Below, piece by piece: positions 1 to 48,498 of a stretch of 48,498 nt of DNA (its first letter is position 1; each line of letters opens with the position of its first letter). This DNA comes from Opitutales bacterium (GTDB lineage: Bacteria; Verrucomicrobiota; Verrucomicrobiia; Opitutales; JABSRG01), in assembly GCA_049599475.1 (NCBI GenBank), contig JBMYOQ010000022.1, positions 1 through 48,498 of the forward strand, read 5' to 3'. Under the pieces are notes generated by a model. It was not told where the DNA came from, searched no databases, and saw only the letters and a program-made list of their open reading frames with translations. The position numbers and the translations under genes are program-made.

Positions 1-51
1 TGGTGCACTTTCACCCGCAAATTACTGGTGCATTTTAACCGCAAACCGACA
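1..51. mobile_element. Terminal inverted repeat of an IS21-family insertion sequence (element lies outside the window)
   Basis: Two imperfect direct repeats, TGGTGCACTTTCACCCGCAAA (1-21) and TGGTGCATTTTAACCGCAAA (26-45), at 25-bp spacing, ending in ...CCGACA (reads TGT on the minus strand). This is the typical IS21 end layout. Confidence 0.7.
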
Positions 52-156
52 CTCAAACACAAATGTTCAAAATCGGAAAATACCTGCTTCGAGTTGGGTA
101 TATATTTCCGAAACCCATCGGATCTGAACTTAGCACGAAAACGATGGAGCAACAGA

Positions 157-418
157 AATCGGTAGGCCTTTATACTCCGTGACAGCCGCAGTGGTTAGGC
201 CGAACTTCGTTAATCGGTTTGGAATGACAATCTGGAGTTTGCCAAGCCTATTAGAGGAACCACGAATGAACACGGATTCTCCGTGCTCCGGAACTGCATT
301 CGTGTTTATTCGTGCTCATTCGTGGTTAACAGAAAGCTGGTCGTCGATTTAACAAAGTAGAACTAATAGAGCTTCCCTGACTCGCATCGGCTGCCTCGGA
401 GTGCAGCCCTACCCGATT
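157..418. repeat. Degenerate GTAG-type REP inverted pair enclosing further inverted repeats
   Basis: GGTAGGCCTTTATACTCCGTGACAGCCG (161-188) pairs imperfectly with CGGCTGCCTCGGAGTGCAGCCCTACC (388-413). Inner pairs at 204-216/345-358 and 258-274/311-327. Confidence 0.6.
258..327. repeat. CACGAAT/ATTCGTG-type palindromic repeat element
   Basis: AACCACGAATGAACACG (258-274) vs CGTGCTCATTCGTGGTT (311-327), 1 mismatch in 17; three tandem ATTCGTG units at 10-bp period (298-324). Confidence 0.75.
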
Positions 419-515
419 GCGCAAATTTTAAGACAATCAGACTTTTCAGAAGCCCTTAGGATACCACTAAAGCGAGACTGTTCGCCCTACCGATGTTTTC
501 TTCCAAAGAATCGAC

Positions 516-543
516 TAGAATGAACACCACGGTGCTCATTCTA
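516..543 (-). terminator. Hairpin immediately downstream of the dnaA stop (REP-like or terminator)
   Basis: TAGAATGAACACC-AC-GGTGCTCATTCTA, 13-bp stem with 1 mismatch, 13 nt after the dnaA stop codon. Confidence 0.5.
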
Positions 544-556
544 CCAGAGATGCAGC

Positions 557-2029
557 TTAGCCCCCCTGAGCCAACTGCTTGTTCAGGTAGTCAACTGCAC
601 GCTTAACGGATTCATCCTGGTCCATCATGTTTTCGACAGTCTTGCAGGCGTGAATCACGGTGCCATGGTCGCGACCGCCAAACTGGCTACCAATTTCTTG
701 GAGCGAATGCGGCGTAAGCATACGGCTGAGGTGCATGGCGATCTGACGCGGAAAAGCGATATTTGCAGGACGGCGTTTGCTCACCATATCAGCGAGACGC
801 AAGTGATAGTAATCAGCTACGACTTTCTGGATCTTTTCGACAGTGATTTTGTTCTGAGCCTCTTCGCGAAGAATGTCTCCGAGCAAATTCTCTAGAACGT
901 CTCCATTGATAGAGCCGCGCACCAAATTTTGGTAACTCGCAACACGCGTAAGGGCACCTTCCATCCGGCGGACATTCTTGGAAACACGCTCAGCCAAGAA
1001 CTGCAACACGTGGTCCTCAAGATTGATATTCATCGACTCTGCCTTCTTGCGCAGAATCGCTACACGCGTTTCAAGGTCGGGCGCTTGGATATCCGTAACG
1101 AGTCCCCATTGGAAACGAGAAACGAGACGAGCCTCTAATTTGGAAATTTCTCCTGCTGGACGGTCGGAGGTGATGAAAATCTGTTTCTGAGACTCAAACA
1201 GTTCGTTAAAAGTATGGAAGAATTCTTCCTGAGTGCTCTCCTTGCCAGCCAGGAAATGGATGTCGTCCACCAAAAGCAGGTCGACATTCCGATAGCGGCG
1301 ACGGAACTGCACCAGCGTGTTCTCCTGAATAGAGCGGATGAACTCGTTGGTAAATTTCTCAGATGAGACGTATGCCACACGCATATTCGGATTATTGCGA
1401 ATTGCATGGTGTGCTACTGCGTGCATGAGGTGAGTCTTACCAAGACCTGTCTCACCATAGAGGAAGAGTGGGTTGTAAGAACGTCCCGGATTGCTCGCAA
1501 TCGCGATGCTCGCTGCGTGTGCAAGCTGGTTGCCTGGCCCGATCACGAAATTCTCAAAAGTGTTTTTCGGATTGAGCTGAAAGCCCGTAGTTTTCGGAGT
1601 CGATGGAGCCCTTGAGGTATCTGCCGCCTCCATAGAAGGGAGCCCACGGTCCGCGGGAATTGCGTTCGACGGTGTCATTCCTCGGACTGCACGATCTGAT
1701 TGAGACAAGCTGCCATCGATGCCATGCCCACCTTTCAGATCTTCAGTAGATTCTTCAGAGTCACCGGACCCTGCGTCCAAGACTTTAAGTTGTACCTTTA
1801 ACGTACGTCCTGCAGCCAAGGAGGCGTGTTGTGTCAAAAGATCGAGATAGTTATCCTGGACCCAAAATGAGGCGAAATCGTTGGGTACAGTCAGGATAAG
1901 AGCTTCGTCAGAAAGCCCCTCGCAGCCCATAGGCTCGAACCACATTTGGAAAACATCTGCGGGGAATATATTTTTCAGCTCGTGGAGGATGGATTCCCAG
2001 AGAGCTGAAGGCGTAGAAATTGAGGACAT
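557..2029 (-). CDS. dnaA: Chromosomal replication initiator DnaA
   Basis: [17 protein letters not shown]alker [11 protein letters not shown]alker B, SRFQWGL, C-terminal [19 protein letters not shown]-binding signature. Confidence 0.99.
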
Positions 2030-2698
2030 TTAAGGATCGGGTGTTGTTACAAAGATTATTCACACGGATACAGCATCTAATAGTGTATCCTTTTTGAGTC
2101 AGAACCTGGCTCGCTCGATTAGAACTTAGCGTTCGCAAAAAATTTAGAGCAGAGATGAGAAATTATATTAAATGGAATGTAAAAAGTCATAAGTGGCTGA
2201 AATTGAATGAGTAAAGTTTTTTGGGCAGGGCGCTTATTGCGAAGCCATTATCATCGGGAAAAAGCGGATGCATTCGCCGAGAATTAAGGACATCATTTAT
2301 TCAAAAAATCCCTAGCGAAAAATCATGTTTTCAAGCGGAAGTTCTCCCCAAGTTATTCACATCGCCCTGAGAGTATCTTCTTCTCCAAAAAGTCATCGAA
2401 TTCACTCGTCTGTCACAATTCTCTAGGTCCCTGAAAATAGGGCATTTGGGTGTTTTCTGCCCTTCTCCGGAAATTTCACGAGTCATCTTTCGGTAGAAAA
2501 ATCTGACAAGCTGGCATGGAAATATTTTTCCTAATAAGGCCTTATCAAAGGGTTATTTTTTCGCCTGCTTAACAACAAAAAATTGGCAAGCCCTTTCGTT
2601 ACAAATTCGTGCTTTTTTTCTCAGAATGCCGTCAATTCAGTGACAGTGCGGAAACGCTGCTGAAACAAATACCGTAACGTAGTTTTTCTCAGGACGGA
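2030..2698. promoter_or_regulatory. Probable oriC / dnaA promoter region with DnaA boxes
   Basis: 669-bp AT-rich non-coding gap. TTATTCACA at 2056-2064 and 2353-2361; degenerate boxes at 2297-2305, 2342-2350, 2381-2389, 2569-2577; AT-rich tract at about 2160-2193. Confidence 0.65.
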
Positions 2699-3655
2699 TC
2701 AAACTTGCTGAGCCATGTGCTCGATCAGGCGTTTATTAAATTCCTGAGCCGAGTCGTGCCCCATCGCGCGAAGTGCTTGTACCATGGTGGCCACTTCAAC
2801 GAGTCGCGCCATATCCCGCCCAGGTCTGACTGGGATCTCCATGTGCGGCACCTGCATCCCAAGAATATCCACAGTATCATGCTCAAGCCCGGTGCGATCT
2901 TCGTTCATCCCTTGCTTGAACTCCACAAAGTTCACAATCAAGTCGAGCCGTTTGGCTGGCCTTACAGCACGTACCCCGAAAAGGTCTGCTATATTAATAA
3001 TCCCAATACCTCGACACTCCATGTAGCCGCGATTGAGCTCTGCGCTAGTGCCCACTAGCTCACGATCCCCTACGAGTTTCAAGTATGTCAAATCGTCGGC
3101 GACCAGACTGTGCCCACGCTCGATGAGCGCGAGAGCGCACTCACTTTTACCAATTCCACTCTGCCCGCGTAAGAGTACTCCAATTCCTCGCACGTCCATG
3201 AGGGTGCCATGTAGAGTGGTTCTCGGAGCAAGCTTTTCTTCGAGAAGAACGGTCGCTTCTGTAGTGAAATTCTTAGACTTAACTGGGGTGCGGATCAGCG
3301 GAATATTTTCCTCTTCACAGACCTGGATCATTGCCCGCGTCGGCATCAACTGTCGCGAGACCACAACACAAGGCACATCGGACTGAGCAATGAGTCGCAT
3401 GGATTGCAATTGTTTCTCCGGAGCCGAGTCACGAATGAAGGCCATTTCCCCCGCACCAAAAAGTTGGATACGTTTGTAGGCGAAGTACTTAGAGTATCCC
3501 GTGAGCGCCAAAGAGGGACGGTTGATACTCTTCTCCCTGACCACCCGGTGCATGCCTTCAGCACCGGCAACCAAGTGCATGTCCAGGGCGTCCTTAAATT
3601 CGTCGTAAAAGTCCTGAACCGGGAGGCTCTCAATCACTGAAGTGCGTATGCTCAT
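2699..3655 (-). CDS. hprK: HPr(Ser) kinase/phosphorylase
   Basis: [60 protein letters not shown] motifs. Confidence 0.97.
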
Positions 3656-3683
3656 TTGGAATTCGAAATTTTAGGGATTGGGG

Positions 3684-4454
3684 TCACATGGCGAAGTCTT
3701 CGCCCAGGTAGAACTTCCGACTATCAGGATCTGAGACGAGAAACTCGCTGGTGCCCTGGCTCAATATTTTTCCATCAAATAATAAATAGGCGCGATCCAC
3801 GATCGTGAGCGTCTCTCGGACATTGTGGTCAGTAATGAGAATACTGATTCCTGTCTGCTTAAGATCTCTGATGGTTTCTTGTAGTTCGCTCACACTAATG
3901 GGATCCACGCCGCTGAAAGGTTCATCCATTAATATAAACTGCGGGTCCATCACCAAAGAGCGGGCAATTTCCAGACGGCGACGCTCTCCACCACTCAAGG
4001 TGTAGGCTTTTTGTGTGACCACATCTTTTAGACGCATCCGCTCCAGAACGGCATCGATTTTCTCATTCCGCGCAGCTTTTTTCAGCGGAAGCAACTCCGC
4101 CACAGCCTTCACATTATCGCGCACAGACATCTTGGTAAAAATAGAGGCCTCCTGGGGAAGATAGCCAATGCCCCGCCGTGCTCTACGGTGCAGGGGCTCG
4201 GGAGTAATGTTTTGCCCATCTAAATGCACGGTGCCGGCACTCGATTTTACGAGTCCGACGATCATATAGAAGGTAGTCGTTTTTCCCGCTCCGTTGGGTC
4301 CGAGTAATCCGACGATCTCTCCCCGGCCCACATCGAGGTCTACACCTTTGACCACCGAGCGCTTTCCATAAATTTTCTCAAGGCCCCGGGCAGATATACC
4401 GCCCTCGCTGACCGCCTTAGAATCTGTTATTTCTGGAGAGGTTGAAGCACTCAT
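3684..4454 (-). CDS. lptB: LPS export ABC transporter ATP-binding protein
   Basis: GLLGPNGAGKTTTFYMIVG, GYLPQEASIF, LSGGERRRLEIAR, DEPFSGVDP, TDHNVRETL; follows lptA/lptC-like genes. Confidence 0.96.
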   Translation of the reverse strand: MSASTSPEITDSKAVSEGGISARGLEKIYGKRSVVKGVDLDVGRGEIVGLLGPNGAGKTTTFYMIVGLVKSSAGTVHLDGQNITPEPLHRRARRGIGYLPQEASIFTKMSVRDNVKAVAELLPLKKAARNEKIDAVLERMRLKDVVTQKAYTLSGGERRRLEIARSLVMDPQFILMDEPFSGVDPISVSELQETIRDLKQTGISILITDHNVRETLTIVDRAYLLFDGKILSQGTSEFLVSDPDSRKFYLGEDFAM

Positions 4455-5047
4455 GGATTCGTAGCAGGTTCCTCCTCTTCGCTCGGGGCTTCGGGATCAA
4501 TTATTTTATCTAGATCCACGCCAAGGTCTTCCATCGGCGGCAAAATCACACGGGCACGCGTCCCGTCATCAGCAGGCTCTACGATTGCCTGCCGCTTCCC
4601 ACGCTCCAACTTGATACTTTTCCCTGTCACCACGGCTCCCGATGAGTCGACAAATCTAGGATTGTCGCTCACCTCGAGGTATCCTTCCTTCGGGAAAATC
4701 TTAGCCAGTCCGCCCTCCACGAGACGGCCCTCTTGCTCGATGCGCACATTCCCCTTAGCAATAAGAGATTTAATTCCACCGATCTGCCCAATCAATCCAT
4801 CATCTTCACCGGAGGATTTTTTTCGCAGGGCGATCAGCTCCATCTCGTCGCAACGTGCCTTTAGATTAGTACCCGTTATTGTCACATTCCCTAGGAAGCG
4901 AAATACGTTTTGTTCGGCACCGCCTTCGAGCACGACCCGGTCACTATCAATGATTGTGCGCTCCAAAGGAGCATTTTGCGCAAAAACCGAAATCCCGATC
5001 GAGAAGGTCAGCGCCACACGCAGAAAAAATGAAGTCAGTTCAGTCAC
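4451..5047 (-). CDS. lptA: LptA/OstA-family periplasmic LPS transport protein
   Basis: Signal peptide; beta-jellyroll motifs FLGNVTI, LIAKGNVRIEQ, VVTGKSI; 4-bp overlap with lptB. Confidence 0.82.
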   Translation of the reverse strand: MTELTSFFLRVALTFSIGISVFAQNAPLERTIIDSDRVVLEGGAEQNVFRFLGNVTITGTNLKARCDEMELIALRKKSSGEDDGLIGQIGGIKSLIAKGNVRIEQEGRLVEGGLAKIFPKEGYLEVSDNPRFVDSSGAVVTGKSIKLERGKRQAIVEPADDGTRARVILPPMEDLGVDLDKIIDPEAPSEEEEPATNP

Positions 5048-5487
5048 TTTAGTAGATTTGAAAGGGAAAGATTAAACATTACACGGACGTCCTCTTCGAT
5101 CACTAAACGATCTGACTGGGCATCCCATTGCCATTGCTCGCCCGAAATTACGAATTCATCAGAGACGCCGTAGACCGAGCCAGATCCCAGAGCTCGTTCT
5201 TCTTCGAGAAAGACAGACGCACGCTTACTCCGCATTTGGAAAATTTCTTTAGGCGCATCATCGTCAGAGAAAACCCGGAGAAGCACCCCAGTCACATCTA
5301 CCTGTTCCTTGCTCACATACGTACCGGTATCTCCGCTCAGATCCCATTCAAGGCGCCCATTTTCTCCAAATTTGGGAAGGCGGAAATCTCGAATAGGTGC
5401 ACTCGACTCGATCTGCCCTAGAGGTGAATGAGCCGCGAACACAAAAAGGCCAAGAAGCGTCGCTATATGTCTGAAAGTCAGGCTCAT
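5044..5487 (-). CDS. lptC: LptC-like LPS export protein (start trimmed to ATG 5487)
   Basis: N-terminal hydrophobic segment, beta-rich LEWDLSG...ISGEQWQWD...LVIEEDVRV pattern; directly upstream of lptA. Confidence 0.7.
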   Translation of the reverse strand: MSLTFRHIATLLGLFVFAAHSPLGQIESSAPIRDFRLPKFGENGRLEWDLSGDTGTYVSKEQVDVTGVLLRVFSDDDAPKEIFQMRSKRASVFLEEERALGSGSVYGVSDEFVISGEQWQWDAQSDRLVIEEDVRVMFNLSLSNLLK

Positions 5488-5603
5488 GGATTGAAGGGTG
5501 ACATAGTGACGGCATTCAAGATCCTCTGCCAATGAAGAAAAGTCGGAGACTCGGCAATTTGTGGCATTGATCCGATCCATTTACACCGCTTTATCAATTA
5601 GAC

Positions 5604-5873
5604 ATGTTCAAGCTCCTTTGGTCTGCATTCAAATACGGCGTGCTGCTTCCCATTCTTCTGGTCGTCCTTTATTTCGGACTCATGCAGCCGCTTAGCAAGC
5701 GATTGAGCCTCATGGAACTTTCAGAAACGGCCGTTGACGGCACCAGCGCTTTTTCTGCTTTTGGAGATTTCTTAGCCGAGCGAATTACTCTCTATCGCAA
5801 TTACTATAATATTTGGCTTCCCGAAGATAAACATATTCAACCGGTCAAAAAAGAAGACGATAAATCGATCTAG
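5604..5873 (+). CDS. Small membrane-anchored hypothetical protein
   Basis: ATG start, N-terminal TM helix, fills the gap between lptC and mscS. Confidence 0.7.
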   Translation: MFKLLWSAFKYGVLLPILLVVLYFGLMQPLSKRLSLMELSETAVDGTSAFSAFGDFLAERITLYRNYYNIWLPEDKHIQPVKKEDDKSI

Positions 5874-5913
5874 GTTAATGGCCACCCCTTGATTCAACCG
5901 ACTGCTCCCTCAA

Positions 5914-7179
5914 ATGATAGATACCCTTTCCAAATTCCTACAAAACACACTGGGCCTTAGTTTCGACCAGGCCGAACTGACTGCACAGCTCACCGGCATT
6001 CTCGTCCTTGTGATGCTCGCCATCCTCGCAAACGGGATCGCAAAGCATTTTATCAAATCCACAGTTTCCAAACTCATTGCGAAGACCCGAACGGAATGGG
6101 ATGATTTGATCCTGGAAAAAGGGGTCCTCACCCGGCTGTCCCATGTGGTCCCCCTGATCGTGGTATCTTTCGCACAGGAACTCGTCCTAAGACCAGATTC
6201 CTCGATCACACCGATCTTTGAGAAAGTCACAAACGTATATTCTATCGTAGTGGTCCTGCTCGTAATCGATGCCCTTCTCAATGTAGGGGTCGTTGCCTAT
6301 GATCGCATTAGCTCTACGCGCAAGATCCCGCTGAAAGGATTCGTTCAGGCTGTAAAACTCGTCTTCAACAGCATCGGCCTAATTTTTATCGTCGCGACCC
6401 TCCTCGATAAGTCTGCAACGATCTTGGTATCTGGTCTCGGCGCTATGACTGCGGTCCTGCTCCTGATCTTCCGAGATCCGATCATGGGGCTCGTCGCAGG
6501 CATTCAGCTCTCGGTAAACAATATGGTGAAAGTGGGCGACTGGATCGAGATGTCTCAAAAAGGTGCCGACGGCGATGTTATCGACGTCTCGCTCACCACG
6601 GTGAAAGTCCGCAATTGGGATAAGACGATTACAACAATCCCGACGCATGCCCTTATCGCCGAATCTTTCAAAAACTGGCGCGGGATGAAAGAAACGGGCG
6701 GCCGCCGTATCAAGCGCAACATCCACATCGATATGGCGACAGTCCGATTTCTCGACCAGGCCGCCATTGAGAAATTTCTTAAATTCGCTCCGCTCTCTGA
6801 ACATTTATCCAAAAAGATTCCCGAACTCCGCGAACACAATGAGCGTCTCAAGCTAGATGATACATCTCCTAAGGCCAATGGACGCAGCCTCACAAATATC
6901 GGGCTTTTCCGCGCCTACTGCGAAGCCTGGTTGCGTGCAAAACCCGAAATTCACCCCGATCTGACCTTCCTCGTGCGCCAACTACAGCCGACTGAGCACG
7001 GTCTACCAATTGAAATTTACGTGTTCACCAAGACAACCGTATGGGCTGAATACGAAGGCATCCAAGCCGACATTTTCGATCATCTACTCTCGGTCCTCCC
7101 AGAGTTTGGGCTAAGCGTTTACCAAAACCCCAGCAGCCAGGATGTCTCCAAATATCTGACATCCGCAACAGCTTCTTAA
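5914..7179 (+). CDS. Mechanosensitive channel, MscS family (YbdG-like)
   Basis: SGLGAMTAVLLLIFRDPIMGLVAGIQL, GDWIEM, VKVRNWDKTITTIPT, FKNWRGM..GGRRIKR, YEGIQADIFDH. Confidence 0.93.
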   Translation: MIDTLSKFLQNTLGLSFDQAELTAQLTGILVLVMLAILANGIAKHFIKSTVSKLIAKTRTEWDDLILEKGVLTRLSHVVPLIVVSFAQELVLRPDSSITPIFEKVTNVYSIVVVLLVIDALLNVGVVAYDRISSTRKIPLKGFVQAVKLVFNSIGLIFIVATLLDKSATILVSGLGAMTAVLLLIFRDPIMGLVAGIQLSVNNMVKVGDWIEMSQKGADGDVIDVSLTTVKVRNWDKTITTIPTHALIAESFKNWRGMKETGGRRIKRNIHIDMATVRFLDQAAIEKFLKFAPLSEHLSKKIPELREHNERLKLDDTSPKANGRSLTNIGLFRAYCEAWLRAKPEIHPDLTFLVRQLQPTEHGLPIEIYVFTKTTVWAEYEGIQADIFDHLLSVLPEFGLSVYQNPSSQDVSKYLTSATAS

Positions 7180-7273
7180 ACACCCGTAACGCTTAGCCTT
7201 CGAGAAAACTCCTGACGTAGCTTAAAGGTTCACCGCTAATTCTTTGAGAACACCCTCAAAAACCCGACAATTT

Positions 7274-7675
7274 TTAGGGCATTTTCAGTTTAGCGGCCTC
7301 GAGTTCGTCTGCATACTCGGATCCGCCTCCCTTTTTATAGGCATCTATATCTTTATTGATATCATTGATCCTAACCTGCAGGGCCGCTTTCCCTTTGGCA
7401 TCCAGGCAATTGTTGCCGACTACTTTATTGATCTCGTCCTGGGCCTTTTTCAGGCAGTCCAAAATCTGGGTCTTGGTGCCGCGATTTGAAGTAATCAAGC
7501 TACTGCAATCCCTCACCAGCTTCTTCGCGCCAGTTACAATCGCCAAGCATTTCGTACTGCTGACGGCAGACAATACGATGGATGCCAAAATAGCCACGAT
7601 CGCGAGAACGACCATCAGCTCGACCAGCGTGAATCCCCGTTTGACCCGTCTCATTATAGAATTCTCAGGCTTCAT
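7274..7675 (-). CDS. Prepilin-type (class III signal peptide) protein with a 4-Cys helical domain
   Basis: RRVKRG|FTLVELMVVLAIVAILASIVL N-methyl-Phe cleavage motif. Confidence 0.85.
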   Translation of the reverse strand: MKPENSIMRRVKRGFTLVELMVVLAIVAILASIVLSAVSSTKCLAIVTGAKKLVRDCSSLITSNRGTKTQILDCLKKAQDEINKVVGNNCLDAKGKAALQVRINDINKDIDAYKKGGGSEYADELEAAKLKMP

Positions 7676-7857
7676 AGCAGATCATTCAACAGGGTTATAA
7701 TAGCAACGATCCCTGCGCCAACCGAAGTAGCTAGAGATAAGGCCTTCACCAAAGAACGGTTAATCAACGGGCTTTCAACTTTCTCGGAGACCAAAACAGT
7801 AAGCACCGAAACCTGAATGCAGAGAATACAGAGAAGGTAATTCGTAAAAACGTCCAT
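7672..7857 (-). CDS. 61-aa two-TM hypothetical protein translationally coupled to the pilin-like gene
   Basis: Two hydrophobic segments; ATGA overlap with the downstream start. Confidence 0.6.
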   Translation of the reverse strand: MDVFTNYLLCILCIQVSVLTVLVSEKVESPLINRSLVKALSLATSVGAGIVAIITLLNDLL

Positions 7858-7881
7858 GATGAGCAGCTAAAGATCGTTTAC

Positions 7882-8538
7882 CTAGAAGCGCTTATCCCGT
7901 TTCACAGGACCCCGCTCAATCTCTTCGCGGCCAATCTCGCGCACATTCAAAACAGTTATCGGCTCTACCGGAACATCCTGCATGCCCTTTTGCACGGAGA
8001 CAGGCAATACCGCGATCGCGTCGACAATTTCCATTCCCTTAAGCACGCGACCAAAGACCGTGTATCCATAATTCCGGACACCGTGGTCGAGAATTTCGTT
8101 ATCCGCTAAGTTAAAATAGAATTGTGAACTCGCACTGTCTTTATCATTCGTCCGCGCCATCGCGATCGTTCCGCGCTCATTCCTTAGACCGTTGGACGCC
8201 TCATTCAAAATAGGCTCCCGCGTCGGCTTTTCTTGAAGATCCGCAGTAAGGCCGCCGCCTTGGACAATGAAACCGTCGATCACGCGGTGAAAAATGGTAT
8301 TGTCGTAATGATCATCACGAACGTATTGCAAAAAGTTTTCTACAGTGATCGGCGCATAGTTCCGAAAGAGCTCTACTTCGATCGGCCCCATCGTAGTCAA
8401 AATCTCAACCGTGACTTTGACCTCCGGCAACCGGTCCTGGAAATTACTACGATTAATCGGACGCTCTACCTTGGTACATGCTCCGAATAAAAATACCAGG
8501 ACAGCCGATAATGCGAGGAAGCGGAGACTAAAAATCAT
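7882..8538 (-). CDS. ppiA: Cyclophilin-type peptidyl-prolyl isomerase, probable lipoprotein (start trimmed)
   Basis: APITVENFLQY, FHRVIDGFIVQGGG, GTIAMART, SQFYFN, YTVFGRV; lipobox LFGAC. Confidence 0.93.
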   Translation of the reverse strand: MIFSLRFLALSAVLVFLFGACTKVERPINRSNFQDRLPEVKVTVEILTTMGPIEVELFRNYAPITVENFLQYVRDDHYDNTIFHRVIDGFIVQGGGLTADLQEKPTREPILNEASNGLRNERGTIAMARTNDKDSASSQFYFNLADNEILDHGVRNYGYTVFGRVLKGMEIVDAIAVLPVSVQKGMQDVPVEPITVLNVREIGREEIERGPVKRDKRF

Positions 8539-8569
8539 ATGACGACCCATGCGCGCCGGATCACAGATG

Positions 8570-9226
8570 TCAATCCTTGGTCGAGCTCTTATAAAGGGTA
8601 GACGCACAGACACCCCGAGCCACGGATTCTCGCACGACCTGCCCAAATCCTGACTCACGCATGATGTGTGCGACATCATAAACGCGCCGTGCCTGAATCC
8701 CCGTAATAAAACCAAAGAATCCGTAGAGGACTCTCAGGCGCAACCATCGTAAACCCAAACCGCTCGGCTCCACAAAATCGCCAATCCAGACCCATCCACC
8801 AGGCACCACGGTAGCCAACCATCGCGGTAAATGCGCCTTCAGTGTTTCAGCATCAAAACAATCGAGAAAACAGTGTAGCACTAGGCCATCCACCAAATCG
8901 CGCTCAAATGTCCATTGAAGCGCATCAGCGCAGACAAACTCAACGCGCCGCAATTCATCTCCATTCAAACGAGTTCGAGCACGCTCAAGCATCTTCTCGC
9001 TCATATCCACCACCGTAAATCGCGCATTCGGCAGCCGGCCCATTGCAGCCTTCAAAAACCGCCCATCCCCTTCTCCTAGGATTAAAATCTTACGAGCCCG
9101 TTGAAGCTCCGGTTTCTCAAGAAAACAGAGACGCATCTGCTCCAGACCATCCCCCATCCAAAGACGCTCAAGCAACCGGTAGACTGCAGTGAGCCGCCCA
9201 AATCGATCTTTGGCAGCCCTGCTCAC
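8570..9226 (-). CDS. Class I SAM-dependent methyltransferase
   Basis: ILILGEGDGRFL motif I, VVDMSEKML, HCFLDCF, VVPGGWVWIGDF. Confidence 0.88.
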   Translation of the reverse strand: MSRAAKDRFGRLTAVYRLLERLWMGDGLEQMRLCFLEKPELQRARKILILGEGDGRFLKAAMGRLPNARFTVVDMSEKMLERARTRLNGDELRRVEFVCADALQWTFERDLVDGLVLHCFLDCFDAETLKAHLPRWLATVVPGGWVWIGDFVEPSGLGLRWLRLRVLYGFFGFITGIQARRVYDVAHIMRESGFGQVVRESVARGVCASTLYKSSTKD

Positions 9227-10023
9227 CCCCAGACTCCTGCGAGCAAAAACACGAATAGCACGCCCCAGTCTGCAATTAGGCTAAAACTAGCCTGACTCAG
9301 TATCGCCCGACGGTTGAGCAACCACGCTAATCCCGCCAAATACACAACGGCCCAAAACGCAAAGGGGATCGAGACCCACATAGCAGTCAACCCAGCCAAT
9401 ATCGCGAGCGCCATGATAGTTCTACGCTGCCCCTCGTCTGCACTGAAGGCCGAAAGCTCCCCACGCAAGCTATCAAGTTCTCGCTCATTCCAGCTCACTG
9501 CCATGCAATTCAGCGCACAAGCACAGCCCACCGCGATCAGCGCACATATTGAAGACACAGTCCAGTCCCAGGGAGCAAAACCGCCCGCTACCAAACCAAA
9601 CAAAATGCCAATAATAATCTCTTTCTGCGGCCCCTTCCAAATCCGTCGCTGAGTGCCCACCGTGTAGGCCACGCTCATAGCTCCCAGAAGAAGCCCGTAG
9701 AGCCAACTCCCGACCGACAGCGCGAGCACACTAATAACTACATCTAAAACTAGAACTGCGCACCAAACCCGCTGCCAAACAATGGGATTTTGGACAAAGA
9801 CCCGATGCCTCGGAGAATGCAGTGCCGCCCGCGGGTGACGCTGCGCATCCATCCATCGATCTCCCACGTAAGCTAACCAAACAGTCAGAAAAACAATGAT
9901 CATCGTCGCCCCGTCGGCTACGCGACCATCCAGCCGACAGACCATCCAATACGCGCTTACCGCGACAGCCGGCGCATCAAGGCATAGCTGATGTATCCGG
10001 TAAGCACTATTTAAAAGAGACAT
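9223..10023 (-). CDS. UbiA-prenyltransferase-like integral membrane protein
   Basis: About 8 TM segments; WLAYVGDRWMD and downstream RH / KE / NC...ERELD motifs; 4-bp overlap with the methyltransferase. Confidence 0.65.
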   Translation of the reverse strand: MSLLNSAYRIHQLCLDAPAVAVSAYWMVCRLDGRVADGATMIIVFLTVWLAYVGDRWMDAQRHPRAALHSPRHRVFVQNPIVWQRVWCAVLVLDVVISVLALSVGSWLYGLLLGAMSVAYTVGTQRRIWKGPQKEIIIGILFGLVAGGFAPWDWTVSSICALIAVGCACALNCMAVSWNERELDSLRGELSAFSADEGQRRTIMALAILAGLTAMWVSIPFAFWAVVYLAGLAWLLNRRAILSQASFSLIADWGVLFVFLLAGVWG

Positions 10024-10109
10024 AGCGACCATTCCTCGCTCGTCGCCGCCCGCTTGTCAAAACCTATGGCTGCTTGCAATCTGCGACGGCTCAGGCTTCT
10101 TTGTTGCCG

Positions 10110-10631
10110 ATGGGTATTTTCCGAAAGTCCAAGCTCCCCCCGATCCTCCTAGCCCTGATCGGGCTATTTGCCTTCACAGCCTGCGATCGCAGCGAGCTTG
10201 GCGAGGAGGCAGCGCGTGAACGCCTGCGCAAGGCTTTCACCGAGGCGAGCAATAATCGCGACATTCCAGCCATGCTCGACCTTTTCTGCTGGGATAACGT
10301 CGAAGACCGCTATCGCTCAATGATCGAAGTTGCTGTGCAGAACGAGATCCACTACCCGCTCAAAAAAATCACGTTTCACCCCATCAAGCCTGATGACTCC
10401 ATCGATTTCGATTTCCGAGGCACCCCCTACGTGGCCAATTTGGAGCCACGTCTACGTATGGGTGTCGAGTACACGACCGAGGATTTTTTCACGGTTTCCT
10501 ACCTCTTGGGCTTTCAGGACGGAGCCTACAAATTGATCAACGCTGCTCCCAAAAGTGTCGTTAGGCCCACCGTTTCCGCTCAAATTCCGGAAAATCCCGT
10601 CGAAATTACCCCCGAACCGCCTAGCCAGTAA
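10110..10631 (+). CDS. Hypothetical lipoprotein (start trimmed to ATG 10110)
   Basis: Basic N-terminus, hydrophobic stretch, lipobox FTAC. Confidence 0.7.
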   Translation: MGIFRKSKLPPILLALIGLFAFTACDRSELGEEAARERLRKAFTEASNNRDIPAMLDLFCWDNVEDRYRSMIEVAVQNEIHYPLKKITFHPIKPDDSIDFDFRGTPYVANLEPRLRMGVEYTTEDFFTVSYLLGFQDGAYKLINAAPKSVVRPTVSAQIPENPVEITPEPPSQ

Positions 10632-10730
10632 TTTTCACTATTGACCTAGTATGCTAGACTGTTCGCTACTCTTTCATTCCGCACCCGACTTTCGGGCAAA
10701 CCTTGAGCATATCTAAACCTTCTTTAAGCT

Positions 10731-11066
10731 ATGAAAATCAAAGCATACCTGAAGCCGACTTGTGGTTGGAGCATGGGCGTCCGCGCTATCTTCGACAAAT
10801 ATAAGCTCGAATACACAGACTTGGATATCATCAATAACCGCGACCTCTACGCCGAAATGGTGGAGAAGACCGGCCAGCCGCTGTCTCCGTGTGTTGAGAT
10901 TGACGGTGTCATGCTCGCTGATGTCTCAGGCGAAGAGGTAGAGAACTACATGCTCAGCAATGGACTCATCCAGCCAAACGACACCAAACCGTTTGCTCCG
11001 ACGAATACCAATTGCAAAGGGGAAACAGCCGCCGAGATCGAAGAGAAAACGGTCCGCTTCCTCTAA
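10731..11066 (+). CDS. Glutaredoxin-like protein (CGWS, CxxS type)
   Basis: YLKPTCGWS active site, TGQPLSPCVEIDG cis-Pro region. Confidence 0.88.
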   Translation: MKIKAYLKPTCGWSMGVRAIFDKYKLEYTDLDIINNRDLYAEMVEKTGQPLSPCVEIDGVMLADVSGEEVENYMLSNGLIQPNDTKPFAPTNTNCKGETAAEIEEKTVRFL

Positions 11067-11089
11067 GAACCTACCCGATCAAATTCTTC

Positions 11090-11122
11090 GAAGGCCGGGC
11101 TAGAGTTCACTCACCGGTCTTC
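11090..11122 (+). terminator. Stem-loop between glutaredoxin and gltB (weak U-tract)
   Basis: GAAGGCCGG (11090-11098) / CCGGTCTTC (11114-11122). Confidence 0.4.
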
Positions 11123-11229
11123 AATTGTCTTTGGACCCCGCACACTGCCAGTATCTTACCAATCCTAATCCGCACTCCGAAGTCACGCCCCTGACCTAGC
11201 GAAATAAGCAATACCTTCTAGCGATATCC

Positions 11230-14200
11230 ATGGATTTCACTAAGCAAAATACTTCCGAACACACAGACCTCCCTTTCCACCAGCTCTACGATCGCGAGCT
11301 GGACTACGATAGCTGTGGCGTCGGCTTCATCACACGCAAAGACGGGCAGCAGACTCACGACCTCATGCTTAAGGGGCACGAGTCTCTCTGCGTAATTCCT
11401 CACCGGGGTGGCATGAGTTCCGAAGGCATCGGCGACGGCGCAGGTATCAACATGGATATCTCCCGCAAGTTCTTCGCGAAGGTCGTCGGCAAGGAATCCC
11501 TTGAAGAAGGCGAATTCGGCGTGGCCAATTTCTTTTTTCCGCTCAAGGAGGAGAAACACGATTTCACGCGCCAGCTCATCGAGGACAAGTGCGAAGAATT
11601 CAAGCTCCCCTTGCTACAATGGCGCGACGTCCCAGTAGATAATACTGTTCTCAACGAAGAGTCAGCTGCAGCTCAACAACTCATCCGCCAGCTCGTATTT
11701 GGCAGACCAGAATCCTTAAAAGACGCTTCGCAAGCTGAATTTGATCAGCTTATCAACGACACTCTAATCGCGATCGAGGCCGTCGCCTACAGCGAAGAGG
11801 GGATGGAAGGCTTCTACCCGCTTTCCATGAGCTCACGCACCATGGTTTACAAAGGGCGCCTCAACTCTGGAGAAGTCGTTCCCTATTTCTTGGATCTGAC
11901 CGACCCAGATCATGAGATCAGCATTTTCATGTTCCACACGCGGTTCTCGACGAATACCGAGCCCGCCACCTTCATGGCTCAGCCTTTCCGCTGGATGGCC
12001 CACAACGGTGAGCTGAATACGGACAAGAAGAATCGCTTGAGTGAGGACGCGATCGCGAAGCAAAAGAACAAGCGCGTCATTTTCCCGAAGGGTCAATCCG
12101 ACTCCGCGCGCCTCGACCAAACACTCGCCCGCCGCATCATCGAAGATAAGTTGGACATCGTAACAGCCGTCCGTGCGATGATGCCTCCTGCCTGGGAAAA
12201 CGACCCGACCCTCGACCCTAAGGTCCAGGCGATGTTCGAGTATTTCAGCCTCTATGAGGAGAAAAACGACGGTCCCGCAGCACTCGTATTTAGTGATGGA
12301 AACATCGTAGGTGCCGCGCTCGACCGCATGGGCCTCCGCCCTCTCCGCACAGTCGAGACCCATGAATACCTTGCTGTAACGTCCGAGGCTGGACAGATCG
12401 AATTCGACCCTCAAAACGTCATTCGACGTGGCCGCATCGAATCGGGCGGTATTCTGTATTTCGACCACGATCGCGGTCAGTGCTACATCACCGAACAGGT
12501 GGATGAGCAGCTCGCATCTAAGGACAACTATGCCGAACTCGTCGAAAAGCGCTCCGTAAAGCTCGAAGACCTCCCCGAGTATAAACTCGAAGATCTTGAT
12601 GAAGCTCACGAATTTTCCATCGAGCAGCGCCACGTCGCATACTCGATGAACCAAGAGAGCTTCCGTTTCCTTCTGGACCCCATGATCGTCACCGCCGGTG
12701 AAAAGATCAGCGCCATGGGTTATGGCCTCGCCAGCAACACCATGAACGCGTCCGAAGGTGGAATGGCTCGCTACTTCAGCCAGCGCTTCGCCCAGGTTAC
12801 GAATCCGCCTCTCGATTCCATTCGTGAGAAGGACGGCATGACCCTCCGTGTTTCGATCGGCGCAAAGCCCAATTTCTCCGAAGGCACCAGCAAGCAAATC
12901 GTGCTCAATACACCCGTGCTGCAGCGCCACCAGCTCGAGCAGATCCGTGCGCAAAAGATCACACCCGTCCACGAAGTTGAAATCCTATTCACTCCGAGCA
13001 AAGACGCCGCTGAAAACGAGGCCAACCTAGAAAATGCGGTCAATGCGATCTGCGCCCAGGTGAAGAAAATCGCCGCCGAGGAGCCAGGAATCATCATTCT
13101 GAGCGACAAGAAAATCGGCCTCAAGCAAGCCGCCATTCCAGCCATGCTCGCAATCGCGGCGACAAACCAAGCCCTCATCGAGAGCGGTTTGCGTTTCAAC
13201 GCAGCGATCATCATGGAGACGGGTCAAGCATCCAGCTCTCACCACGTCGCCTCTATCCTCGGATTCGGCGCGCATGCAATTTGCCCGCTAACCGTTCACA
13301 ACCGCATTATGACCCTCAATGGGGGCGAGCAGTTGGAGAAGGGTCTGAAGAATTTCGATAAGGCAATCGCCAAGTCTCTACTAAAGACCATGGGCAAGTT
13401 TGGCCTGTGCACCGCAGAGAGTTATATCGGCGGTGAGTTCTTCGAGTCGAACTACCTCGACACCACAGATGAGCGCCTATCGCACCACTTCCCGAACCTG
13501 AACTCTCCTGTCGGGGGTGCCGGATTCAGTGAGATCGCTGCGAGCGCTGCCGAGTGGCACTTCAAGGCCCTAAGCATCCACCAGGAAGCGGACATCCCAC
13601 ACCTCGGTCTGTTCAAGGAACGCCAAGACGGTGCGGGCCACACTTTCGGTCTCACCGCTGTTCAAGAATACAAGAACATGACCAGCGAGGAGATGCTCTA
13701 CGCAGCCGACGAAGAGATCGCCTACATTTTCGAGAAGCATGAACTCAACGGCGAGAAGAACGCTGAAGCACTCAAGGCAATGGTCGCGCTCTACTCGGAG
13801 ATCGCAGGCATGGTGGATCAGCACGAGGATGTCACCAAGACAATCGAGCAAACATTCGTTTACTACGGCCTAGATAAGAATCCAAAGGCCATGAGCGAGG
13901 TAAAGGCCGTGCTGACAAAGCGCGTAAAGCAGTCACAAGCTCAAGCGATCGACGATCTCTTTGAAGGCCAACACGACGAAGAGCCCGAGCAGATCAAGAA
14001 TGCTCTGAACGAGTTGGTAAATGGAGACAAGCATCCATCCGACCTCGCATACAAGCTCTTTGGCTACGGCAAGCGCACACCTGAGCAGATTGACCAGTTC
14101 AAGCTGACACGCGCCTACAAGAACTTCGTAAAGCGCATGGCCGAGAGCCGCGCAGAGCGCCCTGCTGCCCTGCGCGATATTCTCTATTTCCCTGCCGATA

Positions 14201-16983
14201 TCCGCCGCGCACAGACTGTTGAAGACTTCACGGAAATCCTCGGACAACAGAATATCCTGGGCAACGCGCACATCGCAGTCCAAGGCCTCGAAGTCACTCA
14301 AGAGGGCGATGCGTTCAAGGCAGTCCTTTCTGATAGCAACGTGCTCAAGCTCGCAAGCCTCCGCCAACACTGGCTGGACCGCTTCCCAGGAGCTGAAATC
14401 GAAGCCAAGGATGACCATCTACTCATTACTTCGGCTTCTCCGCTCATGGAGAATTACCTGGGCAAGCTCTGCCCAGCGCCTAAGCCGCTCGACCTCAAAG
14501 AAATTCAACCAGCTCACGAGATCACACCTCGCCTCACCGCAGGCGCGATGAGTCACGGTGCGCTGGTCGGAGTCGTCCACGAAGCAGTATCCCAAGGGGC
14601 CAATATCGCAGGCGCCCTGAGTAATTCAGGAGAAGGTGGAGAAAAGTCTTACCGCTACAACACGATCAAGAGTAGCTCGATCAAGCAGATCGCATCGGGC
14701 CGCTTCGGTGTCTGGGCTGGCTACTTCGCAGATCCAAATCTCCAAGAGATCGAGATCAAGATCGCTCAGGGTGCAAAGCCGGGTGAAGGCGGCCAGCTAC
14801 CGGGCCACAAGGTGAATCTCGAGATTGCCTCTTCGCGTGGTGGCACACCGCTTGTCGAGCTTGTCAGCCCACCCCCGCACCACGACACCTATTCGATCGA
14901 AGACCTGGCTCAGCTTATCCACGACGCTCACGCCGCTCGCGTGAAGGTGATCGTGAAGCTCGTGTCTTCCGAGGGCATTGGCACGATCGCAGTCGGCGTG
15001 GCCAAGGCAGGAGCCGACGTCATCAACGTAGCAGGCTCCACCGGAGGCACCGGTGCAGCGGCCGTTACCAGTTTAAAAAATACCGGGCGCTCGGCAGAGC
15101 TCGGTATTGCAGAAGTCCACAAGGCACTGAGCCTCAACGGTATTCGCGACAAGGTCATCCTCCGCGCGAGTAACGCCCACCAGACCGGTTCAGACGTCGT
15201 AAAGTCTGCCATCATGGGCGCGGATTCTTTCGAATTCGGAACCACAGCTTTGATGATGCTCAAGTGCGTCATGGCGAAGAACTGTAATGTAAAATGCCCA
15301 GCGGGTCTTACCACGAACCCTGAGATGTTCGAAGGGGATGCGCGCGCACTTGCTCAATTCTTCCTAAATATCGCTCACGATGTGCGCCGCATTTTGGCTC
15401 GCCTCGGCTACAAGAGCCTCAAGGACATCCGCGGTAAATCACGTCTGCTCCATCTCATCGATCACGCTACAATTCACGGCAAGCTCGACTTCCGTGACTT
15501 CCTAGGAGAAGTCGAAGAGAAGGTCGTTGAAAACCCTATTTACGTCCAAGCGGAATACGCCAAGGACGACATCGTCTGGCCAAAGGTCCTCGAAGATATG
15601 ATGAAGGGGAATGCCGAGCAGCTTGTGTTTGAAGGGCCTGATTTCAAGCTGGAGAACCGCGACAAGACTATGGGCGGCCAACTCGCCATCGACATCGAGC
15701 GCTACCTCGCTCACCAGATGCCACCGGATGCCGAGATCCAGTCTCCTGCGATCAAGGTCGGCAAAAAGGGACGCAAGTTCTTGGCGGCAGACAGCGTTGT
15801 CATCAAAACCAGCAATTCCGCGGGACAGTCCTTCGGTTGCTGGATGAATGACGGGATGCTCCTCGAACACACCGGAACCTGTAACGACGGCGTCGGCAAG
15901 GGTGCTTGTGGTGGCGTCGCGGCGATCAAATCGCCAGGCGGCGGTAGCCTAAAGGCCGGCGAAAACGTCCTGATCGGAAACTTCGCGCTCTTTGGAGCCA
16001 GCGGAGGACAGCTTTATGTAAACGGTGAAGCGGGTGACCGTTTCGCAGTGCGGAATTCCGGTGCCCTCGCAGTCGTCGAAGGTGTCGGTGACTTCTGCTG
16101 CGAATACATGACCAGCGGTGCCGTGCTCAACCTCGGTAGCTTCGGCAAAGGCTTCTGCAACGGAATGTCTGGAGGCAACGCCTACCAGTACGATCCAAAC
16201 GACATGCTGAAGCACCGCTACAGTGCGGACTCCGTCATCATCCAGCCGCTCGACGCCGGCACCGACGAGGCACAAGCACACGAGGCGATCGCCAAGTCCA
16301 TGCTTGAGCACCACGTAAAACGCACTGGCTCCGTGCTCGCACAAAAGATTTTGGACAGCTGGAACTACGAGCGCCAGTTCTTCAAATACGCGACTCCTCG
16401 TGCACTCTATCGCACGCAGACCGTAGAAGGCATCCTCAAAGTCATGGATCCCAAAGCCATGGTCGAGGAGCTTGCGTTCGCAGTCGCCGAGTCCGAGCTC
16501 GATCTTCTCCTGACAGCCTATCAGCAAAAGCAGACCATTCTCGACGGCCGCGTCCCCAACTATGGTGAGTTCGATACGCCAGATATGTTTAAGCTGCTCA
16601 ACAGCTACTCACACCTGGCCAAAGCCACTGAAATGGCACGCGACAATGCCAAGAAGCGCGGTCTCGAAGAGACTGGACGCCACATTGACGCCTTTGTCCG
16701 CAATTTGATCGAGACCAAGGACCGCAAGCTCCTTGAAACGATTGCCAAGGACACACGTGCTGCACTATCAGGCTTCTCACCCGAAGAATTGGCGTCGAAA
16801 CTCGCTCAAAAGCGAATCAACGACTACAAAACATCCATGGTCGAACGAGATATCCAAGATAACAACTCCCTCGGCTCTTCCGCGTGGATCCTCAAACAAG
16901 AGCGCACAAATATTGAAGCCAAGGACCACAGACTGAAATTCGACGAAGCTTTTGCAGGAAAAATCCTACAAAAATTTTCGTAA
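11230..16983 (+). CDS. gltB: Atypical large glutamate synthase alpha subunit (1917 aa)
   Basis: N-terminal nucleophile CGVGFI, GDGAGI, RFSTNT, HNGELNT, FAQVTNPPLD, NSGEGGE, KQIASGRFGV, EIKIAQGAKPGEGGQLPGHKV, SPPPHHD, three-Cys cluster, GXGXG beta-helix (AGDRFAVRNSG, CEYMTSG). Confidence 0.95.
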   Translation: MDFTKQNTSEHTDLPFHQLYDRELDYDSCGVGFITRKDGQQTHDLMLKGHESLCVIPHRGGMSSEGIGDGAGINMDISRKFFAKVVGKESLEEGEFGVANFFFPLKEEKHDFTRQLIEDKCEEFKLPLLQWRDVPVDNTVLNEESAAAQQLIRQLVFGRPESLKDASQAEFDQLINDTLIAIEAVAYSEEGMEGFYPLSMSSRTMVYKGRLNSGEVVPYFLDLTDPDHEISIFMFHTRFSTNTEPATFMAQPFRWMAHNGELNTDKKNRLSEDAIAKQKNKRVIFPKGQSDSARLDQTLARRIIEDKLDIVTAVRAMMPPAWENDPTLDPKVQAMFEYFSLYEEKNDGPAALVFSDGNIVGAALDRMGLRPLRTVETHEYLAVTSEAGQIEFDPQNVIRRGRIESGGILYFDHDRGQCYITEQVDEQLASKDNYAELVEKRSVKLEDLPEYKLEDLDEAHEFSIEQRHVAYSMNQESFRFLLDPMIVTAGEKISAMGYGLASNTMNASEGGMARYFSQRFAQVTNPPLDSIREKDGMTLRVSIGAKPNFSEGTSKQIVLNTPVLQRHQLEQIRAQKITPVHEVEILFTPSKDAAENEANLENAVNAICAQVKKIAAEEPGIIILSDKKIGLKQAAIPAMLAIAATNQALIESGLRFNAAIIMETGQASSSHHVASILGFGAHAICPLTVHNRIMTLNGGEQLEKGLKNFDKAIAKSLLKTMGKFGLCTAESYIGGEFFESNYLDTTDERLSHHFPNLNSPVGGAGFSEIAASAAEWHFKALSIHQEADIPHLGLFKERQDGAGHTFGLTAVQEYKNMTSEEMLYAADEEIAYIFEKHELNGEKNAEALKAMVALYSEIAGMVDQHEDVTKTIEQTFVYYGLDKNPKAMSEVKAVLTKRVKQSQAQAIDDLFEGQHDEEPEQIKNALNELVNGDKHPSDLAYKLFGYGKRTPEQIDQFKLTRAYKNFVKRMAESRAERPAALRDILYFPADIRRAQTVEDFTEILGQQNILGNAHIAVQGLEVTQEGDAFKAVLSDSNVLKLASLRQHWLDRFPGAEIEAKDDHLLITSASPLMENYLGKLCPAPKPLDLKEIQPAHEITPRLTAGAMSHGALVGVVHEAVSQGANIAGALSNSGEGGEKSYRYNTIKSSSIKQIASGRFGVWAGYFADPNLQEIEIKIAQGAKPGEGGQLPGHKVNLEIASSRGGTPLVELVSPPPHHDTYSIEDLAQLIHDAHAARVKVIVKLVSSEGIGTIAVGVAKAGADVINVAGSTGGTGAAAVTSLKNTGRSAELGIAEVHKALSLNGIRDKVILRASNAHQTGSDVVKSAIMGADSFEFGTTALMMLKCVMAKNCNVKCPAGLTTNPEMFEGDARALAQFFLNIAHDVRRILARLGYKSLKDIRGKSRLLHLIDHATIHGKLDFRDFLGEVEEKVVENPIYVQAEYAKDDIVWPKVLEDMMKGNAEQLVFEGPDFKLENRDKTMGGQLAIDIERYLAHQMPPDAEIQSPAIKVGKKGRKFLAADSVVIKTSNSAGQSFGCWMNDGMLLEHTGTCNDGVGKGACGGVAAIKSPGGGSLKAGENVLIGNFALFGASGGQLYVNGEAGDRFAVRNSGALAVVEGVGDFCCEYMTSGAVLNLGSFGKGFCNGMSGGNAYQYDPNDMLKHRYSADSVIIQPLDAGTDEAQAHEAIAKSMLEHHVKRTGSVLAQKILDSWNYERQFFKYATPRALYRTQTVEGILKVMDPKAMVEELAFAVAESELDLLLTAYQQKQTILDGRVPNYGEFDTPDMFKLLNSYSHLAKATEMARDNAKKRGLEETGRHIDAFVRNLIETKDRKLLETIAKDTRAALSGFSPEELASKLAQKRINDYKTSMVERDIQDNNSLGSSAWILKQERTNIEAKDHRLKFDEAFAGKILQKFS

Positions 16984-16992
16984 TCCCTGATT

Positions 16993-17046
16993 GATCTGAA
17001 CGATTTCGCACTTAGAACGTTCGTCTTCGCGCGAATCGTTCCGATC
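16993..17046 (+). other. Intercistronic stem-loop between gltB and the diflavin reductase gene
   Basis: GATCTGAACGATTTCGC (16993-17009) / GCGAATCGTTCCGATC (17031-17046); no U-tract. Confidence 0.55.
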
Positions 17047-17063
17047 CAGATTTAGCTTATTCG

Positions 17064-18830
17064 ATGAATTTTCCTTACATTCCAGAAGATGCACCTTTCA
17101 ACGAAGGCCAACGCCAATGGCTAGGAGGCTTCTTCGCCGGCATGAACTCACGTCTGTTGAGTGCTGGGAAGGATGACTCTGCATCTGGAGCCAGTGGAGC
17201 CAAACCACTCACCATCCTTTATGGCACACAAACGGGTAATGCCGAAGGTCTTGCCCAAGAAGCCGCTGAAAGTGCTGCTGGATTTGGCATGCAAGCCCAA
17301 GTATTCGGCATGGACGAGATCGAAGCCGAAGCCCTTCCAGGCCTCGAGCGCCTACTGATCGTCACCAGTACCTATGGCGACGGTGAAATGCCCGACAATG
17401 CCATCGCCCTTTGGGAAGCCGTTCAGGAAGAAGGCATGAGCCGTATGGAAGACACCCATTACGCGATCCTCGCGCTGGGAGACACAAGCTATGACCTTTT
17501 CTGCCAAGCCGGTAAGGATTGGGAAAAACGCCTGGACGATCTCGGTGCCAAAAAGCTTTTGGACCGTGTCGATTGCGATCTCGAGTTCGAAGAACCCTTC
17601 GCTCAGTGGCTCGAAGAAGTCATGCCAGAGGTCGCCAAGATTGGCGGCACCGGGGGCGCGGTCGCTGCTCCGGCGCAAGGCGGTGCGAAGCTTCCACCCA
17701 AGTCTAAGTGGACCAAGAAAAATCCTTTCCCAGCCAAGCTCACCAAGAACCTCACCCTCACAGATCCAGAGTCTTCCAAGGAGACACGCCACTATGAGAT
17801 CTCACTGGAAGGTTCAGATATTACTTACGAAGTTGGGGACGCCTTGGGCGTTATCCCAACAAACTGCCCAGAATTGGTCGACGCGATCATCTCGGCTCTC
17901 GGTGTAGATCCACGTGCTCAGGTTGTAGCTACGGACGATGAGAAGAAGCCCCTGGCGGATGCCCTGTTCTCTGATTTTGAGATCAAACTCCCGAGCAAAG
18001 AGCTTCTCGCGGCGATCGCTGAACGCTCTGCTGATGCTGAGCTGAACAAGCTTCTCGAGCCCGCAAATAAGAGTGCGTTGAACGACTTTCTCTGGGGTCG
18101 CGACACGATCGATCTTCTGCTTGAATATCCAACTGCGACCTTCACGGCTGAAGAATTTGTTGCGCTGCTCAAGCGCATCCAGCCACGCCTCTACTCGATC
18201 TCTTCAAGTATCGCGAAGCATCCCGGCGAGGTTCACCTCACAGTCGCGAGCGTGCGCTACGAATCACAGGGTAACGGCAAGAAAGGGGTGTGCTCCACTT
18301 TCCTAGCAGATCGCGTTTCGCAAGAGACCGATGTCCTCTGCTACCCAGCTCCAAATAAGAACTTTGGGGTGCCTGCAGATGAGAATGCTCCCATGATCAT
18401 GGTCGGGCCTGGTACCGGAGTTGCGCCATTCCGCGCCTTCCTGGAAGAGCGCGATATTCGCAAGTCTCCAGGTAAAAACTGGCTCTTCTTCGGCGAGCGC
18501 AATAAGGCTAAAGACTTCTTCTACGAGGACGAACTCTCAGACCTCCAAGAGCGCGGCGTGTTGACGAAGCTCGATCTCGCTTTCTCGCGCGACCAAGAGG
18601 AAAAGATCTACGTCCAAGATCGCATGCGTCAAAGCGGTAAGGAGCTTTACCAGTGGCTCGAAGAAGGCGGTTACTTCTTCGTCTGTGGTGACGCCTACCG
18701 CATGGCCAAGGATGTCGACAAGGCGCTTCACGATATTATCGCTGAGCACGGCGGTAAATCTGAAGAAGAAGCGAAGAAGTACGTCCAAGAGCTCTCGAAA
18801 GCTAAGCGCTACGTCCGAGACGTCTACTAA
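17064..18830 (+). CDS. CysJ-like NADPH-dependent diflavin (FMN/FAD) reductase
   Basis: Flavodoxin domain (YGTQTGNAE, TSTYGDGE, LALGDTSY.LFC), FAD domain (PRLYSISSS, GVCSTFL), NADPH domain (MVGPGTGVAPFR, AFSRDQ..KIYVQ, VCGDA..MAKDV, RYVRDVY). Confidence 0.93.
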   Translation: MNFPYIPEDAPFNEGQRQWLGGFFAGMNSRLLSAGKDDSASGASGAKPLTILYGTQTGNAEGLAQEAAESAAGFGMQAQVFGMDEIEAEALPGLERLLIVTSTYGDGEMPDNAIALWEAVQEEGMSRMEDTHYAILALGDTSYDLFCQAGKDWEKRLDDLGAKKLLDRVDCDLEFEEPFAQWLEEVMPEVAKIGGTGGAVAAPAQGGAKLPPKSKWTKKNPFPAKLTKNLTLTDPESSKETRHYEISLEGSDITYEVGDALGVIPTNCPELVDAIISALGVDPRAQVVATDDEKKPLADALFSDFEIKLPSKELLAAIAERSADAELNKLLEPANKSALNDFLWGRDTIDLLLEYPTATFTAEEFVALLKRIQPRLYSISSSIAKHPGEVHLTVASVRYESQGNGKKGVCSTFLADRVSQETDVLCYPAPNKNFGVPADENAPMIMVGPGTGVAPFRAFLEERDIRKSPGKNWLFFGERNKAKDFFYEDELSDLQERGVLTKLDLAFSRDQEEKIYVQDRMRQSGKELYQWLEEGGYFFVCGDAYRMAKDVDKALHDIIAEHGGKSEEEAKKYVQELSKAKRYVRDVY

Positions 18831-18930
18831 TCCGGATCTTTCTGGCCACTTAGTTTGAAAATGGCCTCTCCGACTGTAGTCTAAAAGGTCTTGGACACAT
18901 TCCTAACCATCTTTAGATTAGTTTGCTAAA

Positions 18931-19542
18931 ATGGGATTTTTCCACCAAGCAGACGATGCATGCCCCTACCCCGAGAAACGAAAGTTGACCGAGGAAGAAG
19001 GGCTAGAACTCGCCGAGAGTATGATTCACGGCGGGGAGTCCACGGCGGGTACTGCCGCGAGCATTCTGATCACCTACCGTTGCGTCGAGCCGCTGATGCA
19101 GGTTTTACGTTCGAATTCTAAGAAGGCCGCACAACTCGCTGAAAATGGAATTTGGGAAATTTGGCACTCCGAAAAGGGCGATGCAGCCCGCAACCGCTTG
19201 GAGAACGGGATGCGCCACCTCTCCTGCAATCGGCATTGCGAGGCTATTCAAATTTTCCAAGAACTGATGCACGCTTACCCTGACTGGATCGAGCCACGCT
19301 TCAAGGCGGCCACTGTATTGTTTTTCAAAGAACGCCTCAGCGACTGTGTCGAGCTCTGTAAGACCATAGTCGACAAAGCACCTCAGCACTTTGGAGCCTG
19401 GCATACGATCGCGATGTGTGCCCTGCAGCTCGGCGAATGCTGTGCCGCTCGCGTAGCCATTGAAAAGGTGCTCGAGCTGAACCCGCATTCCCAGTCAAAC
19501 CGAGAGTTGATCGAATACTTGAAGCAAATCGAAAATTGCTGA
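18931..19542 (+). CDS. TPR-repeat protein, Cys-rich
   Basis: TPR patterns (YPDWIEP, APQHFGAW, VLELNPH); 10 Cys in 203 aa. Confidence 0.8.
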   Translation: MGFFHQADDACPYPEKRKLTEEEGLELAESMIHGGESTAGTAASILITYRCVEPLMQVLRSNSKKAAQLAENGIWEIWHSEKGDAARNRLENGMRHLSCNRHCEAIQIFQELMHAYPDWIEPRFKAATVLFFKERLSDCVELCKTIVDKAPQHFGAWHTIAMCALQLGECCAARVAIEKVLELNPHSQSNRELIEYLKQIENC

Positions 19543-19559
19543 AAGCCGAGTTCGCGGGA

Positions 19560-20753
19560 CTACTTGAGCAGCCGCGTTCGAGGCCCCTTTCGAAGAAACT
19601 GAAGGGTGACTACGGTCCCAACGCCAGGACGGCTATCGATTCCGATCTTGGCGCCATGCTCCCGCATAATACGCTGCACGATCATCATCCCCAGGCCATG
19701 GCCTGAGCTCTTTGTCGTGAAGTAGGGATTAAACACTTTTGCAAGATCGTCTGCTTCAATACCCACTCCGGTATCTCGGAATTGAAGGAACACATAGGTG
19801 TCGTCGTGACTCGCTCGAATCACAATGTGGCCTCCACGCTCGGTGGCCTCCATCCCGTTTTTCAGCACATTAAAAAGTACCTGGTGGATCTGTTGGCGGT
19901 CGCCTAATATTTTCGGGACCTCCGAGGGGACCTCTACGTCGACCTCGAGACCCAAGTTGCCAAGCTCCTCCTCTTGAAGATCCAAGACCTGCTGCAATAC
20001 ATCAAAGATCTGCAGCTCGGCCATGTCTGCCTCCCGCGGACGCACGGCATCCAGGAAATTTTCAATGATACCATCGAGACGGGTGACCTCGCTTGAGCAT
20101 ATTCCAAGCGATTTGCGCAGGCGCTTGGTCTCTGCTTCGGGAGCCCCTTTCTCTTCGAGGGCAGCGAGGCGGCGCTCCATCAGCTGAAGGTGAATCGTGA
20201 GGCTGTTCAACGGGTTGCCAAGCTCATGGGCGACCCCTGCAGCCAGATTCATGATCGAGGCAATTTTCTCGTTTTCAATCAACTCCTCAGTGCTCGCTTT
20301 TTCTTCAGAAATATCTGAGAGGATCACCGCAAACCCCCGTTGATCGTCAGCTCCGACGCTTTCGAGCACCGGCACCATCAGCAGCCGCACGAAGCGTCGA
20401 TCCGGATAGGTCAGTTCAATTTCTCGAGAGATCACCTGGGACTCCTCAGGCTCGGTCTCATCGATGATTGCCGAGTCCAGGGAGCGGGCCAAATCCGGCA
20501 CCATTTTCCAAAGAACCGCTTTCCCAATCTCCGAGGTTCTTAGGCCGATCAAGTGAGCTCCTGCGGTGTTGGCAAATTGAATGATGCCCGCGGTATCGAT
20601 AACCAGCACTCCGTCTTGAATAGAGTTGAAGACAGTCTCCAACAGTCGACGTTCGCGAGCCAAGCGCTGGACCAAGGCCGCGAGATTGGCGCTGTCTAGA
20701 TCGTCTAGACGGCCTAAAATGCGATCAAGCGTGGACTGTTTGCGAGGTGCCAT
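19560..20753 (-). CDS. Cytoplasmic PAS-domain sensor histidine kinase
   Basis: PAS (DGVLVIDTAGII.FAN), H-box AGVAHELGNPL, QVLFNVLKNG, DTGVGI, FNPYFTTK..GHGLG. Confidence 0.93.
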   Translation of the reverse strand: MAPRKQSTLDRILGRLDDLDSANLAALVQRLARERRLLETVFNSIQDGVLVIDTAGIIQFANTAGAHLIGLRTSEIGKAVLWKMVPDLARSLDSAIIDETEPEESQVISREIELTYPDRRFVRLLMVPVLESVGADDQRGFAVILSDISEEKASTEELIENEKIASIMNLAAGVAHELGNPLNSLTIHLQLMERRLAALEEKGAPEAETKRLRKSLGICSSEVTRLDGIIENFLDAVRPREADMAELQIFDVLQQVLDLQEEELGNLGLEVDVEVPSEVPKILGDRQQIHQVLFNVLKNGMEATERGGHIVIRASHDDTYVFLQFRDTGVGIEADDLAKVFNPYFTTKSSGHGLGMMIVQRIMREHGAKIGIDSRPGVGTVVTLQFLRKGPRTRLLK

Positions 20754-20770
20754 GGGGAATCGGTAGTTTT

Positions 20771-21442
20771 TTAGGCCTGCAGACTGGCGCGGCGCTCCAA
20801 CACAACGGGTTCGAAAATCTCGAGGAGTACTGCTGCCATTTCCTTCTTGGAAGCTAGCGCCATCGGATAACTCTCGCCAGATCGAGCCATGACGACCCCT
20901 TCATTGTCCTCAGCACCAAAGCCCCCTTGCTGCCCTCCAATTTGGTTAGCCACGATGAAATCAAGATCCTTACGTTCCAGTTTGTCCTTAGCATACATCT
21001 CAATGTCGTGGGTCTCAGCTGCAAAGCCTACCATGAGTTGACTGACCTTGCGCTCGGACATGGTCGCAAGAATATCCGTAGTGCCCTCAAATGCGATTTC
21101 CATCTCGGCCTCACTTTTCTTTACCTTGCGATCAAATTGCTTCACCGGGCGAAAATCCATTACGGCAGCCGTCGAAATAAAGATGTCGCATGGGTCAAAC
21201 AGCGCATCGACCGCATTAAACATTTCTTCTCCAGTCTCCACAGGATAGCGGATCACAGAATCCGGCTCCACCAGGGATACTGGGCCACTCACCAGATCAA
21301 CAGACCACCCTCGCTCCACCGCGGCCTCCGCGAGGGCAAAGCCCATTTTCCCCGACGACGGGTTGCTGATAAAACGCACCGGGTCGATATATTCGCGCGT
21401 CGGTCCCGCAGTGATAAGGCAGCGTATGGGTATGGAATTCAT
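20771..21442 (-). CDS. coaB: Phosphopantothenate-cysteine ligase (stand-alone CoaB domain)
   Basis: [52 protein letters not shown]. Confidence 0.92.
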
Positions 21443-21500
21443 CGGATTAGAAGACTAATGCAATTTACACGCTCTTGAAAATGACTTTGTTTGGCGATCT

Positions 21501-22223
21501 ATGTCAGACGCGCCTCAGCCGGAATCTAGTTCAAAAGAAATCCCTCAGCAGGAGAACCTAATGCTCAACTTGGGCATGAATCTAATTCTACCGGTACTGA
21601 TCCTGAATAAAGGAAAGGACTGGCTGGACCTGTCTCCCAGTATCATCCTGGTGGTTGCTCTGGCATTCCCACTCGGATACGGGATCTACGATTTCGCAAC
21701 ACGTAAGAAGTTCAATTTCTTTTCCATAATCGGATTTGTGTCCGTGCTCCTCACAGGAGGAATCGGCCTCATGGAGCTTGATAATCGCTGGCTCGCCATC
21801 AAAGAGGCGGCGATTCCCGGCATTTTCGCGATTGTTATCGCAGGCAGTGCCTTTACACGAAAGCCTCTAGTCAAAGCTTTCATGCTGAACCCTGAGCTAA
21901 TGGACGTCGACCGTATCGATAAATCCATACATACTGAAGAAGATCGGCTGGCTCTGGACAAACTTTTGACTCGGGGCACTTGGTATTTGGCAGCGTCTTT
22001 CGTCGTGAGCGCCATTCTCAATTACGTATTGGCCACCATGATCGTTACCAGTGCACCTGGAACCGATGCATACAACGCAGAGCTTGGTAAACTTCAACTC
22101 GTGAGCTTCGGAGTCATCATGATCCCTTCAATGATCATGCTTGGATATACTGGATATTATATCTTTTCTGGGATCAAGAAGCTGACCGGGCTCGGACTTG
22201 AGGATCTGTTCTACCAGAGGTAA
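21501..22223 (+). CDS. VC0807-family (YciB/IspZ-like) membrane protein
   Basis: ALAFPLGYG, SVLLTGGIGL, WLAIKEAAIP, SAILNYVLA..IV.S.PGT.AYN.ELG motifs; multiple TMs. Confidence 0.75.
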   Translation: MSDAPQPESSSKEIPQQENLMLNLGMNLILPVLILNKGKDWLDLSPSIILVVALAFPLGYGIYDFATRKKFNFFSIIGFVSVLLTGGIGLMELDNRWLAIKEAAIPGIFAIVIAGSAFTRKPLVKAFMLNPELMDVDRIDKSIHTEEDRLALDKLLTRGTWYLAASFVVSAILNYVLATMIVTSAPGTDAYNAELGKLQLVSFGVIMIPSMIMLGYTGYYIFSGIKKLTGLGLEDLFYQR

Positions 22224-22278
22224 TTACGAAAGACCAAAAGAGTATCTGGATAATTGCCATACAGAACGAAACCCGATC

Positions 22279-25200
22279 CTACACCGATTGATTCGCCAAG
22301 GTTTCTACGCGCTCGGCGAGTTCTGATAGCTTAACCGGTTTCGAGATATAATCGTCCGCACCTTCCTTAAGGCATGTCTCTCGATCGCCTTCCATCGCCA
22401 AGGCAGTCATCGCAATAATTCCCAAGCGCGCGCCATCGGGATCGCGGCGAATAGCACGCATAGCCTCATAGCCATCCATTATGGGCATTTGTATGTCCAT
22501 CAACACGACATCGGGCTTTAAACCAATGGCTTTCTCAACCGCTGCCTTCCCATCCGATGCAGTTAACACCTGGTAGCCACAGCTCACAAGGTAGTCCTTT
22601 ACCAGCGTCTGGTTCTTCAAGTGATCGTCGACAACTAAGACCACCTTCTTATCTCCAATAGACGAATCGAATGCAAACGGACTACGACTCTTTTTGTCAT
22701 ACACAATGCCATCTGTCCTCAAGTTAAACCGCGGTGCCGGAACCACTACAGAAAACTGACTGCCAACCCCGAGTTCGCTCTTTACCTCGATACGCCCCCC
22801 ATGTAACTCAGCGAACTCTCGTGCGAGCGACAAACCTAGACCACTACCCTCCCGGCGTCGGGTATTGCCTCCATCCAGTTGAACGAAGGGCTGGAAGAGT
22901 TTTGTATGATCTTTTGCAGGGATACCAGGACCCGTGTCGGTTATCGCAAAGGTCATTTCGTCTTCGAGATCATCATGACTCACGTCAAAAGTGACCACTC
23001 CATTTTTAGGCGTGAAGTCCAGAGCGTTCCCCAACAAATTTACAATGATCTGGCGAAAGCGTCGCTTGTCCAACTCGACATAGTCTAGCCCAGGATTCAA
23101 CTTCAGGCTTAGATCAATTCCGTCCTGTTTGGCTTGTTCCTGAAATGCATCCAAAATTCCCCTACAGAAATCTTTTACTACAACACGCTCTCGCCTGATT
23201 TCCATTTTCCCGGCCTCGATCTTCGAGAGGTCAAGCACGTCGTTAATTAGCGCAAGCAGGTGCAGACCGCTATCTTCAAGCGTCTTAAGAGACTTACGCT
23301 GCCCGTTATTCAACTCACCATAAATGTCTGACAAGAGCGCTTCAGTGAGCATTAAGATAGAATTGAGGGGCGTCCGTAATTCGTGACTCATCGTGGCTAC
23401 GAACTGACTTTTTAACTCTGATGATTTGAGCAGTGCATCGGTCTGCGCGACGAGTTCCCCCTGGACTTCGAGGCTCTCAGAAAGGTCAACAAAAATACAG
23501 GTGACAAACTCTTCGTCCTCAAAGAACACGTGTTTAAACCTCACTTCAAATACGCGAGAGGCTTTGGCATCGCCCGCACTCGAAATTTTGATCTCACGGG
23601 ATTCTACATCAGAATTACCTAAGCGCACCATGAGGTGTGCCCAATTATCAGGGCCCCATGGATTGGAATCCGTAGGATCGGTCCAAAGGTAATACACGGT
23701 AGCCCCCGGATGAAGTGAAAGCTCCGCAGTACCAGCATCATTAATATAAACGACCGAGCCATCTTTGCGCACCATCACAGTCGGGATGTCGATGTGATTG
23801 AGCGCTGAGCGCAACAGTGCCGAGCTCTGCTCCGCTCTCCGACGTTCGTCAGACTCCAACTTAAGCGCCTTCTCACGATCTGAAAGCACTCCGCGCTGGT
23901 GCGTTAGTTCTATAGACAAGGCTTCTTTCTCTCGGACAGATGCCAGATGCTCCTGCTTCTCAAATGTAGTTTCTGATACAAGACAGACCCAGTGCAAATG
24001 TTCCAAACTAGGACCCGAGATAGGAGTAAACGATGAACGCATCCAGCGCCGGGCACCATCAGCTCCCGTCACTTCTACTTCGAGGCTACCCGCACGGCCA
24101 CCCAGCAACAGTGTATCCAAACGCTCAACACTTTGAGAATCGGCTCCATGCCCTATAATGTGGGCGAGATGCTTCCCAAGAATATGGTCACGCGGCATTC
24201 CGTAGTAGCGACAGAAGCTCTCATTGCAATAGACAACCGGCGCCCGAATTTTATCAGCACGCGCAATAACGACCCCACTCGATGTTGATTCAAATGCAGC
24301 CTGGTGGATGCGCAGGTCTCGCTCGGCTTTATGACGATCTGAAATATCAGTACAAGCCCCGAAAAATCCTTTAAAATTCCCGTTCTCGTCTCGATGTGGA
24401 TGTCCTTTTTCTAAAATCCAGCAGTATTTCCCTTCTGCGTTTCTCAAGCGATAAATATGCTCGAACGATTCGCGCTTATCGGAATATGTTTTTAGACGGT
24501 CGACTACAGATTCGCGCTCGTCTGGGTGTAAGCCTTCAAGCCATCCTCCACCATCTTCGCTCTCAGAAGGAGCCCCACGGAAAGATAACCATGTTTTATT
24601 GAAAATAATGCGTTCCGATAAAGCTTCCTGGGACTGCCATATTAACACCGGCACGGAATCGAGCACATTTTTGTAATAATCGTGAGCACGCTGCAGCGCC
24701 TGAGTTTGCCGGATCTCAATAAGCTCTCCTCGCAGGCGCATTAAAACGAGCCGCATCACCCCTTCCGTGTAGAAGGGATCGAGAATCGGTTTTTTTGATA
24801 CAATCACGCACACTCCCATGACCGCGTTGACCTCATCTCGCATAGTCATCCCAATCATCGAACGCACCCAATGCAGCTCGGGATTCGCAGTCGCCGGGAA
24901 GTCCCTTAGGTATGTGATGCAGACACTATTCACCAGCTCGGCCCAGAGGTCATCGTCGAGGTTGAGGCTGTTGGGCAATGAAAAAGCTTCGTCATCACCG
25001 ACCTCGGACGCCGCGATGACCTTCAAGACATTCGGGTCATGTAGTGAGTCTGTTGCAAGAAATACGCGTGAATCATCGAGCAAGGACGACATACAGTCGA
25101 CTGCCTTGTCGATGAGATCATCGCCGCTTAGACCAGATAGTGAGGTGACGACTTCGTGAAGTTGCTCACCACGCTCACCACGTAGGGTACGATCAACAGC

Positions 25201-25677
25201 AGTGATTACTCGACCAATCGGATTTTCGTCTCCCGATTCAGAGTCACTTTGAAAAATATGTACCCAGCCCTCGATCGTGCGATTTACGTAGGGCCCATTC
25301 GAAAAGTTATGTACGAACTCTCCACTGCCGAGCGCACTGAGGCTCGCATCCAGATCCTCTAAATTCATTCCTTCTATAGCAATTTCGCCATCAGGAGAGA
25401 ACCATTCCTTGCTCGCGGTATTGGCCCGCACGATAACACCCCGCGCATCCACTGCGATCCACAAGCGCGCTCCTGTCCGATAGAGGGGCTCGGTAGCGCG
25501 CGCCCATGCATTAAATTTCTCATCATCATCGACATGGAGCCCTTTCGAAGCACCTCGAAACCTCCAAAGAATCACCCCCACCAGCGCGACCATTCCGATC
25601 ACGTGCACACCGATCAGCATATTCCACCATGCGGCATCACTGATCAGTATTAGGGCTTCGGGGTATCTTTGATGCAT
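22279..25677 (-). CDS. Hybrid sensor kinase: TM, multiple PAS/GAF-like domains, HisKA, HATPase, receiver
   Basis: LHPDER PAS_3, SQFVATMSHELRTPLN, NLLGNA, DTGPGI, GSGLGL, receiver VLVVDD / LMDIQMP / DDYISKP. Confidence 0.95.
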   Translation of the reverse strand: MHQRYPEALILISDAAWWNMLIGVHVIGMVALVGVILWRFRGASKGLHVDDDEKFNAWARATEPLYRTGARLWIAVDARGVIVRANTASKEWFSPDGEIAIEGMNLEDLDASLSALGSGEFVHNFSNGPYVNRTIEGWVHIFQSDSESGDENPIGRVITAVDRTLRGERGEQLHEVVTSLSGLSGDDLIDKAVDCMSSLLDDSRVFLATDSLHDPNVLKVIAASEVGDDEAFSLPNSLNLDDDLWAELVNSVCITYLRDFPATANPELHWVRSMIGMTMRDEVNAVMGVCVIVSKKPILDPFYTEGVMRLVLMRLRGELIEIRQTQALQRAHDYYKNVLDSVPVLIWQSQEALSERIIFNKTWLSFRGAPSESEDGGGWLEGLHPDERESVVDRLKTYSDKRESFEHIYRLRNAEGKYCWILEKGHPHRDENGNFKGFFGACTDISDRHKAERDLRIHQAAFESTSSGVVIARADKIRAPVVYCNESFCRYYGMPRDHILGKHLAHIIGHGADSQSVERLDTLLLGGRAGSLEVEVTGADGARRWMRSSFTPISGPSLEHLHWVCLVSETTFEKQEHLASVREKEALSIELTHQRGVLSDREKALKLESDERRRAEQSSALLRSALNHIDIPTVMVRKDGSVVYINDAGTAELSLHPGATVYYLWTDPTDSNPWGPDNWAHLMVRLGNSDVESREIKISSAGDAKASRVFEVRFKHVFFEDEEFVTCIFVDLSESLEVQGELVAQTDALLKSSELKSQFVATMSHELRTPLNSILMLTEALLSDIYGELNNGQRKSLKTLEDSGLHLLALINDVLDLSKIEAGKMEIRRERVVVKDFCRGILDAFQEQAKQDGIDLSLKLNPGLDYVELDKRRFRQIIVNLLGNALDFTPKNGVVTFDVSHDDLEDEMTFAITDTGPGIPAKDHTKLFQPFVQLDGGNTRRREGSGLGLSLAREFAELHGGRIEVKSELGVGSQFSVVVPAPRFNLRTDGIVYDKKSRSPFAFDSSIGDKKVVLVVDDHLKNQTLVKDYLVSCGYQVLTASDGKAAVEKAIGLKPDVVLMDIQMPIMDGYEAMRAIRRDPDGARLGIIAMTALAMEGDRETCLKEGADDYISKPVKLSELAERVETLANQSV

Positions 25678-25699
25678 CTAACGAAAATAATTTTGAATA

Positions 25700-26782
25700 T
25701 CACACTCCGCGCAACTCACTCAGAAACGGGCTTAAGGTTTTCTCCGATTCGACAAATTTCAGCTCTTCCCCGACCAATGTGATGCTCAGCGTGAGAATTT
25801 CCCCCATGTTTAAGCAGGACATAAAGCGACGTTCTGCATAGTGCTCGGCAAGGGCTGACCGCAATTCGTACACTTTTTCCTCGGGACTGATCATTGTCGT
25901 CCGCATGGATGCGAGTAAATCATTCAAGCGATCGGGATTCTGATCGATCCGGCGTTGTAGCATCGCGAGTTCCTCGATGCGGTATTGCTTCGCAGTGGTC
26001 GTATTAATCCGCTGCATACAGTAGTCCACCAGGGGATAATTCTCTTTAAAAAACTGCGGGAGATAGAATTTCTTGATTCCACTATAACTTTGCTGGTCAA
26101 AATCCATCGCCCGAATGCGCACTTGCGACTCCTCAATATCGGGGGTCACATTGACCACAAAGTTGTAAGAGCGCATGTCTCCTAAAAGCTGGATAAAGCA
26201 ACGCGCGTTAAACTTAACCAACTCTTTTGCCAAGCGAACGCCGTTAATATGGGGCCCATCGAGCCAATCTCGGATAAAAACATCGCCAGGCACGCCGACT
26301 ATGTGCTCCTCGATTAAAGTCTCCTTAGCTACTAGATAGTGAATCCTGTAGGGCGACAAAAGGTGCTCAATCTCCAACCCATAGACGCGCGACGCATCCG
26401 CCTTCTTAACATAATAGTAGTCCTGGTTGTCGTTGTGAGAATTTACAATTCGGATCCGGAAAGGCTGGGAATTTCCAAAAGTGCAGAAATCTATCCGATC
26501 CACATAGAGGTGAGACATCCACTTCGAAGCGCGGCCTGCTTTCAAGACCGAGTAAATTCGACACAAGTCTGCATGTAATTTGGGCTGCTCATCAGGACGG
26601 TAAGCCACAGATTGCCAAAGCGTATCCACCCCATTTTCGTCGAGCAGAGGTGCCGCGACATGGAAACCCATTAAGCGCTCATAAGTCACCGAGCCATCCA
26701 AGGCTCTACCGTAATTATGCAGATAAGCTTTGAGCAGATCGTCTAAGGGATAGACGGGCTTTTTTCGCGTGTTGATATCCAT
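25700..26782 (-). CDS. Conserved hypothetical protein with atypical (PI3K/HipA-like) kinase motifs
   Basis: 360-aa ORF; FGNSQPF, YYVKK, LLGDMRSYNF, AMDFD. The ORF is confident; the kinase call is inferred. Confidence 0.75.
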   Translation of the reverse strand: MDINTRKKPVYPLDDLLKAYLHNYGRALDGSVTYERLMGFHVAAPLLDENGVDTLWQSVAYRPDEQPKLHADLCRIYSVLKAGRASKWMSHLYVDRIDFCTFGNSQPFRIRIVNSHNDNQDYYYVKKADASRVYGLEIEHLLSPYRIHYLVAKETLIEEHIVGVPGDVFIRDWLDGPHINGVRLAKELVKFNARCFIQLLGDMRSYNFVVNVTPDIEESQVRIRAMDFDQQSYSGIKKFYLPQFFKENYPLVDYCMQRINTTTAKQYRIEELAMLQRRIDQNPDRLNDLLASMRTTMISPEEKVYELRSALAEHYAERRFMSCLNMGEILTLSITLVGEELKFVESEKTLSPFLSELRGV

Positions 26783-26835
26783 GAAATAGCCGATTGAGAC
26801 CGCTATCTCATACCAACGGAAGCCCTGGGCTCAAC

Positions 26836-27042
26836 TTAATTTGCACACGGCATCATAACACTCTTACCAGCGGATTCGCTACGCTTACACATAGTCTCGG
26901 GATTCTTCTCACAGGCAGCATCTTCAGGTTCAGGCACCGGCAGATGATCCGGACTCAACACAAGAGATCCAACTGGGCTCCAAGGGCCAATCGCGCCGAG
27001 ACTCGAAACGGCGTTTCCACGAATGATTTCTGACCATTTCAT
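26836..27042 (-). CDS. Putative 68-aa small protein coupled to the PNPOx-like gene
   Basis: ATG overlaps the upstream TGA (ATGA) and GGAGGT lies 6 nt before it; translates MKWSEIIRG...VMMPCAN. Confidence 0.45.
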   Translation of the reverse strand: MKWSEIIRGNAVSSLGAIGPWSPVGSLVLSPDHLPVPEPEDAACEKNPETMCKRSESAGKSVMMPCAN

Positions 27043-27644
27043 CGCGACACCTCCGCAGCTGAGTTTTCTGCCAATGTATTGATTTGCTTGAGCAAACCAG
27101 GATTGGCCAGAAGTTCGTCCACCGTGAACCGAGGGAATATGTGCTGGGGGCAATTCCAATCGTAGGCTTTGATCTCGAACTGGTAGATACGCTCGACGCG
27201 CGCCCGGTAATCCTTCGAGCTCAATGTTTCCACAAGCGCAGGCTCTTCTTCCGCGAAACTCACTTTGGCTTCCGCCCAAATCTTGACGCGCTGCCGAGTA
27301 GGATAATCCATCAAGATCATGGCGACTTTTCCGGTGTCCATAATGTTTCCGCTGCTGATGTGCTGGCGATTTCCCCGGAAATCTGCGAATCCAATGGTGC
27401 TTGGACCCAATGCTTTTAAGAAGCCTTTGGGCCCTCCCCTGTATTGCACGTAGGGCCATCCATTGGGCCCCACGGTCGACAAGTAAAAGTGATCCCGACT
27501 CTCGATGAACTCGACCTCCTGAGGAGTCAGGACATATCGATCTCCAGAGTTCTCCATTAGACTGTAATTTCTCCGAGAACCATCGCGTTCCTGGAGCTGT
27601 TTTACGGTTTCGCTGAATGTGTATTGTGTGAAGTTTTGATTCAT
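27039..27644 (-). CDS. Pyridoxamine 5'-phosphate oxidase-like FMN-binding protein
   Basis: FYLSTV..GWPYVQYRGGPKGFL, FADFRGNRQ.IS.GN, DWNCPQHI. Confidence 0.9.
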   Translation of the reverse strand: MNQNFTQYTFSETVKQLQERDGSRRNYSLMENSGDRYVLTPQEVEFIESRDHFYLSTVGPNGWPYVQYRGGPKGFLKALGPSTIGFADFRGNRQHISSGNIMDTGKVAMILMDYPTRQRVKIWAEAKVSFAEEEPALVETLSSKDYRARVERIYQFEIKAYDWNCPQHIFPRFTVDELLANPGLLKQINTLAENSAAEVSR

Positions 27645-27666
27645 AATTTTTGTTTCTTAAAAATTT

Positions 27667-27680
27667 ACCGAACGTTCGGT
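27667..27680. promoter_or_regulatory. Perfect palindromic operator (probable TetR site)
   Basis: ACCGAACGTTCGGT, 22 nt upstream of the PNPOx-like start. Confidence 0.8.
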
Positions 27681-27697
27681 TTTTGATGTTCAAAATT

Positions 27698-28246
27698 TTA
27701 GAGCAACTTCTCAGGCAAAGATTCCAAAGCTCTCAAAAAGGGTCCCTCATCATTCATTGCGCGTGAGAGGATAAGGCTTCCGTGAATCGAAGCGACCGCC
27801 TCTTCACCCAGAAGAGAGGCTCCTTTGGCCGGGTATCCCGCATCCTTCGCGAGTTGAGCAAACGCATCGATGAGTGAGCGCATATCTCCTGAGAAATCTT
27901 CCTGGAATAAGTCTGCGCCCTCGCCGATTGACATAACATCAAGCAAACACGACAGGCGACCATCTCGGTAAAAAGCTCGTAAGTTATTGATTACCAATCC
28001 TAAACGATCCGCGGGTGCCCGATCGCTGAGCAGTGGCTCGATGACCGAAGGCTTTATCGATTGAGCTCTCACTTGCTCGAGAACCGCTCGTCCCATCTCT
28101 TCTTTGCCTCCGGGAAAGAGATGATATAAACTCGATTTTTGGATCCCTACGGTGCGGGCCAATTCCGCCATGGTACTCCCGCTATACCCTTTGGTTCGGA
28201 AAACCTGGGCTAAGTTCTCTAAGGCAGCTGTACGGGTAGTTTTCAT
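27698..28246 (-). CDS. TetR-family transcriptional regulator (start trimmed to ATG 28246)
   Basis: FRTKGYSGSTMAELARTVGIQKSSLYHLFPGGKEEM HTH. Confidence 0.93.
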   Translation of the reverse strand: MKTTRTAALENLAQVFRTKGYSGSTMAELARTVGIQKSSLYHLFPGGKEEMGRAVLEQVRAQSIKPSVIEPLLSDRAPADRLGLVINNLRAFYRDGRLSCLLDVMSIGEGADLFQEDFSGDMRSLIDAFAQLAKDAGYPAKGASLLGEEAVASIHGSLILSRAMNDEGPFLRALESLPEKLL

Positions 28247-28257
28247 AAGCAATAAAT

Positions 28258-28271
28258 ACCGAACGTTCGTT
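28258..28271. promoter_or_regulatory. Second copy of the operator upstream of tetR (autoregulation)
   Basis: ACCGAACGTTCGTT, 13/14 identical to the 27667 palindrome. Confidence 0.75.
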
Positions 28272-28324
28272 TGTTTTTTTGTCAATAGAAATTTGCGGAT
28301 TTCCAAAAATCGCAAGTTTCTCCC

Positions 28325-28966
28325 TTAGGATCCGTACAGACCTTTCTTGTAACTCTCTCCGTAATAAGACTGGAGCTCTTCAAGACTGAGACCTGTCGTA
28401 TCAAAGGCCTTTGCAATACAGGCAACCGACGGTAGCTCATCAGGTTTCCATGTTTCAGCGTTCCATAAGTTAGATCTCATGAATGCTTTCGAACAATGGA
28501 AAAACACTTCCTCGATTTCGATCAATAAGGCGAGATCAGGGCGATGTCCTTTTACGGTCAAATCATCAAAAACCGGCCCATCCTTAACAATTCGCACGCG
28601 CCCATTGATGCGCAAAGTATCCGCCCGACCAGGAACAAAACAGAGCAATCCAACATGTGGATTCTGAATGATATTGTGGTAGCTATCGGCCCGCCGATTC
28701 CCCAATCGCTCCGGGACTAGAATCGTACGCTCGTCAATGACTTTGACGAATCCTGCGGGATCTCCCTTAGGCGAGACATCACACCTGCCCTCTCGATCAC
28801 TAGTCGCCATCAGTAAAAAGGGTGACGCGGCCAGCCATTGCATATCTATCTCGCCCAAGGCACTGCGTTCCTTGGTGCGTGCTCGTTCCGAAACAGGTCC
28901 GAGGATCTCCCGTAATTCCTCGGCTGATTCGACCTCTTCCCAATCATTTGCTGTTACGGCTTTCAT
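28325..28966 (-). CDS. PNPOx-like FMN-binding protein (MSMEG_1061-like)
   Basis: CDVSPKGDPAGFV, PERLGNRRADS..NI..NPHVGL, TLRINGR, FFHCSKAFMRS.LW. Confidence 0.9.
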   Translation of the reverse strand: MKAVTANDWEEVESAEELREILGPVSERARTKERSALGEIDMQWLAASPFLLMATSDREGRCDVSPKGDPAGFVKVIDERTILVPERLGNRRADSYHNIIQNPHVGLLCFVPGRADTLRINGRVRIVKDGPVFDDLTVKGHRPDLALLIEIEEVFFHCSKAFMRSNLWNAETWKPDELPSVACIAKAFDTTGLSLEELQSYYGESYKKGLYGS

Positions 28967-29034
28967 ATTCGATTTAGATAGCAGTACTCCTGCGCAAGGC
29001 GATTAGTGAGTCGCCCAGTTACAGGAATTTCACC

Positions 29035-30492
29035 TCATACGACTCGCAAAGCTTCAGCAGCCAAATCGCGAACATGCCGTCCAAGAACTTTGATCGATTC
29101 TTCGATTTTCGCATCCATAGGATGCCCCGTCGTAATGCGGATACGATCGGATGAAGATCCCACCGGGCAAAACAGTTGCCCAGGTGCGATGCTGATACCG
29201 TCTTTCAAGGCCAAAGCGTGGAGGTCTAAGGCATTCACTCCCTGCGGAAGCTGGATCCACAAAGCACAGCCCCCTCCGGGCTGGCTCACTCGAGTCCCTT
29301 TCGGGAATGCATTGAGAACCGCCTCACTCGTTTGAGCCATCTGGGTGCAGAGAGCGGATCGTAATTTCCTGAGATGCCGGTCGTAAGATTCGGATTGGAG
29401 AAATTTCGAGAGCGCAATCTGCGGTATCATGGGCGTGGCCACAGTGCTAATATATTTGAGGCGCCGAACGCGCTCAGCGTAATCACCCGCGGCTATCCAG
29501 CCTACTCGAAGTCCCGGCGAAAGCGTTTTCGAAAAAGAAGCGCAGTAGATCACATTGCAGCCTTTTCCATAGCCCTTTAGTGGCTTGGGACGCTGCCCTG
29601 AAAAGACGAGTTCCCCATAATTATCATCTTCAATACAAGGAACTCCGTGATCCTCAAGGAGATGAACCATGCGCTCACGATCATTCGGGGTCATACAATG
29701 ACCACTCGGATTGCTAAAATTTGAGTTCAGAATAAATGCTTTGATCGGATGTTTCTCGAGAGCGATTTCGAGCAAGTTCAAGTCGACTCCTGATTCAGAA
29801 GTCACCGGTATCGCAATAGCTTTGAGTCCCAGACTTTCGATGATCTCGAGAATCCCGAAATAACACGGCGATTCCACGGCAATGATATCCCCTGGCTTAG
29901 CTACCGCCCGGAGAGCTAAGTTCAGAGCCTCCATGGTCCCAATCGTTATGGCGATTTCCTCCTGGGGAACATCACAACCCATGCGGGTGAACCGCAGAGC
30001 GAGCTGCCGGATAAGCTCCGGATAACCGATCGTGATATCATAGCGTCCGATCGTTTCCATGTGCTCACGTGAAGCGGATGACATGTAGCGCGAAATTCGC
30101 TCAATTGGGAGTAATTCCGGCGCAGGGATCGCAGTGCCCAGTGCCACAAGATTGGGATCGCCAGCCGCTTGAAATACATCAGCAGCGATGTCTGAGACCC
30201 CGACTACTGTCGGCTCCAGCGAACACAGGGTCGAATCCGGCAACGGTGTCTCCCGGACCTTTCTCCATTTTACATAGAAACCGGACCTTGGGCGCGCTTC
30301 AATCCACCCGCGGGCTTCTAAAAGAGCCATTGCCTGCATCGCAGTCGCAGCACTCACCGCCTCCTCACGGCAAATAGACCGAACAGATGGCAATTTATCT
30401 CCCACCCGCAATAAGCCTGAAGCAATCTGATCAGAAAACTTCCGCGTTAGTCGCTCATAGATATACTCCTCCACCCCTTCTGCAGTCTTCAT
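29035..30492 (-). CDS. MocR/GabR-family regulator (GntR HTH + PLP aminotransferase-like domain)
   Basis: GDKLPSVR, IEARPRSGFYV, NFSNPSG, IEDDNY, SFSKTLSPGLRVGW. Confidence 0.95.
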   Translation of the reverse strand: MKTAEGVEEYIYERLTRKFSDQIASGLLRVGDKLPSVRSICREEAVSAATAMQAMALLEARGWIEARPRSGFYVKWRKVRETPLPDSTLCSLEPTVVGVSDIAADVFQAAGDPNLVALGTAIPAPELLPIERISRYMSSASREHMETIGRYDITIGYPELIRQLALRFTRMGCDVPQEEIAITIGTMEALNLALRAVAKPGDIIAVESPCYFGILEIIESLGLKAIAIPVTSESGVDLNLLEIALEKHPIKAFILNSNFSNPSGHCMTPNDRERMVHLLEDHGVPCIEDDNYGELVFSGQRPKPLKGYGKGCNVIYCASFSKTLSPGLRVGWIAAGDYAERVRRLKYISTVATPMIPQIALSKFLQSESYDRHLRKLRSALCTQMAQTSEAVLNAFPKGTRVSQPGGGCALWIQLPQGVNALDLHALALKDGISIAPGQLFCPVGSSSDRIRITTGHPMDAKIEESIKVLGRHVRDLAAEALRVV

Positions 30493-30645
30493 CGCAACAC
30501 TATAACAAATTGCTACCAGACAATACAGAAACAGATTAGCTCATTGACGACCAGTACAGATTAAAAATCCCCACACTGTACTACGTATACTTTTTGGCGA
30601 CTACATCTAACAAGAGTTCAAAATTCTGGCAGAATATGCAGCGCT

Positions 30646-30810
30646 ATGATCAAGGACTTACTGCTCAGGACATTCGATAACTGGTTCGGAAGAAATCAGA
30701 GAATTCGGGTCGTTTCAGACCCTCGGGAGCTTTCCTCTCTGCCCAAAGGTTCAATCGTAATCGCAGGCCCACGGATCACTGTCATCGAGCCAGCGAATCC
30801 AACAAAATAA
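30646..30810 (+). CDS. Putative 54-aa small protein divergent from the MocR regulator (below the ORF-track cutoff)
   Basis: Translated by hand: MIKDLLLRTFDNWFGRNQRIRVVSDPRELSSLPKGSIVIAGPRITVIEPANPTK*; followed by a long hairpin. Confidence 0.55.
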   Translation: MIKDLLLRTFDNWFGRNQRIRVVSDPRELSSLPKGSIVIAGPRITVIEPANPTK

Positions 30811-30823
30811 AATCTATTTTCAA

Positions 30824-30896
30824 AAAGCCGACTCGTGGCCAAGCGTGGTTCAGGTAAGGGCGCATCTGCAAATACACAGGCTACGAGTTGGGCTTT
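30824..30896 (+). terminator. Long stem-loop after the small ORF
   Basis: AAAGCCGACTCGTGGCC (30824-30840) / GGCTACGAGTTGGGCTTT (30879-30896); G-U pairs favour the + strand. Confidence 0.5.
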
Positions 30897-31168
30897 ACTT
30901 CCAGTGAAGTGCTAAAAAAGCCTTTTCACTTATTTCCGAAAATCACCGCTATCGAAAATAACGGAGCTATGTGGCTACTTCCAGGGTAACCCCAATGGTA
31001 GTAGCCGATCTCCGAGCGGCTGAATGCTGCGGGCAAAATTACTGAGTCCACGGCTTGGAAAACCGCGGCTACCGTAGAACATAATAAAGAAAGGACGAAC
31101 CGCCACATCTTCGGATACCGAAACATGTGTAAGAGACCCCATTAAAGACCAAAGCTCCACCTCCAGGG

Positions 31169-31199
31169 AAAAAAAAAGACCGCTCACGAGGAGCGGCCT
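31169..31199 (-). terminator. Rho-independent terminator of fumC
   Basis: Minus strand AGGCCGCTC-CTCGT-GAGCGGTCT followed by a T run, 12 nt after the stop. Confidence 0.88.
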
Positions 31200-31211
31200 A
31201 AGGGGAAATGA

Positions 31212-32606
31212 TTAAATATTACCCGTCATCTTAGCGGGCACCACCCACTCGTCGAACTGCTCGGATGTAAGGATACCCAGCTCGAGCGCTGCCGCCTTGA
31301 GCGAAGTATTTTCCGCGTGGGCTTTCTTCGCAATCTTCGCTGCATTATCGTATCCAATATGTGGATTCAATGCAGTTACCAGCATCAGAGAGTTCTCTAA
31401 GTGCTCATCGATTCGTGCTTGGTTTGGCTCAATGCCGACTGCACAATTGTCATTGAAAGCCTGGCACGCATCGCCCAATAAATTTGCGGATTGGAGGAAG
31501 GCATTGATCATCACTGGTTTGTAGACATTCAATTCGAAGTGCCCGTTTGATCCGCCAATTGTGATCGTTACATCATTACCCAAGACCTGAGTGCACACCA
31601 TGGTGAGCGCTTCCACTTGCGTAGGATTCACCTTACCCGGCATAATCGATGAACCTGGCTCGTTCGCCGGAATGATGAGTTCCCCAATTCCAGACCGTGG
31701 GCCCGAAGCAAGCAGGCGAATGTCGTTTGCAATCTTAGTGAGTGCTACCGCAAGTTGCTTCAATGCGCCATGCGACTCAACAATCGCATCGTGAGCCGCA
31801 AGCGATTCGAATTTGTTTTCAGCACTTACGAACGGATAGCCTGTTAGCTGAGCAATCGTCTTCGATACAGATTCTGCATAGCCCTTCGGTGCGTTCAAAC
31901 CTGTGCCCACTGCTGTGCCACCGAGAGCCAGCTCAAGTAGGTGCGGGAAGGTATTTTCAAGAGCCTTGAGGCCGTGATCAAGCTGAGACACGTAGCCTGA
32001 GAATTCCTGACCGAGGGTCAAAGGCGTCGCGTCCATCCAGTGGGTGCGCCCGATTTTTACAACATCCTTCATCGCTTCACCCTTTTCAGCGAGCGTGTCG
32101 CGCAGGGTTTTGATCTTCGGAATGGTCTGTTCGACAAGCGTCTTGTAAGCCGCGATATGCATCGCGGTTGGGAAAGTGTCATTGGATGACTGCGATTTGT
32201 TTACGTCGTCATTCGGGTGAATGGTGCGCGCACCTTCGCCCAGGGTATTCCCTTCGATGACGTGTGCACGATTCGCCACGACCTCATTGGTGTTCATATT
32301 TGACTGGGTGCCCGATCCTGTTTGCCAAACAACCAGAGGGAAATGATCTTCAAGCTCGCCAGCGATGATCTCGTCGCATGCAGCCGCAATGAGCTTAGCT
32401 TTCTCCTCAGGAAGCACGCCCTTTTCGACATTCGTCAAGGCCGCAGCTTTCTTCAGATAACCAAATGCCTGAATGATCTCCTTGGGCATTGATGCCGCCG
32501 GCCCGATTGGGAAATTTTGAATAGAGCGCTGAGTCTGTGCGCCCCAGTATTTATCAGCAGGCACCTCTACGGGTCCCATTGTGTCTTTTTCTATACGAGT
32601 TTTCAT
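31212..32606 (-). CDS. fumC: Class II fumarate hydratase
   Basis: [46 protein letters not shown]. Confidence 0.99.
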
Positions 32607-32878
32607 GGTCTAGGTAATCTCCCTGATAAGTAGAATTTGATAGACTGCATTTAGATAAAAGCAAAGTGAATAGCACACTGGGTTCAGATAAGGTAGCTTC
32701 CGATACTATTTCCTGCGCTTATCGAACTCATCAAAGAAACTTTTTGCCCAAATTCGTTCAACTTAACCTAAGCGTCACTCGGCTGACACGTTAGCGGGGG
32801 ATTCTTAGCCGATATTTCTACAAGGCCGAAAGACAAAACACCCACCTGGCGACGCTTTAGCGTCTCAACTGAATTCCA

Positions 32879-33940
32879 ATGCAATACGTCCTCAAAACTC
32901 TTTTTACTCTCTGCACCGCATGTCTAGCACTTGCTGACACTCAGCCTATTCAGATCAATGAATCCTGGTTTACCACGGAGGCCGCGGCGGAAAACGTCGA
33001 CTCAATCGCCGTCTGGGACAACCGAGAGGGCGACGTGCCTTGGATGTTGGTTACGGCAAAGGCCAGTCACTGCCTACATGTTTACGACGCGAGCAATGGC
33101 CAATTCTTAAAGCGCGTCGGGGGCCAAGGCGCGTTTCCGGGGCAGCTAGATCGACCCAATGGGCTCTTCGTCATCAATGACCTACTCTTGGTCGTGGAGC
33201 GTGATAATCAGCGTGTGCAAGTCTTCAAACTCCCAGAATTCGAGCCACTCACTTCATTTGGCCAAGATGTATTGATAAAACCATACGGGCTTTGGGTACA
33301 ACAATTACCCTCAGACCCTGAAGAGCCCAATGCGGAGCTGTATCAGGTATTCGTAACAGACAATTACGAATTCGCTGAAGGCGCTCGCACGGCTGATGGG
33401 GAGATTCCGCCAGCCACAGAACTGGGCGACCGAATCCGTGTGTTTACCTTAGAGCGCGAAGCGGGCACAGCCGAAGGCGAACTTGATTTTAGCTTCGGCG
33501 ATACATCGGGCCCAGGCATGCTCCGTATAGTAGAATCCATTTATGGCGACCCCTCTCACGACCATCTGATTATCAGCGAGGAAGATCCTATCGAAGGCTC
33601 CAGCCTAAAAATTTATACACTCAAAGGAAAATTCACCGGAGAACGAATTGGCCAAGATGTATTCAAGTTCCAATCTGAGGGAATAGTCTTAGATACCAAG
33701 AACAATTGGGTCATCGCAACCGACCAGGGCAAACAGGCTAATTATTTTCATGCCTTCGATCGGGAGATTTTTAAGTATATAGCGTCATTCTCTGGCAACT
33801 ACACTTTAAACACAGATGGGGCCTGCTTATTCCCCCAGGCAATAGGGCCGTATGCGGGCGGACTTTTCTTCGCGATCAACAACGATAAGCAAGTCGCTGC
33901 CTTTGATTGGGATGTGGTTTCGTTGAAGATCAAAGAGTAG
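32879..33940 (+). CDS. Secreted beta-propeller phytase-like protein
   Basis: Signal peptide; NVDSIAVW, TAKA..LHVYD, RPNG, ESIYGD, QSEGI, ATDQG, NTDG, INND motifs. Confidence 0.72.
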   Translation: MQYVLKTLFTLCTACLALADTQPIQINESWFTTEAAAENVDSIAVWDNREGDVPWMLVTAKASHCLHVYDASNGQFLKRVGGQGAFPGQLDRPNGLFVINDLLLVVERDNQRVQVFKLPEFEPLTSFGQDVLIKPYGLWVQQLPSDPEEPNAELYQVFVTDNYEFAEGARTADGEIPPATELGDRIRVFTLEREAGTAEGELDFSFGDTSGPGMLRIVESIYGDPSHDHLIISEEDPIEGSSLKIYTLKGKFTGERIGQDVFKFQSEGIVLDTKNNWVIATDQGKQANYFHAFDREIFKYIASFSGNYTLNTDGACLFPQAIGPYAGGLFFAINNDKQVAAFDWDVVSLKIKE

Positions 33941-33962
33941 CGGGTCTAAATATTGGGAAATA

Positions 33963-34040
33963 GGTAGGGCGAACTGTCCCGGTGAGCCAAAGTGCACACA
34001 GTCCTTACCAGGTGGCTCACCGAGGACGGTTCGCCCTACC
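33963..34040. repeat. GTAG-family REP doublet between convergent genes
   Basis: GGTAGGGCGAACTGTCCCGGTGAGCC (33963-33988) inverted to GGCTCACCGAGGACGGTTCGCCCTACC (34014-34040). Confidence 0.85.
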
Positions 34041-34048
34041 CTTGAGAA

Positions 34049-34918
34049 TTACTCCCGAAATCTGACCTGCTCTTCGATGAATGTGGGAAATTTGGAAATC
34101 GAAGTCAGCTCAAGTTTTTTGAAGTAGCACTCGGCCGCTTCAGACTGGAGCTGTATTTGCCCTTGGGTGAGGGGAGTCCCATCAGGCTTTGCCGCATCTT
34201 CGACCACCATGACGATGTGACCGTTGACCAGGTGCACAGCATCATTCCCCAAGACATATATTTCTAGGTGATTCCATTCTCCATGGGGTACATCGTGCTC
34301 AGACGCAGCGTGTATATAACCGCGAGCTAAAAAGTAATTATCGCTTTCCGGGTCGTAGCGTTTGTCCTGACCGCGCACATACGAAGTGGGACCCGGCACT
34401 TTTTGTGGTTTTGCGGTATTTCCAGCCAGTGGAATGTAGTCTCCCAAATCCGTTTCCTGAACCTGATATTCAAGACAAGTTTTCCACACTTCCCAGAAAC
34501 GCCCGTGCTCGCCATAGCAGTGATAAAGAATCCCTGAGTCTCTTTTAACGGTTGCACGCGGGGGCCATTTTTTATCTCCCCATTTGAAGAATACGCTTAA
34601 GTGATAGTCACTATATTTTTCGAGAGTAGTCAGAGCTCCAAAAATTTCTCCCGAGACTTTTAGGACCACCTCTCCATCTTCTTCGATGGTCGTGAAGATG
34701 TCCTTTAGATTCTGGCCCAATCCTATCGGAGTCCCTTTCTTTACATTCTTTGATTGATATGTTCCTTCGGGAAGACCTTCGCTATCTACGTGTGGAACCC
34801 CGAGCCATATCTCGAACTTACTGAGGTCTTCATCTAGCAGGCTCTGAGTGTGTGTACAGGCACTCGTTAATAAGATAATACATGCGCACAGTGCCGTGCG
34901 AATACTGAGGGTTCTCAT
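34049..34918 (-). CDS. DUF1080 (3-keto-disaccharide hydrolase-like) lipoprotein
   Basis: Lipobox [53 protein letters not shown]. Confidence 0.88.
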
Positions 34919-35196
34919 GAGGTATATGGGATAGGTGATTCAACGATTTTACCCAAATCGCATTCCGGTGATTGTTTGGAGACATAACATACGCCCCGAC
35001 TTTGTAAAGAGCAGGACTGAGCTTATCTCTCTAGATTCCATTATGAATATACATTCGGTTCTCGCGCCAGAGGAACTCTTGGCCACGGCTCCTCGAGCGA
35101 ACGCGAGAAAAACGACGTATTTAGAAGTCAAATACGGTTTTGAGAATGGGTTCCGAAACCTTAGACCCTTTCTCAAAATGATTTTCGCAAAAAAAT

Positions 35197-35311
35197 GGCA
35201 GGGCAAGCCGTCTAGGTAAGCCGATCGAGGGCCTGGCAAAGGCTTAAACATCGCGGCTTACCGGGACCGTCCTTCGCAAATGCTATGGCGGACATAGCGG
35301 TTCGCCCTACC
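35197..35311. repeat. Degenerate REP doublet with a ~30-bp insertion in the right arm
   Basis: Left arm 35197-35223; right arm CGGCTTACCGGGAC[35268-35297 insert]CGGTTCGCCCTACC, compared with the intact copy at 34014-34040. Confidence 0.7.
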
Positions 35312-35449
35312 GCTTTTGTTATTCGCAAGTGTGGATTTACCAGAGTTAACGAAAACACTTTTGAACAACCGTGTTGCACTCGAGGCAGACAGTTCGGCAA
35401 AAATCCTGGGTCTTAAAACTCAGCGATCAATCGGATGGCTCTGCAAACA

Positions 35450-36256
35450 CTATTTCAGCCCGCTCAAGGTCGGCATTTTCGGCACGGCATCTATAAGCTT
35501 CTGCGTGTAAGGATCTTGAGGGTTTGCGTAGATATTATCCGCACTTGCGTGTTCTACGAGTTTACCACGATTCATCACGAGCACCTCATCGCTAATATGC
35601 TCAACGATAGCCAAATCGTGAGCGATGAAGAGGTAGGTCAAATTCATCTCCTTCTGTAAATCTTGGAGCAAATTCACGATCTGCGCCTGGACACTCACAT
35701 CGAGCGCGCTGACCGATTCGTCGCAGATCACAAAGCGAGGCTCTAGAATCAGGGAACGCGCAATATTGATCCGCTGGCGTTGCCCTCCGCTGAACTGGTG
35801 GGGGTAGCGATTCAAGAAATCTGCCGATAATCCCACTTTATCCAGGAAGGAACCAATCTTCGCCCGGCGCTCTTCGCGCGACATTTCGGGAAAATGGATT
35901 TGCAAGGGCTCCGCAATAATCGCCTCCACCGTCATGCGCGGGTCGAGGGAATTATAGGGATCCTGAAAAATCATCTGAATCTGCTTCCGGTAAGGAAAAA
36001 ATGAGCGCTCGTCTAAATCCGAGATTTTCGCGCCCTCAAAGAATACCTCACCGCCACTCAATGGCGCTAGACGCGTAATAGCCCGACCCAGAGTACTCTT
36101 TCCACTTCCGCTCTCGCCGACTAAGCCAACCGTAGTTCCAGCTTTCACTGAGAAGGACACATCATCGACCGCCTTCACCACATGTTTCTGGGATCCGAGA
36201 AAACCCGTGGCGGATTCGAAATATACTTTTACGTTTCTTGCTTCGAGCAGGGACAC
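35450..36256 (-). CDS. Oligopeptide/dipeptide ABC transporter ATP-binding subunit (OppF/DppF-like)
   Basis: GLVGESGSGKST, QMIFQDPY.SL.PR, RYPHQFSGGQRQR, DESVSALDVSVQAQ, FIAHDL. Confidence 0.93.
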   Translation of the reverse strand: MSLLEARNVKVYFESATGFLGSQKHVVKAVDDVSFSVKAGTTVGLVGESGSGKSTLGRAITRLAPLSGGEVFFEGAKISDLDERSFFPYRKQIQMIFQDPYNSLDPRMTVEAIIAEPLQIHFPEMSREERRAKIGSFLDKVGLSADFLNRYPHQFSGGQRQRINIARSLILEPRFVICDESVSALDVSVQAQIVNLLQDLQKEMNLTYLFIAHDLAIVEHISDEVLVMNRGKLVEHASADNIYANPQDPYTQKLIDAVPKMPTLSGLK

Positions 36257-36349
36257 TGTTAAATAAGTTACGTCTGGGAATTCATCTGTAAACCAGCAAT
36301 CGCTATTTTTCTCTAAGAAATACGCCGCCCGAACGTATCCAACACTATA

Positions 36350-37285
36350 ATGCCATTGCCTCTCAAAATTTTTACGCTGTTCGCAATCATCCTGAGCCTC
36401 TGCCTATTCGTCTATACAGGCATTCAAAGGAGTCAGGTCGAGGTCGTCAATGAAATTGCCATTGAGCATGATCCCATTGAGGCCAACCCAGTGATCCACC
36501 GGAAACACGAAGAACCTTCCGAAAACATTGCGGCGGAGACCGAGACCACAGAAAATAAAACCGATCTAGAGGCTCACTCCAAGGAAATTACAGTGCTTGA
36601 AACAGCCGAATCTGTGGACGAAAAAGTGCCCGACATTCTCCAGTCGAGCGCTCGCCCGCGCGGCCTTATTATCAGAGAATTTGTGCAAGCCGCCGCGAGC
36701 GACGAAGCATCCCGCGCGTTTGCAGAAAACGCCCTACCAGATATTAACGATTTCCTTGAGGGTGTTTTCGAAGAACGGGCAACGATCGACGAATCTGCAC
36801 CAAACTTGATGCTTGAGGACTTGATCCTCGACCGAGACGCCCATGTCCGCGTCTACTTTGTAAAGGAGGGAACCGTGTTCCACAATTCTTTGGGGCTGAA
36901 TGCTAAAGACGAACCCTACCTCATCTTCCCAGACGCGTCTTCCGCGCATTCTTATTATACCGACAAGGATACCCGAGCTGAGGAAACCCGCGAAGACATC
37001 CCTCTAATTCCCGGAGACTTCGTCGACCTGGGCCTTATGAACGAGGGCGACCTACTCGACTTTTTCCTCATCCATGACGGCGCAAATACCGACCGCCCCG
37101 ACGAAGAGACACCCATATTCTGGGCAGGAGAGGATCGAAATGCTGACAACACCAACCACGTGAAACTTCACGGAGTGTATGACGACAATACGCTCGTCAT
37201 AGGGTTCGAAGACATCCCAGGCGGCGGCGATCGCGATTACAACGATCTCGTGATTGCGGTAGAGATAACAGACCCCGGCGAGTAA
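36350..37285 (+). CDS. Membrane-anchored DUF4114-domain protein
   Basis: N-terminal TM, acidic linker, C-terminal IGFEDIPGGGDRDYNDLVIAV. Confidence 0.82.
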   Translation: MPLPLKIFTLFAIILSLCLFVYTGIQRSQVEVVNEIAIEHDPIEANPVIHRKHEEPSENIAAETETTENKTDLEAHSKEITVLETAESVDEKVPDILQSSARPRGLIIREFVQAAASDEASRAFAENALPDINDFLEGVFEERATIDESAPNLMLEDLILDRDAHVRVYFVKEGTVFHNSLGLNAKDEPYLIFPDASSAHSYYTDKDTRAEETREDIPLIPGDFVDLGLMNEGDLLDFFLIHDGANTDRPDEETPIFWAGEDRNADNTNHVKLHGVYDDNTLVIGFEDIPGGGDRDYNDLVIAVEITDPGE

Positions 37286-37361
37286 TCCACTCTCGGAAAA
37301 AATTGGGTAACACTGACTTGCTCCCTCAATAAGGGCTCGAAGTGTGCTCCGGAGCCCGACA

Positions 37362-37964
37362 ATGAAAACGATTTGCCGTTATATTATTATCGCGTTGGTT
37401 CTTACCCGATCCTCCTCAGCTATCTTAAACATATCGATCACAGCCCCGTCTACCGAATCTACGACTCTCGCACTATCGATAGACGGTTCGTTTGTCCCCA
37501 GCCAAGATATCACGGGGCCCGTAGATCTCATCTGGACAGATATTGGGGATCTCTTCGCGAGTAATCTCCAAGACGATTTTTTGCTAAGCAGCGCGATTTC
37601 CATAGAAGGTTCGTCTGGCACCAGCGGCTATTTCGAAGCGATCAATCTCGATTTCGATGGCGGTCTCGATAATGACGACTTTGCCCTGCGCCTCAGCTCG
37701 GACACTCTCTATGAAGGCCTGGCTTACTCTGTAAACGGATCAGCGACTTTCGATATTTCCAGCGCTTCGGCCACTTTTGAAAATATCTCTCAAGGCACAT
37801 ACACCCTGCCGAATCAGCCGTCTTTAGGCAGTGGCCATATTCTGCACATCAGCACAGCGCCCGTTCCAGAACCCACTTCGGCTATTTTCCTAGCCCTAGG
37901 AGCAGCCGCTGTCGTGGCGTGGCGACGCGCTTTTCCAAAAAGCCGGGAGCAATCTCCTGCCTAA
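37362..37964 (+). CDS. PEP-CTERM sorting-domain protein
   Basis: Signal peptide, Ser/Thr/Asp-rich body, VPEPTSAIFLALGAAAVVAWRR. Confidence 0.9.
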   Translation: MKTICRYIIIALVLTRSSSAILNISITAPSTESTTLALSIDGSFVPSQDITGPVDLIWTDIGDLFASNLQDDFLLSSAISIEGSSGTSGYFEAINLDFDGGLDNDDFALRLSSDTLYEGLAYSVNGSATFDISSASATFENISQGTYTLPNQPSLGSGHILHISTAPVPEPTSAIFLALGAAAVVAWRRAFPKSREQSPA

Positions 37965-37968
37965 GTGA

Positions 37969-39285
37969 CTACCCCCAGACCTCTAGATAATGGAGGCTAA
38001 ACAGGATCGCCATAATATAGGTGACGACAGACACCTCCTTGAATCGCCCCAAGGACATCTGAATACCAACATGGGTGATAAACCCTAAACCGATGCCCTC
38101 GCTAATGCTAAAAGTGAGCGGCATGGCGAGCATCGTCACAAAAGCCGGTGCCAACAGAGCAACATCATCCATGTCGATATGCTTAAATCCCTGCATCATA
38201 AACACGCCCACCATGATTAGAGCAGGCGCCGTAGCTTGAGGTGGAATAATAAGAATGATCGGAGTCGCGAACAGAGCCAAGAGGAAGCACGCCGCAACAG
38301 TAATCCCCGTGAGGCCCGTCCGCCCACCGGCTTCGACACCCGTAGCCGACTCGACGTAGGAGGTCGTGGTCGATGTTCCCAGCAGGGCACCCATGACTGT
38401 TGCACTCGCGTCCGCGGTCAGGGCATTTCCGATTTTGGGAAGATTACCATTTTCATCGAGCAGATCCGCACGGCGCGAAACTCCGATGAGCGTCCCGATC
38501 GTATCAAACAGATCGACAAACAGGAGCGAAAGGATCAGCGGATAAATCTCGCCAAAGTTTTGAAGCGGGTAAAGGAGGTTCAGTTTAAAGAAAGTATCAC
38601 CGATTCCCGCGGGGGCTGAGAGGATACCGTCGGGCATCGCTGCGAAGCTCGCTTCACCCGGTAATAAAACACCCACCGCGGTGATTGAGAGAATCGCTAT
38701 AATGATCGCGCCAGGGACTTTTTTGATAATTAGAAAAGCCGCCAGTATCAGGCCGAGTATCGTCGCCACCGCGCTCGCTTTCGAAAGATCCCCAATCTGC
38801 ACAAAGGTCGCGGGGTTGTCTACAATCAGCCCCGCATTCTTCAATCCGATAAATGCAATGAATAAACCAATACCACATTGCACTCCCACTCTCAGATTGG
38901 GCGGGATCGATTCGGCGATTTTCGCACGCACCCCGGTCACCGATAGCAAAAGGAAAAACAAACCATTCCAAAAAACCAGAGCCAAGGCATCGGTTGGTGC
39001 AACCCCAGCCCCCAACACGATGGTATACGCGAAATAAGCATTTAAACCCATACCAGGCGCGAGCGCTATCGGGTAGTTGGTGAGAGCCGCCATAATCAAG
39101 GTACCAATCGCGCCAGCGACAGCAGTCACCGTAATCATTGCGCCACGGTCCATACCCGCATCGCCCAAAATTCCTGGGTTCACTGCCAAGATATAGGACA
39201 TGGCCGCGAAAGTCGTAATTCCGGCAATTATTTCGGTGCGCACATTCGTCTTGTGCGCTGAAAGTTTGAAGAGCTTTTCGAGCAT
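37969..39285 (-). CDS. NCS2/AzgA-type purine permease (PbuG-like)
   Basis: EIIAGITTFAAMSYILAVNP, LAPGMGLNAYF, FDTIGTL, TSYVESATGVEAGGRTGLT, MPLTFSISEG. Confidence 0.93.
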   Translation of the reverse strand: MLEKLFKLSAHKTNVRTEIIAGITTFAAMSYILAVNPGILGDAGMDRGAMITVTAVAGAIGTLIMAALTNYPIALAPGMGLNAYFAYTIVLGAGVAPTDALALVFWNGLFFLLLSVTGVRAKIAESIPPNLRVGVQCGIGLFIAFIGLKNAGLIVDNPATFVQIGDLSKASAVATILGLILAAFLIIKKVPGAIIIAILSITAVGVLLPGEASFAAMPDGILSAPAGIGDTFFKLNLLYPLQNFGEIYPLILSLLFVDLFDTIGTLIGVSRRADLLDENGNLPKIGNALTADASATVMGALLGTSTTTSYVESATGVEAGGRTGLTGITVAACFLLALFATPIILIIPPQATAPALIMVGVFMMQGFKHIDMDDVALLAPAFVTMLAMPLTFSISEGIGLGFITHVGIQMSLGRFKEVSVVTYIMAILFSLHYLEVWG

Positions 39286-39313
39286 AACGAGGTTTTAGAA
39301 AGGATATTCTAGG

Positions 39314-39329
39314 AGCAAATGGAGTACCG
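39314..39329 (-). promoter_or_regulatory. Putative sigma54 (-24/-12) promoter of the purine permease
   Basis: Minus strand CGGTAC-TCCAT-TTGCT: GG-N10-GC spacing, close to TGGCAC-N5-TTGCW, about 30 nt upstream of the ATG. Confidence 0.55.
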
Positions 39330-39472
39330 TTCGCAACACACAAAAAAAACGCATTTTTTCTGAAGAAAAATCGCAAAATCACTGAACGTTTCGCCCCGCT
39401 CTCCGACTAATATAAATATACGCAATTGAATTGCAGTATTGTTTCAGTCTAGTTTGTAGTTTGTTTAGCAAG

Positions 39473-39507
39473 AGCAGCTCGGGGTGCAGCCCGAGCTGCT
39501 TTTTTTT
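39473..39507 (+). terminator. Strong Rho-independent terminator with no upstream + strand gene
   Basis: AGCAGCTCGGG-GTGCAG-CCCGAGCTGCT perfect 11-bp stem running into a T8 tract. Confidence 0.85.
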
Positions 39508-39560
39508 GGCTGCTTTTGCCCCCTTGACGCAATCGAACAGGAAGCTCATATACTTTCCGG

Positions 39561-40766
39561 ATGCCAAGCCATGAAGACATCCCTCAAGGATCCGATCCCA
39601 TCGAACCTTGGGTGCAGATAAAGTATTTCAATTTTTCTCAGACGATCTATCCAAACATGCTCCACGCGACGTCGAAGGGTATCACCCCGGGCAGCTTGGT
39701 AAATGTATATGATCCCAATGGTGATTTTTTTGGCACCGGCTTTTTCAATGAGTCTGCGCGCATGCCCTTGCGCGTCGTTCACCACGGGAGCTACCCCATC
39801 GGCGAGATAGATTTGGATAAACGCGTCGAGGCCTGCGCTCGTTTTCGCACAGAGACACTCGGACTCGATTCAGTGACCGACGCCTATCGCGTGATCCATG
39901 GAAATGGCGACAACCTCAGCGGGCTCATCGTGGATCGTTATGGTGACACCCTGGTAGCCCACGTCAGCAGCCTCCCCGTGCAACAACGTCTAACGAAATG
40001 GCTCGGAATCCTACACGAAATCCTAGGCACCCAGCACACCCATGTTGAGATTGATAGCTCAGCACCGCGCGAAGAAGGGCTCAAGCCCAGCAAACAAACA
40101 GTACGCAACAAAATTAAAATTACCGAAAACGGAGTAAAGTTTGAGGTGGATTTCTCTGAAGGCCACAAAACCGGTTTCTTCTGCGACCAGCGAGAAAATC
40201 GAAAACGCCTCACCGCATACACCGAGGGCAAACGCGTCTTAGATCTATGCTGCTACACGGGGGGCTTCTCAGTCTACGCCGCGACCCTGGGAAATGCAGC
40301 CAGTGTAACCGGCGTAGACCTTGACGAAAAAGCAATCGCCCAAGCCAAACGCAACGCGAACATGAATCAGATTTCGCCGAAGCTCCTGAAATTTACCCAC
40401 GCCGACGCATTCTCCTACACCCGCCAAATGCAACGCAACGGCGAGCAGTTTGATATCGTAATCGCGGACCCTCCAAAATTCGTTGCCACCCGCCACGGAG
40501 AAGATGCCGAACGCGGACGCCGACGCTACAATGACATCAACCAACTCGCCTCTTCCCTAGTAGCTCCCGGCGGCATGCTCGTGACTTTTTCTTGCTCAGG
40601 CCTTCTGCCCGTCCCCGAGTTCGAAAAAATCGTCATCGGCGCAGCTCACAAATCGAAGAAGAAACTACAAGTTTTTGAATACACTGGCCCGGGTCGCGAC
40701 CATCCAGCCTTCTCAAACGCCCCCGAAAGCCGCTACCTCAAAGCGATCTGGGCTCGGGTTCTATAA
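39561..40766 (+). CDS. rlmI: RlmI-family rRNA SAM-dependent methyltransferase
   Basis: YRVIHGNGD.LSGLIVDRY, GHKTGFFCDQRENR, VLDLCCYTGGFS, FDIVIADPPKF, TFSCS, DHP...PESRYLK. Confidence 0.85.
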   Translation: MPSHEDIPQGSDPIEPWVQIKYFNFSQTIYPNMLHATSKGITPGSLVNVYDPNGDFFGTGFFNESARMPLRVVHHGSYPIGEIDLDKRVEACARFRTETLGLDSVTDAYRVIHGNGDNLSGLIVDRYGDTLVAHVSSLPVQQRLTKWLGILHEILGTQHTHVEIDSSAPREEGLKPSKQTVRNKIKITENGVKFEVDFSEGHKTGFFCDQRENRKRLTAYTEGKRVLDLCCYTGGFSVYAATLGNAASVTGVDLDEKAIAQAKRNANMNQISPKLLKFTHADAFSYTRQMQRNGEQFDIVIADPPKFVATRHGEDAERGRRRYNDINQLASSLVAPGGMLVTFSCSGLLPVPEFEKIVIGAAHKSKKKLQVFEYTGPGRDHPAFSNAPESRYLKAIWARVL

Positions 40767-40774
40767 ACAAGAAC

Positions 40775-41035
40775 ATGCACCTGTGGATTCTAGGAATTCT
40801 CTTTATAGCGATGGGGCTCATCCCAACCCTGGTAAATGGCTCCACCTTCCTTAGGGGAATCCTCGAAAAAGAAAACGGCTCAATCATACCCATCTTCGGG
40901 GGAGTTACCCTGAGCATCGGTTTGCTAATTATTCCTGTCGAAGGTCTAAAACCCTGGGCATGGATTCCCCTGGTTTTGGATTTCGGGTGTTTGCCGAGTC
41001 TCGTGATGCTCCTAATTTCCAAGAAAAAAGAGTAA
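40775..41035 (+). CDS. Small multi-TM hypothetical protein
   Basis: 86 aa, 2-3 hydrophobic segments, 8 nt downstream of rlmI. Confidence 0.7.
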   Translation: MHLWILGILFIAMGLIPTLVNGSTFLRGILEKENGSIIPIFGGVTLSIGLLIIPVEGLKPWAWIPLVLDFGCLPSLVMLLISKKKE

Positions 41036-41222
41036 GAAAACGATCCACCTGAAGGATTCACAAGCAGACCTCCAAGTTTGCATCACCTTCCACTGCTTCT
41101 CCACGTCAAACTCTTCGCCACACGAGTAACAATCCTTCCTGAGTGATAAAAGGCTCCGAATTGGCAGAAATACGGCTGCTAGCAACCTTTTAACAAACGA
41201 TTAAACTGCCATCAAAGTTCAG

Positions 41223-43163
41223 ATGCCCAGTCCCATTAGATTCGCCTCTCTTTTTTCACTTTGCGCTTTAGCGCCGTGTTTGCTACTCGGGCAAAAACCA
41301 GGCCTCGAGCCAGAACGCTTGTTGAAGCCCAAGATGGTAAGTAACGTCTCGATGGCGCCCGATGGAAAACACATTTCCTACACCGCCGATATCGAGAATG
41401 AAAAACACATCATAATTTTAGATGAGGAGCTGAAGCCTTTTAAACTATCGGCTGGTTTCCAAAAAGAATTGGAACGATCCATTTGGGTCAATGACCACAT
41501 TCTCTACATCAATGTCGCAGCGCTTAAGCGAAGCAGTTTCTCAAATCGGCGGGCAAACGCCTTTATGCGATATGATTTGAACACCCCCAAGAAAGGACTC
41601 AAGGAAATCCTGAGCAGCGAGTTTAGCTACGGTGGTTATGTGATTCCTATTCCGGACGCTAACAAAACAGCTCTGATTTCGCGCCCCTATTACAACCTAA
41701 AGTGGTATGACAGTGTACCGTTCGTCATTGATGCGGACTCAACCAAGACACGGCGTCCTAACGTTGGGAGACCCGATAAGATGCAGTCTTGGGTATTTGA
41801 TAATACCGCTAGTCCAAGAATCGGATTGCCGAGATTCATCAACGAAGGTCAGGTATGGATTGAAGGAGAAGAAGGCTGGTCTATACAAGCATTCCCGAGG
41901 GAGGTTACACCGATCTGGTACAACTCTAAAACTTCGATCATTGCGATCGACAATAGCCCCTCGAACAGAAACCGAATCATCGAGTATGATTTCCAATCCA
42001 AGAAAACCTCAAAAATCATCCTCGAAGATGAGACACTGGATCTCGGAGCCCGTTCTCCATTCCATTTAACGGTCCAAACGTACAGCGATGTTTACTCGCC
42101 TAAAGATGGCACCGTCGTAGCAATATGGGCTCCTAATACTTACAATAATGGACAGGCGATCATTCACCCGAAATGGAGAAAGATAGCTAATTTTGTAAAA
42201 TCACAAACAAAGAGCGATTACATCGAAATAGTTTCTGTATCGAATGACGGAAACAAATCACTTTTCCGGACATCTGGCCCCACAGATCCAACGTCTTACT
42301 ACGTTCTAAACCTAAAGAATAAAACTCTAGACTACCTGATTTCCGAGCGAGAATGGCTTGTCGAAGATGCTCTCACCAAACCCAAGGATCTCGAAATTCC
42401 AGTCGCCGAAATTGGTCTCAATCTGCGAGGTAAATTCTACATAAATTCGGATTCAAGCCCTACGCTACTTTTAACAGATGTAAGCTGGTGGGGCATCTCG
42501 ACCCCAATCAGCCACGGATACTCTTCAAGAATTCAGTATTTTGTGAGCCAGGGTTACAATGTAGTCCAACTGTCACTGCCCGGGGCTATAGGGTATGGGA
42601 AAGCATACTATGATGGAGGAAAATTCGGTATTACCGGAGACCACATCGTTGCAATGAAAGCCGCAGGAAACTACCTAAAAGATCAGGAGCTTTCCAAAGG
42701 TGCTCCATTGATTCTTTATAGCAGTGGAACATCAAGTATTTCCGCAGCGAAACTCCTTGGAACTAGTGACCACTCGTTCGACGCGTGGATCTCAGGCGAT
42801 GCGCTTTACAGCTGGCCAGAACGCGAGACGAAAGGATATTACCGCCTCCGATGGGGCTCAAACTTGGGATACTTAGTCAAAGACTTGATAGGAGATCCTT
42901 ACATTGAGAATTCAAACTTTCACAAAACTCAGTGCTTAAATGAGCTCCCCGATGTAAACGTACCCACAGCGTTTTATGAGGACGAAGAGTATGAGGAACA
43001 CTTAAGTTCGGCAAAAGAAGGAATCCGCAAGGCTGCCATCCCATCCAAAATCAAATTATTTGAGACCGATACCAACGATTTTGAAACCGTCGAAGACACC
43101 AAGGCGTATTACGAAGAAATTGTGAGCCTCCTGAACTGGCTCGTTTCGCAGAGCAAATCCTAG
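41223..43163 (+). CDS. Secreted S9 (prolyl oligopeptidase) family homolog with degenerate catalytic motifs
   Basis: Signal peptide; SMAPDGKHISY propeller start; SGPTDPTSYY; QYFVSQGYNVVQLSLPGAIGYGKAYYDGG hydrolase-domain motif. Confidence 0.75.
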   Translation: MPSPIRFASLFSLCALAPCLLLGQKPGLEPERLLKPKMVSNVSMAPDGKHISYTADIENEKHIIILDEELKPFKLSAGFQKELERSIWVNDHILYINVAALKRSSFSNRRANAFMRYDLNTPKKGLKEILSSEFSYGGYVIPIPDANKTALISRPYYNLKWYDSVPFVIDADSTKTRRPNVGRPDKMQSWVFDNTASPRIGLPRFINEGQVWIEGEEGWSIQAFPREVTPIWYNSKTSIIAIDNSPSNRNRIIEYDFQSKKTSKIILEDETLDLGARSPFHLTVQTYSDVYSPKDGTVVAIWAPNTYNNGQAIIHPKWRKIANFVKSQTKSDYIEIVSVSNDGNKSLFRTSGPTDPTSYYVLNLKNKTLDYLISEREWLVEDALTKPKDLEIPVAEIGLNLRGKFYINSDSSPTLLLTDVSWWGISTPISHGYSSRIQYFVSQGYNVVQLSLPGAIGYGKAYYDGGKFGITGDHIVAMKAAGNYLKDQELSKGAPLILYSSGTSSISAAKLLGTSDHSFDAWISGDALYSWPERETKGYYRLRWGSNLGYLVKDLIGDPYIENSNFHKTQCLNELPDVNVPTAFYEDEEYEEHLSSAKEGIRKAAIPSKIKLFETDTNDFETVEDTKAYYEEIVSLLNWLVSQSKS

Positions 43164-43176
43164 GAACTAGACTGGG

Positions 43177-43554
43177 TCAGCTCTCAGCGACGTGCTCTTG
43201 CAGGGCTTCTAGGTCGCTGAATTCGAGTGCGGCCTCCGCGGTCGCCTCGAGGACTACCTTAGGGGCGCACCCTGCTTCGAATGCTTGCTGCCACCGGGCG
43301 GCACAGAGACACCATTGATCTCCAGGTTTCAAGCCTGGGAATCCGTATTCAGGCATCGGTGTGCTGAGATCGTTTCCGACTGATTTGGAGAATTCCAAGA
43401 AGCGCGCGTCTACTTTAGCACAGACCACGTGAACCCCATAATCGTCGCCGGCAGTCCGGCAACAGCCATCTCGAAAGTAGCCAGTCAACGGATCGTGACT
43501 ACAATCCTGGAGCGGAGTACCCAGGACATTCCGGCGCTTGATATTCTGACTCAT
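43177..43554 (-). CDS. DUF2237-family protein
   Basis: NVLG.PL..CS.DPLTGYFRDGCC, GNDLSTP.PEYGFPGLKPGD.WCLCA.RW. Confidence 0.92.
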   Translation of the reverse strand: MSQNIKRRNVLGTPLQDCSHDPLTGYFRDGCCRTAGDDYGVHVVCAKVDARFLEFSKSVGNDLSTPMPEYGFPGLKPGDQWCLCAARWQQAFEAGCAPKVVLEATAEAALEFSDLEALQEHVAES

Positions 43555-43579
43555 CTTTAAATTGAACAGGTGTGACACT

Positions 43580-43606
43580 AAAAGAGCCTGCGTTTCCGCA
43601 GACCCT
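43580..43606 (-). terminator. Probable terminator after rng
   Basis: Minus strand AGGGTCTGCG-GAAA-CGCAGGCTCT followed by a short T run. Confidence 0.6.
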
Positions 43607-43614
43607 GAGAATCT

Positions 43615-45387
<1,773 letters not shown>

Positions 45388-45460
45388 GTTGCTCCATGTG
45401 GTTGTTTAGGAGCCCTTTCATCTTCAACTGCTGTCATGATTCTACCTCCCTCAAGATTGA

Positions 45461-46741
45461 TCATGTATAGTCCCTCCTATGTCTATAGACACTTTGGATA
45501 ATACCTTGTAGGACGCAGCAGCTTAAAACGAAAGAGCCTCCATAGCTCAAAAAAGGAAGGGGAAGCCCGGTGATCGGCGCGAGACCGACCGTCATCCCCA
45601 CATTAATAAATAGATGTACTAAAAATAAGACACTCACCCCGACACACAAGAGCATGCCGAAATGATCGCGGGCGACAGATGCCACGCGAAAGCCGTTTGC
45701 GATGAGAATTCCAAATAAAGCCAGAATGCCGAGCCCTCCAAGAAACCCGGCTTCCTCGCCAATTACGGAAAAAATGAAGTCGTTGTGAGCGACAGATTTG
45801 GGCAGATAGCCCAGTCGTGCTTGAGTTCCCTCAAGCCAGCCTTTCCCGAAGAGCCCTCCCGTGCCGACCGTGATGAACGATTGGCGCGCGTTGTAGGTGA
45901 TGTCTACCCCGCGGGGGTCTGCGAGATCAGGGGCAAAAAAGGCCAGAAGCCGATTCCTCTGATAGTCATGAAGGGGGAACCAAGATTGATCCTCGTAGCG
46001 CTCCCCTTCTTCCAATTTTACGTCCGCGGTGATCCCCTTCTCGGACAAAAAGTTATGATAACGGTAAATATCAAATCCAACAATCGACACTAAGATCAAA
46101 CACGCCGCAAAGGTCCCAACGAAAAAACGCTGACTGAGGTTAGAGACATATAAGAGTGAAAAAACCATTGGAGGGATAACCAGTGTGCTTCCCAAATCTG
46201 GCTGTTCCAAAATGAGAGCAGCTGGGATGCAAACAACTAAACCCGTCTTTGCCAACACTTTAAGTGAGTTGCGAATTCCTTGAAATTTAGAGCGAGACAA
46301 AATACTCGAGACCATCACAAGAGTCGCCAGCTTCGCCGCCTCAGAAGGCTGATAATTGGTGATGCCAAGATTGATCCACCGACGCGCCCCCATCTCGGTG
46401 ACCCCCAGAGGCGTCTTTACCAGCGCCAGAAGCACGATACCGCCGATAAAAATCCAATGCGCCTTCGAGAGCAAAATTCTGTAATCAGTCAACGCGATGA
46501 CCGAATAGACAGAAAATCCAAAAAACACCCAGAATATTTGCCGTTTCCAAGAGCCTCCACCATAAGAAAACTGAGCAGAATAAATAAAAAAGCAGCCGAC
46601 AACGAGCAGGATCAACATACACAGCGGAGACACCCAATCGAAGTTGAGAACGGATTCTCGCTTAAAAAAGCGTTGATACTGTTTGTCAAAAACCGTTGAC
46701 CGCACGGCACTTATGCCGCCAGAGCTAGGCACAGAGATCAA
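45461..46741 (-). CDS. rodA: SEDS peptidoglycan glycosyltransferase RodA
   Basis: GARRWI, QPSE.AK, EQPDLG, HNDFIFSVIGEE.GF, PITGLPLPFLSYGGS; upstream of rng. Confidence 0.9.
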   Translation of the reverse strand: MISVPSSGGISAVRSTVFDKQYQRFFKRESVLNFDWVSPLCMLILLVVGCFFIYSAQFSYGGGSWKRQIFWVFFGFSVYSVIALTDYRILLSKAHWIFIGGIVLLALVKTPLGVTEMGARRWINLGITNYQPSEAAKLATLVMVSSILSRSKFQGIRNSLKVLAKTGLVVCIPAALILEQPDLGSTLVIPPMVFSLLYVSNLSQRFFVGTFAACLILVSIVGFDIYRYHNFLSEKGITADVKLEEGERYEDQSWFPLHDYQRNRLLAFFAPDLADPRGVDITYNARQSFITVGTGGLFGKGWLEGTQARLGYLPKSVAHNDFIFSVIGEEAGFLGGLGILALFGILIANGFRVASVARDHFGMLLCVGVSVLFLVHLFINVGMTVGLAPITGLPLPFLSYGGSFVLSCCVLQGIIQSVYRHRRDYT

Positions 46742-46867
46742 TCTTTTCCTTGAAGATTGAGACTCTATTTCACATGTTCCCTAAAATCTCTCAATTTTGG
46801 GATGTTTTTGGCGTATCCCTGGGTGAAAATCTGAGTAGCCCACATCATCTCAATTGCTCCTTCCTTT

Positions 46868-48388
46868 ATGCTCTATTTCGTCGCTTTCTGTATCGGACTC
46901 CTGATCGGGATAGTCCTGCTGACCAGCTTCGGAAGCACATGGGTCAAGAGAGCACAGAAGGAAGCAGACCGCATCAAAGAGCTCGCCCAGCGCGAAGCAG
47001 AGCTCGAACTAAAGGATACGAAAAACCAACTCAGGGCTCAACTGGATCAGGGTCGCAGCCAAATAGAGGCAGAGCGCATCAAGCGTTTGGCCGAGCTCGG
47101 AGAGCAAAACGAGGACATCAAGATCAAGACTCAAGCCCTCGAAGCCGAGAAGGCTGAGGTCGCAAAGAGAGAATCCGAGATTTCCGAGAAAGAAACCGCC
47201 TTGGACGCTGCGAAGAATGAGGCAGTCAAAATGGAGCGCCTCTACAAAATGAAGCTCCACCGTATCACTGAGATTTCCCACGAGGAGGCGAAGAAAGAGC
47301 TGCTCGAGGTCGAGAGCAAACGTATCCGCGACGAAATCCAAGACTATCGCCTGGAGAAACTGGCTCTTGGCGAAGATGAGGTGGACGCCGAGGCGAAGCG
47401 CATTGTGCTCGCAACCATGCAGCGGATTGCCAGCAATCCCACTCACGAGACCAGCGCAACCATCGTCAAACTGAACAACGAGGACGAAAAAGGTAAAATC
47501 ATCGGTCGCGAGGGACGCAATATCCGCACTTTCGAGGTAGCTACCGGCACCACCCTTCTCATCGATGACACTCCGGGCTCAGTCCTTGTATCTTCCTTTG
47601 ATCCAGTCCGTCGAGAAATTGCCCGCCAAGCCTTGGAGGCACTGCTCAAGGACGGCCGCCTGAATCCCGCCTCGATTGAAGATACCGTAGCCGAGAAAAA
47701 GGAAGACATGGATCGCTCCATCATGGAATGGGGTGAATCCGCTCTCCGCGAGTTGCGCCTATTCGATGTCGTTCCAGAGGTGATTCGCCTCATTGGCGGT
47801 CTCCATTATCGCCTTTCTAACAATCAAAACACTCTCGAGCACTCAATCGAGGTCGCCTTCATCAGCTCGCTCATCGCTTCGGAATTGGGCTTGGACCCCG
47901 TCATCGCGAAGCGCGCGGGCCTTTTCCATGATATGGGGAAATGTGTAGCCCATGAATATGAGGGCAGCCACGCAGCCGTCGCAGCGGAGATTCTAAAGCG
48001 CAATGGAGAAAATCCTATTGTCGTAAATGCGGTCGCCGCTCACCACGAAGAGGTCCCAGCGGAGAGCCCCTATGCAGGCCTGCTTATGGTAGCCGATGCA
48101 CTTTCGGCGGTTCGCCCAGGCGCTCGCTCCGACTCGCTCGATGGCTACCTCCGCCGCGTCCGGACTCTCGAAGATCTTGCAAAAAGTCACGACGGCGTGA
48201 AAGACGCGTATGCCATCCAGGCTGGACGGGAGATCCGTGTGATCGTCGAACCAGGCCGAGTAGACGATCCAGATGCACGTCGTCTAGCCCGCCTACTACG
48301 TAATCAGATCGAGGAAGAAATGCAGTTCCCGAATCCTGTAAAGATCACCGTGATTCGCGAAGCACGCTACATCGAGACAGCGAAGTAA
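46868..48388 (+). CDS. rny: Ribonuclease Y
   Basis: N-terminal TM, coiled coil, KH (KGKIIGREGRNIR), HD (HSIEV, FHDMGK), ADALSAVRPGAR, YAIQAGREIRV. Confidence 0.96.
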   Translation: MLYFVAFCIGLLIGIVLLTSFGSTWVKRAQKEADRIKELAQREAELELKDTKNQLRAQLDQGRSQIEAERIKRLAELGEQNEDIKIKTQALEAEKAEVAKRESEISEKETALDAAKNEAVKMERLYKMKLHRITEISHEEAKKELLEVESKRIRDEIQDYRLEKLALGEDEVDAEAKRIVLATMQRIASNPTHETSATIVKLNNEDEKGKIIGREGRNIRTFEVATGTTLLIDDTPGSVLVSSFDPVRREIARQALEALLKDGRLNPASIEDTVAEKKEDMDRSIMEWGESALRELRLFDVVPEVIRLIGGLHYRLSNNQNTLEHSIEVAFISSLIASELGLDPVIAKRAGLFHDMGKCVAHEYEGSHAAVAAEILKRNGENPIVVNAVAAHHEEVPAESPYAGLLMVADALSAVRPGARSDSLDGYLRRVRTLEDLAKSHDGVKDAYAIQAGREIRVIVEPGRVDDPDARRLARLLRNQIEEEMQFPNPVKITVIREARYIETAK

Positions 48389-48498
48389 GACCTGTAGAGC
48401 TCTCTAGATGTGCCTCTCCGGTTTTCCTAAAGTGTTTTTTTCAGGTAATACCGATTCTAAAAATTAAAGAGCCTTAAGGTTGTCTAAGAAGCGTTTAC

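Follow-up and report, generated by a model that had tools for sequence, protein, structure and literature searches.

Glutamate synthase of bacteria is fed with electrons either by GltD or by ferredoxin, according to two reviews (PMC8097209, PMC5775586). The locus studied here lies in a 48,498-nucleotide stretch of DNA from an Opitutales bacterium (the window; contig JBMYOQ010000022.1), in which a gene for the large subunit, gltB, is accompanied by a gene for a diflavin reductase. An earlier note on this sequence had proposed that this reductase, instead of GltD, is the donor of the GltB. We asked what the two proteins are, whether their pairing is conserved, and which other donors the genome encodes.

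Anatomy of the locus and of the long GltB

Searches of open reading frames (ORFs) and domains confirmed a complete GltB, followed after 80 nt on the same strand by a diflavin reductase (Table 1). As the earlier note had stated, gltD, cysI, and nirA were all absent from the ORFs of the window that were scanned (13 plus 23 further). Promoter and terminator scans of the locus returned sites no more numerous than in shuffled sequences, the GC profile had no sharp step at the cassette, and no RNA holder was listed for positions 14000-19500.

Table 1. Features of the gltB-reductase locus, with positions in the window
Feature	Position	Strand	Remarks
Unassigned lipoprotein-like ORF	10074..10631	+	Second marker of gltB slot; context
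Glutaredoxin-like gene	10731..11066	+	Marker of ancestral gltB slot in relatives; context, outside cassette
Long-type gltB	11230..16983	+	1917 aa; sole large-subunit gene of glutamate synthase in the genome
Class II glutamine amidotransferase domain, GATase_2 (GltB aa 29-436)	11314..12537	+	Cys29 aligned with Cys1 of solved GltS
Central domain, Glu_syn_central (GltB aa 467-740)	12628..13449	+	Invariant Met496 in AMGYG motif; Met479 equivalent assigned by motif
GltB helical insertion, ~100-125 aa	13651..14034	+	In Verrucomicrobiota, Lentisphaera, and planctomycete members; missing from 1800-1840 aa forms
GltB insertion aa 938-1082, central-to-FMN linker	14041..14475	+	Common to long clade; predicted folded alpha/beta subdomain
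FMN/synthase barrel, Glu_synthase (GltB aa 1087-1394)	14488..15411	+	SNAHQ in place of DGG; without counterpart of Synechocystis 916-937 loop
GltB cluster cysteines C1346, C1352, C1356	15265..15297	+	CX5CX3C spacing; canonical CX5CX4C
GXGXG beta-helix (GltB aa 1513-1677)	15766..16260	+	Domain match
All-helical C-terminal domain (GltB aa 1724-1917)	16399..16980	+	Clade-specific; candidate docking domain
Intergenic spacer gltB/reductase, 80 nt	16984..17063		No terminator-like site listed
Diflavin reductase	17064..18830	+	588 aa; gltB-linked clade
Reductase short N-terminal helix (aa 4-32)	17073..17159	+	Retained within fusions; F23/F24 aligned with CysJ Y39/F40
Reductase flavodoxin domain, Flavodoxin_1 (aa 51-182)	17214..17609	+	Clade-typical M109, W117, D144, A149, W153
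Reductase FAD- and NADPH-binding domains (aa 217-552)	17712..18719	+	FAD_binding_1 217-413, NAD_binding_1 446-552; D489 at E. coli CysJ V500 position

The GltB has the domain order of a glutamate synthase large subunit (GATase II first, then the central and FMN domains, and last GXGXG) and scored 1060.8 bits with NCBIfam NF008730, above the cut-off of 1047. C29 aligned with residue 1 of 1llw and 2vdc, filling the position of the N-terminal nucleophile, and the glutaminase motifs (HRG, HxRFSTNT, HNGE, and SDS) as well as the synthase motifs were invariant in 50 sequences. The long forms made up a clade of their own (support 100); identity to solved glutamate synthases (GltS) was 37-39%.

Two cofactor sites are altered. 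The three cluster cysteines aligned with the 3Fe-4S cysteines of 7mfm, 1llw, and 2vdc, but this GltB lacks the canonical spacing: CX5CX3C was observed in 85/85 long GltB rows and in one truncated long row, versus CX5CX4C in 11/11 normal rows. The DGG motif, which we take to be an FMN-site motif of GltS, is replaced by SNAHQ; an S-x-A/S-x-Q pattern was found in 79 of the 85 long rows, with 6 rows outside it. With a cluster motif shortened by one residue and DGG replaced, the long clade could differ in cofactor content or chemistry.

The C-terminal domain had no Pfam match at a useful score in any of 59 members. Its structure-atlas matches were all below 0.8, and the best structural match, among 48,161 chains compared, reached a Z score of 5.7 with an rmsd of 4.6 over 87 aligned residues; these searches do not establish a new fold.

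The reductase is related to, but distinct from, CysJ

The reductase has the flavodoxin-FAD-NADPH architecture of CysJ/SiRFP. It scored 629.5 bits with the cysJ model TIGR01931, below the cut-off of 668.15, and 495.9 with PRK06214 ("sulfite reductase subunit alpha"), above the cut-off of 432. The gltB-linked reductases formed a clade (support 100/98) separate from that of CysJ. Four molybdopterin-enzyme fusions nested within it, so the clade is not restricted to GltB partners. Fusions of the NasN type predominated among the longer relatives of the reductase; 8 of the 12 modules of this type tested formed a separate clade, and 4 nested among the gltB-linked reductases.

The CysI-binding pocket of CysJ comprises F496, V500, Q503, and V506. 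Only the phenylalanine is kept in the reductase, which carries D489, S492, and Q495 at the others, and Asp or Glu occupied the V500 position in 78 of 80 clade members. The exchange V500D in E. coli CysJ lowers CysI binding 300-fold (PMC11195156).

The N-terminal helix (QRQWLGGFFAG) had been likened to the oligomerisation segment of CysJ. The helix is present and aligned with Y39/F40 of E. coli CysJ, residues that belong to this segment (bioRxiv 10.64898/2026.04.08.717228). It is of the short, nirA-linked type, in which the beginning of the CysJ segment is lacking: relative to the 52-residue octamerisation segment, F23/F24 are kept, Q47 is not, and the first helix is missing. When a profile of the helix was searched, unfused long GltB gave no convincing match; the helix turned up only in the fusions and, weakly, in NirA.

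Linkage, fusions, and distribution

The linkage proved to be conserved among homologs. In 80 related long-gltB loci, the reductase gene lay within 300 nt in 58 and within 2 kb in 4; it was not seen within 6-7 kb in 3, and 15 loci were incomplete. None of the 80 contained a NirA or CysI gene. The linked pair was also present in 5/5 plasmid records opened (9 matches), from Alphaproteobacteria and Actinomycetota, and in all 5 matches among 401 Pseudomonadota genomes. Furthermore, at least six of the 120 homologs listed were single-chain GltB-reductase fusions (2428-2482 aa), two of them from named species, Lentisphaera marina and L. profundi; here the C-terminal helical domain of GltB runs straight into the N-terminal helix of the reductase. 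Because the pairing recurs across phyla and as fusions, it is not due to chance. The two genes do not form a single operon everywhere: they are convergent at loci L016 and L176, about 0.9 kb of downstream DNA at L015 and L040 is without the reductase, and the three loci with no reductase gene within 6-7 kb are unlinked.

Among 81 Methylococcales genomes, the 19 with a long GltB were all without gltD, and none of the 62 with gltD had a long GltB, although related genomes are not independent counts. The long GltB was the sole gltB in the host genome, and likewise in Methylomonas sp. TEB, in Methylotuvimicrobium sp. KM1, and in four other genomes checked. Exclusivity is not strict, since a normal gltB or gltD stood beside the cassette in 6 of the 80 loci and two further genomes; where gltD occurred in long-GltB genomes, it followed a second, normal gltB (4/4 genomes checked).

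Other donor and hemoprotein genes of the host

A genome-wide search (completeness 96.6%) for a separate gltBD and for hemoprotein genes found one gltB only, no match to gltD with an E value below 1e-4, and none by tblastn with four GltD queries, whereas cysI and nirA are located on other contigs. The NirA gene adjoins a reductase of its own, and a CysJ-clade reductase is present for CysI. Three paralogs of this kind are encoded, so the reductase is not the sole CysJ of its host, a case that the earlier note had named as counting against its proposal; moreover, it falls outside the CysJ clade. Matches to the Pfam models Fer2 and Fer4_7 were limited to frames of at least 174 aa, and a separate flavodoxin-like match was found on contig C50. 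Essentiality of glutamate synthase in the host was dismissed because glutamate dehydrogenase is also encoded.

The claim that the reductase stands "instead of GltD" tells only part of the story. The host has no gltD that we could find, but gltD was likewise not seen in 5/5 family relatives with a normal-length GltB, and the cassette occupies the slot where these relatives carry their GltB. GltB can thus apparently run there without either GltD or this reductase.

Discussion

The sole gltB, the failure to find gltD, the linkage, the fusions, the clades, and the complementary distribution support the reading that the reductase is the dedicated donor of GltB. We consider it highly probable that the products of the two genes form a single NADPH-dependent glutamate synthase with a third bacterial donor type, in which electrons would pass from NADPH to FAD, to the FMN of the flavodoxin domain, to the GltB cluster, and to FMN. 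From the genomic evidence we infer complex formation, the direction and route of the electrons, cofactor content, and activity. Judged by its conserved domains and motifs, the long GltB would hydrolyse glutamine and deliver the ammonia to 2-oxoglutarate, and the imine would be reduced with FMN as in other GltS. By analogy with the diflavin mechanism, hydride from NADPH would reach the reductase FAD and continue as single electrons to the flavodoxin-domain FMN, whereupon the flavodoxin domain would swing to the Fe-S cluster of GltB. The fusion junction suggests that the C-terminal helical domain and the linker insertion probably hold the reductase.

Like GltB-GltD (Azospirillum brasilense 1ea0/2vdc/6s6s; Bacillus subtilis 7mfm), the system has a four-domain large subunit with the Cys1 nucleophile, three cluster cysteines, and the synthase motifs, and it too is encoded by two genes, one of them for an NADPH/FAD partner. 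Some lineages have this partner fused to the large subunit, as is also the case for GltD (PMC8097209). The system differs in that the partner is a flavodoxin-FNR diflavin protein, while GltD contains FAD plus two 4Fe-4S clusters, and in that the long GltB is extended by about 230 residues in the linker and by a C-terminal helical domain of 190 aa, carries CX5CX3C and an altered FMN-site motif, and falls in a clade of its own. Ferredoxin-dependent GltS (Fd-GltS; Synechocystis 1llw/1ofd) shares the lack of GltD and an expected one-electron carrier docking at the cluster. However, residues 916-937 of 1llw, an FMN-domain loop that we take to be the ferredoxin loop, have no counterpart in the long GltB, which has a 12-residue loop instead; the cassette hosts are non-photosynthetic, and the carrier would be a flavodoxin domain that is part of the same chain as the NADPH reductase serving it. 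E. coli CysJ (6efv, 9c91) is the closest solved relative of the reductase, with the same three domains and Y39/F40 matched by F23/F24, but the reductase scores below the TIGR01931 cut-off, belongs to another clade, has a shorter N-terminal segment, does not lie beside cysI, and has V500, Q503, and V506 replaced. A precedent for a CysJ-like diflavin module that feeds NADPH electrons to a nitrogen-assimilation enzyme is NasN, the diflavin-containing assimilatory nitrate reductase of Mycobacterium smegmatis (PMC11162112); there the acceptor is a molybdoenzyme and always fused, whereas the genes here are mostly separate.

It is unlikely that the long GltB is instead of the ferredoxin/flavodoxin type and fed by soluble carriers, which the reductase merely recharges or alongside which it is one donor among several. 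The gltD-less GltB of the relatives, the flavodoxin-like match on C50, and the convergent and unlinked loci would fit such an arrangement, but the single-chain fusions, the failure to find a small ferredoxin frame in the genome with the Fer2 and Fer4_7 models, the missing Fd-GltS loop, and the clade-typical residues of the flavodoxin domain argue against it. Slightly less probable still is a true redox couple that is not a standard glutamate synthase, with the altered cofactor sites serving another acceptor or cluster type. The shifted cysteine spacing, the S-x-A-H-Q-like motifs in place of DGG, the modest identity to solved GltS, and the retention of the pair alongside normal gltBD in some genomes point in that direction; against it stand the genomes in which the long form is the sole gltB, its complementarity to gltD in 81/81 Methylococcales genomes, and the invariant glutaminase and synthase motifs. 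Very improbable is a third alternative, in which the reductase works as the flavoprotein of a sulfite reductase (CysJ) or of NirA, has its hemoprotein partner elsewhere, and came to lie near gltB by hitch-hiking: the protein does score above the PRK06214 cut-off, and Methylomonas sp. TEB has a CysI-like gene and no other diflavin reductase that was found, but the Methylomonas CysI is of the type followed by DUF934, presumably ferredoxin-fed, the host has separate CysJ-clade and NirA-linked paralogs, the V500 position is acidic, some members are fused to GltB, and none of the 80 loci contains a hemoprotein gene.

Returning to the dedicated donor, we regard a broader statement as probable, with somewhat less confidence than the pairing itself: that this is a third donor class of bacterial GltS. 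Its long GltB would be a deep-branching form in which the cluster loop and the FMN site are remodelled and the C-terminal helical domain is unclassified. This GltB would receive electrons directly from the flavodoxin domain of an NADPH diflavin reductase dedicated to it, the two being a single chain in Lentisphaera. The cassette would be mobile between phyla, able to displace both GltD-type and GltD-less GltB, and the sole GOGAT of about a quarter of the sampled Methylococcales.

Iron sparing, which had been suggested as the reason for a diflavin donor, found no support. Using what we took to be the consensus motifs, we saw no enrichment of Fur boxes upstream of 75 long gltB genes (mean best match 11.65 versus 11.55 in shuffled sequences; at least 14 of 19 positions in 3 of the 75) and no sigma-54 pattern upstream of these or of 11 normal gltB genes. 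One plasmid-borne cassette adjoins siderophore genes. If the proposed wiring is true and GltB keeps its 3Fe-4S cluster, dropping the two 4Fe-4S clusters of GltD would save 8 of the 11 iron atoms in each protomer (arithmetic from PMC8097209).

A targeted literature search, mainly of openly accessible articles, returned no description of a GltB-diflavin reductase pairing, and a diflavin-fed glutamate synthase is apparently undescribed. If true, it would give a core enzyme of nitrogen assimilation a third wiring, and the gene labelled "sulfite reductase subunit alpha" at cassette loci would need re-annotation. The single-chain enzyme of Lentisphaera would make the claim testable with one protein. 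As the long-type GltB is the only GOGAT found in genomes of widely cultured methanotroph genera, the finding bears on models of their nitrogen metabolism.

Cassette, genome and linkage

The genome (4.68 Mb; completeness 96.6%; the window is its contig C22) has Verrucomicrobiota MAGs as its closest named relatives. ORF and domain checks confirmed the coordinates and descriptions that the earlier note had given for gltB and the reductase (see table). By profile scoring, the reductase fell under the cysJ cut-off and over that of PRK06214. Using tblastn, we found a single gltB and three full-length diflavin reductases in this genome, which also encodes glutamine synthetase and a glutamate dehydrogenase. 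No gltD was found: the best TIGR01317 match had an E value of 1e-4, and four GltD queries returned only 23-43% fragments.

Features of the window (nucleotide positions) and of other contigs of its genome
Feature	Location	Evidence	Remarks
Lipoprotein-like gene	10074-10631		
Glutaredoxin-like gene	10731-11066	CxxS-type CGWS motif	directly upstream of either gltB type in relatives
Long gltB	11230-16983 (+)	1917-aa ORF	four GltB domains; above NCBIfam large-subunit cut-off
Diflavin reductase	17064-18830 (+)	588-aa ORF, 80 nt after gltB	flavodoxin, FAD, NADPH domains
Other ORFs	25700-27693, 32879-33940, 41223-43163	285-646 aa	no Pfam match at E 1e-5
Second diflavin reductase	contig C7		after nasA and nirA
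Third diflavin reductase	contig C145		placed in CysJ clade
CysI	contig C127		

The linkage proposed by the earlier note was kept among long GltB homologs. Among the best 80 of 561 loci from GTDB species genomes, in which Methylococcales predominate, 58 had the reductase at most 300 nt away from the long gltB (57 on the same strand; L016 convergent), and 4 had it no more than 2 kb away with other genes inserted in between. The reductase was absent from the surrounding 6-7 kb in 3 loci, and 15 were incomplete, including L015 and L040 with ~0.9 kb of reductase-free DNA downstream. The genomes of the three unlinked loci and of L015 each carry a reductase of the same clade at another place. With the C-terminal domain as marker, the long type was found in 4/401 genomes of the window's phylum, including its own (the other three with one adjacent, one convergent and one fused reductase), and in 5/401 Pseudomonadota genomes including the chosen centre, with the reductase next to it in all five. 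Nine plasmid records contain this domain, and gltB is followed by the reductase in the five inspected (Shinella, Ketogulonicigenium, Neorhizobium, Sinorhizobium and Tsukamurella). Six of the 120 homologs listed are GltB-reductase fusions (2428-2482 aa), which count as one event because all fall in one clade; two come from named Lentisphaera species on contigs >2 Mb. Pairwise identities of GltB and reductase were correlated (50 pairs, rho 0.91, 0/2000 permutations; 0.60 in 12 diverse rows), which shows co-inheritance, not binding. Taken together, the gltB-reductase pairing is real.

Several loci show further particularities. In two Verrucomicrobiota genomes the reductase gene still lies next to gltB but in inverted, convergent orientation (L016:10707-12560, L176:1210-2976). 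The long gltB is in two frames, by decay or assembly error, in a Vibrio sp. MAG (L091:6980-12552) and a Methylococcaceae MAG (L080:6962-12426). On the Ketogulonicigenium plasmid (L145:9659-18609), genes for an AraC regulator and a cluster for siderophore uptake lie downstream of the cassette in the same orientation.

Properties of the two proteins

Long and normal GltB separated with a support of 100 (FastTree; 25 and 11 rows). Compared with GltS enzymes of known structure, the window GltB is longer by ~230 residues in the stretch joining the central and FMN domains and by 190 at its C-terminal end. AlphaFold2 modelling of residues 721-1917 (pLDDT 82, pTM 0.83; rmsd to solved GltS 3.7-6.5) predicts both regions as ordered domains, and the C-terminal one modelled alone is all-helical (pLDDT 91).

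In a reductase tree of 64 rows, from which 33 near-duplicate methanotroph rows were excluded, 37 linked, 6 fused and 4 unlinked rows formed one clade (SH-aLRT 100). Of 12 molybdoenzyme fusions added, 4 nest within it (clade of 26, 100/98; CysJ, 100/98; nir-linked, 97/96). These proteins (P0215, P0217, P0252 and P0256) join a molybdopterin oxidoreductase to a diflavin module and stand apart from the NasN-type fusions. Positions S508-R509, K514 and Y516, which we take to be NADPH specific, are invariant. The N-terminal helix is of the short type common to nir-linked reductases and is retained within fusions. On contig C7 (L008:9161-12662), the NirA N-terminal helix resembles that of the neighbouring diflavin reductase (weak profile match, E 8e-4, small set), which suggests that this pair may associate via matching helices.

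Relation to gltD

We analyzed a sample of 81 Methylococcales genomes centred on Methylomonas sp. TEB, scoring up to 16 candidates per genome. Long GltB occurred in 19, and in none of these did gltD match at E 1e-100; each of the remaining 62 had gltD (50 above the cut-off, 12 below) and no long GltB. The 62 include an unpublished genome, G853 (19 and 61 without it), and related genomes in the sample are not independent counts. Of 20 genomes chosen from the 80 loci, 3 had gltD, as did 1 of 5 further genomes, in all four behind a second, normal gltB. Mutual exclusion of cassette and gltD is not strict: a normal gltB or gltD stands next to the cassette in 6/80 loci (L039, L052, L060, L069, L075 and L085) and in L171 and L172.

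The gltB site in family relatives

The genus is represented by one more genome, which likewise carries the cassette, whereas the family's five other genera have a normal GltB (1513-1526 aa), in four located behind the same glutaredoxin-like and lipoprotein-like genes; the fifth contig is too short. In a genome with both systems (G012), normal gltB-gltD occupies this site, which therefore has three states in relatives: cassette, gltD-less normal gltB and gltB-gltD. The glutaredoxin-like gene may be connected with the assembly of the cluster or with the control of redox state. Five family relatives (loci L177-L181; genomes G001-G004 and G006) have a normal-length GltB with no gltD found, and a small 2Fe-2S ferredoxin frame in only two.

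The earlier note saw a GltB with this reductase instead of GltD. The genome indeed yielded no gltD, but neither did the five normal-GltB relatives (82-97% complete), which weakens the argument from absence to this donor within the family. Four of these relatives were searched for reductases and had only CysJ-type, nir-type or short forms devoid of the flavodoxin domain. Diflavin-related FAD/NADPH reductases of the latter kind (380-395 aa) occur in Verrucomicrobiota loci L193, L194, L195 and L114 and are candidate reductases for free flavodoxin.

Proposed electron transfer

Its domain content and a score above the cut-off make the window GltB a member of the GltS large-subunit family; it deviates in two motifs. 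The cassette is not of the GltBD type; judged from sequence, it would work like the GltB-GltD synthase, but with a NasN- or CysJ-like donor. Very likely, NADPH electrons would pass to FAD and the FMN of the flavodoxin domain, then to the Fe-S cluster of GltB, and from there to its FMN and 2-iminoglutarate; we infer every transfer step. Transfer from flavodoxin FMN to the cluster is plausible because of the potentials given in PMC8097209 (A. brasilense GltS cluster -280 mV and FMN -240 mV; flavodoxin hydroquinone -400 to -450 mV), values that belong to those proteins, not the cassette's.

Indirect supply via soluble carriers is unlikely. A 140-aa flavodoxin-like match on contig C50 speaks for it; against it, Fer2 and Fer4_7 matches in the genome all lie in frames of at least 174 aa, and the loop test excludes the window GltB from Fd-GltS. 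A different chemistry appears improbable as well. Long GltB has S-x-A-H-Q-like motifs in place of DGG, presumably the FMN-binding motif of GltS, and the cluster cysteines are spaced CX5CX3C (85/85) instead of CX5CX4C (every solved enzyme and 11/11 normal rows). These two changes, which mark the clade, speak for such a chemistry; the motifs for glutaminase and synthase function, invariant in 50 sequences, speak against it. A hemoprotein partner elsewhere, as CysI is to CysJ, is very improbable: CysI and nirA are present in the genome, as the earlier note had proposed checking, yet the reductase is not a CysJ nor the only CysJ-like protein, its paralogs being CysJ-clade and nirA-linked, and none of the 80 loci has a NirA or CysI gene. 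Of the E. coli CysJ positions that bind CysI, V500 is D/E in 78/80 rows of the gltB-linked clade, where V506 is mostly Q; at V500, 5/6 nir-linked rows have E and 11 rows of the CysJ clade have L, T, S or V. The exchange V500D lowers CysI binding 300-fold, according to PMC11195156.

No description of the pairing of GltB with a diflavin reductase was found in the literature searched, a scope outside which lay most subscription papers and all supplements. Two Methylomonas papers, in their accessible parts, name gltB and, for the terms checked, not gltD or cysJ. Excerpts of PMC8097209, PMC11195156, 10.64898/2026.04.08.717228, PMC11162112, PMC10704036, PMC5775586, PMC5920175, PMC12871200 and 10.1101/2020.01.22.916338 bear on the comparison. 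The iron-sparing role put forward earlier met with no Fur signal, and siderophore genes stand beside one locus only. As the selective reason for the cassette, iron sparing is thus rather doubtful, though its iron arithmetic holds.
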